Source: an uncultured Flavobacteriaceae bacterium (lineage in GTDB: Bacteria > Bacteroidota > Bacteroidia > Flavobacteriales > Flavobacteriaceae). Taken from it: a stretch of DNA of 64,000 nucleotides. The notes under the pieces are model-generated. The model did not search any database. It had not been told where the DNA came from and was given only the letters and a program-made list of their open reading frames with translations. Both the position numbers and the translations under genes were made by a program. The stretch lies in contig CAWIGH010000005.1 in assembly GCA_963835675.1 (NCBI GenBank), positions 271,874 to 335,873 on the forward strand, read 5' to 3'. Of this stretch, positions 1 to 64,000 are shown piece by piece; the stretch's first letter is position 1; every line of letters begins with the position of its first letter.

Positions 1-373
1 TCGCGACTGCAGCACCTAATAATTCAAATACGATTGAAACCGTAGTTGATGTGGGCATGCCCAACGTATTGAAGAAATCGAGCAGTAGAATATCAGTGAT
101 CATGACTGCCATAAAAATGATCATGATTTCGCTAAAGTAGAACTCTCCCGGAATAAAAATGCCTTTTCGTGCGACTTCCATCAACCCGCTGGAAAAGATA
201 GCTCCGAAAGCAACACCAAGACTTGCAACGATCATTATGGTTCTAAAAGAGATGGCTTTAGAGCCAATGGCAGAATTTAAAAAATTAACTGCGTCATTGC
301 TAACGCCTACAACAAGATCTGCAATAGCAAGGGCGGCTAGCGCAATGATCATTAGAAAGTAAATATTATCCAT
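1..373 (-). CDS. Inorganic phosphate transporter (PiT family), N-terminal part, runs off the window
   Basis: Manual translation from ATG at 373: MDNIYFLMIIALAALAIADLVVGVSNDAVNFLNSAIGS...LGMPTSTT; PiT signature, directly downstream of phoU. Confidence 0.88.
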   Translation of the reverse strand, partial: MDNIYFLMIIALAALAIADLVVGVSNDAVNFLNSAIGSKAISFRTIMIVASLGVAFGAIFSSGLMEVARKGIFIPGEFYFSEIMIIFMAVMITDILLLDFFNTLGMPTSTTVSIVFELLGAAVA

Positions 374-487
374 AAAACTAATTGATGAAAGTAATAGAAA
401 AACGAATTTAAAAATTTATTTTAAATGTTTCCTATATATTAACAATTAGTTATGAAGAAATGATTTTTCTTTGTAAACCTATAGAAG

Positions 488-1157
488 TTATTTCTTTTTC
501 TTTTTATGTTTAAGCACCTCTGCATCTATATAAAAGATAATTTCTTCGGCAACATTTTTTATGAGATCGCCTACGCGCTCTAATTTTTTTACCACCGAAA
601 AAACTAGAAGCGCATCATGAATAACCTTATGATCTTTTATAATTGCTTCTTCGATAATCTTAAAAGAATTGATATTTATTTTGTCTAAAACTTTATCTTT
701 TTTAAACACCTTCCTGGCAGTTTTAACATCCTTTTCTGTATAGGCAAATGTAATGTGATCCATCATAGAATCAATAGTTTCATACATTTTATCAAACTCG
801 AGTAGCTTTTAACAAATGCGGTGCTATTTTTTTATCATTTTCAACCACATATTTTGAGATGTTAAAGGCATGATCGGCTATTCTTTCCAATTCGTAATTA
901 ATTTTCAATACAGCAATAATAAATCTAAGATCAGTAGCTACCGGATTATATAGGGCCAAAAACCTTTCGCAATCTTTTTCAATTTTTAGATCCAAGGCAT
1001 TTATATGTGTTTCTCTGTACAAAACCTCTTCTGCCAAATCACTATCGTTGTTTATAAAAGCTTCCCTTGCCTTTTGTAATTGCGATTTACATAAGGCAAG
1101 CATTTCAAGACCTGCCTCGTTAATGGCTTTTCTGTGTTGTTCTTCAATTTCTAACAT
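488..1157 (-). CDS. phoU: Phosphate signalling protein PhoU, split by one extra base near 804
   Basis: ORFs 792-1157 and 488-787 each carry a PhoU repeat (LERIADH / LERVGD); length 670 = 669+1; removing one base gives ...LKALEFDKMYET... Confidence 0.9.
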
Positions 1158-1169
1158 AACATCTATATT

Positions 1170-1985
1170 TTATCCGAAACGACCAGTAATATAGTTTTCG
1201 GTTTGTTGTTTTTCGGGATTTGTAAATATCTTTTTTGTCTTATCATACTCAATAAGGTCACCCATATAGAAAAAGGCAGTATAGTCACTAATTCTACTGG
1301 CTTGTTGCATATTATGCGTTACGATAACAATGGTGTATTTTTCTTTAAGGTTATAAATAAGATCTTCTATTTTAGCAGTAGAAATAGGGTCTAAAGAGGC
1401 AGTTGGTTCATCCATTAAGATAATTGAGGGCTCAACAGCCAATGTTCTGGCAATACACAATCGTTGTTGTTGTCCTCCGGATAAAGCAAGGGCAGATTTT
1501 TTTAGATTGTCTTTAACTTCTTCCCAAAGATCTGCTTGTCTTAAGGCTTTCTCAACTCTTTGACTGATAAATTTTTTATCTTTAATGCCTTGAATTTTTA
1601 ATCCATAGGCAACATTTTCAAAAATAGATTTAGGGAATGGATTTGGTTTTTGAAATACCATTCCAATTTCCTTGCGCAATTCTTCAACATCTACCTTTTT
1701 CTTATAAATATTATTGCCATTTATAAGTATTTTCCCTTCCATCCGGAAAGCATCTATATAGTCATTCATCCTGTTAAAGAGCCGGAGAAAAGTAGATTTT
1801 CCACAGCCTGATGGCCCAATAAAGGCCGTTACGGTATTAGGTTTAATGGTCATATTAATACCTCTAATGGCATTAAAATCATCATACCAAACTTTCACGT
1901 CGTTAACTTCAATATTCGAGGTTTTTTTATTCAAAGTATTTATAGTTTTATCTTTTACTTTGTTCTTTTTTATAGTCGTCTCCAT
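1170..1985 (-). CDS. pstB: Phosphate ABC transporter ATPase
   Basis: GPSGCGKST Walker [21 protein letters not shown]; start placed at Met 1985 just after the pstA stop. Confidence 0.96.
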
Positions 1986-1987
1986 AA

Positions 1988-2842
1988 TTATCTTAATTTC
2001 TTCTGCCATTTATTTCTAAAATATACCGCGATTCCGTTCATAACAAAAGTAATTAATAATAATATGATGATGGCAGCGGCAGCATTTTCTATAAATCCTT
2101 GTTGCGGTCTTGAGATCCAGTTGAATATTTGAATTGGCAATACAGAAAATTCATCCATCGGGTTTTGCGGGGCAAAGGGAACATAGGCCAAGGCACCAAC
2201 AACAATTAATGGTGCCGTTTCGCCTACGGCTCTTGACAAAGCTAAAATTACGCCTGTTAAGATACCTCCAGAAGCGGCTGGCAATATTTGATTCCAAATG
2301 GTTTGCCATTTCGAGGCGCCCAATGCATATGAAGCATCTTTAATAGAACTAGGAACAGCTTTGATTGCCTCTCGAGTAGCCACGATAATAATGGGTAAAA
2401 TCAATAATGATAAGGTTAAACTTCCTGCTAAGACACTTGCGCCTAGACCCATCATCCTAACAAAAACCTCAAGGCCTAACAATCCGTATATAATTGATGG
2501 GACTCCTGCCAAATTGGAAATATTAATCTCCAATAAACCTGCTAATTTATTATGTTGCCCATATTCCTCTAGATATATTCCAGCAGCCACCCCTACCGGG
2601 AAAGCAATGACGGCAGTTAATAATAAGATCCAAATACTGCCCATGAGCGCTGTATAAATACCCGATTTTTCTGCTTTTCTCGATGGTAGATCAGTGAGAA
2701 ATGCCCAGTCGATTCTATTAATACCGTCTATGAGTATATCTCCTATAAAAATAATAAGGAGTACTAATCCAATCAGTGTACAAAATATACCCCAAAATTT
2801 AAAGAGCTTATCTTTCAGCCTGTTTTTTTGAAGATTATTCAT
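1988..2842 (-). CDS. pstA: Phosphate ABC transporter permease
   Basis: [14 protein letters not shown]-like loop [18 protein letters not shown]; operon position. Confidence 0.95.
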
Positions 2843-3713
2843 ATTTTTCCTGATATTTTTTTCTAATTCTATAGCTGATGGTATTCAATAAAAAAGTAAA
2901 TACAAACAGTGTTATACCGGCAGCAAAAATGGTTCTATATTCTATCGAACCATGTTGAACATCACCCAAACTAACCTGTACTATATAGGCAGTTATGGTT
3001 TCTACGGGAACGGTCGGATCAAAAGTGAGTCTGGGTTGTTGTCCTGCAGCAATGGCAACGATCATCGTTTCGCCAATAGCCCTAGAAATTGCTAAAATTA
3101 TAGAAACAATGATACCAGACGAAGCAGCAGGAATAATTACTTTAAATGCTGTTTGTAATTTTGTAGCTCCCATACCAAAAGAAGCCTCCCTCAAAGAATT
3201 CGGAACAGCATACAAAGCGTCTTCACTCAAAGAAGACACAAATGGTATGATCATGATACCCATGACGATACCCGCAGAAAGTGAGTTAAAACCAGATAAT
3301 CCCGGAATGAATTGTTGTAAAAATGGTGTAACCACTACTAAGGCAAAAAATCCATAGACTACTGTAGGTACGGCTGCCAATAATTCCAATAATGGTTTAA
3401 TGGTTTTTCTAAAACTTTTAGGAGCATATTCACTTAAATAAATACTTATCGATAATCCGATAGGTAAAGCGACAGCAATGGCAATAAAAGAGGTCAGAAT
3501 AGTTCCTGAAAGCAAGGCTGAGATACCGTAATGTTTATCCGTAAATAAGGGCGTCCATTGTGTATCTGTAAAAAAATCTAAGATGGAAACCTCACTGAAA
3601 AATCGAAAAGCTTCTATGGCCAATACAAAAATGATTCCTACTGTAACTGCAATAGTAACCAATGCGCTGGAAAGTAACGACTTTTCTATGACAAGCTCTT
3701 TTATTTTTCGCAT
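2835..3713 (-). CDS. pstC: Phosphate ABC transporter permease
   Basis: ELLAAVPTVVYG, LREASFGMGATK, SRAIGETMIV. Confidence 0.95.
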   Translation of the reverse strand: MRKIKELVIEKSLLSSALVTIAVTVGIIFVLAIEAFRFFSEVSILDFFTDTQWTPLFTDKHYGISALLSGTILTSFIAIAVALPIGLSISIYLSEYAPKSFRKTIKPLLELLAAVPTVVYGFFALVVVTPFLQQFIPGLSGFNSLSAGIVMGIMIIPFVSSLSEDALYAVPNSLREASFGMGATKLQTAFKVIIPAASSGIIVSIILAISRAIGETMIVAIAAGQQPRLTFDPTVPVETITAYIVQVSLGDVQHGSIEYRTIFAAGITLFVFTFLLNTISYRIRKKYQEKYE

Positions 3714-3736
3714 TTAATAATTGTTTTAAATAAGGA

Positions 3737-3762
3737 AATCAGATGCCAAAAGACATCTGATT
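3737..3762 (-). terminator. Stem-loop between pstS and pstC (terminator or mRNA-stabilising hairpin)
   Basis: AATCAGATG-8nt-CATCTGATT perfect 9-bp stem. Confidence 0.6.
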
Positions 3763-3784
3763 ATACCCGTTAACCAACTTTTGC

Positions 3785-4734
3785 TTATTTGTTACTTTCA
3801 ACAAAAGCCTTAAAACTTTCTTTTGCTTTTTCATAGTTTTCTGTTGGGAGCGGTATATATCCAACATCCTTAGACAATTCTCCCGCATTATCTATGTAGA
3901 AGTTTACAAACTCCACAACTTCTGGTTGATTTAACCGAAGTGCTATTTACATAAATAAATAATGGTCTTGATAATGGTTTATAGGTACCATTGCTAACGG
4001 TTTCTAAAGTTGGCTTTACAACTTCTTCTCCATTATTTACACCAATTAATCTAAGCTTATCTTTGTTTTCTGCATAGTATGCCAAACCAAAAAATCCTAA
4101 AGAAAATTTATCCCCGGCGATTCCTTGTACCAGTACATGGTCATCTTCACTGGCGGTAAAATCACCTCTACTTGAACCACTTTTTCCTACTACGGCTTCG
4201 GTAAAATAATCGTAAGTACCTGAAGCTACACCAGGTCCGAATAAATGAATTTCTTCATTGGGCCATTCCGGACGAATTTGGTTCCATTTCATGATCTTTC
4301 CCTGAGCTGCTGGTTCCCATATTTTTTTTAATTCTTCAACATGTGAAATTGTCTACCCAATCATTTTCCGGATGCACTAATACAGCTAATCCATCGTAGG
4401 CAACTTCTAATTCTAAATATGTGATATTATTTTCTGCACAGGCCGCTATTTCTTTATCTTTTATAGGTCTTGATGCATTTGAAAGGTTTGTTTCACCTCT
4501 GGAGAATTTTTTAAATCCACCTCCGGTTCCTGAAACACCAATAGTTACCTTAACATTAGGTTGAGCAGATCTAAATTCTTCTGCTACCGCTTCAGTAATG
4601 GGGAAAACGGTACTTGAACCATCAACCTTTATGGTGCCTTCTAAAGCAACACTATCACTTTTAGAAGTTTCTTTTTTTTCTCCACAAGCCACTACGATTA
4701 GTGCCAGTGTAATAATTGTTATTAATTTTTTCAT
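3785..4734 (-). CDS. pstS: Phosphate-binding lipoprotein PstS, broken by two extra bases (~4341, ~3926)
   Basis: Lipobox [35 protein letters not shown]; length 950 = 948+2; correcting two single-base insertions restores a 315-aa ORF ending ...AFVESNK*. Confidence 0.9.
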
Positions 4735-4758
4735 TCTTTACTATTCGTTTTTATGGTG

Positions 4759-4838
4759 CAAATTAACGGCTCTAATGTTACCAGAAGGTTACCAAATAAT
4801 GAAGAAATTGCGAGTAGAAGGTTATGATTGTGTTAACA
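4759..4838 (-). promoter_or_regulatory. pstS promoter with Pho-box-like 11-bp-period repeats
   Basis: GTTACCA 4777, GTTACCA 4788, GTTATGA 4821 and GTTAACA 4832, all in 11-bp register; -7-like TTAATTTG (minus strand) at 4759-4766. Confidence 0.65.
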
Positions 4839-4923
4839 GAATGAACTTGTATAAGATGAGAACCAGTTTAACCGGCTCACGACTACCAATTCAACAATTA
4901 TTAGAGAAGGCGTATGAAGTATA

Positions 4924-4974
4924 CCCGCCTGCCACTATAAATATTTATTGAGGCGGGCAGGGGCGTTGTTGTGC
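4924..4974 (-). repeat. Terminal attC-like half-site S0 containing a 38-bp nested REP-like insert (4924-4961)
   Basis: Host TATA|GGCGTT-GTTGTGC; insert CCCG-CCTGCC-ACT-[ATAAATATTTATTGAGGCG]-GGCAGG, also present at 12582 and 18013. Confidence 0.7.
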
Positions 4975-5033
4975 TTTCGTGCTTTTCTCATCCTTTTCAT
5001 TTATGAAACGAACAGATGTTTATCAATATCTAA

Positions 5034-5441
5034 TTATTCTTTATCAAACCCATCAACAATGACTCCTCCCATAGATGCAGGAAAACCGAGTATTATTATT
5101 CTTTTCAAGGCAATTATGGGTTCGTCTAAAATTGGCATTCTGTTAAGTGCAAATAGAACAATAAAAACGATAATAAGGGCAATTCCATAATCAATAATGA
5201 TTCGTAAAACGAAATGGGATAATCTGTGCTTTATTTGTCCTTGAAATATTCCTTGAATAGAGTATAAACTTATAAATAATAACGATAAAAAAACTAGTAC
5301 TATTACATTAAGTAATGGTAACGTTTCGCTAAGTCTCCAAGATTCTTCTGAGAATGCTACAGGAACAGTCAATGCAGAGGACCCAACTATTACCTGAACA
5401 ATATCTTCTGTGTTGATAGATTTTTTGAAAGATTTAATCAT
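5034..5441 (-). CDS. DUF2391 / TIGR02587-like membrane protein (cassette C16)
   Basis: EDIVQVIVGSSALTVPVAFSEESW...FPASMGG; hydrophobic helices. Confidence 0.75.
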   Translation of the reverse strand: MIKSFKKSINTEDIVQVIVGSSALTVPVAFSEESWRLSETLPLLNVIVLVFLSLLFISLYSIQGIFQGQIKHRLSHFVLRIIIDYGIALIIVFIVLFALNRMPILDEPIIALKRIIILGFPASMGGVIVDGFDKE

Positions 5442-5539
5442 TTTTATTTATACAATTTACGCAACTGTTTGTATTAAACATTTAATATTTCTTGCATGAA
5501 GCCCAATGGTTTGTAAGTGGTTAGTTTCGGAAAATCCGA

Positions 5540-5560
5540 CTTGCCACGCCAAAGGCGTGG
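5540..5560 (+). repeat. 21-nt REP-like unit (leader + hairpin)
   Basis: CTTG-CCACGCC-AAA-GGCGTGG in the loop of the AAAATCC/GGATTTT sub-hairpin. Confidence 0.75.
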
Positions 5561-5659
5561 TGGATTTTCCGACGTAGGGGCAAGTTAATTAATTCATGTG
5601 ACACGAGCAACGCGAACTGGCGCAAGCAATTTCCTGCGCGTAAATTAAGTAGCAATTAA

Positions 5660-5698
5660 CCTGCCTGCCGGTTTACCCGCCTCTGGAGGGCAGGCAGG
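5660..5698 (+). repeat. 39-bp nested REP-like composite, identical to 8877-8915
   Basis: CCTGCCTGCCGG-[TTTA-CCCGCC-TCT-GGAGGG]-CAGGCAGG inserted at AA|TTATA. Confidence 0.85.
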
Positions 5699-5765
5699 TT
5701 ATACACGTTGTCGGCAGTAGTACTTATAATTATTTAAATTTATACAACCAAGCAATAGCATTTTG

Positions 5766-7838
5766 TTACTTTAATTTCATCAATAAGTATGAAAATGTCA
5801 TAGCACTAGATTTTGCACTTTGTTCATTTGTCGATGAGCCTCCATGACCGCCTTCAATGTTTTCATAGTAATAGATAGGATGTCCCATATCAATCATTTT
5901 AGCTGCCATTTTTCTTGCATGGCCGGGATGAACGCGGTCATCACGAGTAGACGTATAAAAGTAGACTTCTGGATAATCCACATCTTTTTTTAGATTGTGA
6001 TATGGAGAGTATTTTTTAATATATTCCCATTCTTCTGGGATATCTGGATTTCCATATTCTCCCATCCAACTGGCTCCTGCAAGTAATTTATTATAGCGTT
6101 GCATATCTAACAACGGAACTTGACAAACCACTGCATTATATAGGTCAGGTCTTTGTGTAAAGGCAACGCCAACTAATAAGCCACCGTTACTGCCTCCCAT
6201 AATACCTAAATGTTTTGGTGATGTTATCTTTTTCTCAATTAAATCTTCAGCTACGGAATGGAAATCATCGAAAACATTTTGTCGCTTTTCCTTTAATCCA
6301 GCCTGATGCCATTTTGGACCAAACTCACCACCACCACGAATATTGGCAAGAACAAATACACCACCATTATCTAACCATGACGTTCCGAAAGTAGCAGAAT
6401 AAAATGGTTCTTGCGAGATTTCAAATCCACCATAAGCGTAAAGTAAGGTCGCGTTATTTCCGTCGGCCTTCATGGTTTTAGATGATACCATAAAATAGGG
6501 TATGAGTGTTCCGTCTTTTGATTTTGACATGAACTGATTGACTTTATATTTGTCACCGTCAAAATACGTTGTAAGCGATTTAAAAGGTTTTAGTGTATTA
6601 GTGTCTGCATTTGCGATGTATAAGGTTGTTGGTGTAAGGAAGTTGTTATATGTGAAAAAATATTCATCTGATAAATCACTCAAATCCATAATAGAAATTG
6701 TTCCAAAATCGGGTGCATTTACTTTTTCACTTATCCATTTATTATTCTCATAAGAATAGATAAATAGTTCACTAATTACATTGTGAAGTAAGGTTATTAG
6801 GAGCTTGTTTTTTGTACTTGAAACCCCAGTTATACTTGATGATTCATCAGGTTGAATAATTAGTTGAATCTCTTTTTGTCCGTTTAGTAATTTAGTAAAA
6901 TTTAAACTTAGTAGTGAGCCTTGTTTATAGGTTTTATCATCTACGATCCAATCTGATTTTAATTGAATAATTAACTGGTTATTCAGCAGATTTTGAGGAG
7001 AGGCATCGCCAGGTATATCTAATTTTATTTGTTTATCGTCAACCAATATAAAATAAGAAATATCAGTCCTAGAAACGTAGCGAACAACGGTTTTATACTT
7101 TGTTGAACCGTCTCTAAATATAAATCCCGATGCTAGGATATCTTCCTTTTCGCCTTCATACAGAAGTGTCGCGTCTTTTAATAATGTTCCTCTTTCCCAT
7201 AGTTTAACTTGTCTTGGATATCCGGAAGTCGTCATGGTATTTTCACCAAAATCGGAAGATAAAATCAAGTTGTTTTTGTCCACATAACTTGCACTTCCCT
7301 TAGATTCTGGAACATAAAAACCATCGGCTATAAATGTCTTTGTATTTACATCAAATTCTTTTTTAATCGTGGCATCACCACCACCTTTTGAAAGGCTAAC
7401 AATAAATCGATCATAATCTGGATATAAACCAGTCGCACCTTTATAAACCCATTTTATATCATCAGTTTTAGACATTTCATCTAAATCTAAGAGTATTTCC
7501 CACGTTGGGTTTCCATTTATGTATTCTTTTTTTGGACTTCTTCTCCAAATACCTCTTACATGATCTTTATCTTTCCAGAAATTATAAACAAATTCACCGT
7601 AGGTTGAAGGGTAAGCAATGCGATCTTTAGAATTATATATTTCTAGAGATTTATCGTAAATGGCTTGATATTCAGCTATGCTACTTAATTTGTCTTGGGT
7701 TATTTTGTTTTGCTTCTTCACGAATTCTAATGATTTTTCGCCGTCGATGTCTTCTAACCATAGGTAAGGATCTTCTTGGGCTTGCATTGTAAATAGTGAA
7801 GTGAAAATTGCTAGAAAAAATAAAGTGTTCTTTGTCAT
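5766..7838 (-). CDS. Prolyl oligopeptidase family (S9A) serine peptidase, secreted (C15)
   Basis: Signal peptide, EDPYLWLED, GGSNGG nucleophile, DDRVHPGH, EGGHG. Confidence 0.93.
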   Translation of the reverse strand: MTKNTLFFLAIFTSLFTMQAQEDPYLWLEDIDGEKSLEFVKKQNKITQDKLSSIAEYQAIYDKSLEIYNSKDRIAYPSTYGEFVYNFWKDKDHVRGIWRRSPKKEYINGNPTWEILLDLDEMSKTDDIKWVYKGATGLYPDYDRFIVSLSKGGGDATIKKEFDVNTKTFIADGFYVPESKGSASYVDKNNLILSSDFGENTMTTSGYPRQVKLWERGTLLKDATLLYEGEKEDILASGFIFRDGSTKYKTVVRYVSRTDISYFILVDDKQIKLDIPGDASPQNLLNNQLIIQLKSDWIVDDKTYKQGSLLSLNFTKLLNGQKEIQLIIQPDESSSITGVSSTKNKLLITLLHNVISELFIYSYENNKWISEKVNAPDFGTISIMDLSDLSDEYFFTYNNFLTPTTLYIANADTNTLKPFKSLTTYFDGDKYKVNQFMSKSKDGTLIPYFMVSSKTMKADGNNATLLYAYGGFEISQEPFYSATFGTSWLDNGGVFVLANIRGGGEFGPKWHQAGLKEKRQNVFDDFHSVAEDLIEKKITSPKHLGIMGGSNGGLLVGVAFTQRPDLYNAVVCQVPLLDMQRYNKLLAGASWMGEYGNPDIPEEWEYIKKYSPYHNLKKDVDYPEVYFYTSTRDDRVHPGHARKMAAKMIDMGHPIYYYENIEGGHGGSSTNEQSAKSSAMTFSYLLMKLK

Positions 7839-7881
7839 TATTTATAATTTAGTGTTGTGTTTTTATTTTAAAGGGTATTAT

Positions 7882-7988
7882 TGCCAACGTTTGGGCTCGT
7901 ATGTTTTTCCGATGAGAAATCAAGCGGGTTAAATATACTAAACTTTGGTGTTTCACAAAACCACAATAGATTATAGCCATTGTTAGCT
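7882..7988 (-). repeat. attC-like site S2 (107 bp)
   Basis: TGCCAAC...GTATG ... TTATAgccatt-GTTAGCT; shares GAGAAATCAA.CGGGTTAAA with S3. Confidence 0.8.
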
Positions 7989-7992
7989 ATAG

Positions 7993-8736
7993 TTATTTTG
8001 AAATTAATTCATCCAATTTGGCTTTTAACTCAGGGACTGTATGTTTTATATTACGCGTTTCAGACACTTCTAACTTTATTCCATTTGAAATAAAATTTAT
8101 AATGCCATTTTTGTCTACTAATAAAATTTTTGGATAGCTCTCTGGCTTGAAAGTATTCTTTAATAGTTCCTCTTGATCTGTTATAATATCAAAATCAAAT
8201 GGTTTCCTTTTTAAGAAGTCAATTACCTTAGTTTTAGAATCGAATGTTATCGCAATGAAATTAGCATTCGAGTCATATTCAGCTTTTAGTTTATTTAGCT
8301 CTGGAATTTCCTTTAAACAAGGTGTGCAGTTGACAAACCATAAGTTGATAAATGTTACTTTTCCCTTAAGTATTTTATTATTTATTTTGATGTTAGTTAG
8401 TGTTATCAAATCTAAATCAGGCAATTCTTCGTTTTGTAAATTAAAAATTGCATCTCTCTTATAATCAACTTTTCTTAAATCCAAACTTAGTTTGACAAAA
8501 GTTATAGTTGAATCATTACGAGTGATTGTATTTCCTAATTCGTAACTAACACTCTTAGCGATAAATCCATATTTTTCAACGGAAGTCTTGTTGTAATTGT
8601 CTTTTGTTTTATTTAAAAACACTTGAATACTATCCTTGTCTGATAGTATTCTCTCAGTACCCTCGATTTGAAAATACTCTTGAGATATCAAAATTGATGT
8701 AAATAAGGCAAAACAAATGCATGCAATCTTTTTCAT
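7993..8736 (-). CDS. TlpA-family thiol-disulfide oxidoreductase (C14)
   Basis: LKGKVTFINLWFVNCTPCLKEIPELN (CxxC), YPKILLVDKNG. Confidence 0.88.
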   Translation of the reverse strand: MKKIACICFALFTSILISQEYFQIEGTERILSDKDSIQVFLNKTKDNYNKTSVEKYGFIAKSVSYELGNTITRNDSTITFVKLSLDLRKVDYKRDAIFNLQNEELPDLDLITLTNIKINNKILKGKVTFINLWFVNCTPCLKEIPELNKLKAEYDSNANFIAITFDSKTKVIDFLKRKPFDFDIITDQEELLKNTFKPESYPKILLVDKNGIINFISNGIKLEVSETRNIKHTVPELKAKLDELISK

Positions 8737-8783
8737 AATTATAGCTAACGTTAGAGCTATGGTTTCGTTGCGGGATCGTCCGT

Positions 8784-8804
8784 CCCGCCGTGCTTTGGCG
8801 TGGG
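8784..8804 (+). repeat. 21-nt REP-like unit
   Basis: CCCGCCGTGCTTTGGCGTGGG between GTCCGT and AGGAC. Confidence 0.7.
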
Positions 8805-8876
8805 AGGACTATTCCGCTGAGAAATCAAACGGGTTAAAGATATAAATATTTAAGATAGAGTAAAAGCCATGCTGAA

Positions 8877-8915
8877 CCTGCCTGCCGGTTTACCCGCCTC
8901 TGGAGGGCAGGCAGG
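8877..8915 (+). repeat. 39-bp nested REP-like composite
   Basis: Exact copy of 5660-5698, again at AA|TTATA. Confidence 0.85.
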
Positions 8916-8944
8916 TTATAGACATTGTTATAGCCAGTTATTTT

Positions 8945-9754
8945 TCATTTATTATTGTAATTTTTCCAAAATTCTTCACATCTTTCTTTTTCGGCTTGTT
9001 TTAAAATTGTAAAACCTAGTTCAATTGCTTTATAAAAATCATCACAGGCTTTCATTTTTTCTCCGACCTCATATAAAGCCAATCCACGAAGAAAGTAAGC
9101 ATTTTTATTATTTGGGTCTAACGATATTGCTTTATTACAATCAAATACTACTCCGTTCAAGTCATTTGGAAATCTAGTTCCAGCCCTGTTTACATAAACT
9201 CTTGCGTTTAAAGTGTCTTTTAATAAATATTTATCAAAATCATCTTTTGCCAGTTTGGTCATACCTGTTGCTAAATATATCCTTGCTCTATTTAAATATG
9301 ATTCAGGTTCTGGCGATTTTGATATTTCATCATCAAGAGTCTTTAAAAGATTATCGAAATCAGGTCTTGTCCAAAATCCCATAGTAGTTTTTATCCTTCC
9401 ACTACAATCGTCATCGATTAAGTCAAAAGAGACATAGTAATCTGTTAGATAAACCTTGTACTGCCCATAGCCTTTGCACATTTGCCCTTCTTTATCAATA
9501 AATTTGATTGTATCTCCTGACAATTCATATGTTGCAATAACATCTACGGTTTGGTCATTTCCAAAATCGCCTGCGATCAATCCGTTGTCTTTAAACTCAA
9601 AGCCGATTGGACCAGTTTGTCCGATCCTTACCCACTTACCAATTAGCGTATTTTCAGACTTTGTACTTGTCTTATTATTTTGCTTTTTACTAGAATTGCA
9701 GGCAAAAAAAATTCCACTTGAAAGGAGGATCAAAAAAAATAATTTTGTTTTCAT
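8945..9754 (-). CDS. TPR-containing lipoprotein (C13)
   Basis: Lipobox FFAC; TPR motifs (YLNRARIYL, AYFLRGLALY, ACDDFYKAIELG). Confidence 0.8.
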   Translation of the reverse strand: MKTKLFFLILLSSGIFFACNSSKKQNNKTSTKSENTLIGKWVRIGQTGPIGFEFKDNGLIAGDFGNDQTVDVIATYELSGDTIKFIDKEGQMCKGYGQYKVYLTDYYVSFDLIDDDCSGRIKTTMGFWTRPDFDNLLKTLDDEISKSPEPESYLNRARIYLATGMTKLAKDDFDKYLLKDTLNARVYVNRAGTRFPNDLNGVVFDCNKAISLDPNNKNAYFLRGLALYEVGEKMKACDDFYKAIELGFTILKQAEKERCEEFWKNYNNK

Positions 9755-9798
9755 CTTTATCTTTTTTTTTGTTTGACAATGCTGCTTTTTAAAATTGG

Positions 9799-9914
9799 AT
9801 ATAACATTGTTGTATAAGATTAGTTGCGTGTTTTAAGCGACTAATTTAGCAAATACAAACCGAATAGACACGAGCGTAGCGAACTGGCGTAAGCAATTAT
9901 AGCCAGTGTTAGCC
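9799..9914 (-). repeat. attC-like site S4 (116 bp)
   Basis: ATATAAC-attgttGTATAAG ... TTATAgccagt-GTTAGCC. Confidence 0.82.
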
Positions 9915-9972
9915 TATCGTTATTATGTTCAAGTTTAGTTAAAAATTCTAATTATATAGTTTATGAATGTAA

Positions 9973-10743
9973 TTACATTGTTAATGTGAGTCCGCCATCT
10001 ACAGTAAGCGTTGAGCCAGAAATATAACTGGATTCATCTGAACAAAGAAACACAATAGCATTTGCAATCTCTTCCGGGCGACCAATTCGTTGTAAATGTA
10101 CGGTAGGAAGCAGTCCTTTATCGTACAAGTCGTCACCAACAATACCTCTCAGGCGTTGGTGCATAGGTGTTTCAGTAATACCCGGACATAAAAGGTTTAC
10201 TCTAATGCCCTTAGGTCCTAATTCGGCAGAGACACTGGTCGTTAATCCAATAAGACCGTGTTTAGATGTTACATAGGCCGATCCGGTTGGAAAACCGAGA
10301 AATGAATTCACTGAGCCTATATTCACAATTGCACCACCCAAACCAAGTTTAAGCATGGCTCTGGCCTCATATTTCATGCAAAGAAATGTTCCCTTTAAGT
10401 TGATGTCAAGAACCTGATCCCAATCATCTTCAGCAAGGTCAGTTATTCCATTTAGTTTTCCTTCAATACCGGCATTATTTATTGCATAATCCAAACGGCC
10501 AAATACTTCGATAGTATGAGCGACCATTTGCTCTACGCTTTTAGCAATCGAAACATCGGTCTTGATTGCAGACGCCTTGCCACCCTTTGCTTCAATAGAA
10601 GCTACTAAGCTATCAAGTTTCTCTTTTCGACGTGCTGCGACTACTACACTTGCACCATTCGCTGCAAAAGCTTCGGCAGTAGCTCTTCCAATACCACTAC
10701 TTGCTCCAGTTATAAGTACGACTTTTTCTTTCATATTACTCAT
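9973..10743 (-). CDS. SDR-family NAD(P)-dependent oxidoreductase (C12)
   Basis: TGASSGIG, NNAG, YVTSK. Confidence 0.92.
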   Translation of the reverse strand: MSNMKEKVVLITGASSGIGRATAEAFAANGASVVVAARRKEKLDSLVASIEAKGGKASAIKTDVSIAKSVEQMVAHTIEVFGRLDYAINNAGIEGKLNGITDLAEDDWDQVLDINLKGTFLCMKYEARAMLKLGLGGAIVNIGSVNSFLGFPTGSAYVTSKHGLIGLTTSVSAELGPKGIRVNLLCPGITETPMHQRLRGIVGDDLYDKGLLPTVHLQRIGRPEEIANAIVFLCSDESSYISGSTLTVDGGLTLTM

Positions 10744-10814
10744 TTGATTTCTTTTTAATTGGTTAGTATAATTTAAAATATTTTATCGTTGGTTTTTTGG
10801 TTGGTCATAATGTT

Positions 10815-10865
10815 GGCTAACGTGTTTGTGTATGATTTCGTTGCGCCTGCCTGCCGCAGGCAGGC
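10815..10865 (-). repeat. Truncated attC-like site S5 (one arm only) ending in a 19-nt REP-like unit (10846-10864)
   Basis: GGCTAAC-gtgtttgtGTATG-atttcgttgcg-[CCTG-CCTGCC-GCA-GGCAGG]; no TTATA...GTT arm follows. Confidence 0.72.
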
Positions 10866-10870
10866 TTTCG

Positions 10871-11206
10871 TTATCTTTCACTACTTGAACTCTTTGCACT
10901 CAATTCGTTTTTCAAATCTAATTGAAGTTTTTTGTTTGCCATTAAAAGATCTTCAAGCGCTGTTATGGCCCATGATGTTTTAATGCCTAAATCAAACAAC
11001 ATTTGATCTAACTCCACATTACCGTACTGTTCTTTTAGTTTGGGGTAGGACAAAATATTTTTTTCTCTGAGTTTATAATAATTTAGTTGATAATTATTAA
11101 ATAATTCTCTTGCATCATTGATTCCATTTTTTGCTAAAAATGGTTTTAATCAATCTTCTTTGAAACCCCATAACGGTTCAGAAGCGTCACGTACAAAAAT
11201 TTCCAA
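10871..11206 (-). pseudogene. Gene remnant with an in-frame TGA (11150-11152) and no clear start
   Basis: Frame continues upstream of ORF 10871-11053: LEIFVRDASEPLWGFKED*LKPFLAKNGINDARELF... Confidence 0.55.
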
Positions 11207-11207
11207 T

Positions 11208-12344
11208 CTAAATTAACTGATATACCATTATCTTCTTTTCTTTCCCTTTAACACTTACCTCCCCCCAGGGTTTTGTTGAAATAATTGCTTTGGTTTTTTT
11301 ATAAATGGATTCACTTATTAGAATGGCATTGGAAAGATCTGAGGTCAATGCTTCTATCCTTTTTGCTGTGTTTACAACATTACCGGTAATTGCATAGGTA
11401 AGTCTATCATCAGAACCAAGGTTTCCGGCTATTATTGGACCATAATTTAATCCAATACCTATTGTAATTTTCTCCGGTAAAATATCCTTTAAGTCCTTAT
11501 TGATCTCTTCCAGCTTTTTTATCATTTCGATTGCACAATAAGCGGATGAAATTTCAGGATCTTTAATTGGTAAGGGAGCGCCAAAAGTAGCGAAAATTTC
11601 GTCACCCGTAAATTGATTTATGACTCCATTGTGCATTTTAATTACATCTGCCATCTTTGAATAATACGTATCAAGTATGCGTACTACCTCTATAGGATTC
11701 AATTTTTCCACAATCGGGGTAAATCCTCTAATATCACAAAAAAGTAGTGCCACATTCAACTTGACACCTTCCTTAATGTCTTTTTTGTTATCAGCAATAG
11801 CGTTTTTTACGATCGACTCTGGAACATATTTCACAAATAGATCTAACGTTTTTTTCTGTTTTTCTGTCAGAGAAAGAAGTTTGGTATTTGCTTGTTCGAT
11901 TTCTTTGATTCGTTTTAATTCCCTTTTTCTTGCCTTCTCCAGTCTGTTTTCGATCTTAACATTTTCAGTTATATCATTCTGAACAGCCAGCAACTGATCG
12001 AGTTCTCCATTGATATCAAATACTGGGGCAATAGACCACTCCATATAAAATTCAGTTCCATCCTTTTTGTAATTAATTGTCTTCCCTTTCCATGCTTCTC
12101 CGGTATCGAGGATTTCCCCTAAATTTCGAAAGATATTTAGGTTTGTTTTAGAGCCTTGCAGAATTCTTGGACTTTTACCGATTACTTCCTCTCTGCTCCA
12201 ACCCGTCATTTCTTCAAAAGCTTTATTGACATAAATAATATAGGGCCCGGGAGAATCAAGTTCTGTAGTAGTAATCAATATACTTTGAGTCATTGCCTCT
12301 AATAATTTGATGGTGTTATATGAATATGGTTCTGGATTGTGCAT
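11208..12344 (-). CDS. PAS-domain class III nucleotide cyclase (C11)
   Basis: PAS (YVNKAFEEMTGW, IGKSPRILQG, NYKKDG) + coiled coil + FCDIRGFT, FTGDEI, GNVVNTAKRIE. Confidence 0.88.
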   Translation of the reverse strand: MHNPEPYSYNTIKLLEAMTQSILITTTELDSPGPYIIYVNKAFEEMTGWSREEVIGKSPRILQGSKTNLNIFRNLGEILDTGEAWKGKTINYKKDGTEFYMEWSIAPVFDINGELDQLLAVQNDITENVKIENRLEKARKRELKRIKEIEQANTKLLSLTEKQKKTLDLFVKYVPESIVKNAIADNKKDIKEGVKLNVALLFCDIRGFTPIVEKLNPIEVVRILDTYYSKMADVIKMHNGVINQFTGDEIFATFGAPLPIKDPEISSAYCAIEMIKKLEEINKDLKDILPEKITIGIGLNYGPIIAGNLGSDDRLTYAITGNVVNTAKRIEALTSDLSNAILISESIYKKTKAIISTKPWGEVSVKGKEKKIMVYQLI

Positions 12345-12453
12345 TGACTGTCAACTTATAATTTTTTGAACAAATAATCCTTGTTTTATATATTGAAATA
12401 TTCCATGGGATACAACGTGTTTGTGTATGGTTTAGCTTCGCTCGTCTGTTTCG

Positions 12454-12472
12454 CCTGCCTGCCACTGGCAGG
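12454..12472 (+). repeat. 19-nt REP-like unit
   Basis: CCTG-CCTGCC-ACT-GGCAGG. Confidence 0.8.
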
Positions 12473-12553
12473 TGTTTAAGCAACTAATTTAGCAAACATT
12501 TCACAAATAGAAAATTCCAGCAGAATTTTCGAAAGTAGGCTAGAACCAAGTAA

Positions 12554-12572
12554 CTTGTCCGCCTCTGGCGGA
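12554..12572 (+). repeat. 19-nt REP-like unit
   Basis: CTTG-TCCGCC-TCT-GGCGGA at AA|TTAATTATA; homolog at 17985-18003. Confidence 0.8.
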
Positions 12573-12581
12573 TTAATTATA

Positions 12582-12619
12582 TCCGCCTGCCACTATAAAT
12601 ATTTATTGAGGCGCGCAGG
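12582..12619 (+). repeat. 38-bp nested REP-like composite
   Basis: TCCG-CCTGCC-ACT-[ATAAATATTTATTGAGGCG]-CGCAGG at TTATA|CAC. Confidence 0.8.
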
Positions 12620-12658
12620 CACGTTGTGTGCATTGGCTTTTCTATTGTCTTCTTTAAG

Positions 12659-13138
12659 TTATTTCTTTTTATCAGAAAACCAAGTATCTCTTAAAATTTT
12701 CCATTTCCCATCATCCTTTTTCCAAACCAATAAATATCTTCCACTACCAACTATTGTTCCATCGGTTTTAGACCAAATTCCTGTTCCGTCTTCCACAAGT
12801 AACTGTTCATTTCCCCATAATTTTGTGGTTTTAAAACTTGAGCCAGTTGTACCACCTTTAATCATTTTTCCAAAAACTTTAGTAATATTTTCTCTACCCA
12901 CTATAGATGGTATTATTTCGGCATCTTCCATATACATATTCCCTAAAGCAATTGAGTCTCCGTTTTTCAAATGACTTTCAAATTCCCGCAGACGTAATTC
13001 AATTTCTTTTTCAAGTTTAGAGATATTAGGTTCAGTATTTATTATCTTTTCTTCTGTTTTTTGTTCACAACCGAAAGTAAAAATCGATAATATTAAAATT
13101 AGAGATAGTCGAATTGCATTTGTTTTTAGTTTTTTCAT
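12659..13138 (-). CDS. NTF2-like / DUF4440 lipoprotein (C10)
   Basis: Lipobox TFGC; GRYLLVWKKDDGKWKILRDTW. Confidence 0.82.
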   Translation of the reverse strand: MKKLKTNAIRLSLILILSIFTFGCEQKTEEKIINTEPNISKLEKEIELRLREFESHLKNGDSIALGNMYMEDAEIIPSIVGRENITKVFGKMIKGGTTGSSFKTTKLWGNEQLLVEDGTGIWSKTDGTIVGSGRYLLVWKKDDGKWKILRDTWFSDKKK

Positions 13139-13159
13139 TGTAATTTTCGGATTAGATTG

Positions 13160-13313
13160 ATTTAACGGTTTCGGTTATGAGTAGTTGCGTGGGTTAGCAC
13201 TTAACTTTGCAAGAACGCACCAAACTGAAAATCCGTCCCGCCACGCTTTTTTAGCGTGGGAGGATTTTCAGAAGTAGGCGAGAACAAGCAATTACTTATG
13301 GCCATTGTTGGCA
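13160..13313 (-). repeat. attC-like site S7 (154 bp) with a REP-like insert at 13237-13260
   Basis: ATTTAAC-ggtttcgg-TTATGAGTAGTTGC ... GCAATTACTTATGG-ccatt-GTTGGCA. Confidence 0.85.
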
Positions 13314-13354
13314 ATAGTTTTATTTTTTAATAATATCACTTTCTCATAGAATTA

Positions 13355-14986
13355 TTAATTGTTTTCTCTGATAAGTTTGAATTCGCTTCCTTTCTTCCAT
13401 TTTGGAAAAGAATTTTCGTTGGCTAGTTTAAAACCAACTTGAAATAAAAGTTGTGCATCAAATTGAACACCACTTAACTCAGTGATGTTAGGATTGTATT
13501 CATCTGTAGGTTGATGATAAATATTTTTTCTGTAATTTTCATTCCATTGTTTGATTTTATCAATGTTTGAATTAAAACCTTCATAAGATCCTTTGGCATA
13601 AAGTGCAGGAATACCAATTTTTGCAAAATTAAAGTGATCTGATCTAAAGAAAGAACCTGCTTCAGGTTTTGGATCAGGAATTATGTAACGACCTTGGGCT
13701 ATAGCAGCTTCTTCTGCATAATCGTCTAATTCTGATTGGCCATAACCAATAACAGTGAGATCTTTCATTGGCTCTGGGCTATTAAAAGCATCCATATTAA
13801 TATTTGCCACGGTTTTTTTTGGGTTGAAAATAGGGTTTTCGGCATAAAAAGCTGAACCTAATAAACCTTGTTCTTCTCCAGTTACTGCCATAAAGACAAT
13901 AGAACGTTTTGTTACATTACTTTTCTTGAACGCTTCTGCTATAGCTAATAAGCCTGAAGTTCCAGATGCATTATCTACAGCACCATTATAAATTGAATCA
14001 CCTTCGATAGCTTTACCAATACCAAAATGATCCCAATGTGCAGAGTAAATTATAAATTCGTCTTTTCTTTCAGTACCAGGTATAAGTGCTACTACATTCT
14101 TAGAAACGTCTTTCTTAATTTTATTTTTAATGTTTACCGAAACGTTTAAATTTAACGGAATCGGTTTAAAGCTTTTATTTCTAGCTATGGTTTTATAATC
14201 TTGCTCTTTCATGGAAGAAGCATCAAACATTTTTTCAGCACTTTCACCACTTATCCATGATTCGACATTTAAAAGAGGCAAATCACTTTCTATTATTAAA
14301 TGAGCGCCACTCCCACTAGATTCTATTACATTCCATCCATAAGAAGCTGGTTCGGTATCATGAATTATAATTAGACCATCAGCACCTTGCCTAGCAGCTT
14401 CCTCAAATTTATAAGTCCAACGTCCATAATAAGTCATTTCATTACCTTTAAATAAGGTTGAATCACCAGATTTAAAACCTGGGTCATTAATTAAAACTAC
14501 AGCTGTTTTACCTTTCCAGTCGATACCTTCATAATCATTCCATCCATATTCTGGAGCAACAATTCCATAACCTGCAAAAACAAGTTCAGAATTTTCAAGA
14601 CTAACTTCAGTCACAGTTTTATTTGTCGTGGCTACAAAATCTTTTAAGAGTTTCAAATTGAAACTTCCATTTTTACCAGAAATCACCATATTTTCAGAAG
14701 GAGTTCCTGTTATTTCTATCATAGGAACATCTTGAAAAAAACTATCACCATTTCCTGGTAAAAGCCCCAGTTTCTCAAACTCATCTTTTAAATAATTCAC
14801 GGTTTTTACTTCTCCTTCAGTAAATGGTTTTCTCCCTACGAATTCATCTGATGCTAACCGTTCAATGTGATTACCAATAGTTGTTTGATCTACTTCAACT
14901 ATGTTTATTTTTAACTTTTTGTCGTTTTTACAACTGCTAAAAAGCACTGCTGCTACTGCTAAAATTTTTAAATAATTTTTTATCAT
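13355..14986 (-). CDS. M28-family metallopeptidase lipoprotein with PA-like insert (C9)
   Basis: Lipobox FSSC; AHWDH, GAVDNASG, EEQGLLGS, NMD, YHQPTD. Confidence 0.92.
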   Translation of the reverse strand: MIKNYLKILAVAAVLFSSCKNDKKLKINIVEVDQTTIGNHIERLASDEFVGRKPFTEGEVKTVNYLKDEFEKLGLLPGNGDSFFQDVPMIEITGTPSENMVISGKNGSFNLKLLKDFVATTNKTVTEVSLENSELVFAGYGIVAPEYGWNDYEGIDWKGKTAVVLINDPGFKSGDSTLFKGNEMTYYGRWTYKFEEAARQGADGLIIIHDTEPASYGWNVIESSGSGAHLIIESDLPLLNVESWISGESAEKMFDASSMKEQDYKTIARNKSFKPIPLNLNVSVNIKNKIKKDVSKNVVALIPGTERKDEFIIYSAHWDHFGIGKAIEGDSIYNGAVDNASGTSGLLAIAEAFKKSNVTKRSIVFMAVTGEEQGLLGSAFYAENPIFNPKKTVANINMDAFNSPEPMKDLTVIGYGQSELDDYAEEAAIAQGRYIIPDPKPEAGSFFRSDHFNFAKIGIPALYAKGSYEGFNSNIDKIKQWNENYRKNIYHQPTDEYNPNITELSGVQFDAQLLFQVGFKLANENSFPKWKKGSEFKLIRENN

Positions 14987-15019
14987 TTGTATTTTAAATT
15001 AAATGTGTGGTTTAATTAT

Positions 15020-15145
15020 TGCCAACGTGTTTGTGTATGGTTTACCTTTGGTGATTATTCTCCCAAGCTTGTTTTTGTTTAACATCATTTTGTTTCAAAA
15101 TTAAGCTAAAATAGATTTGTTTTTTAACTCAGTTCTTTGTTGTGG
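15020..15145 (-). repeat. Internally collapsed attC-like site S8 containing a ~94-bp palindromic insert shared with S10
   Basis: TGCCAAC-gtgtttgtGTATG ... GTTGTGG; the TTATA inner arm is missing. Confidence 0.65.
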
Positions 15146-15195
15146 GCAGTTCATTCTCACTTTATTTCGTTTAGTATAAATTCAATTAACCTTGT

Positions 15196-15618
15196 CTATT
15201 TAAGCCAACCTTTTTTAGTGGCTCTTTTACTATAGAAATAAAGAAATGTTGCTATCGCAATAACTACAATAGGAATAATAGCGTAAAATACAATTGAGGT
15301 TTTTTTAATGTCAAAAATAAGTAGCCAATAAAATTCTATAAAAAGCAAAGAAATTAATGATATTGCAAAAAATTTAGAAGCAATTTTTTTTCTCATAAAA
15401 AGCATAAAACTGCCTATCATCTCAGAAAATAAAGCAAATAAAAATACAACCATATACCAAAAAGGAATTGACTGTATTTTCTCGAATTCTTCGGTAGTTG
15501 AATATTTTTGTAGAAAATCAATTTCATAAGAACTAAAGTAAATTTCAATTATATTCCACAAAAGAGCAAAAATGGCTACGAGCCAAAAGGAAGTCGGTGG
15601 TTTAATATCTAGTCCCAT
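15196..15618 (-). CDS. Small multi-pass membrane protein, unknown function (C8)
   Basis: KPPTSFWLVAIFALLWN; four hydrophobic segments. Confidence 0.75.
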   Translation of the reverse strand: MGLDIKPPTSFWLVAIFALLWNIIEIYFSSYEIDFLQKYSTTEEFEKIQSIPFWYMVVFLFALFSEMIGSFMLFMRKKIASKFFAISLISLLFIEFYWLLIFDIKKTSIVFYAIIPIVVIAIATFLYFYSKRATKKGWLK

Positions 15619-15753
15619 AATAAAAAGATTAATTTAGTGTATCATAAAGATAACTAACTTATTGAGGATTTTGATAAAATAATATTTTCGTTAGTTAAAT
15701 TCAAGTGCTAAGCGCAACTTTTTCATTATTTTTTTATTTCTTTTAATTTAATG

Positions 15754-16548
15754 TCAGCCAAATGCAGCTCTCTTTGCGTGCTGCACGTTTGTAAAGACCT
15801 GATCGAGATAAAATTCATCTTTCAAGATGCCATTTACACGCTCTGCGATGGCATTCTCGTAGCAATGGTTTTCTTCAGTCATACTAATATCTATCTTATT
15901 TCTTTTAAGTATTTGAGTGTATACATTGCTGCAATACTGTATTCCTCTGTCTGAATGATGAATAAGTTGTTTAATATTCTTGGATTGATAAATGGCTTTA
16001 TTAAGCGCTCTAACGCATCCTTTAAGTTCTAAACTATCACTAAGGTCATAACCTACAATCTTTCTAGAATACATGTCTGTAATGAGCTCGAGATAACAAA
16101 ATCCTTTTACGGTTCTTATATAGGTAATATCAGATGCCCAAACTTGGTTAGGCCTTGTAATATCTAAATCTTTAATGATGTTTTTATACTTGTAGAACCT
16201 GTGCAACGAATTGGTTGTTCTGGCACTGTATTTCTTTCTAAGTGTTAGCATTTGATGTTTTCTAAGGACATTAAATAACGTGTCTCTACCGACTTTAAGA
16301 TTGGCTTTGGTAAACTCATCTTCCAATGATATCTTAAGTTTCCGCACGCCTTCTCGAGGAAGGGATCTGCGTCTTTTCATTACAATTTCTATAATTTGTT
16401 GTTCTAATTCTAAACGTTTATCAGCTCTAATTTTGTACTTATAATAAGCATCGCGTTTAAGTCCAAAACAATGGGTTATAGTAGATAAAGAAGCAAATCC
16501 CTTAGATTTCTCTTTGGCTTTGATTAAGGCTTTATGCTTAGCTTTTTT
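15754..16548 (-). CDS. IS3 OrfB DDE transposase, C-terminally truncated
   Basis: WASDITY, HHSDRGIQY, NAIAERVNGILK; ends prematurely ...HAKRAAFG*. Confidence 0.85.
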   Translation of the reverse strand, partial: KKAKHKALIKAKEKSKGFASLSTITHCFGLKRDAYYKYKIRADKRLELEQQIIEIVMKRRRSLPREGVRKLKISLEDEFTKANLKVGRDTLFNVLRKHQMLTLRKKYSARTTNSLHRFYKYKNIIKDLDITRPNQVWASDITYIRTVKGFCYLELITDMYSRKIVGYDLSDSLELKGCVRALNKAIYQSKNIKQLIHHSDRGIQYCSNVYTQILKRNKIDISMTEENHCYENAIAERVNGILKDEFYLDQVFTNVQHAKRAAFG

Positions 16549-16934
16549 TTTAGTTCGGCAACAGATTTGTAGCCTAGGTCTTCTGCCGCTACTTCCAGGT
16601 ATGAATCTAATACCAAGGCATCCAGATCTTTTTTTAAGAGTAGCTTTTTAAGCTGTTCAATCTCTTTTTGCAGTGCCTTAATCCGAGTTATTTCGTCTTT
16701 TGTTTCCACTTTTAATCTGGTGTTCATTAGGTCTTTACGATTGTACTTTCTAATCCATTCATTAATGGTCGTGAGAGCAATACCATAAAGTTTTCCTAAC
16801 TGATTCTTGTTTAGTTTTCCTGTACTAATTTCGTCTAAAATTTTTAATTTGAAAGGTTCGCTGTACCGTCTAATTACTTTGTCATTTTTATACATAATGT
16901 TTAAAATTATGTAGCCTTTATTCAGGACGGGTCA
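15763..16934 (-). mobile_element. IS3-family insertion sequence, 3'-truncated (only one inverted repeat)
   Basis: End reads TGACCCGTCCTGAATAAAGGCTACA on the minus strand from 16934; orfA/orfB in -1 relation; no matching IR near 15750. Confidence 0.9.
16524..16895 (-). CDS. IS3 OrfA (HTH)
   Basis: RRYSEPFKLKIL...TTINEWIRKY; A9G run at 16542-16551 contains the A-AAA-AAG -1 frameshift motif. Confidence 0.85.
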   Translation of the reverse strand: MYKNDKVIRRYSEPFKLKILDEISTGKLNKNQLGKLYGIALTTINEWIRKYNRKDLMNTRLKVETKDEITRIKALQKEIEQLKKLLLKKDLDALVLDSYLEVAAEDLGYKSVAELKKKLSIKP

Positions 16935-16941
16935 AAATTAG

Positions 16942-17071
16942 CCACAACGGTACGTATATGCTACGTGCCGTCGTGATTGAATTTAGTACCGTTAAAATTA
17001 ATCTTTTTCGTGTATAATTAAACTATCATTTTATGAACCTAAATCAGCATGGAGCATATATATTGTTGTAG
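16942..17071 (-). repeat. attC-like site S9 (130 bp)
   Basis: CCACAAC-ggtacg-TATATGCT ... AGCATATA-tatt-GTTGTAG. Confidence 0.82.
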
Positions 17072-17083
17072 GGCGTATTTATC

Positions 17084-17521
17084 TTATTTAAATTCATAAA
17101 TAACTTTGTTTTTAACAATCTTCTTTACAAATAACCAAACGAATAAAGATATTACTCCACCGATTAAAGTCCCATAAATATCTTTCCAGTCAAATACTCC
17201 ACGAGGCAAATAGGGTTGCAAAATTTCATAAAGAATATATCCAATCACAACAAAACCAATTACACGAAATACTTTCTTTCTTGGTGAGTTCAATATTGCC
17301 AACATGAAAAATATTTGAACGATTATTCCTCCCGAATTTCCGATACTATCAGCAATTCCATAATCATCAATGTTGTTTGTATAAATATATGGTCTATAAA
17401 TGTTTCTCCCGATCTCGGTCAAAAAGAAAAATAAAACTGCAATCAAGAAATAAATAATCCTTTTACTATCAATCGTTTTTATTGATGCTTTATCTGTAAA
17501 AAAGTTATTATTATTTTCCAT
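17084..17521 (-). CDS. Membrane protein with a weakly VanZ-like C-terminus (C7, gene 2)
   Basis: Four TM segments; YEILQPYLPRGVFDWKDIYG. Confidence 0.65.
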   Translation of the reverse strand: MENNNNFFTDKASIKTIDSKRIIYFLIAVLFFFLTEIGRNIYRPYIYTNNIDDYGIADSIGNSGGIIVQIFFMLAILNSPRKKVFRVIGFVVIGYILYEILQPYLPRGVFDWKDIYGTLIGGVISLFVWLFVKKIVKNKVIYEFK

Positions 17522-17563
17522 TTTTTGACTTCTAATAAACTCTTTTTAAGAATTATGAATCTC

Positions 17564-17746
17564 TTATTTTTGCTTTTCAACAACAAGGATATAATCAATT
17601 TTCGCTGTTGCCCCCATTAGTTGAAAAGTTGGACGAACATTAGGGATTATTGAAACAACTTCTCCACCAAGTTTATTTAAATATTGCTCTAATTTTTCTT
17701 GCATGTTTTCATTTTTGACCTCAATTCTATGTACTTTGTATTTCAA
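17564..17746 (-). CDS. 60-aa hypothetical protein (C7, gene 1)
   Basis: ATG start ~40 bp after the S10 core; protein-like composition. Confidence 0.65.
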   Translation of the reverse strand: MKYKVHRIEVKNENMQEKLEQYLNKLGGEVVSIIPNVRPTFQLMGATAKIDYILVVEKQK

Positions 17747-17782
17747 ATTATATATTTTATGGTTAAAGTTCTTCTATATGCC

Positions 17783-18063
17783 ATACAACGTGTTTGTATA
17801 TGGTTTAGCTTCGCTGATTATTCTCTCAAGCTTGTTTTAGTTTAGCATCATTTTGTTGCAAAATGCTGAACAAAAATCAGCTTGTTTCAATAGTTTTTTT
17901 GTGGTTAAGCAACTAATTTAGTAAACAAAAACGTGCCAGAGAAAATTCCGAAGGAATTTTCCGAATAAGCACTTGCCAAAGCAACCTGTCGGCCTTTGGC
18001 GGATTAATTATACCCGCCTGCCACTATAAATATTTATTGAAGCGGGCAGGCACGGTGTTGCCC
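17783..18063 (-). repeat. attC-like site S10 (281 bp) with ~90-bp palindromic insert (17815-17904), 19-mer (17985-18003) and 38-mer (18013-18050)
   Basis: ATACAAC-gtgtttGTATATG ... TTATA[insert]cacggt-GTTGCCC. Confidence 0.8.
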
Positions 18064-18126
18064 ATTGTAGTTTTTTTATTTTGAAAATATTTTTTTATTT
18101 TTATTTTATAATTAAAATTCTGTGTC

Positions 18127-18486
18127 ATGAGAAATCACATTTTATTTGCTCTTTTTATAATTATGTTTTCAGGTGTTATTTATTCTCAAAGTTCTAATTC
18201 AAGTATAAAAATTGGAGATGTTTTTGTTATAGGTGAAGTTTACAATAATAATTATAAACATATTAATTTCCCAAGAGCTAACTTCATTATAAAAAAAGGA
18301 GGAATTGCCAATTACAATAATGTTAAAGATAAAAAGGTCGAAGTTACGTCAATTAAAGAGAAGAAAGATGGTAGATTAATTGCTACTATTAAATTGGCTT
18401 CTAATAAATTCTTTTTTAACAGCCACAAATATGTAACTGTTGAAATTAGTGAAGCAATTAGTCAAAAAGAATTATTAAGAATTTGA
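18127..18486 (+). CDS. Secreted hypothetical protein, inverted relative to the array (inside C6)
   Basis: Signal peptide; HINFPRANFIIKKGGIANY; stop lies 2 bp from the convergent gene's stop. Confidence 0.8.
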   Translation: MRNHILFALFIIMFSGVIYSQSSNSSIKIGDVFVIGEVYNNNYKHINFPRANFIIKKGGIANYNNVKDKKVEVTSIKEKKDGRLIATIKLASNKFFFNSHKYVTVEISEAISQKELLRI

Positions 18487-18488
18487 GT

Positions 18489-19538
18489 TTATTTATTAAG
18501 TTTAATAAATTCATATGTTTTCTCACTTAAGTTTAGAATGACGTGATAACTTCCTGATTTAACCTTAATATTGTCGCCATAGAAATAGGTGTTACCAAAA
18601 GGAAATTCATCTCCTCCCCAATTAAAATTCCAATTTTCACCTTCTCTGAATTTAAGCGAACCGTCGGATAAAATGATATCTCCCTCCCAGATTGCCTTTG
18701 ATTCATTAGTTAATGTAAGAGGAAAGTTTTTGGTCCAGTTATTATGTTGAGTTGCATCTCCTACAAGCCCAATATTTGAATAAAGTAATTTAACCTTTGG
18801 ATAATAGTCTTGAATCAAGCGTTTATTAGTATTTGTTAAGTTGATGATATTATCTATGAAAATCAAACTCGTAAATTTTATACTTCTTGATGATTTTAGA
18901 GCGTTTTGAAACGTAGAACTCTCAAGTAGTTTGAGGGTACGTTTGATATCGCTATCATCAAAAAAGGTAGAATCCATATTTTGATAATCATTTAATGCAG
19001 AATAACCAAAAGTAATGCTTGGATAGGGTAAATTCAATTCATCTAAAAATGATGTGATATCTTTCCTACTGCCATTATAACCTTCCTTAATCGCTTTACC
19101 GTATGAAGAAAGGCTCTTGTTTAAATTACTCTGCTTTTGATTTTTAGGGTTGAATTTAAGGTAACCCAAAAGATATGAAATTTCAGAGTTTAAATCAGAA
19201 GGTTCTAAATCCAAGTAAAACAATAAATGCGGTAGCAATTTATTATTTATGCCTTCAGGATTCTGAACTATGTTATCTATAATTTCTATCTGTTTTGATA
19301 CTTGACGTCTAATTAGAGTAAGATTTTCTGAATCTTGGTCTATGACAGTATACATTTGTTGTAAAACAGCCTTAAATTCATCATTGGTTTTCCTTGATTC
19401 GTTCCAGTTGTTTAATTGTAGGGCAATCAAAATTCCGATTACTACAAGAAAAATTTCGCCTAAAGCATATTTAAAATACTTTCCAGTTTTGTTTTCCATG
19501 AGCAAGTTTTGGCGAATTTTTCTAAAGAATTTTATCAT
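18489..19538 (-). CDS. DUF6090-type membrane-anchored protein with C-terminal SusE/SusF-like beta domain (C6)
   Basis: MIKFFRKIRQ...KYALGEIFLVVIGILIALQLNNWN; C-terminal LKFREGENWNFNWG...SGSYHVILN. Confidence 0.75.
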   Translation of the reverse strand: MIKFFRKIRQNLLMENKTGKYFKYALGEIFLVVIGILIALQLNNWNESRKTNDEFKAVLQQMYTVIDQDSENLTLIRRQVSKQIEIIDNIVQNPEGINNKLLPHLLFYLDLEPSDLNSEISYLLGYLKFNPKNQKQSNLNKSLSSYGKAIKEGYNGSRKDITSFLDELNLPYPSITFGYSALNDYQNMDSTFFDDSDIKRTLKLLESSTFQNALKSSRSIKFTSLIFIDNIINLTNTNKRLIQDYYPKVKLLYSNIGLVGDATQHNNWTKNFPLTLTNESKAIWEGDIILSDGSLKFREGENWNFNWGGDEFPFGNTYFYGDNIKVKSGSYHVILNLSEKTYEFIKLNK

Positions 19539-19562
19539 TGGTTAGCGGTTTCTGATAATGAA

Positions 19563-19757
19563 GCACAACGGTTTAGCTATGAACAGTACGGGAGCAAACT
19601 AGCGTTTGCTTTCCGCCACGCACATAGCGAAATCTTTTTGTTTTGTTTTTTCTTTTTTTGTTTAAAGCAAAATCCCAAAGATTTTGCGGACTTCATAAAA
19701 ATACGCAAACCCTACGAATAAGCCCGAAACCCGTATTGTTTATAGGTTGTGTTATAT
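19563..19757 (-). repeat. attC-like site S11 (195 bp)
   Basis: GCACAAC...TATGAACAGTACGGG ... CCCGTATTGTTTATA-ggttgt-GTTATAT. Confidence 0.85.
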
Positions 19758-19769
19758 GGCGTTATTATT

Positions 19770-20387
19770 TTATTTCAAAAACGGTATTGCAGGTAAATAC
19801 CAACTTTGTTTTCCCTTTTTTATCCTTATATAATTTTTAAATATTAATATAAGATTATATAAATAAAGAATTCCTGTAAGAACAACATAGATTATTTCTT
19901 TATCCATTCTAAAATTGATTAAGGATAATACTATATCAAAAAGGTTAAAATCAAATTTAATATATGAACCTTTTGTTGCTACCATAAAAATGGAATATAT
20001 CAACAAAGTCCAAGTAATCTGAAAACTGATTATTTTTTTTCCATAATTGTCTACAAATTTTATTTTGTCTTTTTTCAAAATCCACATTACTAATGGGATT
20101 ATTATTCCTAATAATGGATTAAATAATAGACCTGTTAAGGCACTTAAGTTCAAAAGAGTCAGATATCCTTTATCTTCAATATCTGTCCATTCTAAAAGGT
20201 CGTCTGGAGTTACTCCAAGAGCTTGTGTTAATTTTATCAACGTATCGCCTCTCGGGATTGATTCGCCTTTTTCAATTCGTTGAACTGTTCTTAGGCTTAA
20301 TTTTGATTCTTCCGATAATTGCTCTTGAGAAAATCCTTTTCGGCTTCGTAAGTCTTTAATTTTAATTGCTAAGTTTTGATTATTCAT
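19770..20387 (-). CDS. XRE-family HTH regulator fused to a DUF4870-like membrane domain (C5)
   Basis: IKDLRSRKGFSQEQLSEESKLSLRTVQRIEKG; LGIIIPLVMW...GKKIISFQITW. Confidence 0.85.
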   Translation of the reverse strand: MNNQNLAIKIKDLRSRKGFSQEQLSEESKLSLRTVQRIEKGESIPRGDTLIKLTQALGVTPDDLLEWTDIEDKGYLTLLNLSALTGLLFNPLLGIIIPLVMWILKKDKIKFVDNYGKKIISFQITWTLLIYSIFMVATKGSYIKFDFNLFDIVLSLINFRMDKEIIYVVLTGILYLYNLILIFKNYIRIKKGKQSWYLPAIPFLK

Positions 20388-20413
20388 TTTGGACTATTTT
20401 AATGATTACTCAG

Positions 20414-20472
20414 CAAAGATATTTTTATGTTGTTCTAGTTGTTGCGTCATTATTATGTCAATCTTATGACAT
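20414..20472 (-). promoter_or_regulatory. Cassette-internal promoter and palindromic operator
   Basis: Perfect Bacteroidota -7 box TATCTTTG (minus, 20414-20421); ATGTCA-n6-TGACAT palindrome at 20455-20472. Confidence 0.65.
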
Positions 20473-20497
20473 TTCTGCCAGTGTTCGGCTTAAATGC

Positions 20498-20630
20498 AAA
20501 TAACGGTCTCGTATAACCGTCAGTTACGGGATTAAAGTTAATAATTTTCGTTTTGGCACTGACCTTAGTAATTCCGAGTGGATTCGGACGTAGTCGAATC
20601 CGCCGTAATTGCGGTTATACATTGTTGGCA
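20498..20630 (-). repeat. attC-like site S12 (133 bp)
   Basis: AAATAAC-ggtctc-GTATAACCG ... CGGTTATAC-att-GTTGGCA. Confidence 0.87.
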
Positions 20631-20670
20631 ACAGGCTTTTTATCATTTCTATAATTAGAGTTTTCAACTT

Positions 20671-21339
20671 TTAATCATTATTTGGTCTTTCAGGAATGTA
20701 AACAAGATCAATTTCGATATCATTTCCATATTTAACAATCATAGAACATAGGACAGAGACACTTTTTCCATTGTTAATAGCGGGCTTCATTATCGGCATT
20801 TTTCTAAGCACTCTCAAAATTTCAGCTTGAATGGTTACTTCCGCATCTCTGACTTTCATGCCGGTTAAATTTCCGTTTTCAGTGATTATAAAAAAGGCTT
20901 CAACCTTTTTTGGTTCTGAAAGATTTAATTCTTTCAATAAACTCAAGTTAAATTCACGCTTTACAAATGCCGCTACTTTTTCATTGAAACATTCTCTTGT
21001 TTGTTCTATTGAGAGTTCCTCACAACCATTATATACTGGGGCAATTTCTACATCTTTTAATATCATACTATTGTCAGTAGTATAATTAGCTAAACCGTCA
21101 TCGTGAGATACAATGCTACATAAACTTAATAAAGCCTGTTCCTCTATTTCTGTCATATTTCCTTGTGCCATCACTTGTTCCTGAACAGCATTTATTTTCG
21201 TTATTAAATCACTTTCTGTGTTTTTTACCGAGTTGGATTCTTCCTTACAAGAAAAGCATAATAGAACAATAAAAATGGTTGAAACGACCATTAAATTTTG
21301 TGATTTAAATTTTGTTTTACGATTAAATTTGTATTTCAT
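20671..21339 (-). CDS. Lipoprotein with a TonB C-terminal-like domain (C4)
   Basis: Lipobox CFSC; APVYNGCE, FIITENGNL, LRVLRKMPIMKPAINNGKSV. Confidence 0.7.
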   Translation of the reverse strand: MKYKFNRKTKFKSQNLMVVSTIFIVLLCFSCKEESNSVKNTESDLITKINAVQEQVMAQGNMTEIEEQALLSLCSIVSHDDGLANYTTDNSMILKDVEIAPVYNGCEELSIEQTRECFNEKVAAFVKREFNLSLLKELNLSEPKKVEAFFIITENGNLTGMKVRDAEVTIQAEILRVLRKMPIMKPAINNGKSVSVLCSMIVKYGNDIEIDLVYIPERPNND

Positions 21340-21362
21340 AATTTTTTGGTTTTTCAGCTTGT

Positions 21363-21493
21363 TGACAACGGTTTTGTGTATGAGCAGTAGCAGATTTAAG
21401 CAACTACTTTTCGGGATACAAGATAATTTAATTTAATGAAATAGCGGTTCAGGTTGACACCCAAACCGCTATTGCTTATACACGTTGTTTTGC
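21363..21493 (-). repeat. attC-like site S13 (131 bp)
   Basis: TGACAAC-8nt-GTATGAGCAGTAGC ... GCTATTGCTTATAC-5nt-GTTTTGC. Confidence 0.87.
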
Positions 21494-21532
21494 AACGTTT
21501 TTTATAAATTCTTTCTACTTATTTTTATTAAA

Positions 21533-22300
21533 TTAATCTTTATTAAAAGTTACTTTACCTGTTTCCATATCATAAAGAGCAGATATAATCATAATTTCTC
21601 CATTATCTTCCATCTTTGCCATTGTTGGTGATTGCTCTCTTATATTTTTTACAGTACGCATCGCATTGTTGTTGATAACAAGGTCTGTAAATTCAGCATT
21701 TTTGGTAGAGCGCTCACCATCGAATTCAGTTTCATTTACAGCTGGTTGTATTTCATCGATTAGGTCTGCAAGAGAGTTCATACCTAATGCTTTAGCATCA
21801 ACTTCATCAATAGTAGATTTGACTGCACCACAGGCCGTATGTCCCATTACAATGACTACTTTAGAACCAGCTACAGCAGTAGCAAATTCCATTGAGCCAA
21901 CGATATCAGCATTTTCAATATTACCTGCGACACGTGCTACGAAAATATCACCTATGCCTAAATCAAATACATCTTCTACAGGTACACGACTATCTACGCA
22001 CGAAAGAACAATAGCTTTAGGGTATTGGCCTATCATCGCTTTTCTACGTTGTGCTGAATGGTCGCGTTGGGTTAGATTATTATTTATAAAATTCTCATTA
22101 CCCTTTTTTAAACGCCCAATGATTTCTTGAGGTGTCATTTCAGCTTGTTCTTCAGCTGTTAATATACTCTCAACAACCTTTTCTTCAACAAGTTCTGTTT
22201 GTGAATTTTGTGCTGTTGGTTCTTGTTTTTTTGTTTCCTGACAAGATGTTAAAAATAATAGTGTCAAGAAAGTGGTCAATGGTAAAAATAGTTTTCTCAT
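21533..22300 (-). CDS. Beta-class carbonic anhydrase, lipoprotein (C3, gene 2)
   Basis: Lipobox LTSC; SCVDSRVP, RVAGN, GHTACGAV. Confidence 0.93.
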   Translation of the reverse strand: MRKLFLPLTTFLTLLFLTSCQETKKQEPTAQNSQTELVEEKVVESILTAEEQAEMTPQEIIGRLKKGNENFINNNLTQRDHSAQRRKAMIGQYPKAIVLSCVDSRVPVEDVFDLGIGDIFVARVAGNIENADIVGSMEFATAVAGSKVVIVMGHTACGAVKSTIDEVDAKALGMNSLADLIDEIQPAVNETEFDGERSTKNAEFTDLVINNNAMRTVKNIREQSPTMAKMEDNGEIMIISALYDMETGKVTFNKD

Positions 22301-22324
22301 ATGTTTATAGTTTAAAGTGAAAAT

Positions 22325-23023
22325 TTATAGTGTGTGGTGTAGGCTAAATTGTAATTGTCCTTTTTGCCAATTAGTGGTGGTCTGCTCCATCCATCCGAAT
22401 TGTAATCTCAAATTGTTCTTTAATGCATAACCAATACCTAAATAGGTTCTGTTTCGGTCAAAAAACTCAACATTACGCCCATTACCAATATTACGCTCTC
22501 CATTAATAAATAACTCATTATAAAATGCGAAATATGGCGTGCCTTTAGCTAAGGTTGTTCCTTTGAATGGAACATTTACGAAGAGGTTGTAACGATAGCG
22601 TGTTCTAAAATCTTGATTTTCCACCCATCTTTGTTCATAACGAAACCTATGTGTTAATAAAAGTCTTTTAAGAATTGTATTTGAGAACAAGGCTTCTTGA
22701 TATATACGATTTTCAGAAACAGGATTATCTATATCAGCACCGAACTGTCCTGTTGTAATATTGGCAAAACCAAGCGTGAATTTAACTCCTGAATCTGATG
22801 GTTTATATGTTAAACCAGACCGTAACAGTAACTGTTCCCTATCTCCGAGTCCTCGCCAATCACGGTATTGAAAATCTCCCTGAACTCCCCAATTAGATTC
22901 TTTGAAAGTTGTATTATAAAAATACATATACCAAGCCCCTAATTGATTGTTATCTGGTTCTTGGGCATTAACTTGTAATAAAGTTAGCAAACTGATAGTG
23001 AAAGGTAAAAGGATTCTTTTCAT
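22325..23023 (-). CDS. DUF2490-family outer-membrane beta-barrel (C3, gene 1)
   Basis: GAWYMYF, QLLLRSG, HRFRYEQRW, FDRNRTYLGIGY. Confidence 0.85.
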   Translation of the reverse strand: MKRILLPFTISLLTLLQVNAQEPDNNQLGAWYMYFYNTTFKESNWGVQGDFQYRDWRGLGDREQLLLRSGLTYKPSDSGVKFTLGFANITTGQFGADIDNPVSENRIYQEALFSNTILKRLLLTHRFRYEQRWVENQDFRTRYRYNLFVNVPFKGTTLAKGTPYFAFYNELFINGERNIGNGRNVEFFDRNRTYLGIGYALKNNLRLQFGWMEQTTTNWQKGQLQFSLHHTL

Positions 23024-23103
23024 ATTGTTTAATGTTATTTGATAAAATTAAAACAAAAACAATACCGTAATTATATTGAGAACCGCATTTTAATAAAAAA
23101 TTA

Positions 23104-23137
23104 ACAGTATTACTTGTTGTGTTAATAGTGTTACTTT
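23104..23137 (-). promoter_or_regulatory. Two operator-like copies resembling the TetR palindrome at 26922-26934
   Basis: ACAGTATTACTTG (10/13) at 23104 and ATAGTGTTACTTT (11/13) at 23125 versus ATAGTATTACTAT. Confidence 0.5.
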
Positions 23138-23162
23138 CAATAAAGATGATTCACGAAATCTT

Positions 23163-23314
23163 GCACAACGTTTCTGTATATGATTTGTGCGGCTTAAAAT
23201 CCGTCCCGCCACGCCTTGGCGTGGGAGGATTTTCAGCTATTCAAATCAGATATTAAATATAATAGTTTTTAAATGATGTAGGAATGCAAGCATGAATTAT
23301 ATACGTTGTTGGCA
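23163..23314 (-). repeat. attC-like site S14 (152 bp) with a REP-like insert at 23205-23225
   Basis: GCACAAC-6nt-GTATATGATTTGTGC ... GCATGAATTATATAC-3nt-GTTGGCA. Confidence 0.87.
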
Positions 23315-23322
23315 GCAGTTAT

Positions 23323-24256
23323 TTATTTATCTGTTCCAAATTCAAGTTGTCGCTCGTATTCTTTATTCATCAAAATAGCCTTTTGATTCTTGGATTAATC
23401 CATCCTCATTTATAGTCCATTCCTCAAATCCGCTAATGTTTACTTTATTTCCAGTTCCATTGGTTCCGTTATTTGTTCCAGTCAAGTGTCCAATAGAATC
23501 GTGTTTTGTCCGATTTAGTAATTAGACTATCCATTGAAACAATCATATCCGGAAAAGCATCCATAAATCCTTTAGCAACATTTGTTATTGCTTCAGTACC
23601 TTTTGCTGGTTCCCCATCATTTATCTGTAGAACGCCATCTTCAGCGAAAAAGGAGGAGACAAAATTTGGTCTTTGACTGCACCACACTTGTGCGTAACTC
23701 TTGGCAAAAACCTCCAAATCAAATTTTTTCAACTCTTCTGGTAAGGGTGTATTTGTGAATGAGATGTTAATGAATTTCCATTCACCATCTTCCTTGATTA
23801 GGGTGAAATTGTCGATGTTATTTGTCCGTGGAACACCATATGAATGTAGGGTAGCATCAGCCCAAACAAAAGCGATTTGTCCTTTATTTATAAGGATTTT
23901 GTATTCATTCACAGGTTCATAAAAGGGCTTCCGTTCTCGGTTTTTTTGTGATTCAAAATATTCGCCAATTGTGATGACGGAATTTTTCGAGACTCCATCT
24001 CGAACTATTGCACTTCCCAAGTTTGCCTTGTCTGAAATTATGGAATCCAAAGTCTGAAAGTCAGAATTACCTACAGCAAACAAGAGCTTTTCTACAAGGG
24101 CTATTAATTCTTGTTCCTCCGCATTCCAAGTATTTTCTTTTTGTGCTTCAACAACCTTTTCAGTCTATTTAGTTTTATTTGATTGGACTGACAACTAAAA
24201 AATAAGCTAGAAACAACTACAAGAGATAATATTACAATACTCAATGTTTTTTTCAT
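23323..24256 (-). CDS. Tandem NTF2/SnoaL-like lipoprotein, broken by at least three indels (C2)
   Basis: MKKTLSIVILSLVVVSSLFFSC; core ORF 23469-24083; C-terminus ...TGTNNGTNGTGNKVNISGFEEW...EYERQLEFGTDK* recovered in shifted frames. Confidence 0.72.
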
Positions 24257-24275
24257 AATTGGATTTTTTAATTGC

Positions 24276-24409
24276 TGCCAACGGTTTTGTATAAGAATAA
24301 TTGCGTGTGCAAGCCACTAACTTACTAAAAATGGAACGAACCAGAGGAAAATCCGTAGGATTTTCCGAGAAGGTAAGAAGCAAGCAATTATTTTTACACG
24401 GTGTTGGCA
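24276..24409 (-). repeat. attC-like site S15 (134 bp)
   Basis: TGCCAAC-6nt-GTATAAGAATAATTGC ... GCAATTATTTTTACAC-3nt-GTTGGCA. Confidence 0.87.
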
Positions 24410-24417
24410 CAAGTATT

Positions 24418-25242
24418 TTATAATTCATATTTCCATTTTTGAGTTTCATTGTCGAAAGCTATACTAAATCCTCTCATAGAATTGACAGGTATGTTCGTTT
24501 CTTTGTGCCTTTTTATTTCCCATTTTGAAATTTTACTAACCAGTTCTATTGCATCTTTTTGAAATTCGGTCAGAGGTTTTTTAATTGAAACCTCAAATTT
24601 GATTGGAAGATTAAAATTAGAATCTATTTCGGTTTTATATCCTCTATTGGTTGTAACAGAGATTAATTTTCCATTTTTGTCAATAAGCAGTTTTAAAAAA
24701 GAATGAGGATTTTCATAGTTCTTTTTTTTACCAAGTTTTAAAATTGAATCTACATTTGTAATTGGGTTTGGATAATTAAAGTCGTTCTCTAAAAAATAAA
24801 TATAATTTTCAATTTTAAAAGAATTCCCATTGTCAAATACTCTTTGTTCTTTTTCTGATATATTTCTTTTATCAGTTGGTTTAGAATTTGAGCAAAAATA
24901 TCCAAAAGTCAGTTTGTTGTTTCTGCGTTTAGCATAGACAAGCCAATTTTCGCCAATTTCCACATTCCAATCACATGAAGTCCAAATTCCAGTATAATCT
25001 CCTTCAGAATTTAAAGTAAATTCCAATGTTGTAGGTTCGTTGCTTTTTTTATAATGTTTTAAAATATCAAAGGTAATTTTGTAAGTAAGAGAATCAGATG
25101 AATATACTTTAGAAACAGCTTTTCCTTCAAAGACATATTCAGCTGAAAAAAATTCAAGTGCAGGTTTTGGAACATCACAAACACAAGAAAATGCTCTTGT
25201 GAAAACTAGTGTTAAAATTAATGTAGCAATGATTTTTTTCAT
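24418..25242 (-). CDS. Secreted hypothetical protein with a Cys-containing NTR/TIMP-like N-terminus (C1, first cassette)
   Basis: Signal peptide then SCVCDVP...AEYVFEGKA...WTSCDW...YFCSNS. Confidence 0.72.
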   Translation of the reverse strand: MKKIIATLILTLVFTRAFSCVCDVPKPALEFFSAEYVFEGKAVSKVYSSDSLTYKITFDILKHYKKSNEPTTLEFTLNSEGDYTGIWTSCDWNVEIGENWLVYAKRRNNKLTFGYFCSNSKPTDKRNISEKEQRVFDNGNSFKIENYIYFLENDFNYPNPITNVDSILKLGKKKNYENPHSFLKLLIDKNGKLISVTTNRGYKTEIDSNFNLPIKFEVSIKKPLTEFQKDAIELVSKISKWEIKRHKETNIPVNSMRGFSIAFDNETQKWKYEL

Positions 25243-25247
25243 ATTTG

Positions 25248-25323
25248 TGCCAACTCGTTATATGTGGAACTAATATACACATTATCCCTATTTTTTTCCG
25301 GATAAGAGGAAATTTTGTTATCC
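25248..25323 (-). other. attI-like head site of the array
   Basis: Lone core (minus strand CATATAACGA-GTTGGCA) with no partner inverted arm upstream; TTATCC/GGATAA hexamers at 25282, 25300 and 25318. Confidence 0.6.
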
Positions 25324-25472
25324 TTTTTGGGAATTAAATATTGCTATTACTAAAACGGTTACTCATGAACCATTTTACCTTTGGTTTGGCTCAACAACCG
25401 GCCTAAGCGAAAGCCTATTTCGGACAAGTAGGTGAGTGGTGTGTTTATATTTATAAATCAATGCCTTAAAAC

Positions 25473-25498
25473 AAAAAGGAGCGCTCAAAAAGCGCTCC
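25473..25498 (-). terminator. Intrinsic terminator of the porin gene
   Basis: GGAGCGCT-5nt-AGCGCTCC followed by a T5 tract on the minus strand. Confidence 0.8.
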
Positions 25499-25526
25499 CC
25501 AATTAAAAGTTATTAAACAGATCTGT

Positions 25527-26720
25527 TTAAAAATGAATATCAAATTGTAACCTGTACATTACTTCATTAGTGCCACCATCTATCGATAAATAACTAATAT
25601 CAGACTGCACTTTTAATTTATGCCCAACGATATATTTAGAGACACCCAAGGTGTATTGATTTTCTGCATCATTACCGGTAACGATCTTGTCTAATTCAAT
25701 ATTTGTATATCGACCGGAAATCTCCCAGTCATTATTAAATAAATAACCGGTTTGTAGATTTAATCCCCGACCAACTTGTACCTCATCTCCTGTAAGCGAT
25801 CCATTAGAATTTTTTGCATAAGGATCTTCAGCATCTCTGTCTGCATATTCTGCCATAAATGAAAAGCCTTTATACTTAAACATCGCATCAATAAACAAAG
25901 TATTAATATTGGTTTGGTAAAATCCTACATCATTCGTCATATAAGAGCCTTGGTTACTTCTGTTTTTAACGGCATTATTATTGTGGTCGTAAGTAACAGC
26001 AAGCGAATTTGGGTTTTTCTTCACGCTTTAAATCACTTCCAGAATAATCGCCATTGCTTGTAAATCTCCCAATGGAAGAAATTCTAAACGGCCGGTATAT
26101 TGATGCCCTCCTATGTTTCCACTGGTAATGTTTCTTCCCTCACCTTGAGCAATAGAGAATATTTCTCTCATAACAAAATGTATCAGATAAGTTAGAAATG
26201 TGTCTTAGTTGTATCCCCATATCACGATCAATATTAAAACGACTGTTTAATAGAGAACGATCTACTTGCTGAAGATTTCCCGATGAGATTACCCGTTCAA
26301 TGTTGCCTGGTAATTTTGTTTGCCCAAACCATAGTTCGAAATTTTCGGAAAAATTATATTTTATAACAGCATCTAAAATATATCTTGGGGCATTGCTGGT
26401 AAATTCGGAAGCTCCGGAGATATCCCGGTTTGAAAGTCCTAACTCCATTTTATATTTAAGTTTCGGAGAAAAAGCATATCCATCAAATTTTAAACGTGCT
26501 CTTCTTACTAAAAAGTTAGACTCACCGATTTACCGGCCCTTCTTCAAAATTTGCCAACGGCTAAAAATTGCATCCGAGCAGCAATTTTCATGGTATAGGT
26601 ACTATCCTTTCCCACCAGGTTAAAAAGGCCTTTGCCAAATTGAGGCGCATTTGTTTCCTGTGCGCTCATAGTGATGAACGTAAATAAAAATAAGGTGATA
26701 AGTGTTGCTTTAAATTTCAT
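25527..26720 (-). CDS. Phosphate-selective porin (OprO/OprP-like), fragmented by several indels
   Basis: MKFKATLITLFLFTFITMSAQ signal; FLVRRARLKFDG, LLNSRFNIDRDMG, C-terminal RLQFDIHF; shares Pho-box-like repeats with pstS. Confidence 0.8.
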
Positions 26721-26742
26721 GTGTTAATCATTTTTGTTGGTG

Positions 26743-26789
26743 CAAATAAAGTAACTGTATGTTAACTGAATGTTAAGCACGGGTAAACA
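26743..26789 (-). promoter_or_regulatory. Porin promoter with Pho-box-like 11-bp repeats
   Basis: AGTAACT 26750, GTTAACT 26761, GTTAAGC 26772, GTAAACA 26783; same GGTGCAAAT element and 18-bp offset as at pstS. Confidence 0.65.
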
Positions 26790-26910
26790 AATAGATAAGA
26801 TTTAGGTCATAATAATATGCTAAAGCCAATTTTTAAAGGGCTTAATCAATCTAAATTTATGGATAAATTCATCCATTTTCAAGACAATTTAAAAAAAATT
26901 AAAATAAAAC

Positions 26911-26942
26911 TTGCAAAAACGATAGTAATACTATTATATTTG
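26911..26942 (+). promoter_or_regulatory. Primary-sigma promoter with a palindromic operator
   Basis: TTG at 26911, TATATTTG at 26935-26942, ATAGTA-A-TACTAT at 26922-26934. Confidence 0.75.
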
Positions 26943-26962
26943 CAAGCTTTATAAGTAAAACT

Positions 26963-27631
26963 GTGAAAAACCTACATATTAATATCAACGTAAGTGACGC
27001 ATTGTATCTAAAAAATCCTGAATCGTCAGAATTGGGTAAAAGTATACTTAGCAATAGTATTTTATTGATAAACGAGCTGGGGTTTGAAACGTTTACTTTT
27101 AAAAAATTAGGAGAAAAAATGACTTCTCCAGAAAGTAGTATCTATAGGTATTTTGAAAATAAGCATATGCTTTTGTTGTATTTAACATGTTGGTATTGGA
27201 ACTGGTTAGAATATAAAATAGCCTTTGCAACAGCCAATATAGCATCACCATCGGTAAGGTTAGAAAAGGCATTGAATATTATTACGCAGAAAGTAACAGA
27301 AGACAGTAATTATACCCATATCAACGAAATACTTTTAAACGAAATAGTAATTTCTGAATCTATAAAAGCTTTTTATACCAAAGAAGTGGATAATGAAAAT
27401 GAAAAAGGTTTTTTTAAGGTATACATTAAATTGATAGACAGGGTAAGCGAAATGGTGCTGGATATGAATCCCTCATATAAATTTCCACATATGCTAATGT
27501 CTTCCGTCATAGAAGGTGTACATCAACAACGCTTTTTTGCAAAACATTTCCCAGTATTAATAGATGATAAAAAAAATGAAGACGTTGTGTCTTCTTTTTA
27601 TAACGATTTAGTTTTTAAAACAATTCAATAA
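26963..27631 (+). CDS. TetR/AcrR-family regulator
   Basis: GFETFTFKKLGEKMTSPESSIYRYFENK HTH. Confidence 0.88.
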   Translation: MKNLHININVSDALYLKNPESSELGKSILSNSILLINELGFETFTFKKLGEKMTSPESSIYRYFENKHMLLLYLTCWYWNWLEYKIAFATANIASPSVRLEKALNIITQKVTEDSNYTHINEILLNEIVISESIKAFYTKEVDNENEKGFFKVYIKLIDRVSEMVLDMNPSYKFPHMLMSSVIEGVHQQRFFAKHFPVLIDDKKNEDVVSSFYNDLVFKTIQ

Positions 27632-27637
27632 TAAATT

Positions 27638-29491
27638 ATGAAAAAATTATTTGATTTTACCCACTTCAAAGGAGATATGTTTGGCGGCATTACCGCTGGT
27701 ATTGTTGCATTACCATTTGCATTAGCCTTTGGGGTTAGCTCTGGTCTCGGACCAAGCGCCGGTCTATACGGAGCTATTTTTGTAAGTTTCTTTGCAGCAC
27801 TTTTTGGGGGTACAAACACCCAAATCTCCGGCCCAACAGCGCCAATGACTGCCGTAAGTATGGTGGTAATTGCAGGAATGGTTGCTGCTTTTGATGGTGA
27901 TGTATCTAAAGCATTACCGGCTATCTTAACGGTTTTTCTATTAGCAGGATTAATGCAAGTCGGGCTAGGATTTATAGGTCTTGGAAAATATATTAAATAT
28001 ATACCCTATCCTGTTGTTTCCGGGTTTATGACGGCTATTGGTGTTATTATACTAGTTACTCAGATATTACCCTCAGTTGGTTATTACCCTAAAGAAGATA
28101 CAGAATTTGTAACTCAATTTAAACCGCAGGCCGAAGAAATAATTTTAAATAATATCTTAAAAGAAGAAGCAGGTGAAGGTATTTTAGTGTTGGAAGACTT
28201 TCAAGAAACAGTAAATAGGGCAGAAAATATTTCACAAGAACAAATTTTAAAAGAATCTCAAACCTTGGCGAGTAAAGAAGCATCCGGGGTTTTAGGCGCT
28301 TTAAAAGTTTTGCCACGGGCATTGAGTAATATCAATTGGCTGGAATTGCTTTTAGCTTTGGGCACGATCATTATTATTTATGGATTTAAACGAATAACAA
28401 AAGCGGTGCCGAGTACTTTAGTGGCCTTATTGGTAATGTCTGGTATTGCCATTGGCTTTAAATTAAATTACAGACCTATTGAAGAAATACCAAGCGGATT
28501 GCCCATACCAAATTTAGAAATTTTTACCAGTTTTAGTCTGGGTAGTATCACCCCGTATATTTTTACAGCGCTAACCTTGGCACTTTTAGGAGCTATTGAC
28601 TCTTTGTTAACCTCTGTGGTTGCCGATAATATGACAAAAACAAAACACCAACCTAATAAAGAACTCATAGGTCAGGGAATTGGAAATAGTATTGGAGCAA
28701 TATTTGGAGGTATCCCGGGAGCCGGAGCTACCATTAGAACGGTTGTAAATATTAATGCTGGTGGAAAAACCCGATTATCAGGTATGATGGCTGGTGTTTT
28801 ATTGTTGGTTATTCTATTGGCATTAGGGCCCGTAGCATCTCAAATTCCGGCAGCTGTTTTAGCAGGTATTTTAATTACAGTTGGTATTGGGGTTATGGAT
28901 TATAAAGGCTTAAAAGCGATTCCAGATATGCCTCGTGCAGAAGTTATTATTATGATTACCGTATTGGTTTTATCATCGGTATGGAATTTAGTATATGCCG
29001 TAGGTATTGGATTAGTAATTGCTTCATTAATGTTTATGAAAAAGATTGGAGATGTAACAGCCGAACATTCAAGTGTAGAATCGTTTGATAGATCAAAAGC
29101 CTGGCCCGATGAAGTTGATTTTCCCGAAAATTTAAAAGATAAAGTGTTTATTAAGCACATTAGAGGCCCATTATTCTTTGGTTCTACAAGTTATTTTCAA
29201 CAATTAGTGAATCAAATTCCCGATTCAACAACTACGATTATTATACGAATGGGAAGAATGCAATACATAGATCAGTCTGGTTTATATGCATTGGAAGATG
29301 TTTTGGTAGATTTAGTGAATGCAGGTAAAAAAGTATTGCTGGTTAAAATCGTAAATCAACCAAGGTATATGATGGAAAGTATTGATATCATACCAGATCT
29401 AATACCCGAAGACCAAATTTTTGAAAATTTCAGAGATTGTTTGGCATGGGTTAAAGAAGATGTTAAGACTGGAAGTTTAAAGTTAAAATAG
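27638..29491 (+). CDS. SulP/SLC26-family anion (likely bicarbonate) transporter with STAS domain
   Basis: GDMFGGITAGIVALP, GPTAP, NKELIGQG, GPLFFG, YIDQSG. Confidence 0.92.
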   Translation: MKKLFDFTHFKGDMFGGITAGIVALPFALAFGVSSGLGPSAGLYGAIFVSFFAALFGGTNTQISGPTAPMTAVSMVVIAGMVAAFDGDVSKALPAILTVFLLAGLMQVGLGFIGLGKYIKYIPYPVVSGFMTAIGVIILVTQILPSVGYYPKEDTEFVTQFKPQAEEIILNNILKEEAGEGILVLEDFQETVNRAENISQEQILKESQTLASKEASGVLGALKVLPRALSNINWLELLLALGTIIIIYGFKRITKAVPSTLVALLVMSGIAIGFKLNYRPIEEIPSGLPIPNLEIFTSFSLGSITPYIFTALTLALLGAIDSLLTSVVADNMTKTKHQPNKELIGQGIGNSIGAIFGGIPGAGATIRTVVNINAGGKTRLSGMMAGVLLLVILLALGPVASQIPAAVLAGILITVGIGVMDYKGLKAIPDMPRAEVIIMITVLVLSSVWNLVYAVGIGLVIASLMFMKKIGDVTAEHSSVESFDRSKAWPDEVDFPENLKDKVFIKHIRGPLFFGSTSYFQQLVNQIPDSTTTIIIRMGRMQYIDQSGLYALEDVLVDLVNAGKKVLLVKIVNQPRYMMESIDIIPDLIPEDQIFENFRDCLAWVKEDVKTGSLKLK

Positions 29492-29553
29492 AAGTTCTAA
29501 CAGTACAAATCCGATCATTTAAAAAAATAATTAACATTTAAAATAATAAAAAA

Positions 29554-30171
29554 ATGAAAGTACATACAAAGATCACACAAGCAAATTTAACACCACAATT
29601 GGCACATGAAATTTTAGTGGAAGGGAATGACCGTTTTGTAAAAAACGTGAAAGCGCAAAGAAACTTACAACAACAAGTGTTGGATACAAGTAAAGGACAA
29701 TACCCTTTTGCCGTAATACTAAGTTGTATAGATTCAAGGGTGCCTGCAGAACTTGTTTTTGACCAGGGGATAGGCGATATTTTTAGTGCAAGAGTTGCAG
29801 GAAATATTGTGAATGAAGATGTTTTAGGCTCCATGGAGTATGCCTGTAAAGTAGCGGGTTCTAAAATCGTAGTTGTGTTGGGTCATACAGGTTGTGGTGC
29901 GGTAACAGCAGCATGCAATCATGTTGAAATGGGCAATATAACTGCCTTGTTAAATAAAATACAACCAGCGGTTAAAAAAATTAAACCTAAAAGTAATACG
30001 TATACTGAAAAAGAAATTGAAGAGGTTGCCTCTTTAAATGTAAAATTAACGATAGAAAGAATTAGAAAAGAGAGTCCTATTTTAAATGAACTGGAAAAAA
30101 ACAATGAAATTGAAATTGTTGGTGCCAAATACAATTTAAAAACGGGTAAGGTTACATTTTTTGAAAGATGA
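29554..30171 (+). CDS. Beta-class carbonic anhydrase (cytoplasmic)
   Basis: SCIDSRVP, RVAGN, GHTGCGAV; no signal peptide. Confidence 0.93.
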   Translation: MKVHTKITQANLTPQLAHEILVEGNDRFVKNVKAQRNLQQQVLDTSKGQYPFAVILSCIDSRVPAELVFDQGIGDIFSARVAGNIVNEDVLGSMEYACKVAGSKIVVVLGHTGCGAVTAACNHVEMGNITALLNKIQPAVKKIKPKSNTYTEKEIEEVASLNVKLTIERIRKESPILNELEKNNEIEIVGAKYNLKTGKVTFFER

Positions 30172-30884
30172 TAAAAACGCATCTATTTGATAAAAGCCTT
30201 TTTCTATTATTGTTTCTTTTACCTGTTTCTATTTTTGCACAGCAAGAAAAAACAGGCAACTGGTTAATGTATTTCGGTACGAATAAAGTGAGTGATAAAT
30301 TCAGTATTCATACCGAAATACAATACAGAAACCATACCCTAACGCCAAATAATACAGAACAATTATTGTTGCGAACAGGTTTGAATTATCATTTTTCCGA
30401 TAAAGCATTCGCAACAGTAGGATACGCATATATTCCTTCTTATATTTTTGAATCAGAACAAAAAGCTCCCGAAATTGAAGAGCATCGTATTTGGCAACAG
30501 TTTATTTTAACAAATAAAATTGGAAGAGTAAAATTTGAACATAGGTATAGAATAGAACAGCGATTCATAAACCAAGAGTATAAAAACAGATTTCGTTATC
30601 GTCTAATGCTATTTGTACCATTAAATAAGCCAACAATTGAAAAGGGAAGTCTGTTTTTAGGACTCTACGACGAGGTTTTTATGAACTCAAAAGAGACTTT
30701 TTTTGACCGAAACAGATTATATGGAGCAATAGGATATCAGTTTAACAAAAATATAAGTGCACAGGCCGGTATGATGCATCAACAAGTGAATGATTTTGGG
30801 AAATGGTATTTACAAGTTGCTTTAGTTTTTAATACCGATTTAAGAAAGGTAGATAAACTAAATAGAAATGAACTCAATCATTAA
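30168..30884 (+). CDS. DUF2490-family outer-membrane protein
   Basis: GNWLMYFG, QLLLRTG, HRYRIEQRF, FDRNRLY. Confidence 0.85.
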   Translation: MIKTHLFDKSLFLLLFLLPVSIFAQQEKTGNWLMYFGTNKVSDKFSIHTEIQYRNHTLTPNNTEQLLLRTGLNYHFSDKAFATVGYAYIPSYIFESEQKAPEIEEHRIWQQFILTNKIGRVKFEHRYRIEQRFINQEYKNRFRYRLMLFVPLNKPTIEKGSLFLGLYDEVFMNSKETFFDRNRLYGAIGYQFNKNISAQAGMMHQQVNDFGKWYLQVALVFNTDLRKVDKLNRNELNH

Positions 30885-30959
30885 TGATTTACTATTAATT
30901 GAGTTTCTATAGAAATAAATATAATCACAAAAATTCATTTTTACAATTAAAAGAAAATA

Positions 30960-32429
30960 ATGCTTAAAAATTTCTTAGGGAATAGTCCTAAATGGTACAA
31001 ATACACAATAATAGGTTTTTTAATTTTTAATATAATATCTTATTTTGCGCTGGGCACATCAATAACTTCATGGATATTTATTGCTGAATTTATTTTTACG
31101 CTTGCAATGGCATTAAAATGTTATCCATTAATATCAGGTGGTTTATTGGCAATTCAAGCGCTGGCTTTAAAGCTTACAACTCCAAAAAATGCGTATCATG
31201 AAGTAGAACAGAACCTTGAAGTCATATTGCTATTAATGTTTATGGTAGCAGCCATTTACTTTATGAAACCCTTACTGATGTTTATTTTCAGTAAGGTTTT
31301 TACTAAGGTTAAATCAAAATTAGCATTGTCACTTTTATTTGTAATTCTTTCGGCCGTTCTTTCTGCGTTTTTAGATGCTTTAACGGTTACGGCTGTTTTA
31401 ATTAGTGTTGGCGTTGGTTTTTATGGTGTATATCATAAAATTCATTCAAGTGACCTTGATCTAGATATGGATGGAACGTTAGATCGAAAACAATTAAGTG
31501 GTGAAACCCTTGAACAATTTCGTAGCTTTCTAAGAAGCCTAATTATGCACGGAGTGGTTGGTACTGCTCTTGGTGGTGTAATGACATTAGTGGGCGAACC
31601 TCAAAACTTATTAATTGGCGAAAAAATGGGTTGGAACTTTATAGAGTTTTTTATGCAAATGAAGATTATAACCATCCCGGTTTTCTTTGCAGGATTATTA
31701 ACAACAATATTTCTTGAAAAAACTAAATTATTTGATTTTGGGGCGAAATTACCTGAAGTTGTTCGTACTATAATTGAGAATTATACCACACTAGAAGATG
31801 AAAAGCGTACTGAAAAAGAAAAGCACAGATTAATAGTGCAAGCTGTTGCTATGGTATTCTTAATTATAGGATTAGCATTGCACCTTGCACCTGTAGGATT
31901 TATAGGGTTAGCATTGATTATTTTTCAAACAGCATTTATGGGTATTACTGATGAGCATCATATTGGCCCGGCTTTTGAAGAAGCATTACCTTTTACCGCT
32001 TTATTAGTTGTGTTTTTTGTAATTGTAGCAATGATTCACGACCAACATTTGTTCAATCCAATTATAGAATATGCACTTTCTATGGAGCCTTCTACCCAAC
32101 CAGTAATGTTCTATATTGCAAATGGCATTTTATCTGCTATTAGCGATAATGTTTTCGTGGCCACTGTTTATATAAATGAAATTCAAGTGGCTTTTAATGC
32201 TGGTGAATTAACACGCTTGCAATATGAAAAATTAGCTATTGCTATTAATACGGGTACAAATTTACCGAGTGTCGCTACACCAAATGGACAAGCAGCATTT
32301 TTATTTTTATTAACGTCATCATTAGCACCTTTGATTAATCTATCTTATGGGAAAATGGTAAAAATGGCATTTCCTTATGCAATAGTATTAGGTGGAGTAG
32401 GTCTGCTATGTGTTATGTATTTGTTGTAA
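30960..32429 (+). CDS. nhaB: Na+/H+ antiporter NhaB
   Basis: [59 protein letters not shown]. Confidence 0.9.
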
Positions 32430-32516
32430 AGCATTTAATGTTAATTGCGGATTTTGAATTTTAGTTTAGGTGATGAGAAAAAAATGTACATTGCGAAGTC
32501 ATAAATTAAAAGATAA

Positions 32517-33854
32517 ATGAACTGGCAACAATTACTCTCATTAAAACGTTTTGGAGACACAGAAAAAAGAATTCGAAAAGATCAAAATGAGACGAGAATT
32601 GGTTTTGAAGTTGATTATGACCGAATTATATTTTCCGATTCCTTTAGAAGTCTGCAAGATAAAACGCAGGTAGTACCGCTTTCAAAAACTGATTTTGTTC
32701 ATACAAGATTAACACACAGTTTAGAAGTTTCTGTTGTTGGACGTTCCTTAGGAAGAATTGTAGGAGCTGAGATCATAAAAAAGTATCCTGAATTAAAAGA
32801 ATTAGGCTATCATGCAAATGATTTTGGGGCCATTGTAGCAAGTGCATGCCTGGCCCATGATATTGGAAATCCCCCTTTTGGCCATAGCGGTGAAAAAGCC
32901 ATAGGAGAATTTTTTAAATCGGGTAACGGAATAAAATATCAAAGTAAATTATCTGATAAGCAATGGCAGGATCTTATTGATTTTGAAGGGAATGCCAATG
33001 GCTTCAGGATCCTCACAGAAAGCAGAAAAGGTATTGAGGGTGGTTTGAGAATGTCTTATGCAACGCTAGGTGCTTTTATGAAATACCCAAAAGAGTCTTT
33101 GCCTAAAAGACCTACGAGTCATATTAATGATAAGAAATACGGATTTTTTCAATCTGAAAAAGCAGTATTTGAGGATGTTGCGAATAATTTAGGTTTAAAA
33201 AAGATTAGAAAAGATGATATTTCTTTTGCGCGTCATCCATTGGCTTTTTTAGTCGAGGCGGCCGATGATATTTGTTATACTATTATTGACTTTGAAGATG
33301 GCATTAACCTTGGCCTGATAGAAGAAGAATTCGCACTCGAATACCTGATCAATTTAGTTCGAGATACCATTAATACCGAAAAATACTATCAATTAACTAC
33401 CAAACAAGACCGACTAGGTTACTTAAGGGCACTGGCCATTGGCAATTTGATCAATGAAGCCGCTAAGGTCTTTTTAGAAAATGAAAGCAAGATATTATCT
33501 GGAGATTATCATATATCATTATTGGATAAATGCAGATATGAAGCCCAGATTAATGATATTATTAAAATTAGTATAGATAAGGTTTATCGCAGTAAAGAAG
33601 TTATAGAAAAGGAGATATCGGGGTATAGGGTATTGGCAGATCTACTTGATGTATTTATAATTGCAGTTAATAACTCGCATGATGGCGCAGCATCGAATTA
33701 CGATACCTTAGTAATGAATCTGCTCCCGAAAAAATATCAAAATTTGGATAATAATTTATATCAAAGAATTTTATCGGTTTGTAATTTTATTGCAGGTATG
33801 TCAGACGGGGCAGCGATATTATTACATAAAAAGATAAATGGGATTGCACTTTAA
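32517..33854 (+). CDS. dgt: dNTP triphosphohydrolase (dGTPase)
   Basis: SLQDKTQV, HTRLTHSLEV, LAHDIGNPPFGHSGE, EAADDICY. Confidence 0.93.
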   Translation: MNWQQLLSLKRFGDTEKRIRKDQNETRIGFEVDYDRIIFSDSFRSLQDKTQVVPLSKTDFVHTRLTHSLEVSVVGRSLGRIVGAEIIKKYPELKELGYHANDFGAIVASACLAHDIGNPPFGHSGEKAIGEFFKSGNGIKYQSKLSDKQWQDLIDFEGNANGFRILTESRKGIEGGLRMSYATLGAFMKYPKESLPKRPTSHINDKKYGFFQSEKAVFEDVANNLGLKKIRKDDISFARHPLAFLVEAADDICYTIIDFEDGINLGLIEEEFALEYLINLVRDTINTEKYYQLTTKQDRLGYLRALAIGNLINEAAKVFLENESKILSGDYHISLLDKCRYEAQINDIIKISIDKVYRSKEVIEKEISGYRVLADLLDVFIIAVNNSHDGAASNYDTLVMNLLPKKYQNLDNNLYQRILSVCNFIAGMSDGAAILLHKKINGIAL

Positions 33855-33866
33855 AATTGATATTCT

Positions 33867-35069
33867 TTAGAAAACATATAGGATGCCGATACCCAAAAGC
33901 TGTTTTAACTGAACCCGGGCCCCGAGCGTTTCCAACTCACCGTCATTATTAATATCGTCTTTAAATTTAATGTCGTCGTCATAAATAAGATGTGCGCCAA
34001 CATTCGCCTTAATAAAATCATTAATGGTTAGAAAAAAATTGAGATCCCATTTAATATCAATATTTCCATACTTATTTAAATAATCAGAATACAAACTTAG
34101 ATCGTTGGTCATCATCACATTTTTAAAAAGTTCTTTATCCCAGGAAGTTTGAACCAGACTACCAAATTCGAGCCTCGACCGTTCTCCATTTTTTACACCA
34201 AAGGCACCGCTATTCGATAAAATGGCATCATGTACAAAAGTCGATTTTAAGGTAACTGGAGATAAATAAATCGTAAAATTATCGGGTTTGAGATCATAAT
34301 AAGCACCGGCACCTAAAAAGAGATAAGCCGGCGCAAAAAATCTGGAAATTGGGGTACTCGTATCAGGATATTTAAAACCATCTGTAAACTGCGTATTAAA
34401 ATTAAATCTGGCAGAGTAATACCAATTGCTTAAGGTATCTTTTCTATAACCGAAAGTTGAATTTACCTGCAGCTTATCATCGGTTTTTCTAAGGCCGATG
34501 TCTTGTTGTTGGTTAAGACCATACCGGGCAAAAATTTCATTTTTCCAAACCGTATGTATTTTTTTATACTCTCTTACCAATGATACTTTTATTAATCCCG
34601 AAATAGAATTATTACCCCCGGCATTCCAATTTACAAAGGCTGCTTCACTAATATCTAATCCAATACTATTTTTGTTCTTCCACCAAACAGGATCTTCGGC
34701 AAACTTGGCAGGTTTAATATTTAACTGTTTAATGGGGTTCAATATTTTTAGGGTATCAATGATCAAACGCCTTTTGGCATAGACTAGATTTTTAGCCTTG
34801 GGAATTGGGATATAGCCGGTATCTTTAGTAATCGAATTTACACGCATCCGAAAACGGGGACTATATTCGGTTTTGCCCGTAAGAGAATCATAACGAATGA
34901 CATAAAAAGGACGTAATAATGAGTCTTGCATCACTAAAACAGAATCCATTTTCTTAATGGTTAATGTAGTATCTAAAACCTTGGTAACTTGTATGCTATC
35001 AGTTACTTGAGAAAATGAATAAGTAAAATAGAATATTAATAAAAAAACGGTAAATACCTTTTTTTTCAT
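33867..35069 (-). CDS. DUF3078-family outer-membrane protein
   Basis: SEAAFVNWNAGGNNS, RKTDD, FAPAYLFLG, QLKQLLGIG. Confidence 0.82.
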   Translation of the reverse strand: MKKKVFTVFLLIFYFTYSFSQVTDSIQVTKVLDTTLTIKKMDSVLVMQDSLLRPFYVIRYDSLTGKTEYSPRFRMRVNSITKDTGYIPIPKAKNLVYAKRRLIIDTLKILNPIKQLNIKPAKFAEDPVWWKNKNSIGLDISEAAFVNWNAGGNNSISGLIKVSLVREYKKIHTVWKNEIFARYGLNQQQDIGLRKTDDKLQVNSTFGYRKDTLSNWYYSARFNFNTQFTDGFKYPDTSTPISRFFAPAYLFLGAGAYYDLKPDNFTIYLSPVTLKSTFVHDAILSNSGAFGVKNGERSRLEFGSLVQTSWDKELFKNVMMTNDLSLYSDYLNKYGNIDIKWDLNFFLTINDFIKANVGAHLIYDDDIKFKDDINNDGELETLGARVQLKQLLGIGILYVF

Positions 35070-35078
35070 ATGCTAAAA

Positions 35079-36855
35079 TTAAGCCCACGAAGATATTAAT
35101 TTTTTTATATTTTGAAAATCCAGGTCAATTGAAGTGAATAATTCAGCTGTTTTTCCATGTTCAATAAATTTGTCGGGAATTCCCAATCTTTTGATCGACT
35201 TATTTTGATAATGATGGTCTTGTGAAAACTCAAGCACAGCACTTCCGAATCCTCCAATAAGTGAACCATCCTCAATGGTTATTATTTTATTGAATTTTTT
35301 AAAGATGTGATGTAATAGTTCTTCATCTAATGGTTTTACAAAACGCATGTTATAATGAGCTATCCGTTCACTATTTTCAATTTCTTCACATAATTTAATT
35401 ATGGTATTCCCGATACTGCCTATGCTCAAAATCGCAATATCATCACCCTCCTTTATAATGTCACCTTTACCAATTTCCATTTTTGAAAAAGGAACACGCC
35501 AATGTTGTTTCACACCTATACCTCTGGGGTATCGAATGGCTATGGGATTTTCTATACCCAGCTGAACCGTATACATCATATTTCTAAGCTCAATTTCATT
35601 AAGCGGGGCAAATACGATCATATTGGGAATACAGCGCAAATAAGAAATGTCAAAAACCCCATGATGGGTAGCGCCGTCCTCACCTACCAATCCTGCACGG
35701 TCAAGGCAGAAAATGACGGGTAGTTTCTGTAAAGCAACATCATGAATTACCTGATCGTAAGCGCGTTGTAAAAATGTAGAATAGATGTTGCAAAAAGGTA
35801 TTAAACCTTGAGTGGCCATACCTGCAGCCAAAGTAACCGCATGTTGTTCGGCGATGCCGACATCGAATGCCCTGTCGGGAATTTCATCAATCATAAATTT
35901 CATAGAACTCCCTGTTGGCATAGCCGGGGTAATACCAACAATCTTCTTATTTTTCTTTGCCAATTCAACAAGGGTCAATCCAAATACGTCCTGGTATTTT
36001 GCAGGCTGCTTTATGGTGGCAGCTGGAATTAAGTCTCCTGTTTTTGCATCAAATTTACCGGGAGCATGATATTTAACCTGATCTTGTTCTGCCTTTGTGT
36101 AATCCTTTGCCCTTCGTTGTTATAATATGCAAAAAACGCGGACCCTTAACAGATTTTAATCGGGTTAATTCGGCTAATAGTGTCTTTATATCATGTCCAT
36201 CGATAGGGCCTGAGTAATCGAAATTCAATGCTTCTATTATATTTTTTTTTCGAACCCTTTTATCAGTCTTTATGTTCGTTAAGTAATTTTTTAAAGCTCC
36301 TACGCTTGGGTCTATACCCATGGCATTATCATTTAAAATGATCAATAAGTTGGCCTCAGAAACTCCTGCATGGTTTAAGCCTTCGAATGCCATACCGCTT
36401 GCAATACTGGCATCGCCAATAACCGCAATGTGATTTTTGTTTATATCACCTTTAATGTTTGATGCTATAGCCATACCCAAAGCGGCTGATATGGATGTTG
36501 AAGAATGGCCAACCCCGAAAGGATCATATATACTCTCTTCTCGTTTTGGAAAACCTGATATGCCTCCTAATCGCCTGTTGGTATCAAAAATATTTTTTCT
36601 TCCTGTGAGGATCTTATGGCCATAGGCCTGATGACCTACATCCCACACCAAAAGGTCGTTAGGTGTATCAAAAACATAATGCAAGGCAATAGTTAGTTCA
36701 ACAACACCTAAACTCGCTCCCAAATGCCCTTCTTTTACAGAGACAATATCAATGATAAATTCGCGCAATTCTTTCGCTAGTTGCGGGAGTTTTTCAGGTT
36801 CCAATTGGCGCAGGTCTTTTGGATCAGAAATATGGTCTAAAAGTTTATCAGGCAT
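35079..36855 (-). CDS. dxs: 1-deoxy-D-xylulose-5-phosphate synthase, split by one extra base near 36097
   Basis: GHLGASLG, WDVGHQAY, GDASIASG, DVGIAEQHAV; length 1777 = 1776+1; TACATTTG -7 box at 36860-36867 supports the 36855 start. Confidence 0.92.
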
Positions 36856-36979
36856 AATGCAAATGTACGAGTTGAAAATGACATGAATCATATAAATTTT
36901 AAAGGCGAAAATTATTTTCAACTCATAAAAAAGTTTATAGATTTATTTCTGAAATTGTATTTTTACTAAAAAAATAGCT

Positions 36980-37429
36980 ATGCTAAATCCATTTGATGAT
37001 GTCTATTTTATGAAGCGCGCACTCCAGGAGGCAGAAACGGCATTCGAAAAGAATGAAGTACCTATTGGTGCCGTAGTTGTTATCAATAATAAGATCATTG
37101 CAAGAGGACATAACCTTACAGAAACCCTGAATGATGTAACGGCACATGCAGAAATGCAGGCTTTCACGGCGGCTTCAGACTTTTTGGGAGGAAAATACCT
37201 TAAAGGGTGTACTTTATATGTTACCCTGGAACCCTGTCAAATGTGTGCAGGTGCCAGTTACTGGGCCCAACTGGGAAAAATTGTATATGGTGCTAGGGAT
37301 GAGCAAAGAGGTTTTATACATTATAAAACGCAACTACATCCTAAAACAAAGGTCCTTGGAGGCATATTAGAAGATGAGTGCAGTGAGCTACTTACCCGAT
37401 TTTTTATACAAAAACGAAATTTGAACTGA
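36980..37429 (+). CDS. tadA: Nucleoside/tRNA adenosine deaminase
   Basis: TAHAEM, TLEPCQMCAGA. Confidence 0.72.
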   Translation: MLNPFDDVYFMKRALQEAETAFEKNEVPIGAVVVINNKIIARGHNLTETLNDVTAHAEMQAFTAASDFLGGKYLKGCTLYVTLEPCQMCAGASYWAQLGKIVYGARDEQRGFIHYKTQLHPKTKVLGGILEDECSELLTRFFIQKRNLN

Positions 37430-37446
37430 TAAAAGTTTCAAATATT

Positions 37447-37508
37447 GTCATTCCTGCGAAGGCAGGAATCTATTTGCTGACGAGTCTGAATTCCTGCCTT
37501 CGCAGGAA
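37447..37508. repeat. Inverted REP doublet (REPIN-like)
   Basis: GTCATTCCTGCGAAGGCAGGAATC ... AATTCCTGCCTTCGCAGGAA between convergent genes. Confidence 0.75.
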
Positions 37509-37597
37509 ATCAAAGATTCGATGAAGTCAATGACATAAAAAATATCAATAATATTTATGTTAGCACCGGTGCTTTTCGATAAAAAGTAGAATTTAAA

Positions 37598-37837
37598 TTA
37601 GAGATCTTTTTGATTGATCTTAAAAGGATTTTTACTCTTAGGATCAATTACATATTTTTTATATTTCCCCTTTCTATATCGGTAATAGATAAATAGAGGC
37701 ATCAATATAAAAGATAAAAATAAAATACCAAGGCCCATTACAATTTGATATTTCGGGTGATCAATATATTGAAGGTAGAGTCCCGTGACCATACTCCCGA
37801 GAAAAATAAAAAACAATATTTTTAACAATAGTTTCAT
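37598..37837 (-). CDS. Small two-TM membrane protein
   Basis: Two hydrophobic helices and a basic tail. Confidence 0.72.
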   Translation of the reverse strand: MKLLLKILFFIFLGSMVTGLYLQYIDHPKYQIVMGLGILFLSFILMPLFIYYRYRKGKYKKYVIDPKSKNPFKINQKDL

Positions 37838-37891
37838 TTGTTTAAAAATAATTTAACGCAGCTAAACTACAAAAAGTTATACCTTTAAAAC

Positions 37892-38890
37892 ATGAAATTA
37901 ATAAAACTAGTTTTATTTTCAATGTTGATAGGCATAATGCCTTATTATGGATGTAAATCAGTTAAAGAAACAACTATGATACCGATAAGATCTAAAAAAA
38001 TAGTGATTGCTCATCGAGGTGCCTCTGGTTATTTGCCTGAGCACACCATGGAGGCGAAGGCCATGGCCTATGCGATGGATGCCGATTTCATCGAACAAGA
38101 TCTTGTATTATCAAAAGACGATATTCCCATCGTAATTCACGATATACATTTAGAAACAGTCACAGATGTAGCAACAATATTTCCGGAAAGGAAAAGAAAA
38201 GATGGACGATTTTATGTTATCGATTTTACCTACGATGAACTTCAGACATTAAATGTTACTGAGAGATTTGACCCGGTAACAAAAAAAGCAGTTTTTCCGA
38301 AGCGATATCCTTTATGGAAATCAAAATTTAAGTTACATTCTTTACAAGAAGAAATTGAACTCATTCAAGGGTTAAATAAAAGTACAGGTAAACAGATAGG
38401 GATCTATCCCGAAATTAAAGAACCAAAATTTCATTTGAAAGAAGGCAAGGATATCTCCAAGATTGTTTTAAAAATATTATCTGAATATGGTTATAGATCG
38501 AAGGGTGATTATTGCATCTTACAATGTTTTGATGCCCAAGAGTTAAAACGTATAAGGAAGGAATTGAAATCAGACCTGATCTTATTGCAATTGATCGAAT
38601 TTAAAAAAGATGAAAAATATTTGAAAGATTATGCAAAATATGCTGATGGTTTGGGGCCGTGGTATAAGCAAATTTTAGATGGCAAAGACAGTAATGGACA
38701 TTGGCAATACTCAGATCTTGTAAAAAAAGCACATGATCTAGGTTTATTTGTACATGCTTATACCTTCCGTGAAGATGATCTCGATGGATTTAATTCGTTC
38801 GAGGAGTTAATTGATTTTGGTTTTAAAAAATTAGAATTAGATGGTGTTTTTACCGACTTTCCCGATAAGGCCGTTACTTTTAGGAAGTAG
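37892..38890 (+). CDS. glpQ: Glycerophosphodiester phosphodiesterase
   Basis: IAHRGASGYLPEHT, IEQDLVLSKD, IYPEIKEP, DGVFTDFPD. Confidence 0.92.
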   Translation: MKLIKLVLFSMLIGIMPYYGCKSVKETTMIPIRSKKIVIAHRGASGYLPEHTMEAKAMAYAMDADFIEQDLVLSKDDIPIVIHDIHLETVTDVATIFPERKRKDGRFYVIDFTYDELQTLNVTERFDPVTKKAVFPKRYPLWKSKFKLHSLQEEIELIQGLNKSTGKQIGIYPEIKEPKFHLKEGKDISKIVLKILSEYGYRSKGDYCILQCFDAQELKRIRKELKSDLILLQLIEFKKDEKYLKDYAKYADGLGPWYKQILDGKDSNGHWQYSDLVKKAHDLGLFVHAYTFREDDLDGFNSFEELIDFGFKKLELDGVFTDFPDKAVTFRK

Positions 38891-40670
38891 AAACCTGTAA
38901 TAATTTTTGTCGATATGCCGTAAGTAATCTCGATTTTGAGATATAACCGTAGTACTTACCTTTTTTGATGACAGGCAGATTCCATGCGCCACTTGTTTTA
39001 AATTTTTTCATTATACTACTCATAGTGTCCTTTTCAAAAATAATAATGTCGGCATCGGCATGCATTAGATTCTTTACCATTACTTTATCATAGAGCTTTG
39101 TATCGAACATTATATCTCTGATATCATCTAACCTGATCACACCCAGAAATTCATTATTGTCATTCACAACTGGAAAATGATTTCGCGATGATTTCGCGAC
39201 GGCATTCTTTAGAATTTCTCCTAACTTCATATCAGGAGAAAGTAAAATAAAATTGGTTTCAATTACTTTATCGATTTCCATCATCATCAGCACATTTTTA
39301 TCCTTATTATGAGTGATAAGTTCTCCTCTTTTGGCCAATTCGAGGGTGTAAATAGAATGAGAAACAAAATATCTGGTTATTGAAAAAGAAATGGCCGTTA
39401 CGAGCATTAAAGGAACAAATAGTTCATAACCACCTGTTATCTCTGCGATCAAAAAGATAGCTGTTAAAGGAGCGTGTAATACGCCAGCCATTAGCCCTGT
39501 CATCCCAAGTAAAGTAAAATTAGATTCGGAAACATGAAAACCTAAACCAATATTATTAATAACCTTGGCAAATAAATTACCAAGTGTACTACCCATAACA
39601 AGTGTAGGTATAAAGATACCGCCTACGCCACCGGCAGCAAAGGTCGTTGTCATAGCGATGGCTTTAAAAATGGCAATTCCTGCGAGTAGGCCCATTACAA
39701 CCCAAATATTATCTGTGTATTCATCAAAAGGTGTTGTGCCAAGTGCAGCAAGATGATCTCCGTGCAAAAGATTGTTGATAATACCATAGCCTTCACCATA
39801 TAAAGGCGGAATAAAATATAACATAACCCCAATAGCCATGCTGCCAATTACCAGTCTTTTTAGCGGATTTTTAAATTGTTTAAAAAATCGGTTTATCGCA
39901 AAAAAGATCTTTGAAAAATAGACAGACGCAAACCCGGTACCAATACCGAGTGCCGCATAAAATAAAATGTCTTTAATGACGAACTTATCTTGAATATCAT
40001 AAGAAAACAAGACATCTGTTCCTAAAAAGAAATAAGAGGTAACCACCGCAGAAACCGATGCTAATAATAGCGGAATCAACGAAGCAAAAGCGATATCAAG
40101 GCTAAAAATTTCGACTGCAAAAATAATGGCCGCAATAGGAGCTTTGAACATTGATGACATGGCACCTGCTGTTGCGCAACCGATCAATAACATTCGGGTT
40201 TTGGTATTCATGTGGAAAAGCTGTGCCACATTAGAGCCTATAGCCGCCCCTGTGCTTACCGCCGGTCCTTGTAACCCAACAGAACCACCAAATCCTGCCG
40301 TAATTGGAGCAGTAATAAGTGAGGCATAGATCTTATAACGCTCAATAATACCGTTGCGTTTTGAAATAGAAAATAAAGTGGACGGAATTCCGTGATGCAT
40401 TTCCCGTTTGATAAAATACTTCTTGATGAAATACACCAGTAATAAGCCTATAAACGGAAATATAAAGTAAAGGCTATTGTGAAATTTAAATATATATTCC
40501 CCTTCTAAAAGCTCCTGAATAAAATGCGTAAAATTTTTCAGGATCAAAGTACCAATACCTGCCAAAAAACCTACCAAGATGCTTAATATATAAATAAACC
40601 TTCTTTCAGGGATATATTTATATCTCCAAATCAAAATTTTACGTAAAATATCCTTTGATTTTATAGGCAT
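38880..40670 (-). CDS. ClC-family chloride channel protein with CBS pair
   Basis: HGIP, GGSVGLQGP, GGVGGIFIP, C-terminal CBS domains. Confidence 0.9.
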   Translation of the reverse strand: MPIKSKDILRKILIWRYKYIPERRFIYILSILVGFLAGIGTLILKNFTHFIQELLEGEYIFKFHNSLYFIFPFIGLLLVYFIKKYFIKREMHHGIPSTLFSISKRNGIIERYKIYASLITAPITAGFGGSVGLQGPAVSTGAAIGSNVAQLFHMNTKTRMLLIGCATAGAMSSMFKAPIAAIIFAVEIFSLDIAFASLIPLLLASVSAVVTSYFFLGTDVLFSYDIQDKFVIKDILFYAALGIGTGFASVYFSKIFFAINRFFKQFKNPLKRLVIGSMAIGVMLYFIPPLYGEGYGIINNLLHGDHLAALGTTPFDEYTDNIWVVMGLLAGIAIFKAIAMTTTFAAGGVGGIFIPTLVMGSTLGNLFAKVINNIGLGFHVSESNFTLLGMTGLMAGVLHAPLTAIFLIAEITGGYELFVPLMLVTAISFSITRYFVSHSIYTLELAKRGELITHNKDKNVLMMMEIDKVIETNFILLSPDMKLGEILKNAVAKSSRNHFPVVNDNNEFLGVIRLDDIRDIMFDTKLYDKVMVKNLMHADADIIIFEKDTMSSIMKKFKTSGAWNLPVIKKGKYYGYISKSRLLTAYRQKLLQVSTS

Positions 40671-40693
40671 TCTTTAGCGAACAAATACTTTGC

Positions 40694-42454
40694 TTAGGGT
40701 TTGGGTTTTATATTTAATTTTAAATTCAATTCTTCTAATTGCGCTTTATCAATAGGTGATGGAGCATCGATCATAATATCTCGCCCGGAATTGTTTTTCG
40801 GGAAAGCAATAAAATCGCGAATGGTTTCCTGTCCGCCTAGAATAGCCACTAACCTGTCTAATCCAAAGGCGATACCACCATGAGGGGGAGCACCATATTC
40901 AAAGGCATTCATTAAAAATCCGAATTGGGCTTTGGCTTGTTCCTTAGTAAAACCTAAATGGTCGAACATTAAGGATTGTGTTTTTTTATCATGAATTCTA
41001 ATCGAACCACCTCCAATTTCATTGCCGTTCAATACAAGATCATAAGCATTCGCCCTTACCTTTCCCGGATCTGTATCTAGCAATCGCATATCTTCAGGTT
41101 TTGGTGATGTAAAAGGATGGTGCATGGCATGATAACGCTTTGTATCTTCATCCCATTCCAGCAAAGGGAAATCTGTAACCCAAAGCGGTGCGAATTCTTT
41201 CGGATTTCGTAAACCCAAACGTGTTGCCATTTCCATGCGCAGGGCGCTTAGCTGTGTTCTAACTTTATCCCTTTCACCCGATAACACACAAATAAGGTCT
41301 CCCGATTTAGCTCCGGTTATTTTCGCCCATTCTGAGAGATCCTTTTGATCATAGAATTTATCTACCGATGATTTATAAGTACCGTCATCATTACAACGAA
41401 CATATACCATTCCTAAAGCACCTATTTGAGGGCGCTTGATCCAGTCGGTTAACTTGTCGATATCCTTTCTGGTAAATGAGTTGGCACCGGGCACTGCAAT
41501 ACCTACTACCAATTCTGCCTGATTGAAAACATTAAAATCTTTATGTTGTGCCGCTTCGTTTAATTCTCCAAACTCCATTCCAAAACGAATATCGGGCTTG
41601 TCATTACCATACTTTTTCATAGCTTCATCAAAGCTCATTCGAGGAAATTTAGAAACTTCTACACCGTTAATTTCTTTTAATAAATGACGTGTTAATCCTT
41701 CAAATGCATTTAAAATATCCTCTTGTTCAACAAAGGCCATTTCGCAATCTATTTGTGTAAATTCAGGTTGCCTGTCAGCCCTTAGGTCTTCATCCCTGAA
41801 ACATTTTACCAATTGAAAATATTTGTCCATTCCACCTACCATCAATAACTGCTTAAAAGTTTGGGGAGATTGAGGCAGGGCATAAAATTGACCTTCGTTC
41901 ATCCTTGATGGTACTACGAAATCGCGGGCACCTTCGGGTGTTGATTTTATCAAATAGGGCGTTTCTACTTCAATAAAACCTTCTTTTGACAGATAATATC
42001 GAACTTCTTGTGCTACTTTATGACGGAAAATCAACTTTTCCTTTACCGGATTTCTGCGGATATCTAAATATCGATATTTCATTCTGAGTTCCTCACCGCC
42101 ATCTGTTTCATCTTCAATGGTAAAAGGCGGAAGCAAAGATTTATTTAAGATTTCAAGTTCCGAAACCAGAATTTCAATTTCCCCGGTGGGGATATTCGGA
42201 TTTTTAGAGGTGCGTTCTATAACCGTACCTTTCACCTGAATTACAAATTCACGTCCCAGTTTTTGCGCTTGTTCCAACAAGGTTTTTGAAGAACGATCTT
42301 CATCAAAGATCAATTGGGTAATTCCATATCTATCACGAAGGTCTACCCAGATCATAAATCCTTTATCACGCACTTTCTGAACCCATCCGGCAAGAGTAAC
42401 TTCTTTATTTATATGTGATGCTTTTAATTCACCACAGTTGTGACTTCTGTACAT
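40694..42454 (-). CDS. aspS: Aspartate-tRNA ligase
   Basis: [48 protein letters not shown]. Confidence 0.97.
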
Positions 42455-42601
42455 TTCTTTCTTAAAAATTAAGCTGTAAATTTAATGAAATACTATGTAC
42501 ATTAAATCATTTCTGTTTTATTTTTGATTATTAGCCTAAACACGGGCAATATTGCTATCCTATTTGTCGACTTATCCTTAATTTTTCTTTAAATTTAACA
42601 T

Positions 42602-44377
42602 ATGGATCCCAAAAAACTCTTTTCTGAACTAAAAAGGCGAAAAGTCTATGGGGTAGCAATTTCTTATGGAATTACCGCATGGGTGTTGGCTCAAATTGCT
42701 GGTTTGGTGACTAGTAGTTTTGAGGCTCCTCCATGGGTAATGAAAATGATAATTATAGCCCTTATAATTGGCTTACCAATAGCGGTCATTCTTGCATGGG
42801 TTTATGATATGACCCCGCAAGGTATCATAAAAACAAAACCCGAAGCGCTTGAAAATAATCAGACCCAAAAGAGTAAGAAATCAATTATTTGGAGTTTATT
42901 TTTAAGTGCCATCATAATCATAAGCTTTGTGACTATAGGTAGTTGGTGGGCTTTAAATATTTACAAATCAACAGATGCAAAAGCTACGAAATCCTTGGCT
43001 ATACTACCTTTAAGAGATTTTACCCAAGATGATAGTAGAGATTATTTAGCAGACGGATTACATTCTAATTTGATAACGCAAGTATCAAAAATAAGTTCGC
43101 TAAGAACAATTCCGCCAAGGTCTACATTGCAATATAAAAACTCTGAAAAAGCGATATCTGAAATTGCCAAAGAATTAGGCGTAGATGTAATTATGGAAAC
43201 CGATATCATGAAATTTGGAGATACGGTTCAATTAAATATTAAATTGATACAGGCATTTCCCAAAGAACGAACTATTTGGGGGCATCTTTTTGAAAAGCCT
43301 ATGAGTGATATATATGCATTGTATAATGACGTTTCTCAACAAATTGCCAAGGAGCTGGGTATTTCTTTAACCGAACAAGAGAAATCGGTTTTATCAACAG
43401 CCAGGAAAGTTGACCCGGAAGCATATCTAGCCTATATTAAAGGAGTGTCTTCTTGGAGTAAGGCAACAAGGAAAGATATTGATCAGTCATTAAAATATTT
43501 TCAGCTGGCTATGCAAATTGACCCTGAATATGCTGCGGCCTATGCTGGTGTTGGATTGGTTTGGATTGGAAGAATGCAACATGGTTTTTATCCTGGTATT
43601 GAAATTATTCCAAAACTCGATTCCCTAATGTCAAAAGCATTGGAATTAGACAATTCATTATCGGAAGTTCATTATAGTATTGCGTTATATAACACTTGGG
43701 TGAAATGGGATTGGGAACGTGCCGGAGTAGCCTTTAAAAGAACAATTGAGCTTAACCCTAACTATGCCGATGTTCGAGCATTTTATTCCCATTATCTATA
43801 TATTATTGGCAAGCCCGACCAAGCCTTAGAACAAATAAACAAAGCACTGGAACTTGACCCTGTTAGCCCTTTAATTCAGGCTATTTATGGTATGGCTCTA
43901 AATTTCAGTCGGAATTTCGAAGAAGTTATTGAACTTCTAAATAAAACATTGAGGAACACTCCTAATGATCCTATAGCACTTGGGGCATTACGTTCTGCAT
44001 ATCATAATAATAAAGAATTTGATAAAGCCTATGAGATTTTTATCAGATCCTATGAGGTCATAAATGATGCAGAAGCGGTATTGTTCCTGAGAAAAGGTTA
44101 TGCTAATGGGGGCTATCCTGGTGCGCTTAATAGTTTAGCCAAGTTGCTCATTGACCGGTCTTCTTCTGCTACAACATATGTAACGCCATGGAGAATTGGT
44201 ACGCTCTATACACGGGCGGGAAATAACGATCTGGCCATTAATTATCTATATGCGGCTTATAACGAACACGATTCGAATATGCCCTATATCAATATTGATC
44301 CAATATTTGACGATCTAAAAAACTATCCGGAATTCAGAAATTTAATTGCTAAGATGAATTTTCCAAATTCTGATTAA
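42602..44377 (+). CDS. Membrane-anchored TolB-like/TPR protein without a catalytic domain
   Basis: FSELKRRKVY N-terminus, SLAILPL...DYLADGLH, TPR repeats, IDPIFDDL. Confidence 0.8.
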   Translation: MDPKKLFSELKRRKVYGVAISYGITAWVLAQIAGLVTSSFEAPPWVMKMIIIALIIGLPIAVILAWVYDMTPQGIIKTKPEALENNQTQKSKKSIIWSLFLSAIIIISFVTIGSWWALNIYKSTDAKATKSLAILPLRDFTQDDSRDYLADGLHSNLITQVSKISSLRTIPPRSTLQYKNSEKAISEIAKELGVDVIMETDIMKFGDTVQLNIKLIQAFPKERTIWGHLFEKPMSDIYALYNDVSQQIAKELGISLTEQEKSVLSTARKVDPEAYLAYIKGVSSWSKATRKDIDQSLKYFQLAMQIDPEYAAAYAGVGLVWIGRMQHGFYPGIEIIPKLDSLMSKALELDNSLSEVHYSIALYNTWVKWDWERAGVAFKRTIELNPNYADVRAFYSHYLYIIGKPDQALEQINKALELDPVSPLIQAIYGMALNFSRNFEEVIELLNKTLRNTPNDPIALGALRSAYHNNKEFDKAYEIFIRSYEVINDAEAVLFLRKGYANGGYPGALNSLAKLLIDRSSSATTYVTPWRIGTLYTRAGNNDLAINYLYAAYNEHDSNMPYINIDPIFDDLKNYPEFRNLIAKMNFPNSD

Positions 44378-44420
44378 ATAAATTCTAACTTTACATTTTT
44401 TGAAAAGTCATTAACATAAT

Positions 44421-45092
44421 ATGTCAAAACTATATATTGTTCCAACACCTATAGGAAATCTGGAAGACATGACCTTGCGTGCCATTAAAGTATTGCAGGA
44501 AGTAGATTTGATCCTTGCAGAAGACACACGTACCTCTGGTAAACTATTGAAGCATTTTGAAATTGCTACCCCTATGCAAAGCCACCATATGCATAATGAA
44601 CATAAAATGGTTGATAGGATCGTTGAGCGATTAAAAAGCGGAGAAAATATAGCCCTCATTTCAGATGCAGGCACTCCGGCGATTTCCGACCCCGGCTTTT
44701 TATTAACCCGTGCCTGTGTTGAAAATGAAATCGAGGTGGATTGCTTACCAGGAGCTACCGCTTTTGTTCCGGCACTTGTCAATAGTGGTTTCCCAAATGA
44801 CAAATTTGTTTTTGAGGGATTTCTTCCTATAAAAAAAGGCAGACAAACCCGGCTTCAATTTTTAGCAGAAGAATCCCGAACGATGATCTTTTATGAATCG
44901 CCGCATAAACTGATCAAAACATTAACGCAATTTTCTGAATATTTTGGTCAAGACAGAAAAGTGTCTGTATCTCGTGAAATGACAAAGCTATATGAAGAAA
45001 CCATAAGAGGTACAGTAAAGGAACTTTTAAGTCATTTTGAAAACAAGACGCCTAAAGGTGAGTTTGTGATAGTTATGGAAGGAAAGAAATAA
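44421..45092 (+). CDS. rsmI: 16S rRNA C1402 2'-O-methyltransferase
   Basis: PTPIGNLED, AEDTR, SDAGTPAISDPG, FYESPHK. Confidence 0.95.
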   Translation: MSKLYIVPTPIGNLEDMTLRAIKVLQEVDLILAEDTRTSGKLLKHFEIATPMQSHHMHNEHKMVDRIVERLKSGENIALISDAGTPAISDPGFLLTRACVENEIEVDCLPGATAFVPALVNSGFPNDKFVFEGFLPIKKGRQTRLQFLAEESRTMIFYESPHKLIKTLTQFSEYFGQDRKVSVSREMTKLYEETIRGTVKELLSHFENKTPKGEFVIVMEGKK

Positions 45093-45123
45093 AGAAGTAT
45101 TAAGTAAATTCAAGCACTAAATA

Positions 45124-45714
45124 TCACCCATGCTTCCCTATATTCCACCCATGTTTGCCCAAGTATTGCTCACCACTTTCAACAGCACCATTTTCAATGG
45201 AAGTACCCATAGAATCGTTCCACCGGTTCAAGTATCCAAATAAAGCGATGACCCCTAACATTTCCACAATTTCGCCTTCATTCCAATATTCATACAATCG
45301 ATTTTTAATCGTTTCATCAACGGCGTTGGGTACAGTAGAAGCTGCCAAAGAAAAATCCAGCGCAGCACGTTCTGCTTCATTAAAAGCAGGGTGTGTTCTG
45401 TATTCCCAAATATTATCAAGTTGTTCCTGTTCGGCCCCATAACGCTCTGCGGCCCTAATAGCATGCGCCTGGCAATATCGGCAACCGGTAGCGTTACTGC
45501 TTACCCAGGCAATCATTCGTTTAAGGGCTGAAGTAACGCGTCCTTCATTGGCCATGACGGCCTTATTCAAATTAATAAAGGCCTTACTTATGGCCGGACG
45601 ATGTTGCATGGTAAGCACTGAATTCGGGCAAAAACCAAGGGTTTCATTAAAGAATTCTGCTAATTTTTTTGTTTCTAAATTATGATCTGGAGAAAGAGGC
45701 TTTACTAAGGGCAT
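45124..45714 (-). CDS. Carboxymuconolactone decarboxylase/AhpD-family protein
   Basis: GCRYCQAH, FNEAERAAL, FGYLNRWN. Confidence 0.85.
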   Translation of the reverse strand: MPLVKPLSPDHNLETKKLAEFFNETLGFCPNSVLTMQHRPAISKAFINLNKAVMANEGRVTSALKRMIAWVSSNATGCRYCQAHAIRAAERYGAEQEQLDNIWEYRTHPAFNEAERAALDFSLAASTVPNAVDETIKNRLYEYWNEGEIVEMLGVIALFGYLNRWNDSMGTSIENGAVESGEQYLGKHGWNIGKHG

Positions 45715-45772
45715 ATTACTATAAAATTAATTAATTTTGCGGTTTCAAATTAAACAAATAAATAAGTCTATT

Positions 45773-46192
45773 ATGATAAATATAGTAAAAACTACATGGA
45801 AAGGAAAAATGCTTTTTGAATCTACCAATCAAGGAGGAAATTTTTTGATCGATGCCGACAAAGAAGTCGGGGGTGAGGGGAAAGGATTAAGGCCAAAAGC
45901 ATTGATGTTATCTTCATTGGCCGGTTGCTCCGGATTGGACGTTGTATCCCTTTTAAAAAAGATGCGAGCCGAAGTTAAAGATTTTAATATAGAAATAGAA
46001 GCAGAACTTACCGATGAGCATCCGAAATTTTATAAAAAAGTAAAGGTGATCTACAATTTTTATGATAGCGAATTTAAAAAAGATAAAATAGAAAAATCTG
46101 TAAATCTATCTGAAGAACGCTATTGTGGAGTGATGCACATGTTTAAACAATTTGCCGAAGTTACTACCGAAATAAAATACCATACTTTATAA
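45773..46192 (+). CDS. OsmC-family protein
   Basis: RPKALMLSSLAGCSG, ERYCGV; TAATTTTG -7 box at 45732-45739 favours ATG 45773. Confidence 0.88.
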   Translation: MINIVKTTWKGKMLFESTNQGGNFLIDADKEVGGEGKGLRPKALMLSSLAGCSGLDVVSLLKKMRAEVKDFNIEIEAELTDEHPKFYKKVKVIYNFYDSEFKKDKIEKSVNLSEERYCGVMHMFKQFAEVTTEIKYHTL

Positions 46193-46193
46193 T

Positions 46194-47894
46194 ATGCGCT
46201 GGACGCTTAAGCCAAAACCTTCTCAAGATAAAGTTTTAGAACTGGCTACTGAACTTTCAGTAGACCAGAATATAGCGTCCTTATTATTACAGCGTGGCAT
46301 TGAAACTTACCGGGAAGCCAAAGCTTTTTTCAGGCCTGTATTAGACGATTTACATGATCCGTTTTTAATGCAAGACATGCATAAGGCGGTTGCACGTATA
46401 AACAAGGCCATTGCAAACAATGAGAATATTTTGGTCTATGGCGATTATGATGTTGATGGTACAACGGCCGTTTCATTAGTCTCTTCGTATTTAAAATCGC
46501 ATTATGGCAATGTTGCCACTTATATACCAGATCGATATGAAGAAGGTTATGGTATTTCATTTAAAGGAATTGATTTTGCTGAAGACAATAACTTTTCACT
46601 GATTATAGCCCTCGATTGTGGGATCAAGGCTATTGATAAGGTAGATTACGCTATTAAAAAAGGCATAGATTTTATAATTTGTGATCATCACAGGCCTGGA
46701 GATGAACTTCCAAACGCAGTGGCCGTTTTAGACCCAAAACGCGATGATTGCCAATATCCTTACGATGAACTTTGTGGTTGTGGCGTTGGATTTAAACTAG
46801 TGCAAGCCTTGGCTTCAGAACACAAGCAAACGATTGAAGATCTTTTACCTTATTTAGATCTGGTGGCGACGGCCATTGCGGCTGATATTGTTCCGATGAC
46901 AGGAGAGAATAGAATATTGGCCTATTATGGATTAGAACAGATCAATACCAATCCGAGAGCCGGTATAAAGGCAATTATCCATCAGATAAAAAAAGACATC
47001 TTAAATATTACCGATGTTGTTTTTATCATTGCGCCCCGAATCAATGCGGCAGGAAGAATGAAACACGGCAGTTATGCTGTAGAATTACTCACCGAAGAGA
47101 ATTTTGACATTGCCCAACAAATGGCCGCTGAGATCGAGATCTTTAATACCGATAGAAGGAATTTAGATGCCCTAATTACTAACGAGGCTTTAGTTCAAAT
47201 TGAAGGTCAAAAAGAAGAAGGCAATGCCACCACCGTCGTTTACCAGGCGGATTGGCATAAGGGGGTGATTGGAATTGTAGCTTCCCGTTTGATAGAAACC
47301 TATTACAGGCCGACCTTGGTTTTTACTAAAAATAATAATAAACTGGCAGCTTCTGCGCGTTCGGTTTCCGGATTTGATGTGTATAATGCGCTTGATGCTT
47401 GTTCAATGTTCATCGAACAATTTGGAGGGCATAAATATGCAGCAGGGCTAACTTTATTAGAAGAGAACTACGAAAATTTCAAACAAAAATTTGAAGAGGT
47501 AGTTAAAGAAACTATACCTGATGAATTATTACATCCCGAAATAAAAATTGACCAGGAGATCGAACTTTCTGAGATTACGCCAAAATTTTATAGAGTGTTA
47601 AAATTATTCGGGCCTTTCGGGCCAAAGAATATGAAACCTTGTTTTAAAGCAAGTGGCGTAAGAGATACGGGTTATAGTCGTAAAGTAGGGAGCGATGAAA
47701 GCCATCTGAAATTAAATATTATAGCTAAGGATGGCAACACGAAGTTTGACGGAATTGGCTTTGGTTTGGGAGAATGGCATGAAAAAATCAAAGACGGGAA
47801 TCTTTTCAATATTGTATTTACCATCGACGAAAATTATTGGAATGGGAATACAACCTTGCAATTAAATGTGAAGGATATTAAATTAGCTGATTAA
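46194..47894 (+). CDS. recJ: ssDNA exonuclease RecJ
   Basis: YGDYDVDG, DCG, DHH, APRINAAGR, FGGHKYAAG. Confidence 0.96.
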   Translation: MRWTLKPKPSQDKVLELATELSVDQNIASLLLQRGIETYREAKAFFRPVLDDLHDPFLMQDMHKAVARINKAIANNENILVYGDYDVDGTTAVSLVSSYLKSHYGNVATYIPDRYEEGYGISFKGIDFAEDNNFSLIIALDCGIKAIDKVDYAIKKGIDFIICDHHRPGDELPNAVAVLDPKRDDCQYPYDELCGCGVGFKLVQALASEHKQTIEDLLPYLDLVATAIAADIVPMTGENRILAYYGLEQINTNPRAGIKAIIHQIKKDILNITDVVFIIAPRINAAGRMKHGSYAVELLTEENFDIAQQMAAEIEIFNTDRRNLDALITNEALVQIEGQKEEGNATTVVYQADWHKGVIGIVASRLIETYYRPTLVFTKNNNKLAASARSVSGFDVYNALDACSMFIEQFGGHKYAAGLTLLEENYENFKQKFEEVVKETIPDELLHPEIKIDQEIELSEITPKFYRVLKLFGPFGPKNMKPCFKASGVRDTGYSRKVGSDESHLKLNIIAKDGNTKFDGIGFGLGEWHEKIKDGNLFNIVFTIDENYWNGNTTLQLNVKDIKLAD

Positions 47895-47906
47895 TCCTTT
47901 TGTGGG

Positions 47907-48557
47907 TTAGGCTTTTTTTAACTTTGAAATTGTAGCCATCGGATCTTTACTTTTGAATACAAAACTACCGGCAACCAATACATCAGCTCCTGCAGTGACT
48001 AGTTTAGGACAATTTTCATCGTTTACGCCGCCGTCAATTTCAATGACAGCTTTAGAACCCGATTTTTCGATAAGATCTTTTAATTGGATCACTTTTTTAT
48101 AAGTATTCTCAATAAAACTTTGTCCGCCAAAACCGGGATTCACGCTCATGATGAGCACCAGGTCTAAATTAACAATGATATCTTCTAAAACAGCAATAGG
48201 CGTGTGGGGATTCAACGAAACACCGGCCTGCATTCCTTCTGCTTTGATCGCCTGAACCGTTCTGTGTAAATGCGTACAAGCTTCATAATGAACCGTCAAA
48301 ATATCGGCCCCAGCTTTTTTAAAGTCCGAAATATAACGGTCGGGATCTACGATCATTAGATGTACATCCATCACTTTTTTGGCATGTTTCTTAATGGCTT
48401 TCATCACAGGAATACCAAAAGAGATATTAGGCACAAATACCCCATCCATCACATCAATATGAAACCAGTCGGCCTCACTATTGTTTACCATTTCAATATC
48501 GCGTTGTAAATTGGCAAAATCTGCCGCCAACATGGAAGGAGCTATCAGGTGACTCAT
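47907..48557 (-). CDS. rpe: Ribulose-phosphate 3-epimerase
   Basis: HIDVMDGVFVPN, DVHLMI, MSVNPGFGGQ, IDGG. Confidence 0.96.
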   Translation of the reverse strand: MSHLIAPSMLAADFANLQRDIEMVNNSEADWFHIDVMDGVFVPNISFGIPVMKAIKKHAKKVMDVHLMIVDPDRYISDFKKAGADILTVHYEACTHLHRTVQAIKAEGMQAGVSLNPHTPIAVLEDIIVNLDLVLIMSVNPGFGGQSFIENTYKKVIQLKDLIEKSGSKAVIEIDGGVNDENCPKLVTAGADVLVAGSFVFKSKDPMATISKLKKA

Positions 48558-48592
48558 GTATATTTTTTTACAAAAATAATATTATAAAACAG

Positions 48593-48619
48593 AAAACTCT
48601 CAACATTGTTGAGAGTTTT
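48593..48619 (-). terminator. Intrinsic terminator after rpoD
   Basis: AAAACTCTCAAC-ATT-GTTGAGAGTTTT. Confidence 0.8.
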
Positions 48620-48644
48620 CAATTCATTTATCAAATTTTAAAGA

Positions 48645-49508
48645 TTATCCTAAATAGGTTCTTAAAATTTTACTTCTTGAAGTATGTTTTAATCTTCTAA
48701 TGGCTTTTTCTTTGATCTGACGTACTCTTTCACGCGTAAGATCGAAAGTTTCACCAATTTCTTCTAAGGTCATTGGGTGTGCATCACCTAAACCAAAGTA
48801 TAATGAAACTACGTCTGCCTCTCTGGGCGTAAGCGTTTCTAAAGCTCGCTCGATCTCTACTTTTAAAGATTCGTGCAACAAGCTTCTGTCTGGATTTGGA
48901 GATTCTCCAGATCGTAATACATCATAAAGATTAGAATCTTCACCTTCAATTAATGGGGCATCCATAGAGACGTGACGGCCAGAATTTTTTAAAGATTCTT
49001 TTACATCATTAATCGTCATGTCTAATTCTTTGGCGATCTCTTCAGCAGAAGGAGGCCTTTCATTTTCTTGCTCTAAACGAGCATAGGTTTTATTTATCTT
49101 ATTGATCGATCCGATTTTGTTTAATGGCAATCTCACAATTCTCGATTGTTCTGCCAATGCTTGTAAGATAGATTGACGAATCCACCAAACAGCATAAGAT
49201 ATAAATTTAAAACCTCTTGTTTCATCAAAACGTTTAGCAGCTTTAATTAAACCAAGATTACCTTCATTAATAAGATCTGGTAATGTTAATCCTTGATTTT
49301 GATACTGCTTGGCCACAGATACTACGAAACGTAAATTAGCTTTTGTTAAACGTTCTAAAGCCACTTGATCTCCAGCTTTGATACGTTGTGCTAATTCTAC
49401 TTCCATATCAGCAGTAATTAGATCTACTTTACCAATTTCTTGTAAATATTTGTCTAATGATGCTGTTTCGCGGTTAGTAACCTGTTTTGTTATTTTAAGT
49501 TGTCTCAT
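48645..49508 (-). CDS. rpoD: Primary sigma-70 factor (short Bacteroidota type)
   Basis: [46 protein letters not shown]; 287 aa. Confidence 0.92.
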
Positions 49509-49770
49509 TTATTCAATTTAAATTAATACCCTATTTTTTGCTACGTACTTATATATACGGTATATGGTTACAAAATGTTACAAAATGTTTAAGAATTATT
49601 GTAATTGAGGTTCAATAACTAAAAAAAAATGAAGTATATTCATTCATTGAAACTATGAATTCTTTGTTTAAAATAGCGTTATACTAACAGTTGCAAATCT
49701 AAAACTGGCACAACTGATTTAAATCACTGTATAACAGAAAATTAGTCATCAATTATTGATTTCAATTTAA

Positions 49771-50442
49771 ATGGGAAATAACATTAACTTATTTATTTTA
49801 ATATCGTTTAGTTTTATAGTTTACTTCATAATAAGTTATGCATCTAAAATTTTAAAGGTTCAAAATGTAGCATCGGCCATATCGATCAAGAATGGATTAA
49901 TGCTCATTAACATCAAGCACCTAATTGGTATTATTTTATTTGGAATTATATTTTATCTAATGGCCCCACAATACCGCACCCTTTTGGTCATTCAAGAGTT
50001 TCCAGGTTTAATCCTTTTATTATTATTTTTAGTCACTGTTTTTACCTCCGCGGTGCTTGCAGCCAAATCAGCCAAAGACAAAAATATTTTTCAATCAGAA
50101 ACAATCCAGCTCTCTATTAATAATAAGTCCCTTTATTTTATTATTCGTATTGTTTTTTTGTTTTCTTATGAATTCTTTTTCAGAGGGGTATTGTTTTTTT
50201 CATTATTGGAAATGCATGGACTTTTTATAGCTATTACGATGACGACATTACTATATGTTTTGATACATATTTTTGATACAAGAACAGAAATCATAGGCGC
50301 TATTCCTTTTGGAATTATTTTATGTCTCTTTAGCTATTTCACTCATAGTATTTGGATGGCATTTATTATTCATATGACTTTATCTGCAGTGTACGAACTC
50401 TCAATACTTAAACAATTATCTCATAATATAAAATTACCATGA
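49771..50442 (+). CDS. CPBP/Abi-family intramembrane protein
   Basis: YEFFFRG, YVLIH, AFIIH; multiple TM helices. Confidence 0.75.
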   Translation: MGNNINLFILISFSFIVYFIISYASKILKVQNVASAISIKNGLMLINIKHLIGIILFGIIFYLMAPQYRTLLVIQEFPGLILLLLFLVTVFTSAVLAAKSAKDKNIFQSETIQLSINNKSLYFIIRIVFLFSYEFFFRGVLFFSLLEMHGLFIAITMTTLLYVLIHIFDTRTEIIGAIPFGIILCLFSYFTHSIWMAFIIHMTLSAVYELSILKQLSHNIKLP

Positions 50443-51416
50443 AAGTATTTTTAACCGGAGCCACCGGATATATAGGTCACCAATTGGCGATCGAATTGGC
50501 AAACCAGAATTATGAGGTAATAGCTCTTGTGAGAGATTTGAAATCAAATAATGTTCCTAAGCACAACAATGTGATTCCTGTTAAAGGGGATATATGTAAT
50601 TATGAATCGGTTAACAAAGCCATTCAGAACTGTGATTATGTATTTCATACGGCTGCCTTTACCGATCTAAAGAGTAATAAGCTTGATAATTTTTATAATA
50701 ATAATGTTACAGGAACTCATAATGTCTTAAGAGCTTCCCTAGAAAATAATATTAAAAAAGTAATTCATACAAGCACCTTGTCAGTATTTGGCCCATCATT
50801 ATTTCAAGTACCAATTACCGAAAATCAGCCTAGAATGACATCATATGCTAATGATTATGAATTGACGAAGAAAATGTCTGAAGATCTGGTCTTAAAATTT
50901 GTAAAGAAAGGACTATCAAGTTCTATCTTAAATGTTACAAGAGTTTATGGCCCAGGACTTAATACACATTCTAATGGTGTGAATAAAATTATCTCTAAAA
51001 TTATGAACGATAGTGTGTTCTTGGTACCCTCTAATCTGAAGATTGAAGCGAATTATGTTTATATTGATGATGTCGTTAATGCACAAATACTCGCTTTGAA
51101 ACATGGCATTTCTGGAGAAAAATATATCATTGGCGGAGAAAATATAGATTATGATGGTTTATTTGAAAAGATCATAAATCTCTCTAATAGCAACATTTCG
51201 ATTTTTAAAATTAACTATAACTTTATCAAAAGTGCTTTTGCTTTAAAAGCAAATCTTAACTCAGTATTAGGAATGAACGGTTCAATTACACCTAAAGTTT
51301 TAGATTCATTATTTACACATAGAAGTGCTTCATCAGCAAAAGCTATTTCTTTATTAGATTACAAAATAACACCTTTAGATAAGGGCATAGAAAAAACTAT
51401 TAAGTTTTTAACATAA
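50439..51416 (+). CDS. NAD-dependent epimerase/dehydratase (DFR/3-beta-HSD-like)
   Basis: TGATGYIG, FHTAA, YELTK. Confidence 0.85.
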   Translation: MKVFLTGATGYIGHQLAIELANQNYEVIALVRDLKSNNVPKHNNVIPVKGDICNYESVNKAIQNCDYVFHTAAFTDLKSNKLDNFYNNNVTGTHNVLRASLENNIKKVIHTSTLSVFGPSLFQVPITENQPRMTSYANDYELTKKMSEDLVLKFVKKGLSSSILNVTRVYGPGLNTHSNGVNKIISKIMNDSVFLVPSNLKIEANYVYIDDVVNAQILALKHGISGEKYIIGGENIDYDGLFEKIINLSNSNISIFKINYNFIKSAFALKANLNSVLGMNGSITPKVLDSLFTHRSASSAKAISLLDYKITPLDKGIEKTIKFLT

Positions 51417-51421
51417 GAATT

Positions 51422-52216
51422 ATGGAAAAACAGTATACACTTTTAACAGGAGCCAGTCAAGGATTAGGCAAAGCGATGACCTTTGAACTTGCGCAAAGAG
51501 GTGAAAATCTTATGTTGGTGGCCTTGCCAGAATCTGGTTTAGAAGATCTCTCAAGTTTTATTAAGCAAAACTATGCTGTTGATGTTCATTATTTAGAAAT
51601 AGATCTTAGCGAAACGGGAAGTTATTATGAAATATTAGGATATATAGAAAAATTTAATATTCAATTAAAATATATCATTAATAATGCAGGAGTTCTCAGT
51701 CGGGGGTTATTTGAAGAACTAGACGATCGATTCATTCATGATCAGATTATGGTTAATGTTACAGCTCCAACAATGCTAATAAGACTTCTTTTAAATAATC
51801 TTAAAAGAAATTCACCTGCCGGAATTTTAAATGTGAGCAGTTTGGCAAGTTTTTTTCCGCTTCCCAAAAAACAAGTGTATTGCGCTTCAAAAGCTTATTT
51901 AAGTTCGTTTTCCAAGAGCCTGAGAAAAGAACTGAAAAAAGACAATATTTCAGTGAGTGTGGTTAGTCCGGGTAGTTTAAACACGACAACTAAATTATGC
52001 TGTCAAAATAAAAAACTAGGCTGGTTAAATAGACAATCGGTGTTAGATCCGGAAAGCGTAGCCAAAATAGCAATTGATGGAATGCTTACTGGAAAGAAAG
52101 AAATAATACCGGGATTTATCAATAATTGTTTTGTAAAAATTGATAAGATATTACCGGAATATATTGAGGATAGATTGACGAATAATGAAATAAAAAAAAT
52201 TGAATCTTTAAGCTGA
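51422..52216 (+). CDS. SDR-family oxidoreductase
   Basis: TGASQGLG, NNAG, YCASK. Confidence 0.88.
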   Translation: MEKQYTLLTGASQGLGKAMTFELAQRGENLMLVALPESGLEDLSSFIKQNYAVDVHYLEIDLSETGSYYEILGYIEKFNIQLKYIINNAGVLSRGLFEELDDRFIHDQIMVNVTAPTMLIRLLLNNLKRNSPAGILNVSSLASFFPLPKKQVYCASKAYLSSFSKSLRKELKKDNISVSVVSPGSLNTTTKLCCQNKKLGWLNRQSVLDPESVAKIAIDGMLTGKKEIIPGFINNCFVKIDKILPEYIEDRLTNNEIKKIESLS

Positions 52217-52252
52217 ATTCTATTGTAACTCGCTGGATAATTCTAGAAAAAT

Positions 52253-52285
52253 AAAAAAGCCTATCAATTGTTGATAGGCTTTTTT
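52253..52285. terminator. Bidirectional terminator between the SDR gene and pnp
   Basis: AAAAAAGCCTATCAA-TTG-TTGATAGGCTTTTTT. Confidence 0.85.
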
Positions 52286-52303
52286 CAAATTATAAGAAAA
52301 GAA

Positions 52304-54562
52304 TTAATCTTCTTTTTTATCTTCTCTTGGTTTTCTATCGTCTCTGCGATTATCTCGCCCACGATTGTCTCTTCCTCTATTATCTCTTCCACGACTATCT
52401 CTTCCTCTGCTATCATTGCTTCTTGGAGGTCTTTCTACAAATCCTTCTGGTTTTGGTAATAAAGCCTTACGAGATACTTTTTCTTTACGTGTTCTTGGAT
52501 CTTGTCCGAAATATTTTACGTCAAAAACATCTCCCATTTTCACCACATCGCTTACATTTTCCGTTCGTTCCCAAGCCAGTTCACTAACATGCAATAAAAC
52601 TTCGTTTCCTGGAGCATCCATATATTCTACAACAGCACCGAAATCTAACATTTTAATAACTTTTACTTCGTAAACGCTACCAACTACTGGTTTAAACATT
52701 AAAGAATCTATTTTTGCTAAAACAGCATCAATACCTTCCTGTCCTGTACCCAAGATCTCAACGATACCTTCTTCAGTAATAGGATCCTCATTAATAACTA
52801 TAGTACATCCAGTTGCTTTCTGTAACTCTTGAATTACTTTTCCACCGGGACCAATTAAGGCTCCAATAAATTCATTCGGAATTGTTCGCGTTACCATTTT
52901 TGGTGCATGCGATTTCACATCTGCATTTGGTTGAGCAATTGTATCTGTAATTTTTTCTAAGATATGTAAACGGCCATTTCGTGCTTGTTTTAGTGCATTC
53001 ACTAAAATTTCATACGATAAGCCTTTAATTTTAATATCCATTTGGCAAGCTGTTATACCGTCTGCCGTACCTGTAACTTTAAAGTCCATATCTCCTAAAT
53101 GATCTTCATCACCAAGGATATCACTTAATACCGCATAGCGATCTCCATCAGAAATTAATCCCATAGCAATACCGGAAACAGGTTTTTTCATTTGAACACC
53201 CGCATCCATCAGTGCCATAGTTCCGGCACATACCGTTGCCATAGAAGATGAACCGTTAGATTCCAACACTTCAGAAACAACTCTTACAGTATAAGGACAA
53301 TCCGCAGGAATCATTCCTTTTAAAGCACGTTGTGCTAAATTACCATGACCTACTTCACGCCGCGACGTCCCTCTTAATGGACGTGCTTCTCCTGTACAAA
53401 AAGGAGGAAAGTTATAATGTAAATAAAATGTTTCCTCACCTTCGTAGGATGGCATATCTATTTTATTAGCTTCTCTAGATGTTCCTAAAGTAACAGTAGC
53501 TAAAGCTTGCGTTTCTCCTCTAGTAAAAATTGCAGAACCATGAGTTGATGGTAAGTAATCTATTTCACACCAAATTGGCCTAATCTCATCAGTTTTTCTT
53601 CCATCTAATCGTAAACCTTCACTTAATGTTAATTCACGAACAGCTTCTTTTTCTGCTTTGCTGTAATAACCTCCTACAAGATGACCAAATTCTTCCATCT
53701 CTTCTTCCGTAAATGAAGCAATAACTTCTTCTTTAACTTGAGAAAAAGCCGCACTGCGTTCTTCTTTAGACGTTCCCTGTTTTGCTATTGCATAACATTT
53801 GTCGTAGGTTAAATCGTGTATTCTTTTTGCTAAGTCTTCATTTTCTTCTGCAGTTTCATATTCACGAACCTCTTTTTTACCGAAGGCTTTTGCTAATCGC
53901 AATTGAGCAGCAATCTGAACTTTTATGGCTTCATGGGCAAATTTAATCGCATCTGCCATCTCCTCTTCAGAAATTTCATCCATTTCACCTTCAACCATCA
54001 TTACTGAATCTGCTGAAGCTCCGATCATCATTTCGATATCTGACTCTTCTAATTGTGAACGGGTTGGGTTAATAATAAATTCACCATTAACTCTACCTAC
54101 ACGTGCTTCAGAAATGGCACATTCGAATGGGAAGTCGCTTAATTGAATTGCCGCAGAAGCTGCTAATCCTGCCATTGCTTCTGGCATTACGTCTTCATCA
54201 TGAGACATTAACTGAATCATCACTTGTGTTTCAGCATGATAATCTTTTGGAAATAATGGACGTAGAACACGGTCTACTAATCGCATTGTTAATACTTCAC
54301 CGTCACTTGGTCTTGCTTCTCTTTTAAAGAAACCACCAGGATAACGTCCTGAAGCTGCAAATTTTTCTCTGTAGTCTACCGTTAATGGTAAAAAATCTAC
54401 ATCACTTTGTTTGTAATTGGAAACAACAGTACACAATAACATACATTTTCCGGATTGAACAACAACCGACCCGTGGGCTTGCTTTGCTAATTTTCCGGTT
54501 TCAATTGAGATGGTTCTTCCATCTCCTAAATCGATAATTTCGGTATAAACCTTAGGTATCAT
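52304..54562 (-). CDS. pnp: Polyribonucleotide nucleotidyltransferase
   Basis: [35 protein letters not shown] and S1 domains; RGRD(N/S) repeat tail. Confidence 0.97.
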
Positions 54563-54685
54563 AAATAATTTTTTAATTAAACAATTGGTTTTTAGTCGTT
54601 GTGTTGTGTGTTAACCAATGAAAAGTCTAAAAGGCTTTTTTATTTTTCCGCTTTAGCGGAATTATTTAAATAAGTAGGATAATAT

Positions 54686-54714
54686 AAAAAAGAGAGGCAA
54701 TGCGCCTCTCTTTT
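54686..54714 (-). terminator. rpsO terminator
   Basis: AGAGAGGC-aatgc-GCCTCTCT with a T-tract on the minus strand. Confidence 0.8.
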
Positions 54715-54716
54715 GA

Positions 54717-54986
54717 TTATTTTCTTAATCCTAATTCTTTAACAATTTCACGATATCTTAAAATATCTGTTTTCATTAAATAGTCTAGTAAACTTCTTCG
54801 TTTACCAACTAATTTTACTAGGGAACGCTCTGTATTAAAATCTTTACGATTCTTTTTTAAGTGTTCTGTTAAGTGGTTAATTCTATAGGTAAATAAGGCT
54901 ATTTGTCCTTCAGATGAACCAGTGTCTTTTACAGATTTTCCATGTTTTTTGAAAATCTCGGCTTTTTTTTCAGCTGCTAAATACAT
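54717..54986 (-). CDS. rpsO: 30S ribosomal protein S15
   Basis: DTGSSEGQIALFT, GKRRSLLDYL; TATATTTG at 55041-55048. Confidence 0.97.
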   Translation of the reverse strand: MYLAAEKKAEIFKKHGKSVKDTGSSEGQIALFTYRINHLTEHLKKNRKDFNTERSLVKLVGKRRSLLDYLMKTDILRYREIVKELGLRK

Positions 54987-55176
54987 GCTAACATTAAATT
55001 TTAATTAATAATTTTTATGTACTGATATTCTATCAGGCGGCAAATATAAAACTATTATTTTGATTAGCAATATATTGTATAGTTCAGTTTTAGAATTATT
55101 GAAATAATAATGACACTTTTTTAAACCTTTTAGAGAATGGAAAGTCATAGGTACATAAACTTTTAAAATTTATAAA

Positions 55177-56031
55177 ATGAAAGGACAAAAACTAAAAATT
55201 GGAATGATTGCTTTGGCACTATTTGGATTAGTACTAAGCAGCTGTAATGATAGCGCTATTATCGAAGATGATTTAAATGTAGAAGCTATAGATTTAAAAG
55301 CAGCAGAAAGTGAAGCAGAAGTCGATCAGGTTTCTGAGGAGACAAGTAGCATTATTGAAGAAGCGTTTTTAATGCAAGAACACCCCGAAACAAAAACACA
55401 TCCTATAACAGATCGTTATTTACCGGACTGCGTTACGATAACGGTAGTCATTGTTCAAAATATGAAAACGGTTACTATAGATTTTGGTGATGGATGTGAA
55501 TTGCGTAATGGAAATTTTGTTAGTGGGAAAATTCTATTGGAATATGACAACGATCCTGAAGCGGCTTCAAGAATGATTACTTATGCCTTTGAAAACTTTT
55601 ATTTTAACCTTAAAAAGGTTGAAGGTGGTGGATCTATTTTAAGAGAAAGATCAAATGAGAATGGGAATCCTCAATCTACTAAAACATTTGATATTACCGT
55701 TACCTGGCCTGATGGATTGTTTGCCAATAAAGAAGGTCAAAAAGTAAGAGAATGGATAGAGGGATATGATACACATGCCTGGGGAGATAATGTATTTTTA
55801 ATTACGGGACGCTGGAAATTCGTCAAGAAAAACGGTACAGAACTTACAGCTTCCATTATAGAAGCCTTACGAAGAGAATTGGCTTGTAAATTCATTGTAA
55901 GTGGAATTATTGAATTGAGTAAGAATGATAACAATGCTGTATTGAATTATGGAGATGGTGAATGTGATGACCTGGCAACCGTTAGCATTAACGGTGGGGA
56001 AGAAAGAGAAATTCATTTAAGTAATTTCTAA
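55177..56031 (+). CDS. Hypothetical lipoprotein
   Basis: Lipobox LSSC; TIDFGDGC, YGDGECD. Confidence 0.8.
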   Translation: MKGQKLKIGMIALALFGLVLSSCNDSAIIEDDLNVEAIDLKAAESEAEVDQVSEETSSIIEEAFLMQEHPETKTHPITDRYLPDCVTITVVIVQNMKTVTIDFGDGCELRNGNFVSGKILLEYDNDPEAASRMITYAFENFYFNLKKVEGGGSILRERSNENGNPQSTKTFDITVTWPDGLFANKEGQKVREWIEGYDTHAWGDNVFLITGRWKFVKKNGTELTASIIEALRRELACKFIVSGIIELSKNDNNAVLNYGDGECDDLATVSINGGEEREIHLSNF

Positions 56032-56043
56032 AATGAAAAGAGC

Positions 56044-56078
56044 AAAAAAAAAGAGCGGTTCAACCGCTCTTTTTTTTT
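56044..56078. terminator. Bidirectional terminator
   Basis: A-tract-GAGCGGTT-C-AACCGCTC-T-tract. Confidence 0.85.
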
Positions 56079-56937
56079 ATGACCTTATCGGTATATTTTG
56101 AATGAGATCAATATATAAATTGATCTGTTTTTTAAGATCTTTTCTTTCAATAATCTTATCCAGGAATCCATGTTCTAAAACAAATTCAGACCGTTGAAAT
56201 CCTTCGGGCAGATCCTTGCCAGTTGTATCTTTAACAACCCTGGGCCCTGCAAAGGCTACAAGCGCGTTTGGCTCTGCGAAATTCACATCACCTAACATGG
56301 CATAAGAGGCCGTCGTACCACCTGTTGTAGGATCTGTACACAGTGAAATATAAGGAATACCAGCTTCTGAAAGCTGTGCTAATTTTGCCGATGTCTTTAC
56401 CAGTTGCATTAACGATAAAGATGCCTCTTGCATGCGGGCACCACCGGATTTAGAGACCATTAAAAAAGGAACTTTATTCTTTATTGAATAATCTATTGCC
56501 CTGGCAATTTTTTCGCCAACAACGCTACCCATAGATCCACCGATAAAAGCAAAATCCATCGCCGCTACCACTAAATCCTTACCTAATGATTTTCCAACAG
56601 CCGTTCTTACGGCGTCTTTTAATTTTGTCTTATCCATCGCCTCTTTAAGCCGATCGGTATACTTTTTAGTATCAACAAAATTTAAAGGATCTTTAGAAAC
56701 AATATTGGCATTAAGCTCTTTGTATTTATTATCGTCGAATAAAATTTCGAAATACTCGTTACTGCCAATCCTTACGTGATATCCGTCTTCCGGACTTACA
56801 TAATAATTCTCTTTCAACTCCTCAGTATCGACAATTTTACCACTAGGGGTTTTATACCACAGACCTTTCGGAACATCTTTCTTGTCTTCGGTAGCCGTTT
56901 GAATTCCTTTATCTTTACGCTTAAACCAGGATGACAT
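56077..56937 (-). CDS. accD: Acetyl-CoA carboxylase carboxyltransferase beta subunit
   Basis: [33 protein letters not shown]. Confidence 0.96.
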
Positions 56938-57043
56938 AAACTATATAATTTGGGCAAGCAAGTTAATAAAAAATAAAGAAGCTTTATAAAAACTTAATTA
57001 AGAAATAATATGTATCTCAAAACCTTATCAATAAACAGTCTGA

Positions 57044-58111
57044 TTATAAAGTGTTTACATTGTTTAGATCTTCAAAAGCCTGTTTTATTCTTGAGATAAA
57101 AGTTAATTCACCTTCTCTAAGCCATTTTCTAGGATCGTAATACTTTTTATTTGGTAGATCATCACCTTCAGGGTTACCTATTTGACTTTGTAAATAGGCT
57201 GTTTTATCTGCCATATAATCTCTAATACCGGTCATGAAACCATATTGAAGATCGGTATCAATATTCATTTTAATAACGCCATAACCAATAGCTTCTCTAA
57301 TTTCTTCAACAGTAGAACCAGAACCACCATGGAAAACAAAATCTATAGGATTATGGCCTGTTTTAAACTTTTTTTGAACATATTCTTGAGAATTTTTAAG
57401 AATCTTAGGTGTCAATTTTACATTTCCGGGCTTATAAACACCATGAACATTACCGAAAGCTGCTGCTATGGTAAATCTATCGCTCACTTTTTTTAATTCT
57501 TCATAAGCATAAGCAACTTCTTCGGGTTGTGTATAGAGCTTTGAACTATCTACATCGGTATTGTCTACACCGTCTTCTTCACCACCTGTAATACCAAGTT
57601 CAATTTCAAGGGTCATCCCCATTTTACTCATTCGCTTCAAATATTTTTTACAAATTTCAATATTTTCTTCAATGGGTTCTTCAGAAAGATCGATCATGTG
57701 TGAACTATATAGGGGTTTGCCTGTTTCAGCAAAATGCTTTTCACCGGCATCCAATAAACCATCTATCCATGGTAATAGCTTTTTAGCGCAATGGTCGGTA
57801 TGTAAAATTACAGGAACCCCATAGGCCTCGGCCAATAAATGAACATGTTTTGCACCTGCAACTGCTCCTGCAATAGCCGCTTTTTCATTTTCATTAGATA
57901 ATCCTTTACCTGCATTAAAATGAGCGCCACCATTAGAAAATTGGATGATTACAGGGGCGTTTAATGCTGCTGCTGCTTCTAAAACACCATTTATGGTATT
58001 AGAGCCAGTAACATTGGCAGCAGGCAAGGCAAAGTTTTTCGCTTTAGCCAGTTTAAAAATTTCTTGTACTTGATCGCCAGTAGCAACACCGGGTTTTATA
58101 TTATGAGCCAT
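57044..58111 (-). CDS. fbaA: Class II fructose-bisphosphate aldolase
   Basis: HTDHCAKK, HMIDLSEE, FGNVHGVY, FHGGSG. Confidence 0.96.
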   Translation of the reverse strand: MAHNIKPGVATGDQVQEIFKLAKAKNFALPAANVTGSNTINGVLEAAAALNAPVIIQFSNGGAHFNAGKGLSNENEKAAIAGAVAGAKHVHLLAEAYGVPVILHTDHCAKKLLPWIDGLLDAGEKHFAETGKPLYSSHMIDLSEEPIEENIEICKKYLKRMSKMGMTLEIELGITGGEEDGVDNTDVDSSKLYTQPEEVAYAYEELKKVSDRFTIAAAFGNVHGVYKPGNVKLTPKILKNSQEYVQKKFKTGHNPIDFVFHGGSGSTVEEIREAIGYGVIKMNIDTDLQYGFMTGIRDYMADKTAYLQSQIGNPEGDDLPNKKYYDPRKWLREGELTFISRIKQAFEDLNNVNTL

Positions 58112-58219
58112 ATCTTTTAGTATAATGTTAATAAGCCTTAAAATTACTAAAAATAAATGTTATGGATTCATAAAATAAGCGAAATCGTTATCGTTAAATA
58201 TATCTTTAAGAATAGGATT

Positions 58220-60757
58220 TTAGAAGGGATAATTTATGCCTATATTATATACGGCATGTCCAAAATTATAATTCTGGAACCATTTGTTTGAAGATGACAA
58301 ATAAGGTTCATAGGTTTTAAACCCGATATCAAATCGAAATACTAGAAATCCGAAGTCATAACGTATACCAAATCCCGAACCAATAGCAATATCTTTTATT
58401 GAAGATAATCCTTTGAATTTTCCTTTGTCTGAAGTTACTGCTGAATTTGTAATATCCCAAATATTTCCTGCGTCAACAAAAAAGGCGCTGTAAATACTGT
58501 TGATAACCTTAAATCTGTATTCAAAATTTGTGGTAATTTTAAAATTACCTGTATTAAATTCCAGAGAACTATCTTCAGAACCCGGACCTAAGTCAAAAGT
58601 TCGCCAGGCCCTGATATCGTTGGAACCTCCTGCTCTATAACTTCTGCTGAAAGGTATTGCATCAGAATTACCAAAAGGTATTGCGATACCGATAAAACTC
58701 CGATGAACAAAAGAAGTATTAGAGTTGATGGCCCAATATTTTCTGTATTCAAATTCGGTTTTTAAGTATTGGGCTACAGGCAGGCCAAATAGTTTTCTTC
58801 TACTACCATCTGTTGGTTTTTTAATAAATGTTGATGTAATACTGCCAGAAGATATAATTCTACCGGTAAAGCTAGAAAAACTATTATCGCTAAAACCCTC
58901 TCTATTGGTATAATTAAAGGTATAAGACAAAACAGGTACAAGTACATCTTCAATTAAAATTTCCCTTCGCTCGTCAACTTCTTGTACGACTAAAAATTCT
59001 GTTTCATTAGTTGTTTCGTAATTTCCATCGAGTATTAATTTAATATATTCCTCTGAATAAAGGGGATTTAAATCACCATCCTCATTAAACCAGATAATGT
59101 CTTGAGTGTCCGAGGGTACGATTATTTTTGAAACTTCGTTCAATTTTTCATATTCAGATTTGAAAATCGTAAAATAATTGTCAATATTCTGATTTTTAAT
59201 GTATTGCACATTTAACAATTCAAATTTATGATCAGTTGTTGTTTTGCTTCTCCAGGTATAATTAATTCCTCCCGTTATATTTTGACGGTCTAAACCGATA
59301 TTACGCTGAAAATTTAAGGCCAAACCGATGTTTGTTTTTGGTGTCATCCTTTTTGGGATCAATCTTTTTGTGTTGGCAGGAAATAAAATGCGTGGTATTT
59401 TAAGAGTGGCACTAGAGCCAATTTCATAGGCATTAAAGAATTTTGAATTATCAGAAAAATCTTTATCCGTGTTTAAAAAAGAGCCTTGAAATGACAGCTC
59501 CAATACTTCTGCTCCTTTAAAAATATTTCTGTTTAGCATCGAAAACTTACCAAGAATACCAAATGGTTTAATATTCGAAGTTGTTACTTCGGTGTCAAAA
59601 CCTATAGTATAATTTTTAAGTGGTGTTAGGTAAATATTTGCGGTTAAGGATTCGTCTTCATTATCTATATATTTGATATCTACCGAAGGCCTGAAATTTT
59701 GAAGATCTCTTAAATATCTTCTGGTGAGGTCTCTTTCTGAATCTCTGTAAATACTATCAGGTTGAATAACTATTGCGTTGGCCAAATATTTTGGGTTATA
59801 TCTTAATTTATCAACGGCATAAAAAGTGTAGCCTTTATAGTACACCGAATCTCGTTGGGGTTGATTTTTTGTATTGAATGAAAAATCGGTAAAAACATTT
59901 ACATTTTTAACTTTTCTAATTTTAAACGGTGCGGTATAGATGCTATCATTGGTTTCTATAATTCTGTCGGGTATCTTTAATAAAATATTTTTTTGATGCG
60001 AGGTGGTCAATGAATCGATCCAAAACTCAATGATGTTCTTTCCAAAATAATAAATACCTGAATTTCTATATAAATTAACAAGGCGATTTTCTTCTTTCTC
60101 CAAATTGGTATATTCTATTTGCTTACCTTTTATAACAAAAGATTTTTTCTTGTTTTTTTTATAGATCGAATCTAATATTGGTGATTGAATGGAAGCGTTT
60201 ATGGTATCTATAAAATAAGGATCGTAGGTTTTAACTAAATAATCTACGACAACTTTTTTATTTTCTTTATTGTTTTCTTTATAAGTGACCTCTGCATCAA
60301 AATAACCCTTGCTTTGGTAATATTTGTTCAAAGATTTTACCGAGCGTTTAATTTCTGTACTATCAGATATAACAGGAGGATTACCATTTCTAAGAAACCA
60401 GCCATTTAATCCCTTATATGTTTTGCCGATAGCATTTACTTGTTTTTCGGAAAATATTTTGGTAAGTTTTTTTTCGGTTTTAGGATTTTCTTCTAACCAC
60501 TCTTCAAATCGAGTTTCGTATTCTGGATTACCCATATTATAGATATGTAATGAAAAGGGCAAACCAAGGACTTTTTGATTTGGTTGTTGTCTTAAATAAC
60601 TAGCAATTTCCTGATTAGAAGTGGTCTTTTCATTAACAATGATTCTATTCTTTTCTAATAAATAATTACCATCTGTAACTCGTTTAGTTGCATCACATGA
60701 AAATATAACAATAAGAAATAAAATAAATACTGTTATTTTAGCAAAATAGTAAGGCAA
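58220..60757 (-). CDS. Omp85/BamA-TamA-family outer-membrane protein (lipoprotein, TamL-like)
   Basis: Lipobox IFSC; POTRA-like region, AGGSNDIRAW, C-terminal GINYPF. Confidence 0.85.
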   Translation of the reverse strand: MPYYFAKITVFILFLIVIFSCDATKRVTDGNYLLEKNRIIVNEKTTSNQEIASYLRQQPNQKVLGLPFSLHIYNMGNPEYETRFEEWLEENPKTEKKLTKIFSEKQVNAIGKTYKGLNGWFLRNGNPPVISDSTEIKRSVKSLNKYYQSKGYFDAEVTYKENNKENKKVVVDYLVKTYDPYFIDTINASIQSPILDSIYKKNKKKSFVIKGKQIEYTNLEKEENRLVNLYRNSGIYYFGKNIIEFWIDSLTTSHQKNILLKIPDRIIETNDSIYTAPFKIRKVKNVNVFTDFSFNTKNQPQRDSVYYKGYTFYAVDKLRYNPKYLANAIVIQPDSIYRDSERDLTRRYLRDLQNFRPSVDIKYIDNEDESLTANIYLTPLKNYTIGFDTEVTTSNIKPFGILGKFSMLNRNIFKGAEVLELSFQGSFLNTDKDFSDNSKFFNAYEIGSSATLKIPRILFPANTKRLIPKRMTPKTNIGLALNFQRNIGLDRQNITGGINYTWRSKTTTDHKFELLNVQYIKNQNIDNYFTIFKSEYEKLNEVSKIIVPSDTQDIIWFNEDGDLNPLYSEEYIKLILDGNYETTNETEFLVVQEVDERREILIEDVLVPVLSYTFNYTNREGFSDNSFSSFTGRIISSGSITSTFIKKPTDGSRRKLFGLPVAQYLKTEFEYRKYWAINSNTSFVHRSFIGIAIPFGNSDAIPFSRSYRAGGSNDIRAWRTFDLGPGSEDSSLEFNTGNFKITTNFEYRFKVINSIYSAFFVDAGNIWDITNSAVTSDKGKFKGLSSIKDIAIGSGFGIRYDFGFLVFRFDIGFKTYEPYLSSSNKWFQNYNFGHAVYNIGINYPF

Positions 60758-60868
60758 TGCAGTTCTGGTTTTAAGTAAACGAAAATATTAAATACTACTT
60801 TAATTATGCTGCAATTAACAACAAATGTTGAAATTAACAGATGATTGATTCAAATTTAATACTAATTA

Positions 60869-61594
60869 ATGTTAAGCAAAAATCAAATTAAATTTATAAC
60901 GAGTTTACAGCAAAAAAAGTACCGTTTTCAAAATCGGTTATTTATTGCGGAAGGCGTAAAAGTAGTTAACGAGTTGATCAACTCGAGCTTTGAACTCGAA
61001 AAATTATATTGTACTGAAGATCATGGTTTATCATTAGGGAATTATGAACCGGAGATAATAACAGAAAAGGAACTCTTAAAGATCAGTGGTTTATCAACTC
61101 CGAATAAAGTGCTGGGTTTATTTAAAATTCCTTCTGTTCCTAAAATTAAAATGGAAGGATTGATATTGGCACTTGATGATATAAATGATCCTGGAAACCT
61201 GGGAACAATTATAAGATTGTGTGATTGGTTTGGTGTCCAATCTTTAGTTTGTTCGAAAAACACTGTTGATTGTTTTAACCCTAAAGTTGTTCAGGCTACC
61301 ATGGGTTCCTTAGCAAGGGTTCTCATTAGTTATGTCGATCTTGATGAATTTTTGAGAGAAACCTCACTGCCTATTTATGGTGCAACTATGGATGGCGAAA
61401 ACATTTCTTCTGTATCCTTAGAAAAAAATGCCATATTAATTATGGGAAATGAATCGCACGGCTTATCTAATGAAATAGAGGCATTGGTAACCAAGAAAAT
61501 TACCATACCAAAATTTACTAAGTCAAGAGATATTGATAGTTTAAACGTAGCGACTGCTACGGCTATTATTTTGAATGAATTTAGAAGAACTTAA
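60869..61594 (+). CDS. TrmH/SpoU-family RNA methyltransferase
   Basis: DPGNLGTIIR, MGNESHG, SLNVATA. Confidence 0.92.
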   Translation: MLSKNQIKFITSLQQKKYRFQNRLFIAEGVKVVNELINSSFELEKLYCTEDHGLSLGNYEPEIITEKELLKISGLSTPNKVLGLFKIPSVPKIKMEGLILALDDINDPGNLGTIIRLCDWFGVQSLVCSKNTVDCFNPKVVQATMGSLARVLISYVDLDEFLRETSLPIYGATMDGENISSVSLEKNAILIMGNESHGLSNEIEALVTKKITIPKFTKSRDIDSLNVATATAIILNEFRRT

Positions 61595-61596
61595 AA

Positions 61597-62322
61597 TTAT
61601 TCAAAAGTAAAATTGATAAATACACCTCTGGTTCCAAAATAATTTATGGGCAATGTCCATGGACTTGAAGGGAGATTATCAGGTACTATTTCATTATTTA
61701 TTGCAAAGATCCCTCGTATGGAAGGTGAAAATTTAAAGTAATATAAATAGAGATCGACCCCAACACCCACTTCGTACATAAAGTTGTTGGTTTTCATTCT
61801 AAATTGCCCTTCAAAATTATCATTAACATTATTTTGATTACTAGAGAAATTATAATCATAAGACACTCCTCCAATAAGGAAAGCCCGCATATTATCTAAC
61901 CTATTTGTGCTAAACTTTAATAATAATGGCATTCTTAAATAAGTGCCCGGAACTTCCCGTATACTTTCATTTTCTGGAATAAATCCGTTGGTCGTGTCGA
62001 AAGTCAATGTTTTGGTGTTACTTGATAATCCTGGTTCAAAACGCAGATTGATATTATCGTGCAATTTATAATCGATTATAAGCCCAATATTAAAACCAAT
62101 AGCCTCTTCAACCAATAAAAAATCGGGGGCATTTGTATTTAAAAAATCAGGGTCATTATAACTTACCTTAAAGCTTTTTTTATTTAAACCTAAATAATAG
62201 CCAAAGTGTAATTGTTTCTTATCGAAATTAGGAAGATATTCAATTCTGTCTTTTTTTTGAGCAACCATCGAGCTGCTAAACAAAATCATTAAACTAACTA
62301 TACACAAAAAAAATCGTTTCAT
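61597..62322 (-). CDS. porT: PorT/SprT-family T9SS outer-membrane protein
   Basis: FDKKQLHFGYYLGLN, LRFEPG, PLLLKFS; conserved position next to ubiE. Confidence 0.82.
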   Translation of the reverse strand: MKRFFLCIVSLMILFSSSMVAQKKDRIEYLPNFDKKQLHFGYYLGLNKKSFKVSYNDPDFLNTNAPDFLLVEEAIGFNIGLIIDYKLHDNINLRFEPGLSSNTKTLTFDTTNGFIPENESIREVPGTYLRMPLLLKFSTNRLDNMRAFLIGGVSYDYNFSSNQNNVNDNFEGQFRMKTNNFMYEVGVGVDLYLYYFKFSPSIRGIFAINNEIVPDNLPSSPWTLPINYFGTRGVFINFTFE

Positions 62323-62326
62323 CTGT

Positions 62327-63058
62327 TTATTTTGTTGCTGTATAAATGGAGGCGGCTCCAAAGGTTAAAGGTTTGTTAGTTGCATTATTAAACCCATTTT
62401 TCTCCAAAATATTGTTGAACATTTTTCCATAAGGAAAAGCAGCTGCAGATTCCGGCAGATATGTATATGCCTTTTTATCTTTAGAGAACAATTTTCCTAT
62501 AGTTGGAATGATATATTTCGAATAAAAATTGAATAATTTTTTAATAAGATAATTATCGGGCTGTGACGTTTCAAGTACGACAAAAATGCCATTTGGTTTT
62601 AGAACCCTATAAATTTCTTGTAATCCTTTATCGAGATCTTCAAAATTTCGGACTCCAAAACCTACGGTAATGGCATCAAAGCTATTATCCTCAAAAGGTA
62701 AATTTTCAGAATCGCCCAATACCATTTCGATTAAATTATCAAGATTTTTTTTCTTGATCTTTTCGATCCCGATGTCCAACATTCCTTTCGACAGGTCTAA
62801 TCCTACTATTTTTTTTGGATTCAATTTTGATAACATGATAGCAAAATCACCAGTTCCGGTGGCTATATCCAAAATCGTTTCCGGATTTTTTTCTTTGACA
62901 ATTTGTACAACTTTTTTTCGCCATTTTATATCAATTCCCAAGGTCATCACACGATTTAAAAAATCATAATTATGTGAAACGTTATCGAACATCTCAGAAA
63001 CTTGCTCTTTTTTACTGAGCGCAGAATTTTTATATGGCGTAACTTTTGTACTCATCAA
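62327..63058 (-). CDS. ubiE: Demethylmenaquinone methyltransferase (UbiE/MenG)
   Basis: [25 protein letters not shown]. Confidence 0.93.
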
Positions 63059-63213
63059 AAATATTTGGGCAAAGATACATATTCAGGTTAATTATCAATC
63101 TATGAGAGGGTTTTTAATAAATTAAATTAATATAATTAGCTAAACACTTGACAACGCCTATATTGATATTGTATATTTGCACTCATTTTTTCTAAACCAG
63201 AACATAAAATCCT

Positions 63214-64000
63214 ATGAAATTATCACATTTTAGATACGAATTACCGGAAGAATTATTAGCTGAATATCCTTCTGAGCAAAGAGATGAAGCGCGTTTAATG
63301 GTGCTTGACAGACAAACACAAACCATTGAACATAAATTATTTAAAGATCTAGTTGACTATTTCGATGAGGGAGATGTTATGATTTTTAATAATACAAAAG
63401 TATTTCCGGCACGACTCTATGGGAACAAGGAAAAAACTGGTGCAAGAATAGAAGTTTTTTTATTACGTGAATTGAATGCCGAAAGTAGGTTATGGGATGT
63501 TTTGGTTGATCCGGCCCGTAAAATAAGAATTGGTAATAAATTATTTTTTGGCGAAAATGAAGACCTCGTTGCAGAGGTTATAGATAATACTACTTCAAGA
63601 GGAAGAACCTTAAGGTTTTTATTCGATGGAAGCTATGAGGCATTTAGAAAAAAGTTAAAAGAACTCGGACAAACACCTTTACCGAAATATATTAAAAGGG
63701 ATGTCGAACCTTTAGATTTTGAAAGATATCAAACTATTTATGCGAAGCATGAAGGTGCTGTTGCAGCTCCAACAGCCGGCTTGCATTTTTCTAAACATTT
63801 ATTAAAAAAATTAGAAATAAAAGGAATTGATCTTGCAGAAATAACATTACATGTTGGTTTAGGAACATTTCAACCCGTAGAAGTTGAAGACCTGTCTAAA
63901 CATAAAATGGATTCGGAGGAAATCAATATTCCCGAAAAGGCAGTTAATTCGGTAAACAATGCACTGGAAAATAAGAAAAGAGTTTGCGCTATTGGAACTA
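63214..64000 (+). CDS. queA: S-adenosylmethionine:tRNA ribosyltransferase-isomerase, runs off the window
   Basis: Manual translation [19 protein letters not shown]...[11 protein letters not shown]...[21 protein letters not shown]...LHVGLGTF; TATATTTG at 63172-63179. Confidence 0.95.

Follow-up and report, generated by a model that had tools for sequence, protein, structure and literature searches.

An orphan array head in a Flavobacteriaceae genome, very probably the attI-like insertion site of an integron-like system with a small Xer-type recombinase

The window, that is, the whole stretch of 64,000 nucleotides analysed here from the genome of an uncultured Flavobacteriaceae bacterium, carries on its minus strand a long cassette array that begins behind a phosphate-type porin gene. 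The features at and around the start of the array (window coordinates) are given below. The Bacteroidetes -7 promoter consensus is TAnnTTTG.

4880-25254, minus strand: cassette array headed by the site described here, about 16-20 units, with an intergenic R''-L''...L'-R' pattern
24268-24416, minus strand: first internal attC-like site, R'' TGCCAAC ... R' GTTGGCA, a long hairpin
24418-25242, minus strand: first cassette gene, 274 aa, lipoprotein-like leader, no Pfam family
25252-25254, minus strand: GTT of the putative crossover core (GTTGGCA = 25254-25248), the last element common to all heads
25257-25263, minus strand: right arm ATATAAC, followed by the 2-nt spacer GA (25256-25255) and then the core
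25270-25277: CTAATATA, reading TATATTAG on the minus strand, similar to the Bacteroidetes -7 box
25282-25287: TTATCC (GGATAA on the minus strand), first hexamer, start of the non-coding part of the head
25288-25350, minus strand: decayed 3' end of a recombinase gene, 20 codons and the stop TAG (25290-25288), with an in-frame TAA
25300-25305: GGATAA (TTATCC on the minus strand), middle hexamer, the Leu-Ser codons of a conserved tail ...FLLSGK
25318-25323: TTATCC (GGATAA on the minus strand), third hexamer, a strain-private change of GGAGAA to GGATAA
25351-25475: spacer between porin terminator and head, unique in the genome, no noteworthy Rfam match
25476-25500, minus strand: intrinsic terminator of the upstream porin gene, an 11-pair stem (6 G-C pairs) followed by a T tail

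On the minus strand the order is CACATATAACGA-GTTGGCA-CAAAT-ATG, with GTT at 25254-25252 and the ATG of the first cassette at 25242, 9 nt past GTT and 5 nt past GTTGGCA. The three hexamers lie 18 bp apart, start to start. A first-pass annotation, made from the sequence alone, had reported the hexamers, the -7-like box and the core, and direct reading finds all of their coordinates correct; the porin terminator that it placed upstream of the head is also present. It had further described the core of the first unit as lacking the upstream inverted arm seen at internal sites. No inverted partner arm is found in the head at 25243-25330, and as single-stranded DNA this segment folds at the level of shuffled sequence (z of -0.3 and 0.0). 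Since the first internal site folds with z about -4, the lone core is real. A hairpin reading of the head (ATGTG/CACAT) was dropped, its fold signal being absent and its covariation inconsistent. The triple hexamer is unique in the 3.3-Mb genome, and the pair TTATCC-N12-GGATAA has three occurrences, of which two lie in the two heads of this genome. An Rfam scan of the head, the spacer and the repeats of a related species mentioned below gave no meaningful match. The spacer evolves fast, and contains CATGAGTAACC-GTT, similar to the 3' end of a cassette site. The porin gene itself (25527-26720, minus strand) is split by at least three frameshifts into four or more reading-frame pieces, and is a pseudogene unless the breaks come from a run of assembly indel errors.

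Most intergenic sites of the array, between 4880 and 25254, follow the pattern R''(..CCAAC)-spacer-L''(TATAA) ... L'(CATAYA)-AAC-N-R'(GTTRNNN). Folding energies are -23.9 kcal/mol (plus strand) and -20.9 kcal/mol (minus strand) for the site at 24268-24416, and -19.7 versus -18.7 for that at 23170-23290, z being about -4 for each; at both sites the plus (bottom) strand is slightly more stable. Five of eight cassette proteins scanned have a Pfam match, none of them to an immunity family, and three belong to no family; the cargo includes carbonic anhydrase, DUF2490, SnoaL and HTH proteins. An IS3-type transposase (HTH_Tnp_1 and rve, in two ORFs) lies within the array at 15754-16895 on the minus strand. 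Arrays were mapped with a crude 3'-end motif, which is enriched only in the window array and after a recombinase gene on another contig, C1. A generic genome-wide detector of complementary AAC/GTT 11-mers was abandoned for poor specificity and sensitivity.

The genome (3.3 Mb in 7 contigs, 97% complete) was searched with the DNA of window positions 25200-25560. One other copy was found, C1:376562-376669, 92% identical to window positions 25243-25350 (minus strand); no third head was found, and the genome thus has two, one in the window and one on C1. The C1 copy sits directly at the 3' end of the recombinase gene, in cassette orientation. The recombinase ORF (C1:375665-376621, 319 aa) ends in ...SAIINSQKGEQNFLLSGKK-TAG, with the stop codon falling within the head motif. 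When the two copies are read side by side, window positions 25288-25350 correspond to the last 20 codons and the stop of that gene in decayed form, and the change of GGAGAA to GGATAA creates both the third hexamer and the in-frame TAA of the remnant. The earlier statement that the window holds no recombinase remnant is therefore wrong. Apart from this 20-codon stub no tyrosine recombinase match is found in the window, and the suggestion that the recombinase had been lost from the locus holds for all but those codons, a complete absence being contradicted by the stub. Identity between the two copies extends through ...CACATATAACGAGTTG, directly after which they diverge. Upstream of the putative crossover they differ at six positions, all within the first 39 nt, while the next 61 nt, up to GTTG, are identical. 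The C1 head leads into an array of attC-type sites of its own, whose first cassette has no Pfam family. This comparison indicates that the window copy arose from a recombinase-array junction, the gene having been lost except for 20 decayed codons.

The first-pass annotation had proposed searching the genome for tyrosine recombinases, and this search yields one array-type gene, the one on C1 with the matching head. It is the best match to the integron-integrase model, and no protein of the whole genome scores above the cut-off of that model. Against TIGR02249 it reaches 193 bits (cut-off 265) in two pieces, model positions 180-238 being unmatched; IntI4 (2a3v) also aligns in two pieces, with residues 196-244 opposite only 4 query residues. 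With Pfam, only the catalytic domain and a SAM-like N-terminal domain are recognised. Of the NCBIfam models, those for archaeal XerA (204 bits), IntI (193 bits), XerC and XerD match best, all under their cut-offs, and the best-matching solved structures are XerA/XerC-like. The catalytic Arg, His-x-x-Arg and Tyr motifs are visible. By these matches the enzyme is classified as Xer-like and not as an integron integrase. Given the missing IntI insertion and a gene that runs in the direction of its cassettes, the system is no classical integron. Xer-like genes also occur at two other places in the genome (C4:322679 and C1:314308), so that this recombinase is an extra paralogue. Together with the proteins P0001-P0004 it forms a clade of 319-321 aa proteins, whereas most family members have about 393 aa; the clade is without an N-terminal extension of about 75-90 residues, of no Pfam family, that most relatives carry. 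This makes the activity of the clade uncertain. First cassettes are nevertheless turned over within the same clade, despite the missing extension.

Among 401 sampled Flavobacteriaceae genomes, 102 contain this recombinase (83 of 302 genera), always as one copy except for one genome with two. The same head is present at all 33 recombinase-adjacent loci examined. The motif, which the first-pass annotation had suggested seeking beside recombinase genes elsewhere, is thus found at the C1 gene and at 33 other Flavobacteriaceae loci. In the compact loci (n=27) the protein tail ...EQ(K/N)FLLS(G/R)(K/N)-stop is followed within 29-45 nt by ...TATATT(T/A)(G/A)-N7-9-ATATAAC-NA-GTTG. The compact form, about 36 nt past the stop, reads TATATT(T/A)(G/A)-N-CATATAAC-NA-G|TT, with the cassettes joined at GTT; six of the 33 loci have an additional 70-230 nt between the stop and the head core. 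In several relatives ATATAAC pairs with an upstream GTTATAT across 8 nt. A search of genome contigs for related loci gave two loci only, one of them in Ulvibacter litoralis (60% identity).

The hexamers do not all belong to this head. Those at 25300 and 25282 do, and that at 25318 does not: it reads GGAGAA or GGCGAA on C1, in two close relatives (L102, L103) and in a sister strain of the window's genome. The positions and spacing of the triple hexamer, as first described, are right; its reading as a single conserved unit fails, the element at 25318 being private and the middle one being ATATCC in the sister strain. The motif (T/A)TATC(C/T) is found in 32 of the 33 recombinase-adjacent heads (in the exception, L057, it is interrupted), and it is kept also in orphan heads and in non-coding second copies of the head (L020, L021, L022, L061, L070). 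About half of the heads have GATA(A/T) 12-16 nt past TTATC, including the non-coding copies of L020, L021 and L022, and L070 has AATAA. An inverted repeat further upstream, GGAAC-AAAA-GTTCC, decays in orphan heads, and its conservation is therefore probably due to coding. The second copies just mentioned lie 70-190 nt past the stop and read TTATCC...GATAA...ATATAAC-NA-GTT, as if the head had been duplicated in tandem behind the gene. An earlier alignment, in which the LSENY tails of L020-L022 were taken as homologous to the TTATCC of the window, was replaced when the second, non-coding copy was found.

Comparison of close relatives points to the place where cassettes are inserted. Two metagenome contigs carry the same recombinase locus as C1 at 90-93% nucleotide identity (L102, L103), and both share the thrS-infC-rpmI-rplT neighbourhood. 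The four heads (C1, the two relatives and the window) share one sequence as far as GTTG, beyond which come unrelated sequences, TAACCAATTT, AACGTGAATA, GGCTTAATAA and GCACAAATAT. Four identical heads followed by four unrelated first cassettes suggest that the GTTG boundary is the insertion point, and the pattern is as would be expected of an attI-type site with exchange at G|TT. The G, T and T are invariant in the 33 loci, these bases being partly fixed by the alignment anchor; conservation drops after GTTG, except for an AT at +10/+11 that is common to all cassette starts. The proposal that an integration platform lies at the array head is borne out, in that homology between the copies ends exactly at GTTG.

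A sister strain (97% identical), represented by a 25-kb metagenome contig (L104/L106), has the same porin, terminator, spacer, orphan head and cassette order. It differs from the window at 27 of 309 positions at the porin 3' end, 20 of 125 in the spacer, 5 of 40 in the gene remnant and 3 of 23 in the stretch from TTATCC to the stop. There are no differences in the 36-nt core (0/36) and none in the next 950 nt, the whole first cassette being identical. At the third hexamer, which is absent, the sister strain has GGAGAAC. Over 12.5 kb of the array the two are about 99.9% identical, with the exception of two blocks that diverge by 9-11%. The first of these stops at the head core. The second (24300-23305, 90 differences) covers cassette 2 and has its bounds not at the G|TT points, where they would be expected, but inside two sites, in the L' arm of the first and in the R''-L'' spacer of the second. 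Apart from cassette 2, the IS3-type transposase region is the most variable between the two strains. The divergence boundary at the head core fits recombination there, be it site-specific or homologous, and this weakens any argument from selection only for the identity of the core. Instead of selection, a recent duplication or homologous exchange could account for the identity of the core with C1 and with the sister strain. In the L' arm of the first site all three differences (24291, 24296, 24300) are T to C on the gene strand; as these turn A-T pairs into G-T wobbles, the plus-strand hairpin is kept.

Orphan heads are common in Flavobacteriaceae. A strict pattern, TTATCC-N30-42-ATATAAC-N-AGTT, run over the 401 genomes, gave 127 heads in 77 of them, against about 16 for the reversed control; more deeply truncated heads would escape, since the pattern required TTATCC. 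The 127 heads comprise 39 next to a recombinase gene and 88 orphans, of which 48 are in 26 genomes with a recombinase elsewhere and 40 in 27 genomes without a recombinase at E <= 1e-75. A genome may have up to seven heads. We read 13 heads in three complete genomes, 3 of them recombinase-adjacent and 10 orphan, and co-oriented short ORFs lie downstream of all 10 orphans. The genes upstream of six orphans were scanned: in three cases these are secA, uvrB and alanine racemase-mscL, and the other three lie behind weak or unassigned ORFs, with no recombinase domain. Orphans are often near-identical to the resident recombinase-adjacent head, and heads differ strongly between genera. Upstream, the orphans break off at variable distances from GTT, between 57 and more than 150 nt, and one orphan has a near-complete second copy of the gene. 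Such variable break points and the near-complete copy fit the loss of redundant recombinase genes, not one site-specific event. A site-specific left junction (GTT 6-7 nt before the start of homology), suggested by three orphans, failed when seven more genome pairs were compared.

In G023, the closest species of the set, three orphan heads are present, and the orthologous porin locus carries no array. Each of these orphan heads is preceded by a repeat of about 350 bp (CCATTCCACACACA...GCAAAATAACATAACGC; L042, rc 1690-1990 and 2750-3090; L043, rc 3020-3230 and 4550-4900), which neither occurs in the genome of the window nor matches any Rfam family. Another complete genome, G205 (L089-L095), has seven heads of two sequence types and one recombinase; four of its heads come from a different recombinase lineage, the gene of which is no longer there.

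The head may also contain a promoter. At -23 to -20 from the crossover G, 25 of the 33 heads match the -7 consensus at five or more of six positions, compared with 6.7% of background positions, and four heads have a perfect TATATTTG (L060, L063, L067 and L073, the last read by eye). No -33 element was found upstream of the -7-like box. A sigma-70 scan of the head gave no promoter, the sigma-70 consensus being one that does not fit Bacteroidetes. Chances seem even that the TATATT box serves as the -7 element of a promoter directed outward, with transcription starting just before the crossover. Alternatively or additionally, it may be a left binding arm, as the arrangement GTTATAT-N8-ATATAAC in several relatives suggests. 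Because the porin terminator about 220 bp upstream blocks read-through, all transcripts of the array would have to come from such a promoter in the head.

Taken together, the sequence comparisons make it very probable that 25243-25350 is an orphan head, an attI-equivalent double-stranded insertion site of an integron-like system with a small Xer-type recombinase. In the complete platform, as on C1 and at the 33 other loci, the recombinase gene is co-oriented with the cassettes, its last codons (...EQ(K/N)FLLSGK, stop) running into the site; incoming cassettes would be joined at the GTT of the head, and the conserved -7-like box would start transcription just upstream of the crossover. The single recombinase on C1 would act on the window head in trans. 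In the manner of IntI at attI, the C1 enzyme probably binds the duplex head of about 60 bp and joins a folded cassette site to it at G|TT, at both heads. We put forward only tentatively, at slightly less than an even chance, the broader reading in which one Xer-type recombinase serves several dispersed arrays through attI-like orphan heads of about 60 bp that always include the recombinase's last codons. This reading also holds that the heads are kept by selection, outnumber recombinase genes by about two to one, lie after housekeeping genes and supply a promoter for the first cassettes.

A less favourable view is that the window head is a dead relic: a second complete platform whose recombinase gene was deleted, leaving a CALIN-like array in which no recombination takes place now and a head conserved only through the recency of the loss. 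The decayed remnant with its in-frame stop would be expected of such a relic, as would the IS3-type transposase in the array and the 40 orphans in genomes without a recombinase at the above threshold; random deletion also predicts break points that are specific to each genome, as they are. It does not explain well, however, that mismatches accumulate only outside the last 61 nt, that the head persists in the sister strain with its core unchanged and its flank differing by 9-16%, or that orphans are near-identical to the resident head in several genera despite the strong differences between genera. In addition, the same genome has an intact recombinase with a matching head. We consider a dead relic unlikely, though a serious contender.

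The two remaining explanations carry far less weight. If the hexamers, on alternate faces and 18 bp apart, were a regulator site for the array or for the porin-pst neighbourhood, their exact spacing and the uniqueness of the triple in the genome would be accounted for, and the TTATC-N14-GATAA spacing is kept in L020, L021 and L022 even where it is non-coding. But the third hexamer is a private substitution, the middle one is altered in the sister strain, TTATCC encodes the conserved Leu-Ser of the recombinase tail, and about half of the heads are without GATAA, which makes an operator very unlikely. We give almost no credence to the idea that the lone core is the L'-R' half of an ordinary attC from which R''-L'' was deleted, with no platform role. 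It rests on the similarity of CACATATAAC-GA-GTTGGCA to internal sites at their 3' ends, for example CATACACAAACAC-GTTGGCA; but the spacer between ATAAC and GTT is 2 nt in the head and 4-7 nt in internal sites, the 108-bp stretch is homologous to the recombinase-array junction and to no internal site, and the same half-site stands behind the recombinase stop codon in 33 loci. The first-pass annotation had named recovery of the inverted arm in related strains as the outcome that would speak for a deleted attC, and the arm is seen in no relative.

The orphan head thus interpreted as an attI-equivalent site resembles the classical integron (intI, attI, Pc) in many respects. In both, the array begins at a fixed double-stranded site where the crossover falls at GTT, the cassettes have folded AAC...GTT sites as their boundaries, the first cassettes behind an identical head are unrelated to one another, and a promoter-like box within the site points into the array. 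Unlike in the classical integron, the recombinase is without the IntI-specific insertion, its gene is co-oriented with the cassettes and overlaps the site with its 3' end, and a genome may have several heads without a recombinase. Integron integrases are defined by this extra domain, which is held essential for recombining folded attC sites. Integrons in which the integrase is transcribed in the direction of the cassettes ('inverted' integrons) occur, as in Treponema denticola, but their integrases carry the IntI insertion. In the sense of IntegronFinder, imperfect inverted-repeat cassette ends that fold into hairpins are present, as is an attI-like site with variable cassettes past G|TT, while the recombinase falls outside the definition. 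Comparative traces that may reflect the movement of cassettes are four first cassettes behind one head and mosaic blocks of identity bounded at sites. With IntegronFinder 2.0, only In0 elements and one complete integron (Salinibacter) were reported in Bacteroidetes.

The window array is also like a CALIN, in that it has two or more attC-type sites and no neighbouring integrase, and lies at a distance from the recombinase gene. Mobilisation in trans is stated to be possible for CALINs. A CALIN needs no attI by definition, whereas the window array has a complete head, identical to the resident one, and a recombinase stub; the CALIN label describes the state of an array, not a mechanism. The head could serve as a marker for arrays that integrase-based tools presumably label CALIN or miss.

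The interest of the finding lies in the base-level definition of the site and in the frequency of orphan heads. A recombinase without the IntI domain heads attC-type arrays in about a quarter of the sampled Flavobacteriaceae genomes, and comparisons locate its insertion point with single-base precision. The sharply bounded head of about 60 bp, which survives without the gene, offers a minimal substrate for biochemistry and lets one ask whether one enzyme services many platforms. Should the broader reading, tentative as it is, prove true, gene capture in this phylum would be a matter of one enzyme and many platforms, not of one integron per integrase.

In text searches of the literature the system was not found described for Flavobacteriaceae. 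Judged by description, the published system nearest to it is rAID-1 of gut Bacteroidales. The rAID-1 papers (Ross et al., bioRxiv 10.1101/471110; 10.1101/2025.05.03.651265) describe a XerD-like recombinase, co-oriented genes and integron-like repeats; motifs lie behind the stop codon of the recombinase and between genes, and the authors find them reminiscent of integrons. There rAID-1 is defined by more than 44% identity to B. fragilis BF9343_RS08045 and by immunity-gene cargo, and close homologues of its recombinase are stated to be restricted to Bacteroidales; term searches of the two papers found no crossover point and no orphan heads. The host in the present case is a marine Flavobacteriaceae bacterium and the cargo is mixed, unlike the immunity genes of Bacteroidales. 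On the other hand, short co-oriented genes lie downstream in both systems, and conserved motifs follow right after the recombinase stop and recur between genes. A criterion for rAID-1, two or more low-G+C genes downstream in the same orientation with conserved motifs between them, applies both to the C1 platform and to the window array. The Flavobacteriaceae system also offers a way into the mechanism of the immunity arrays of rAID-1 in gut Bacteroidales.
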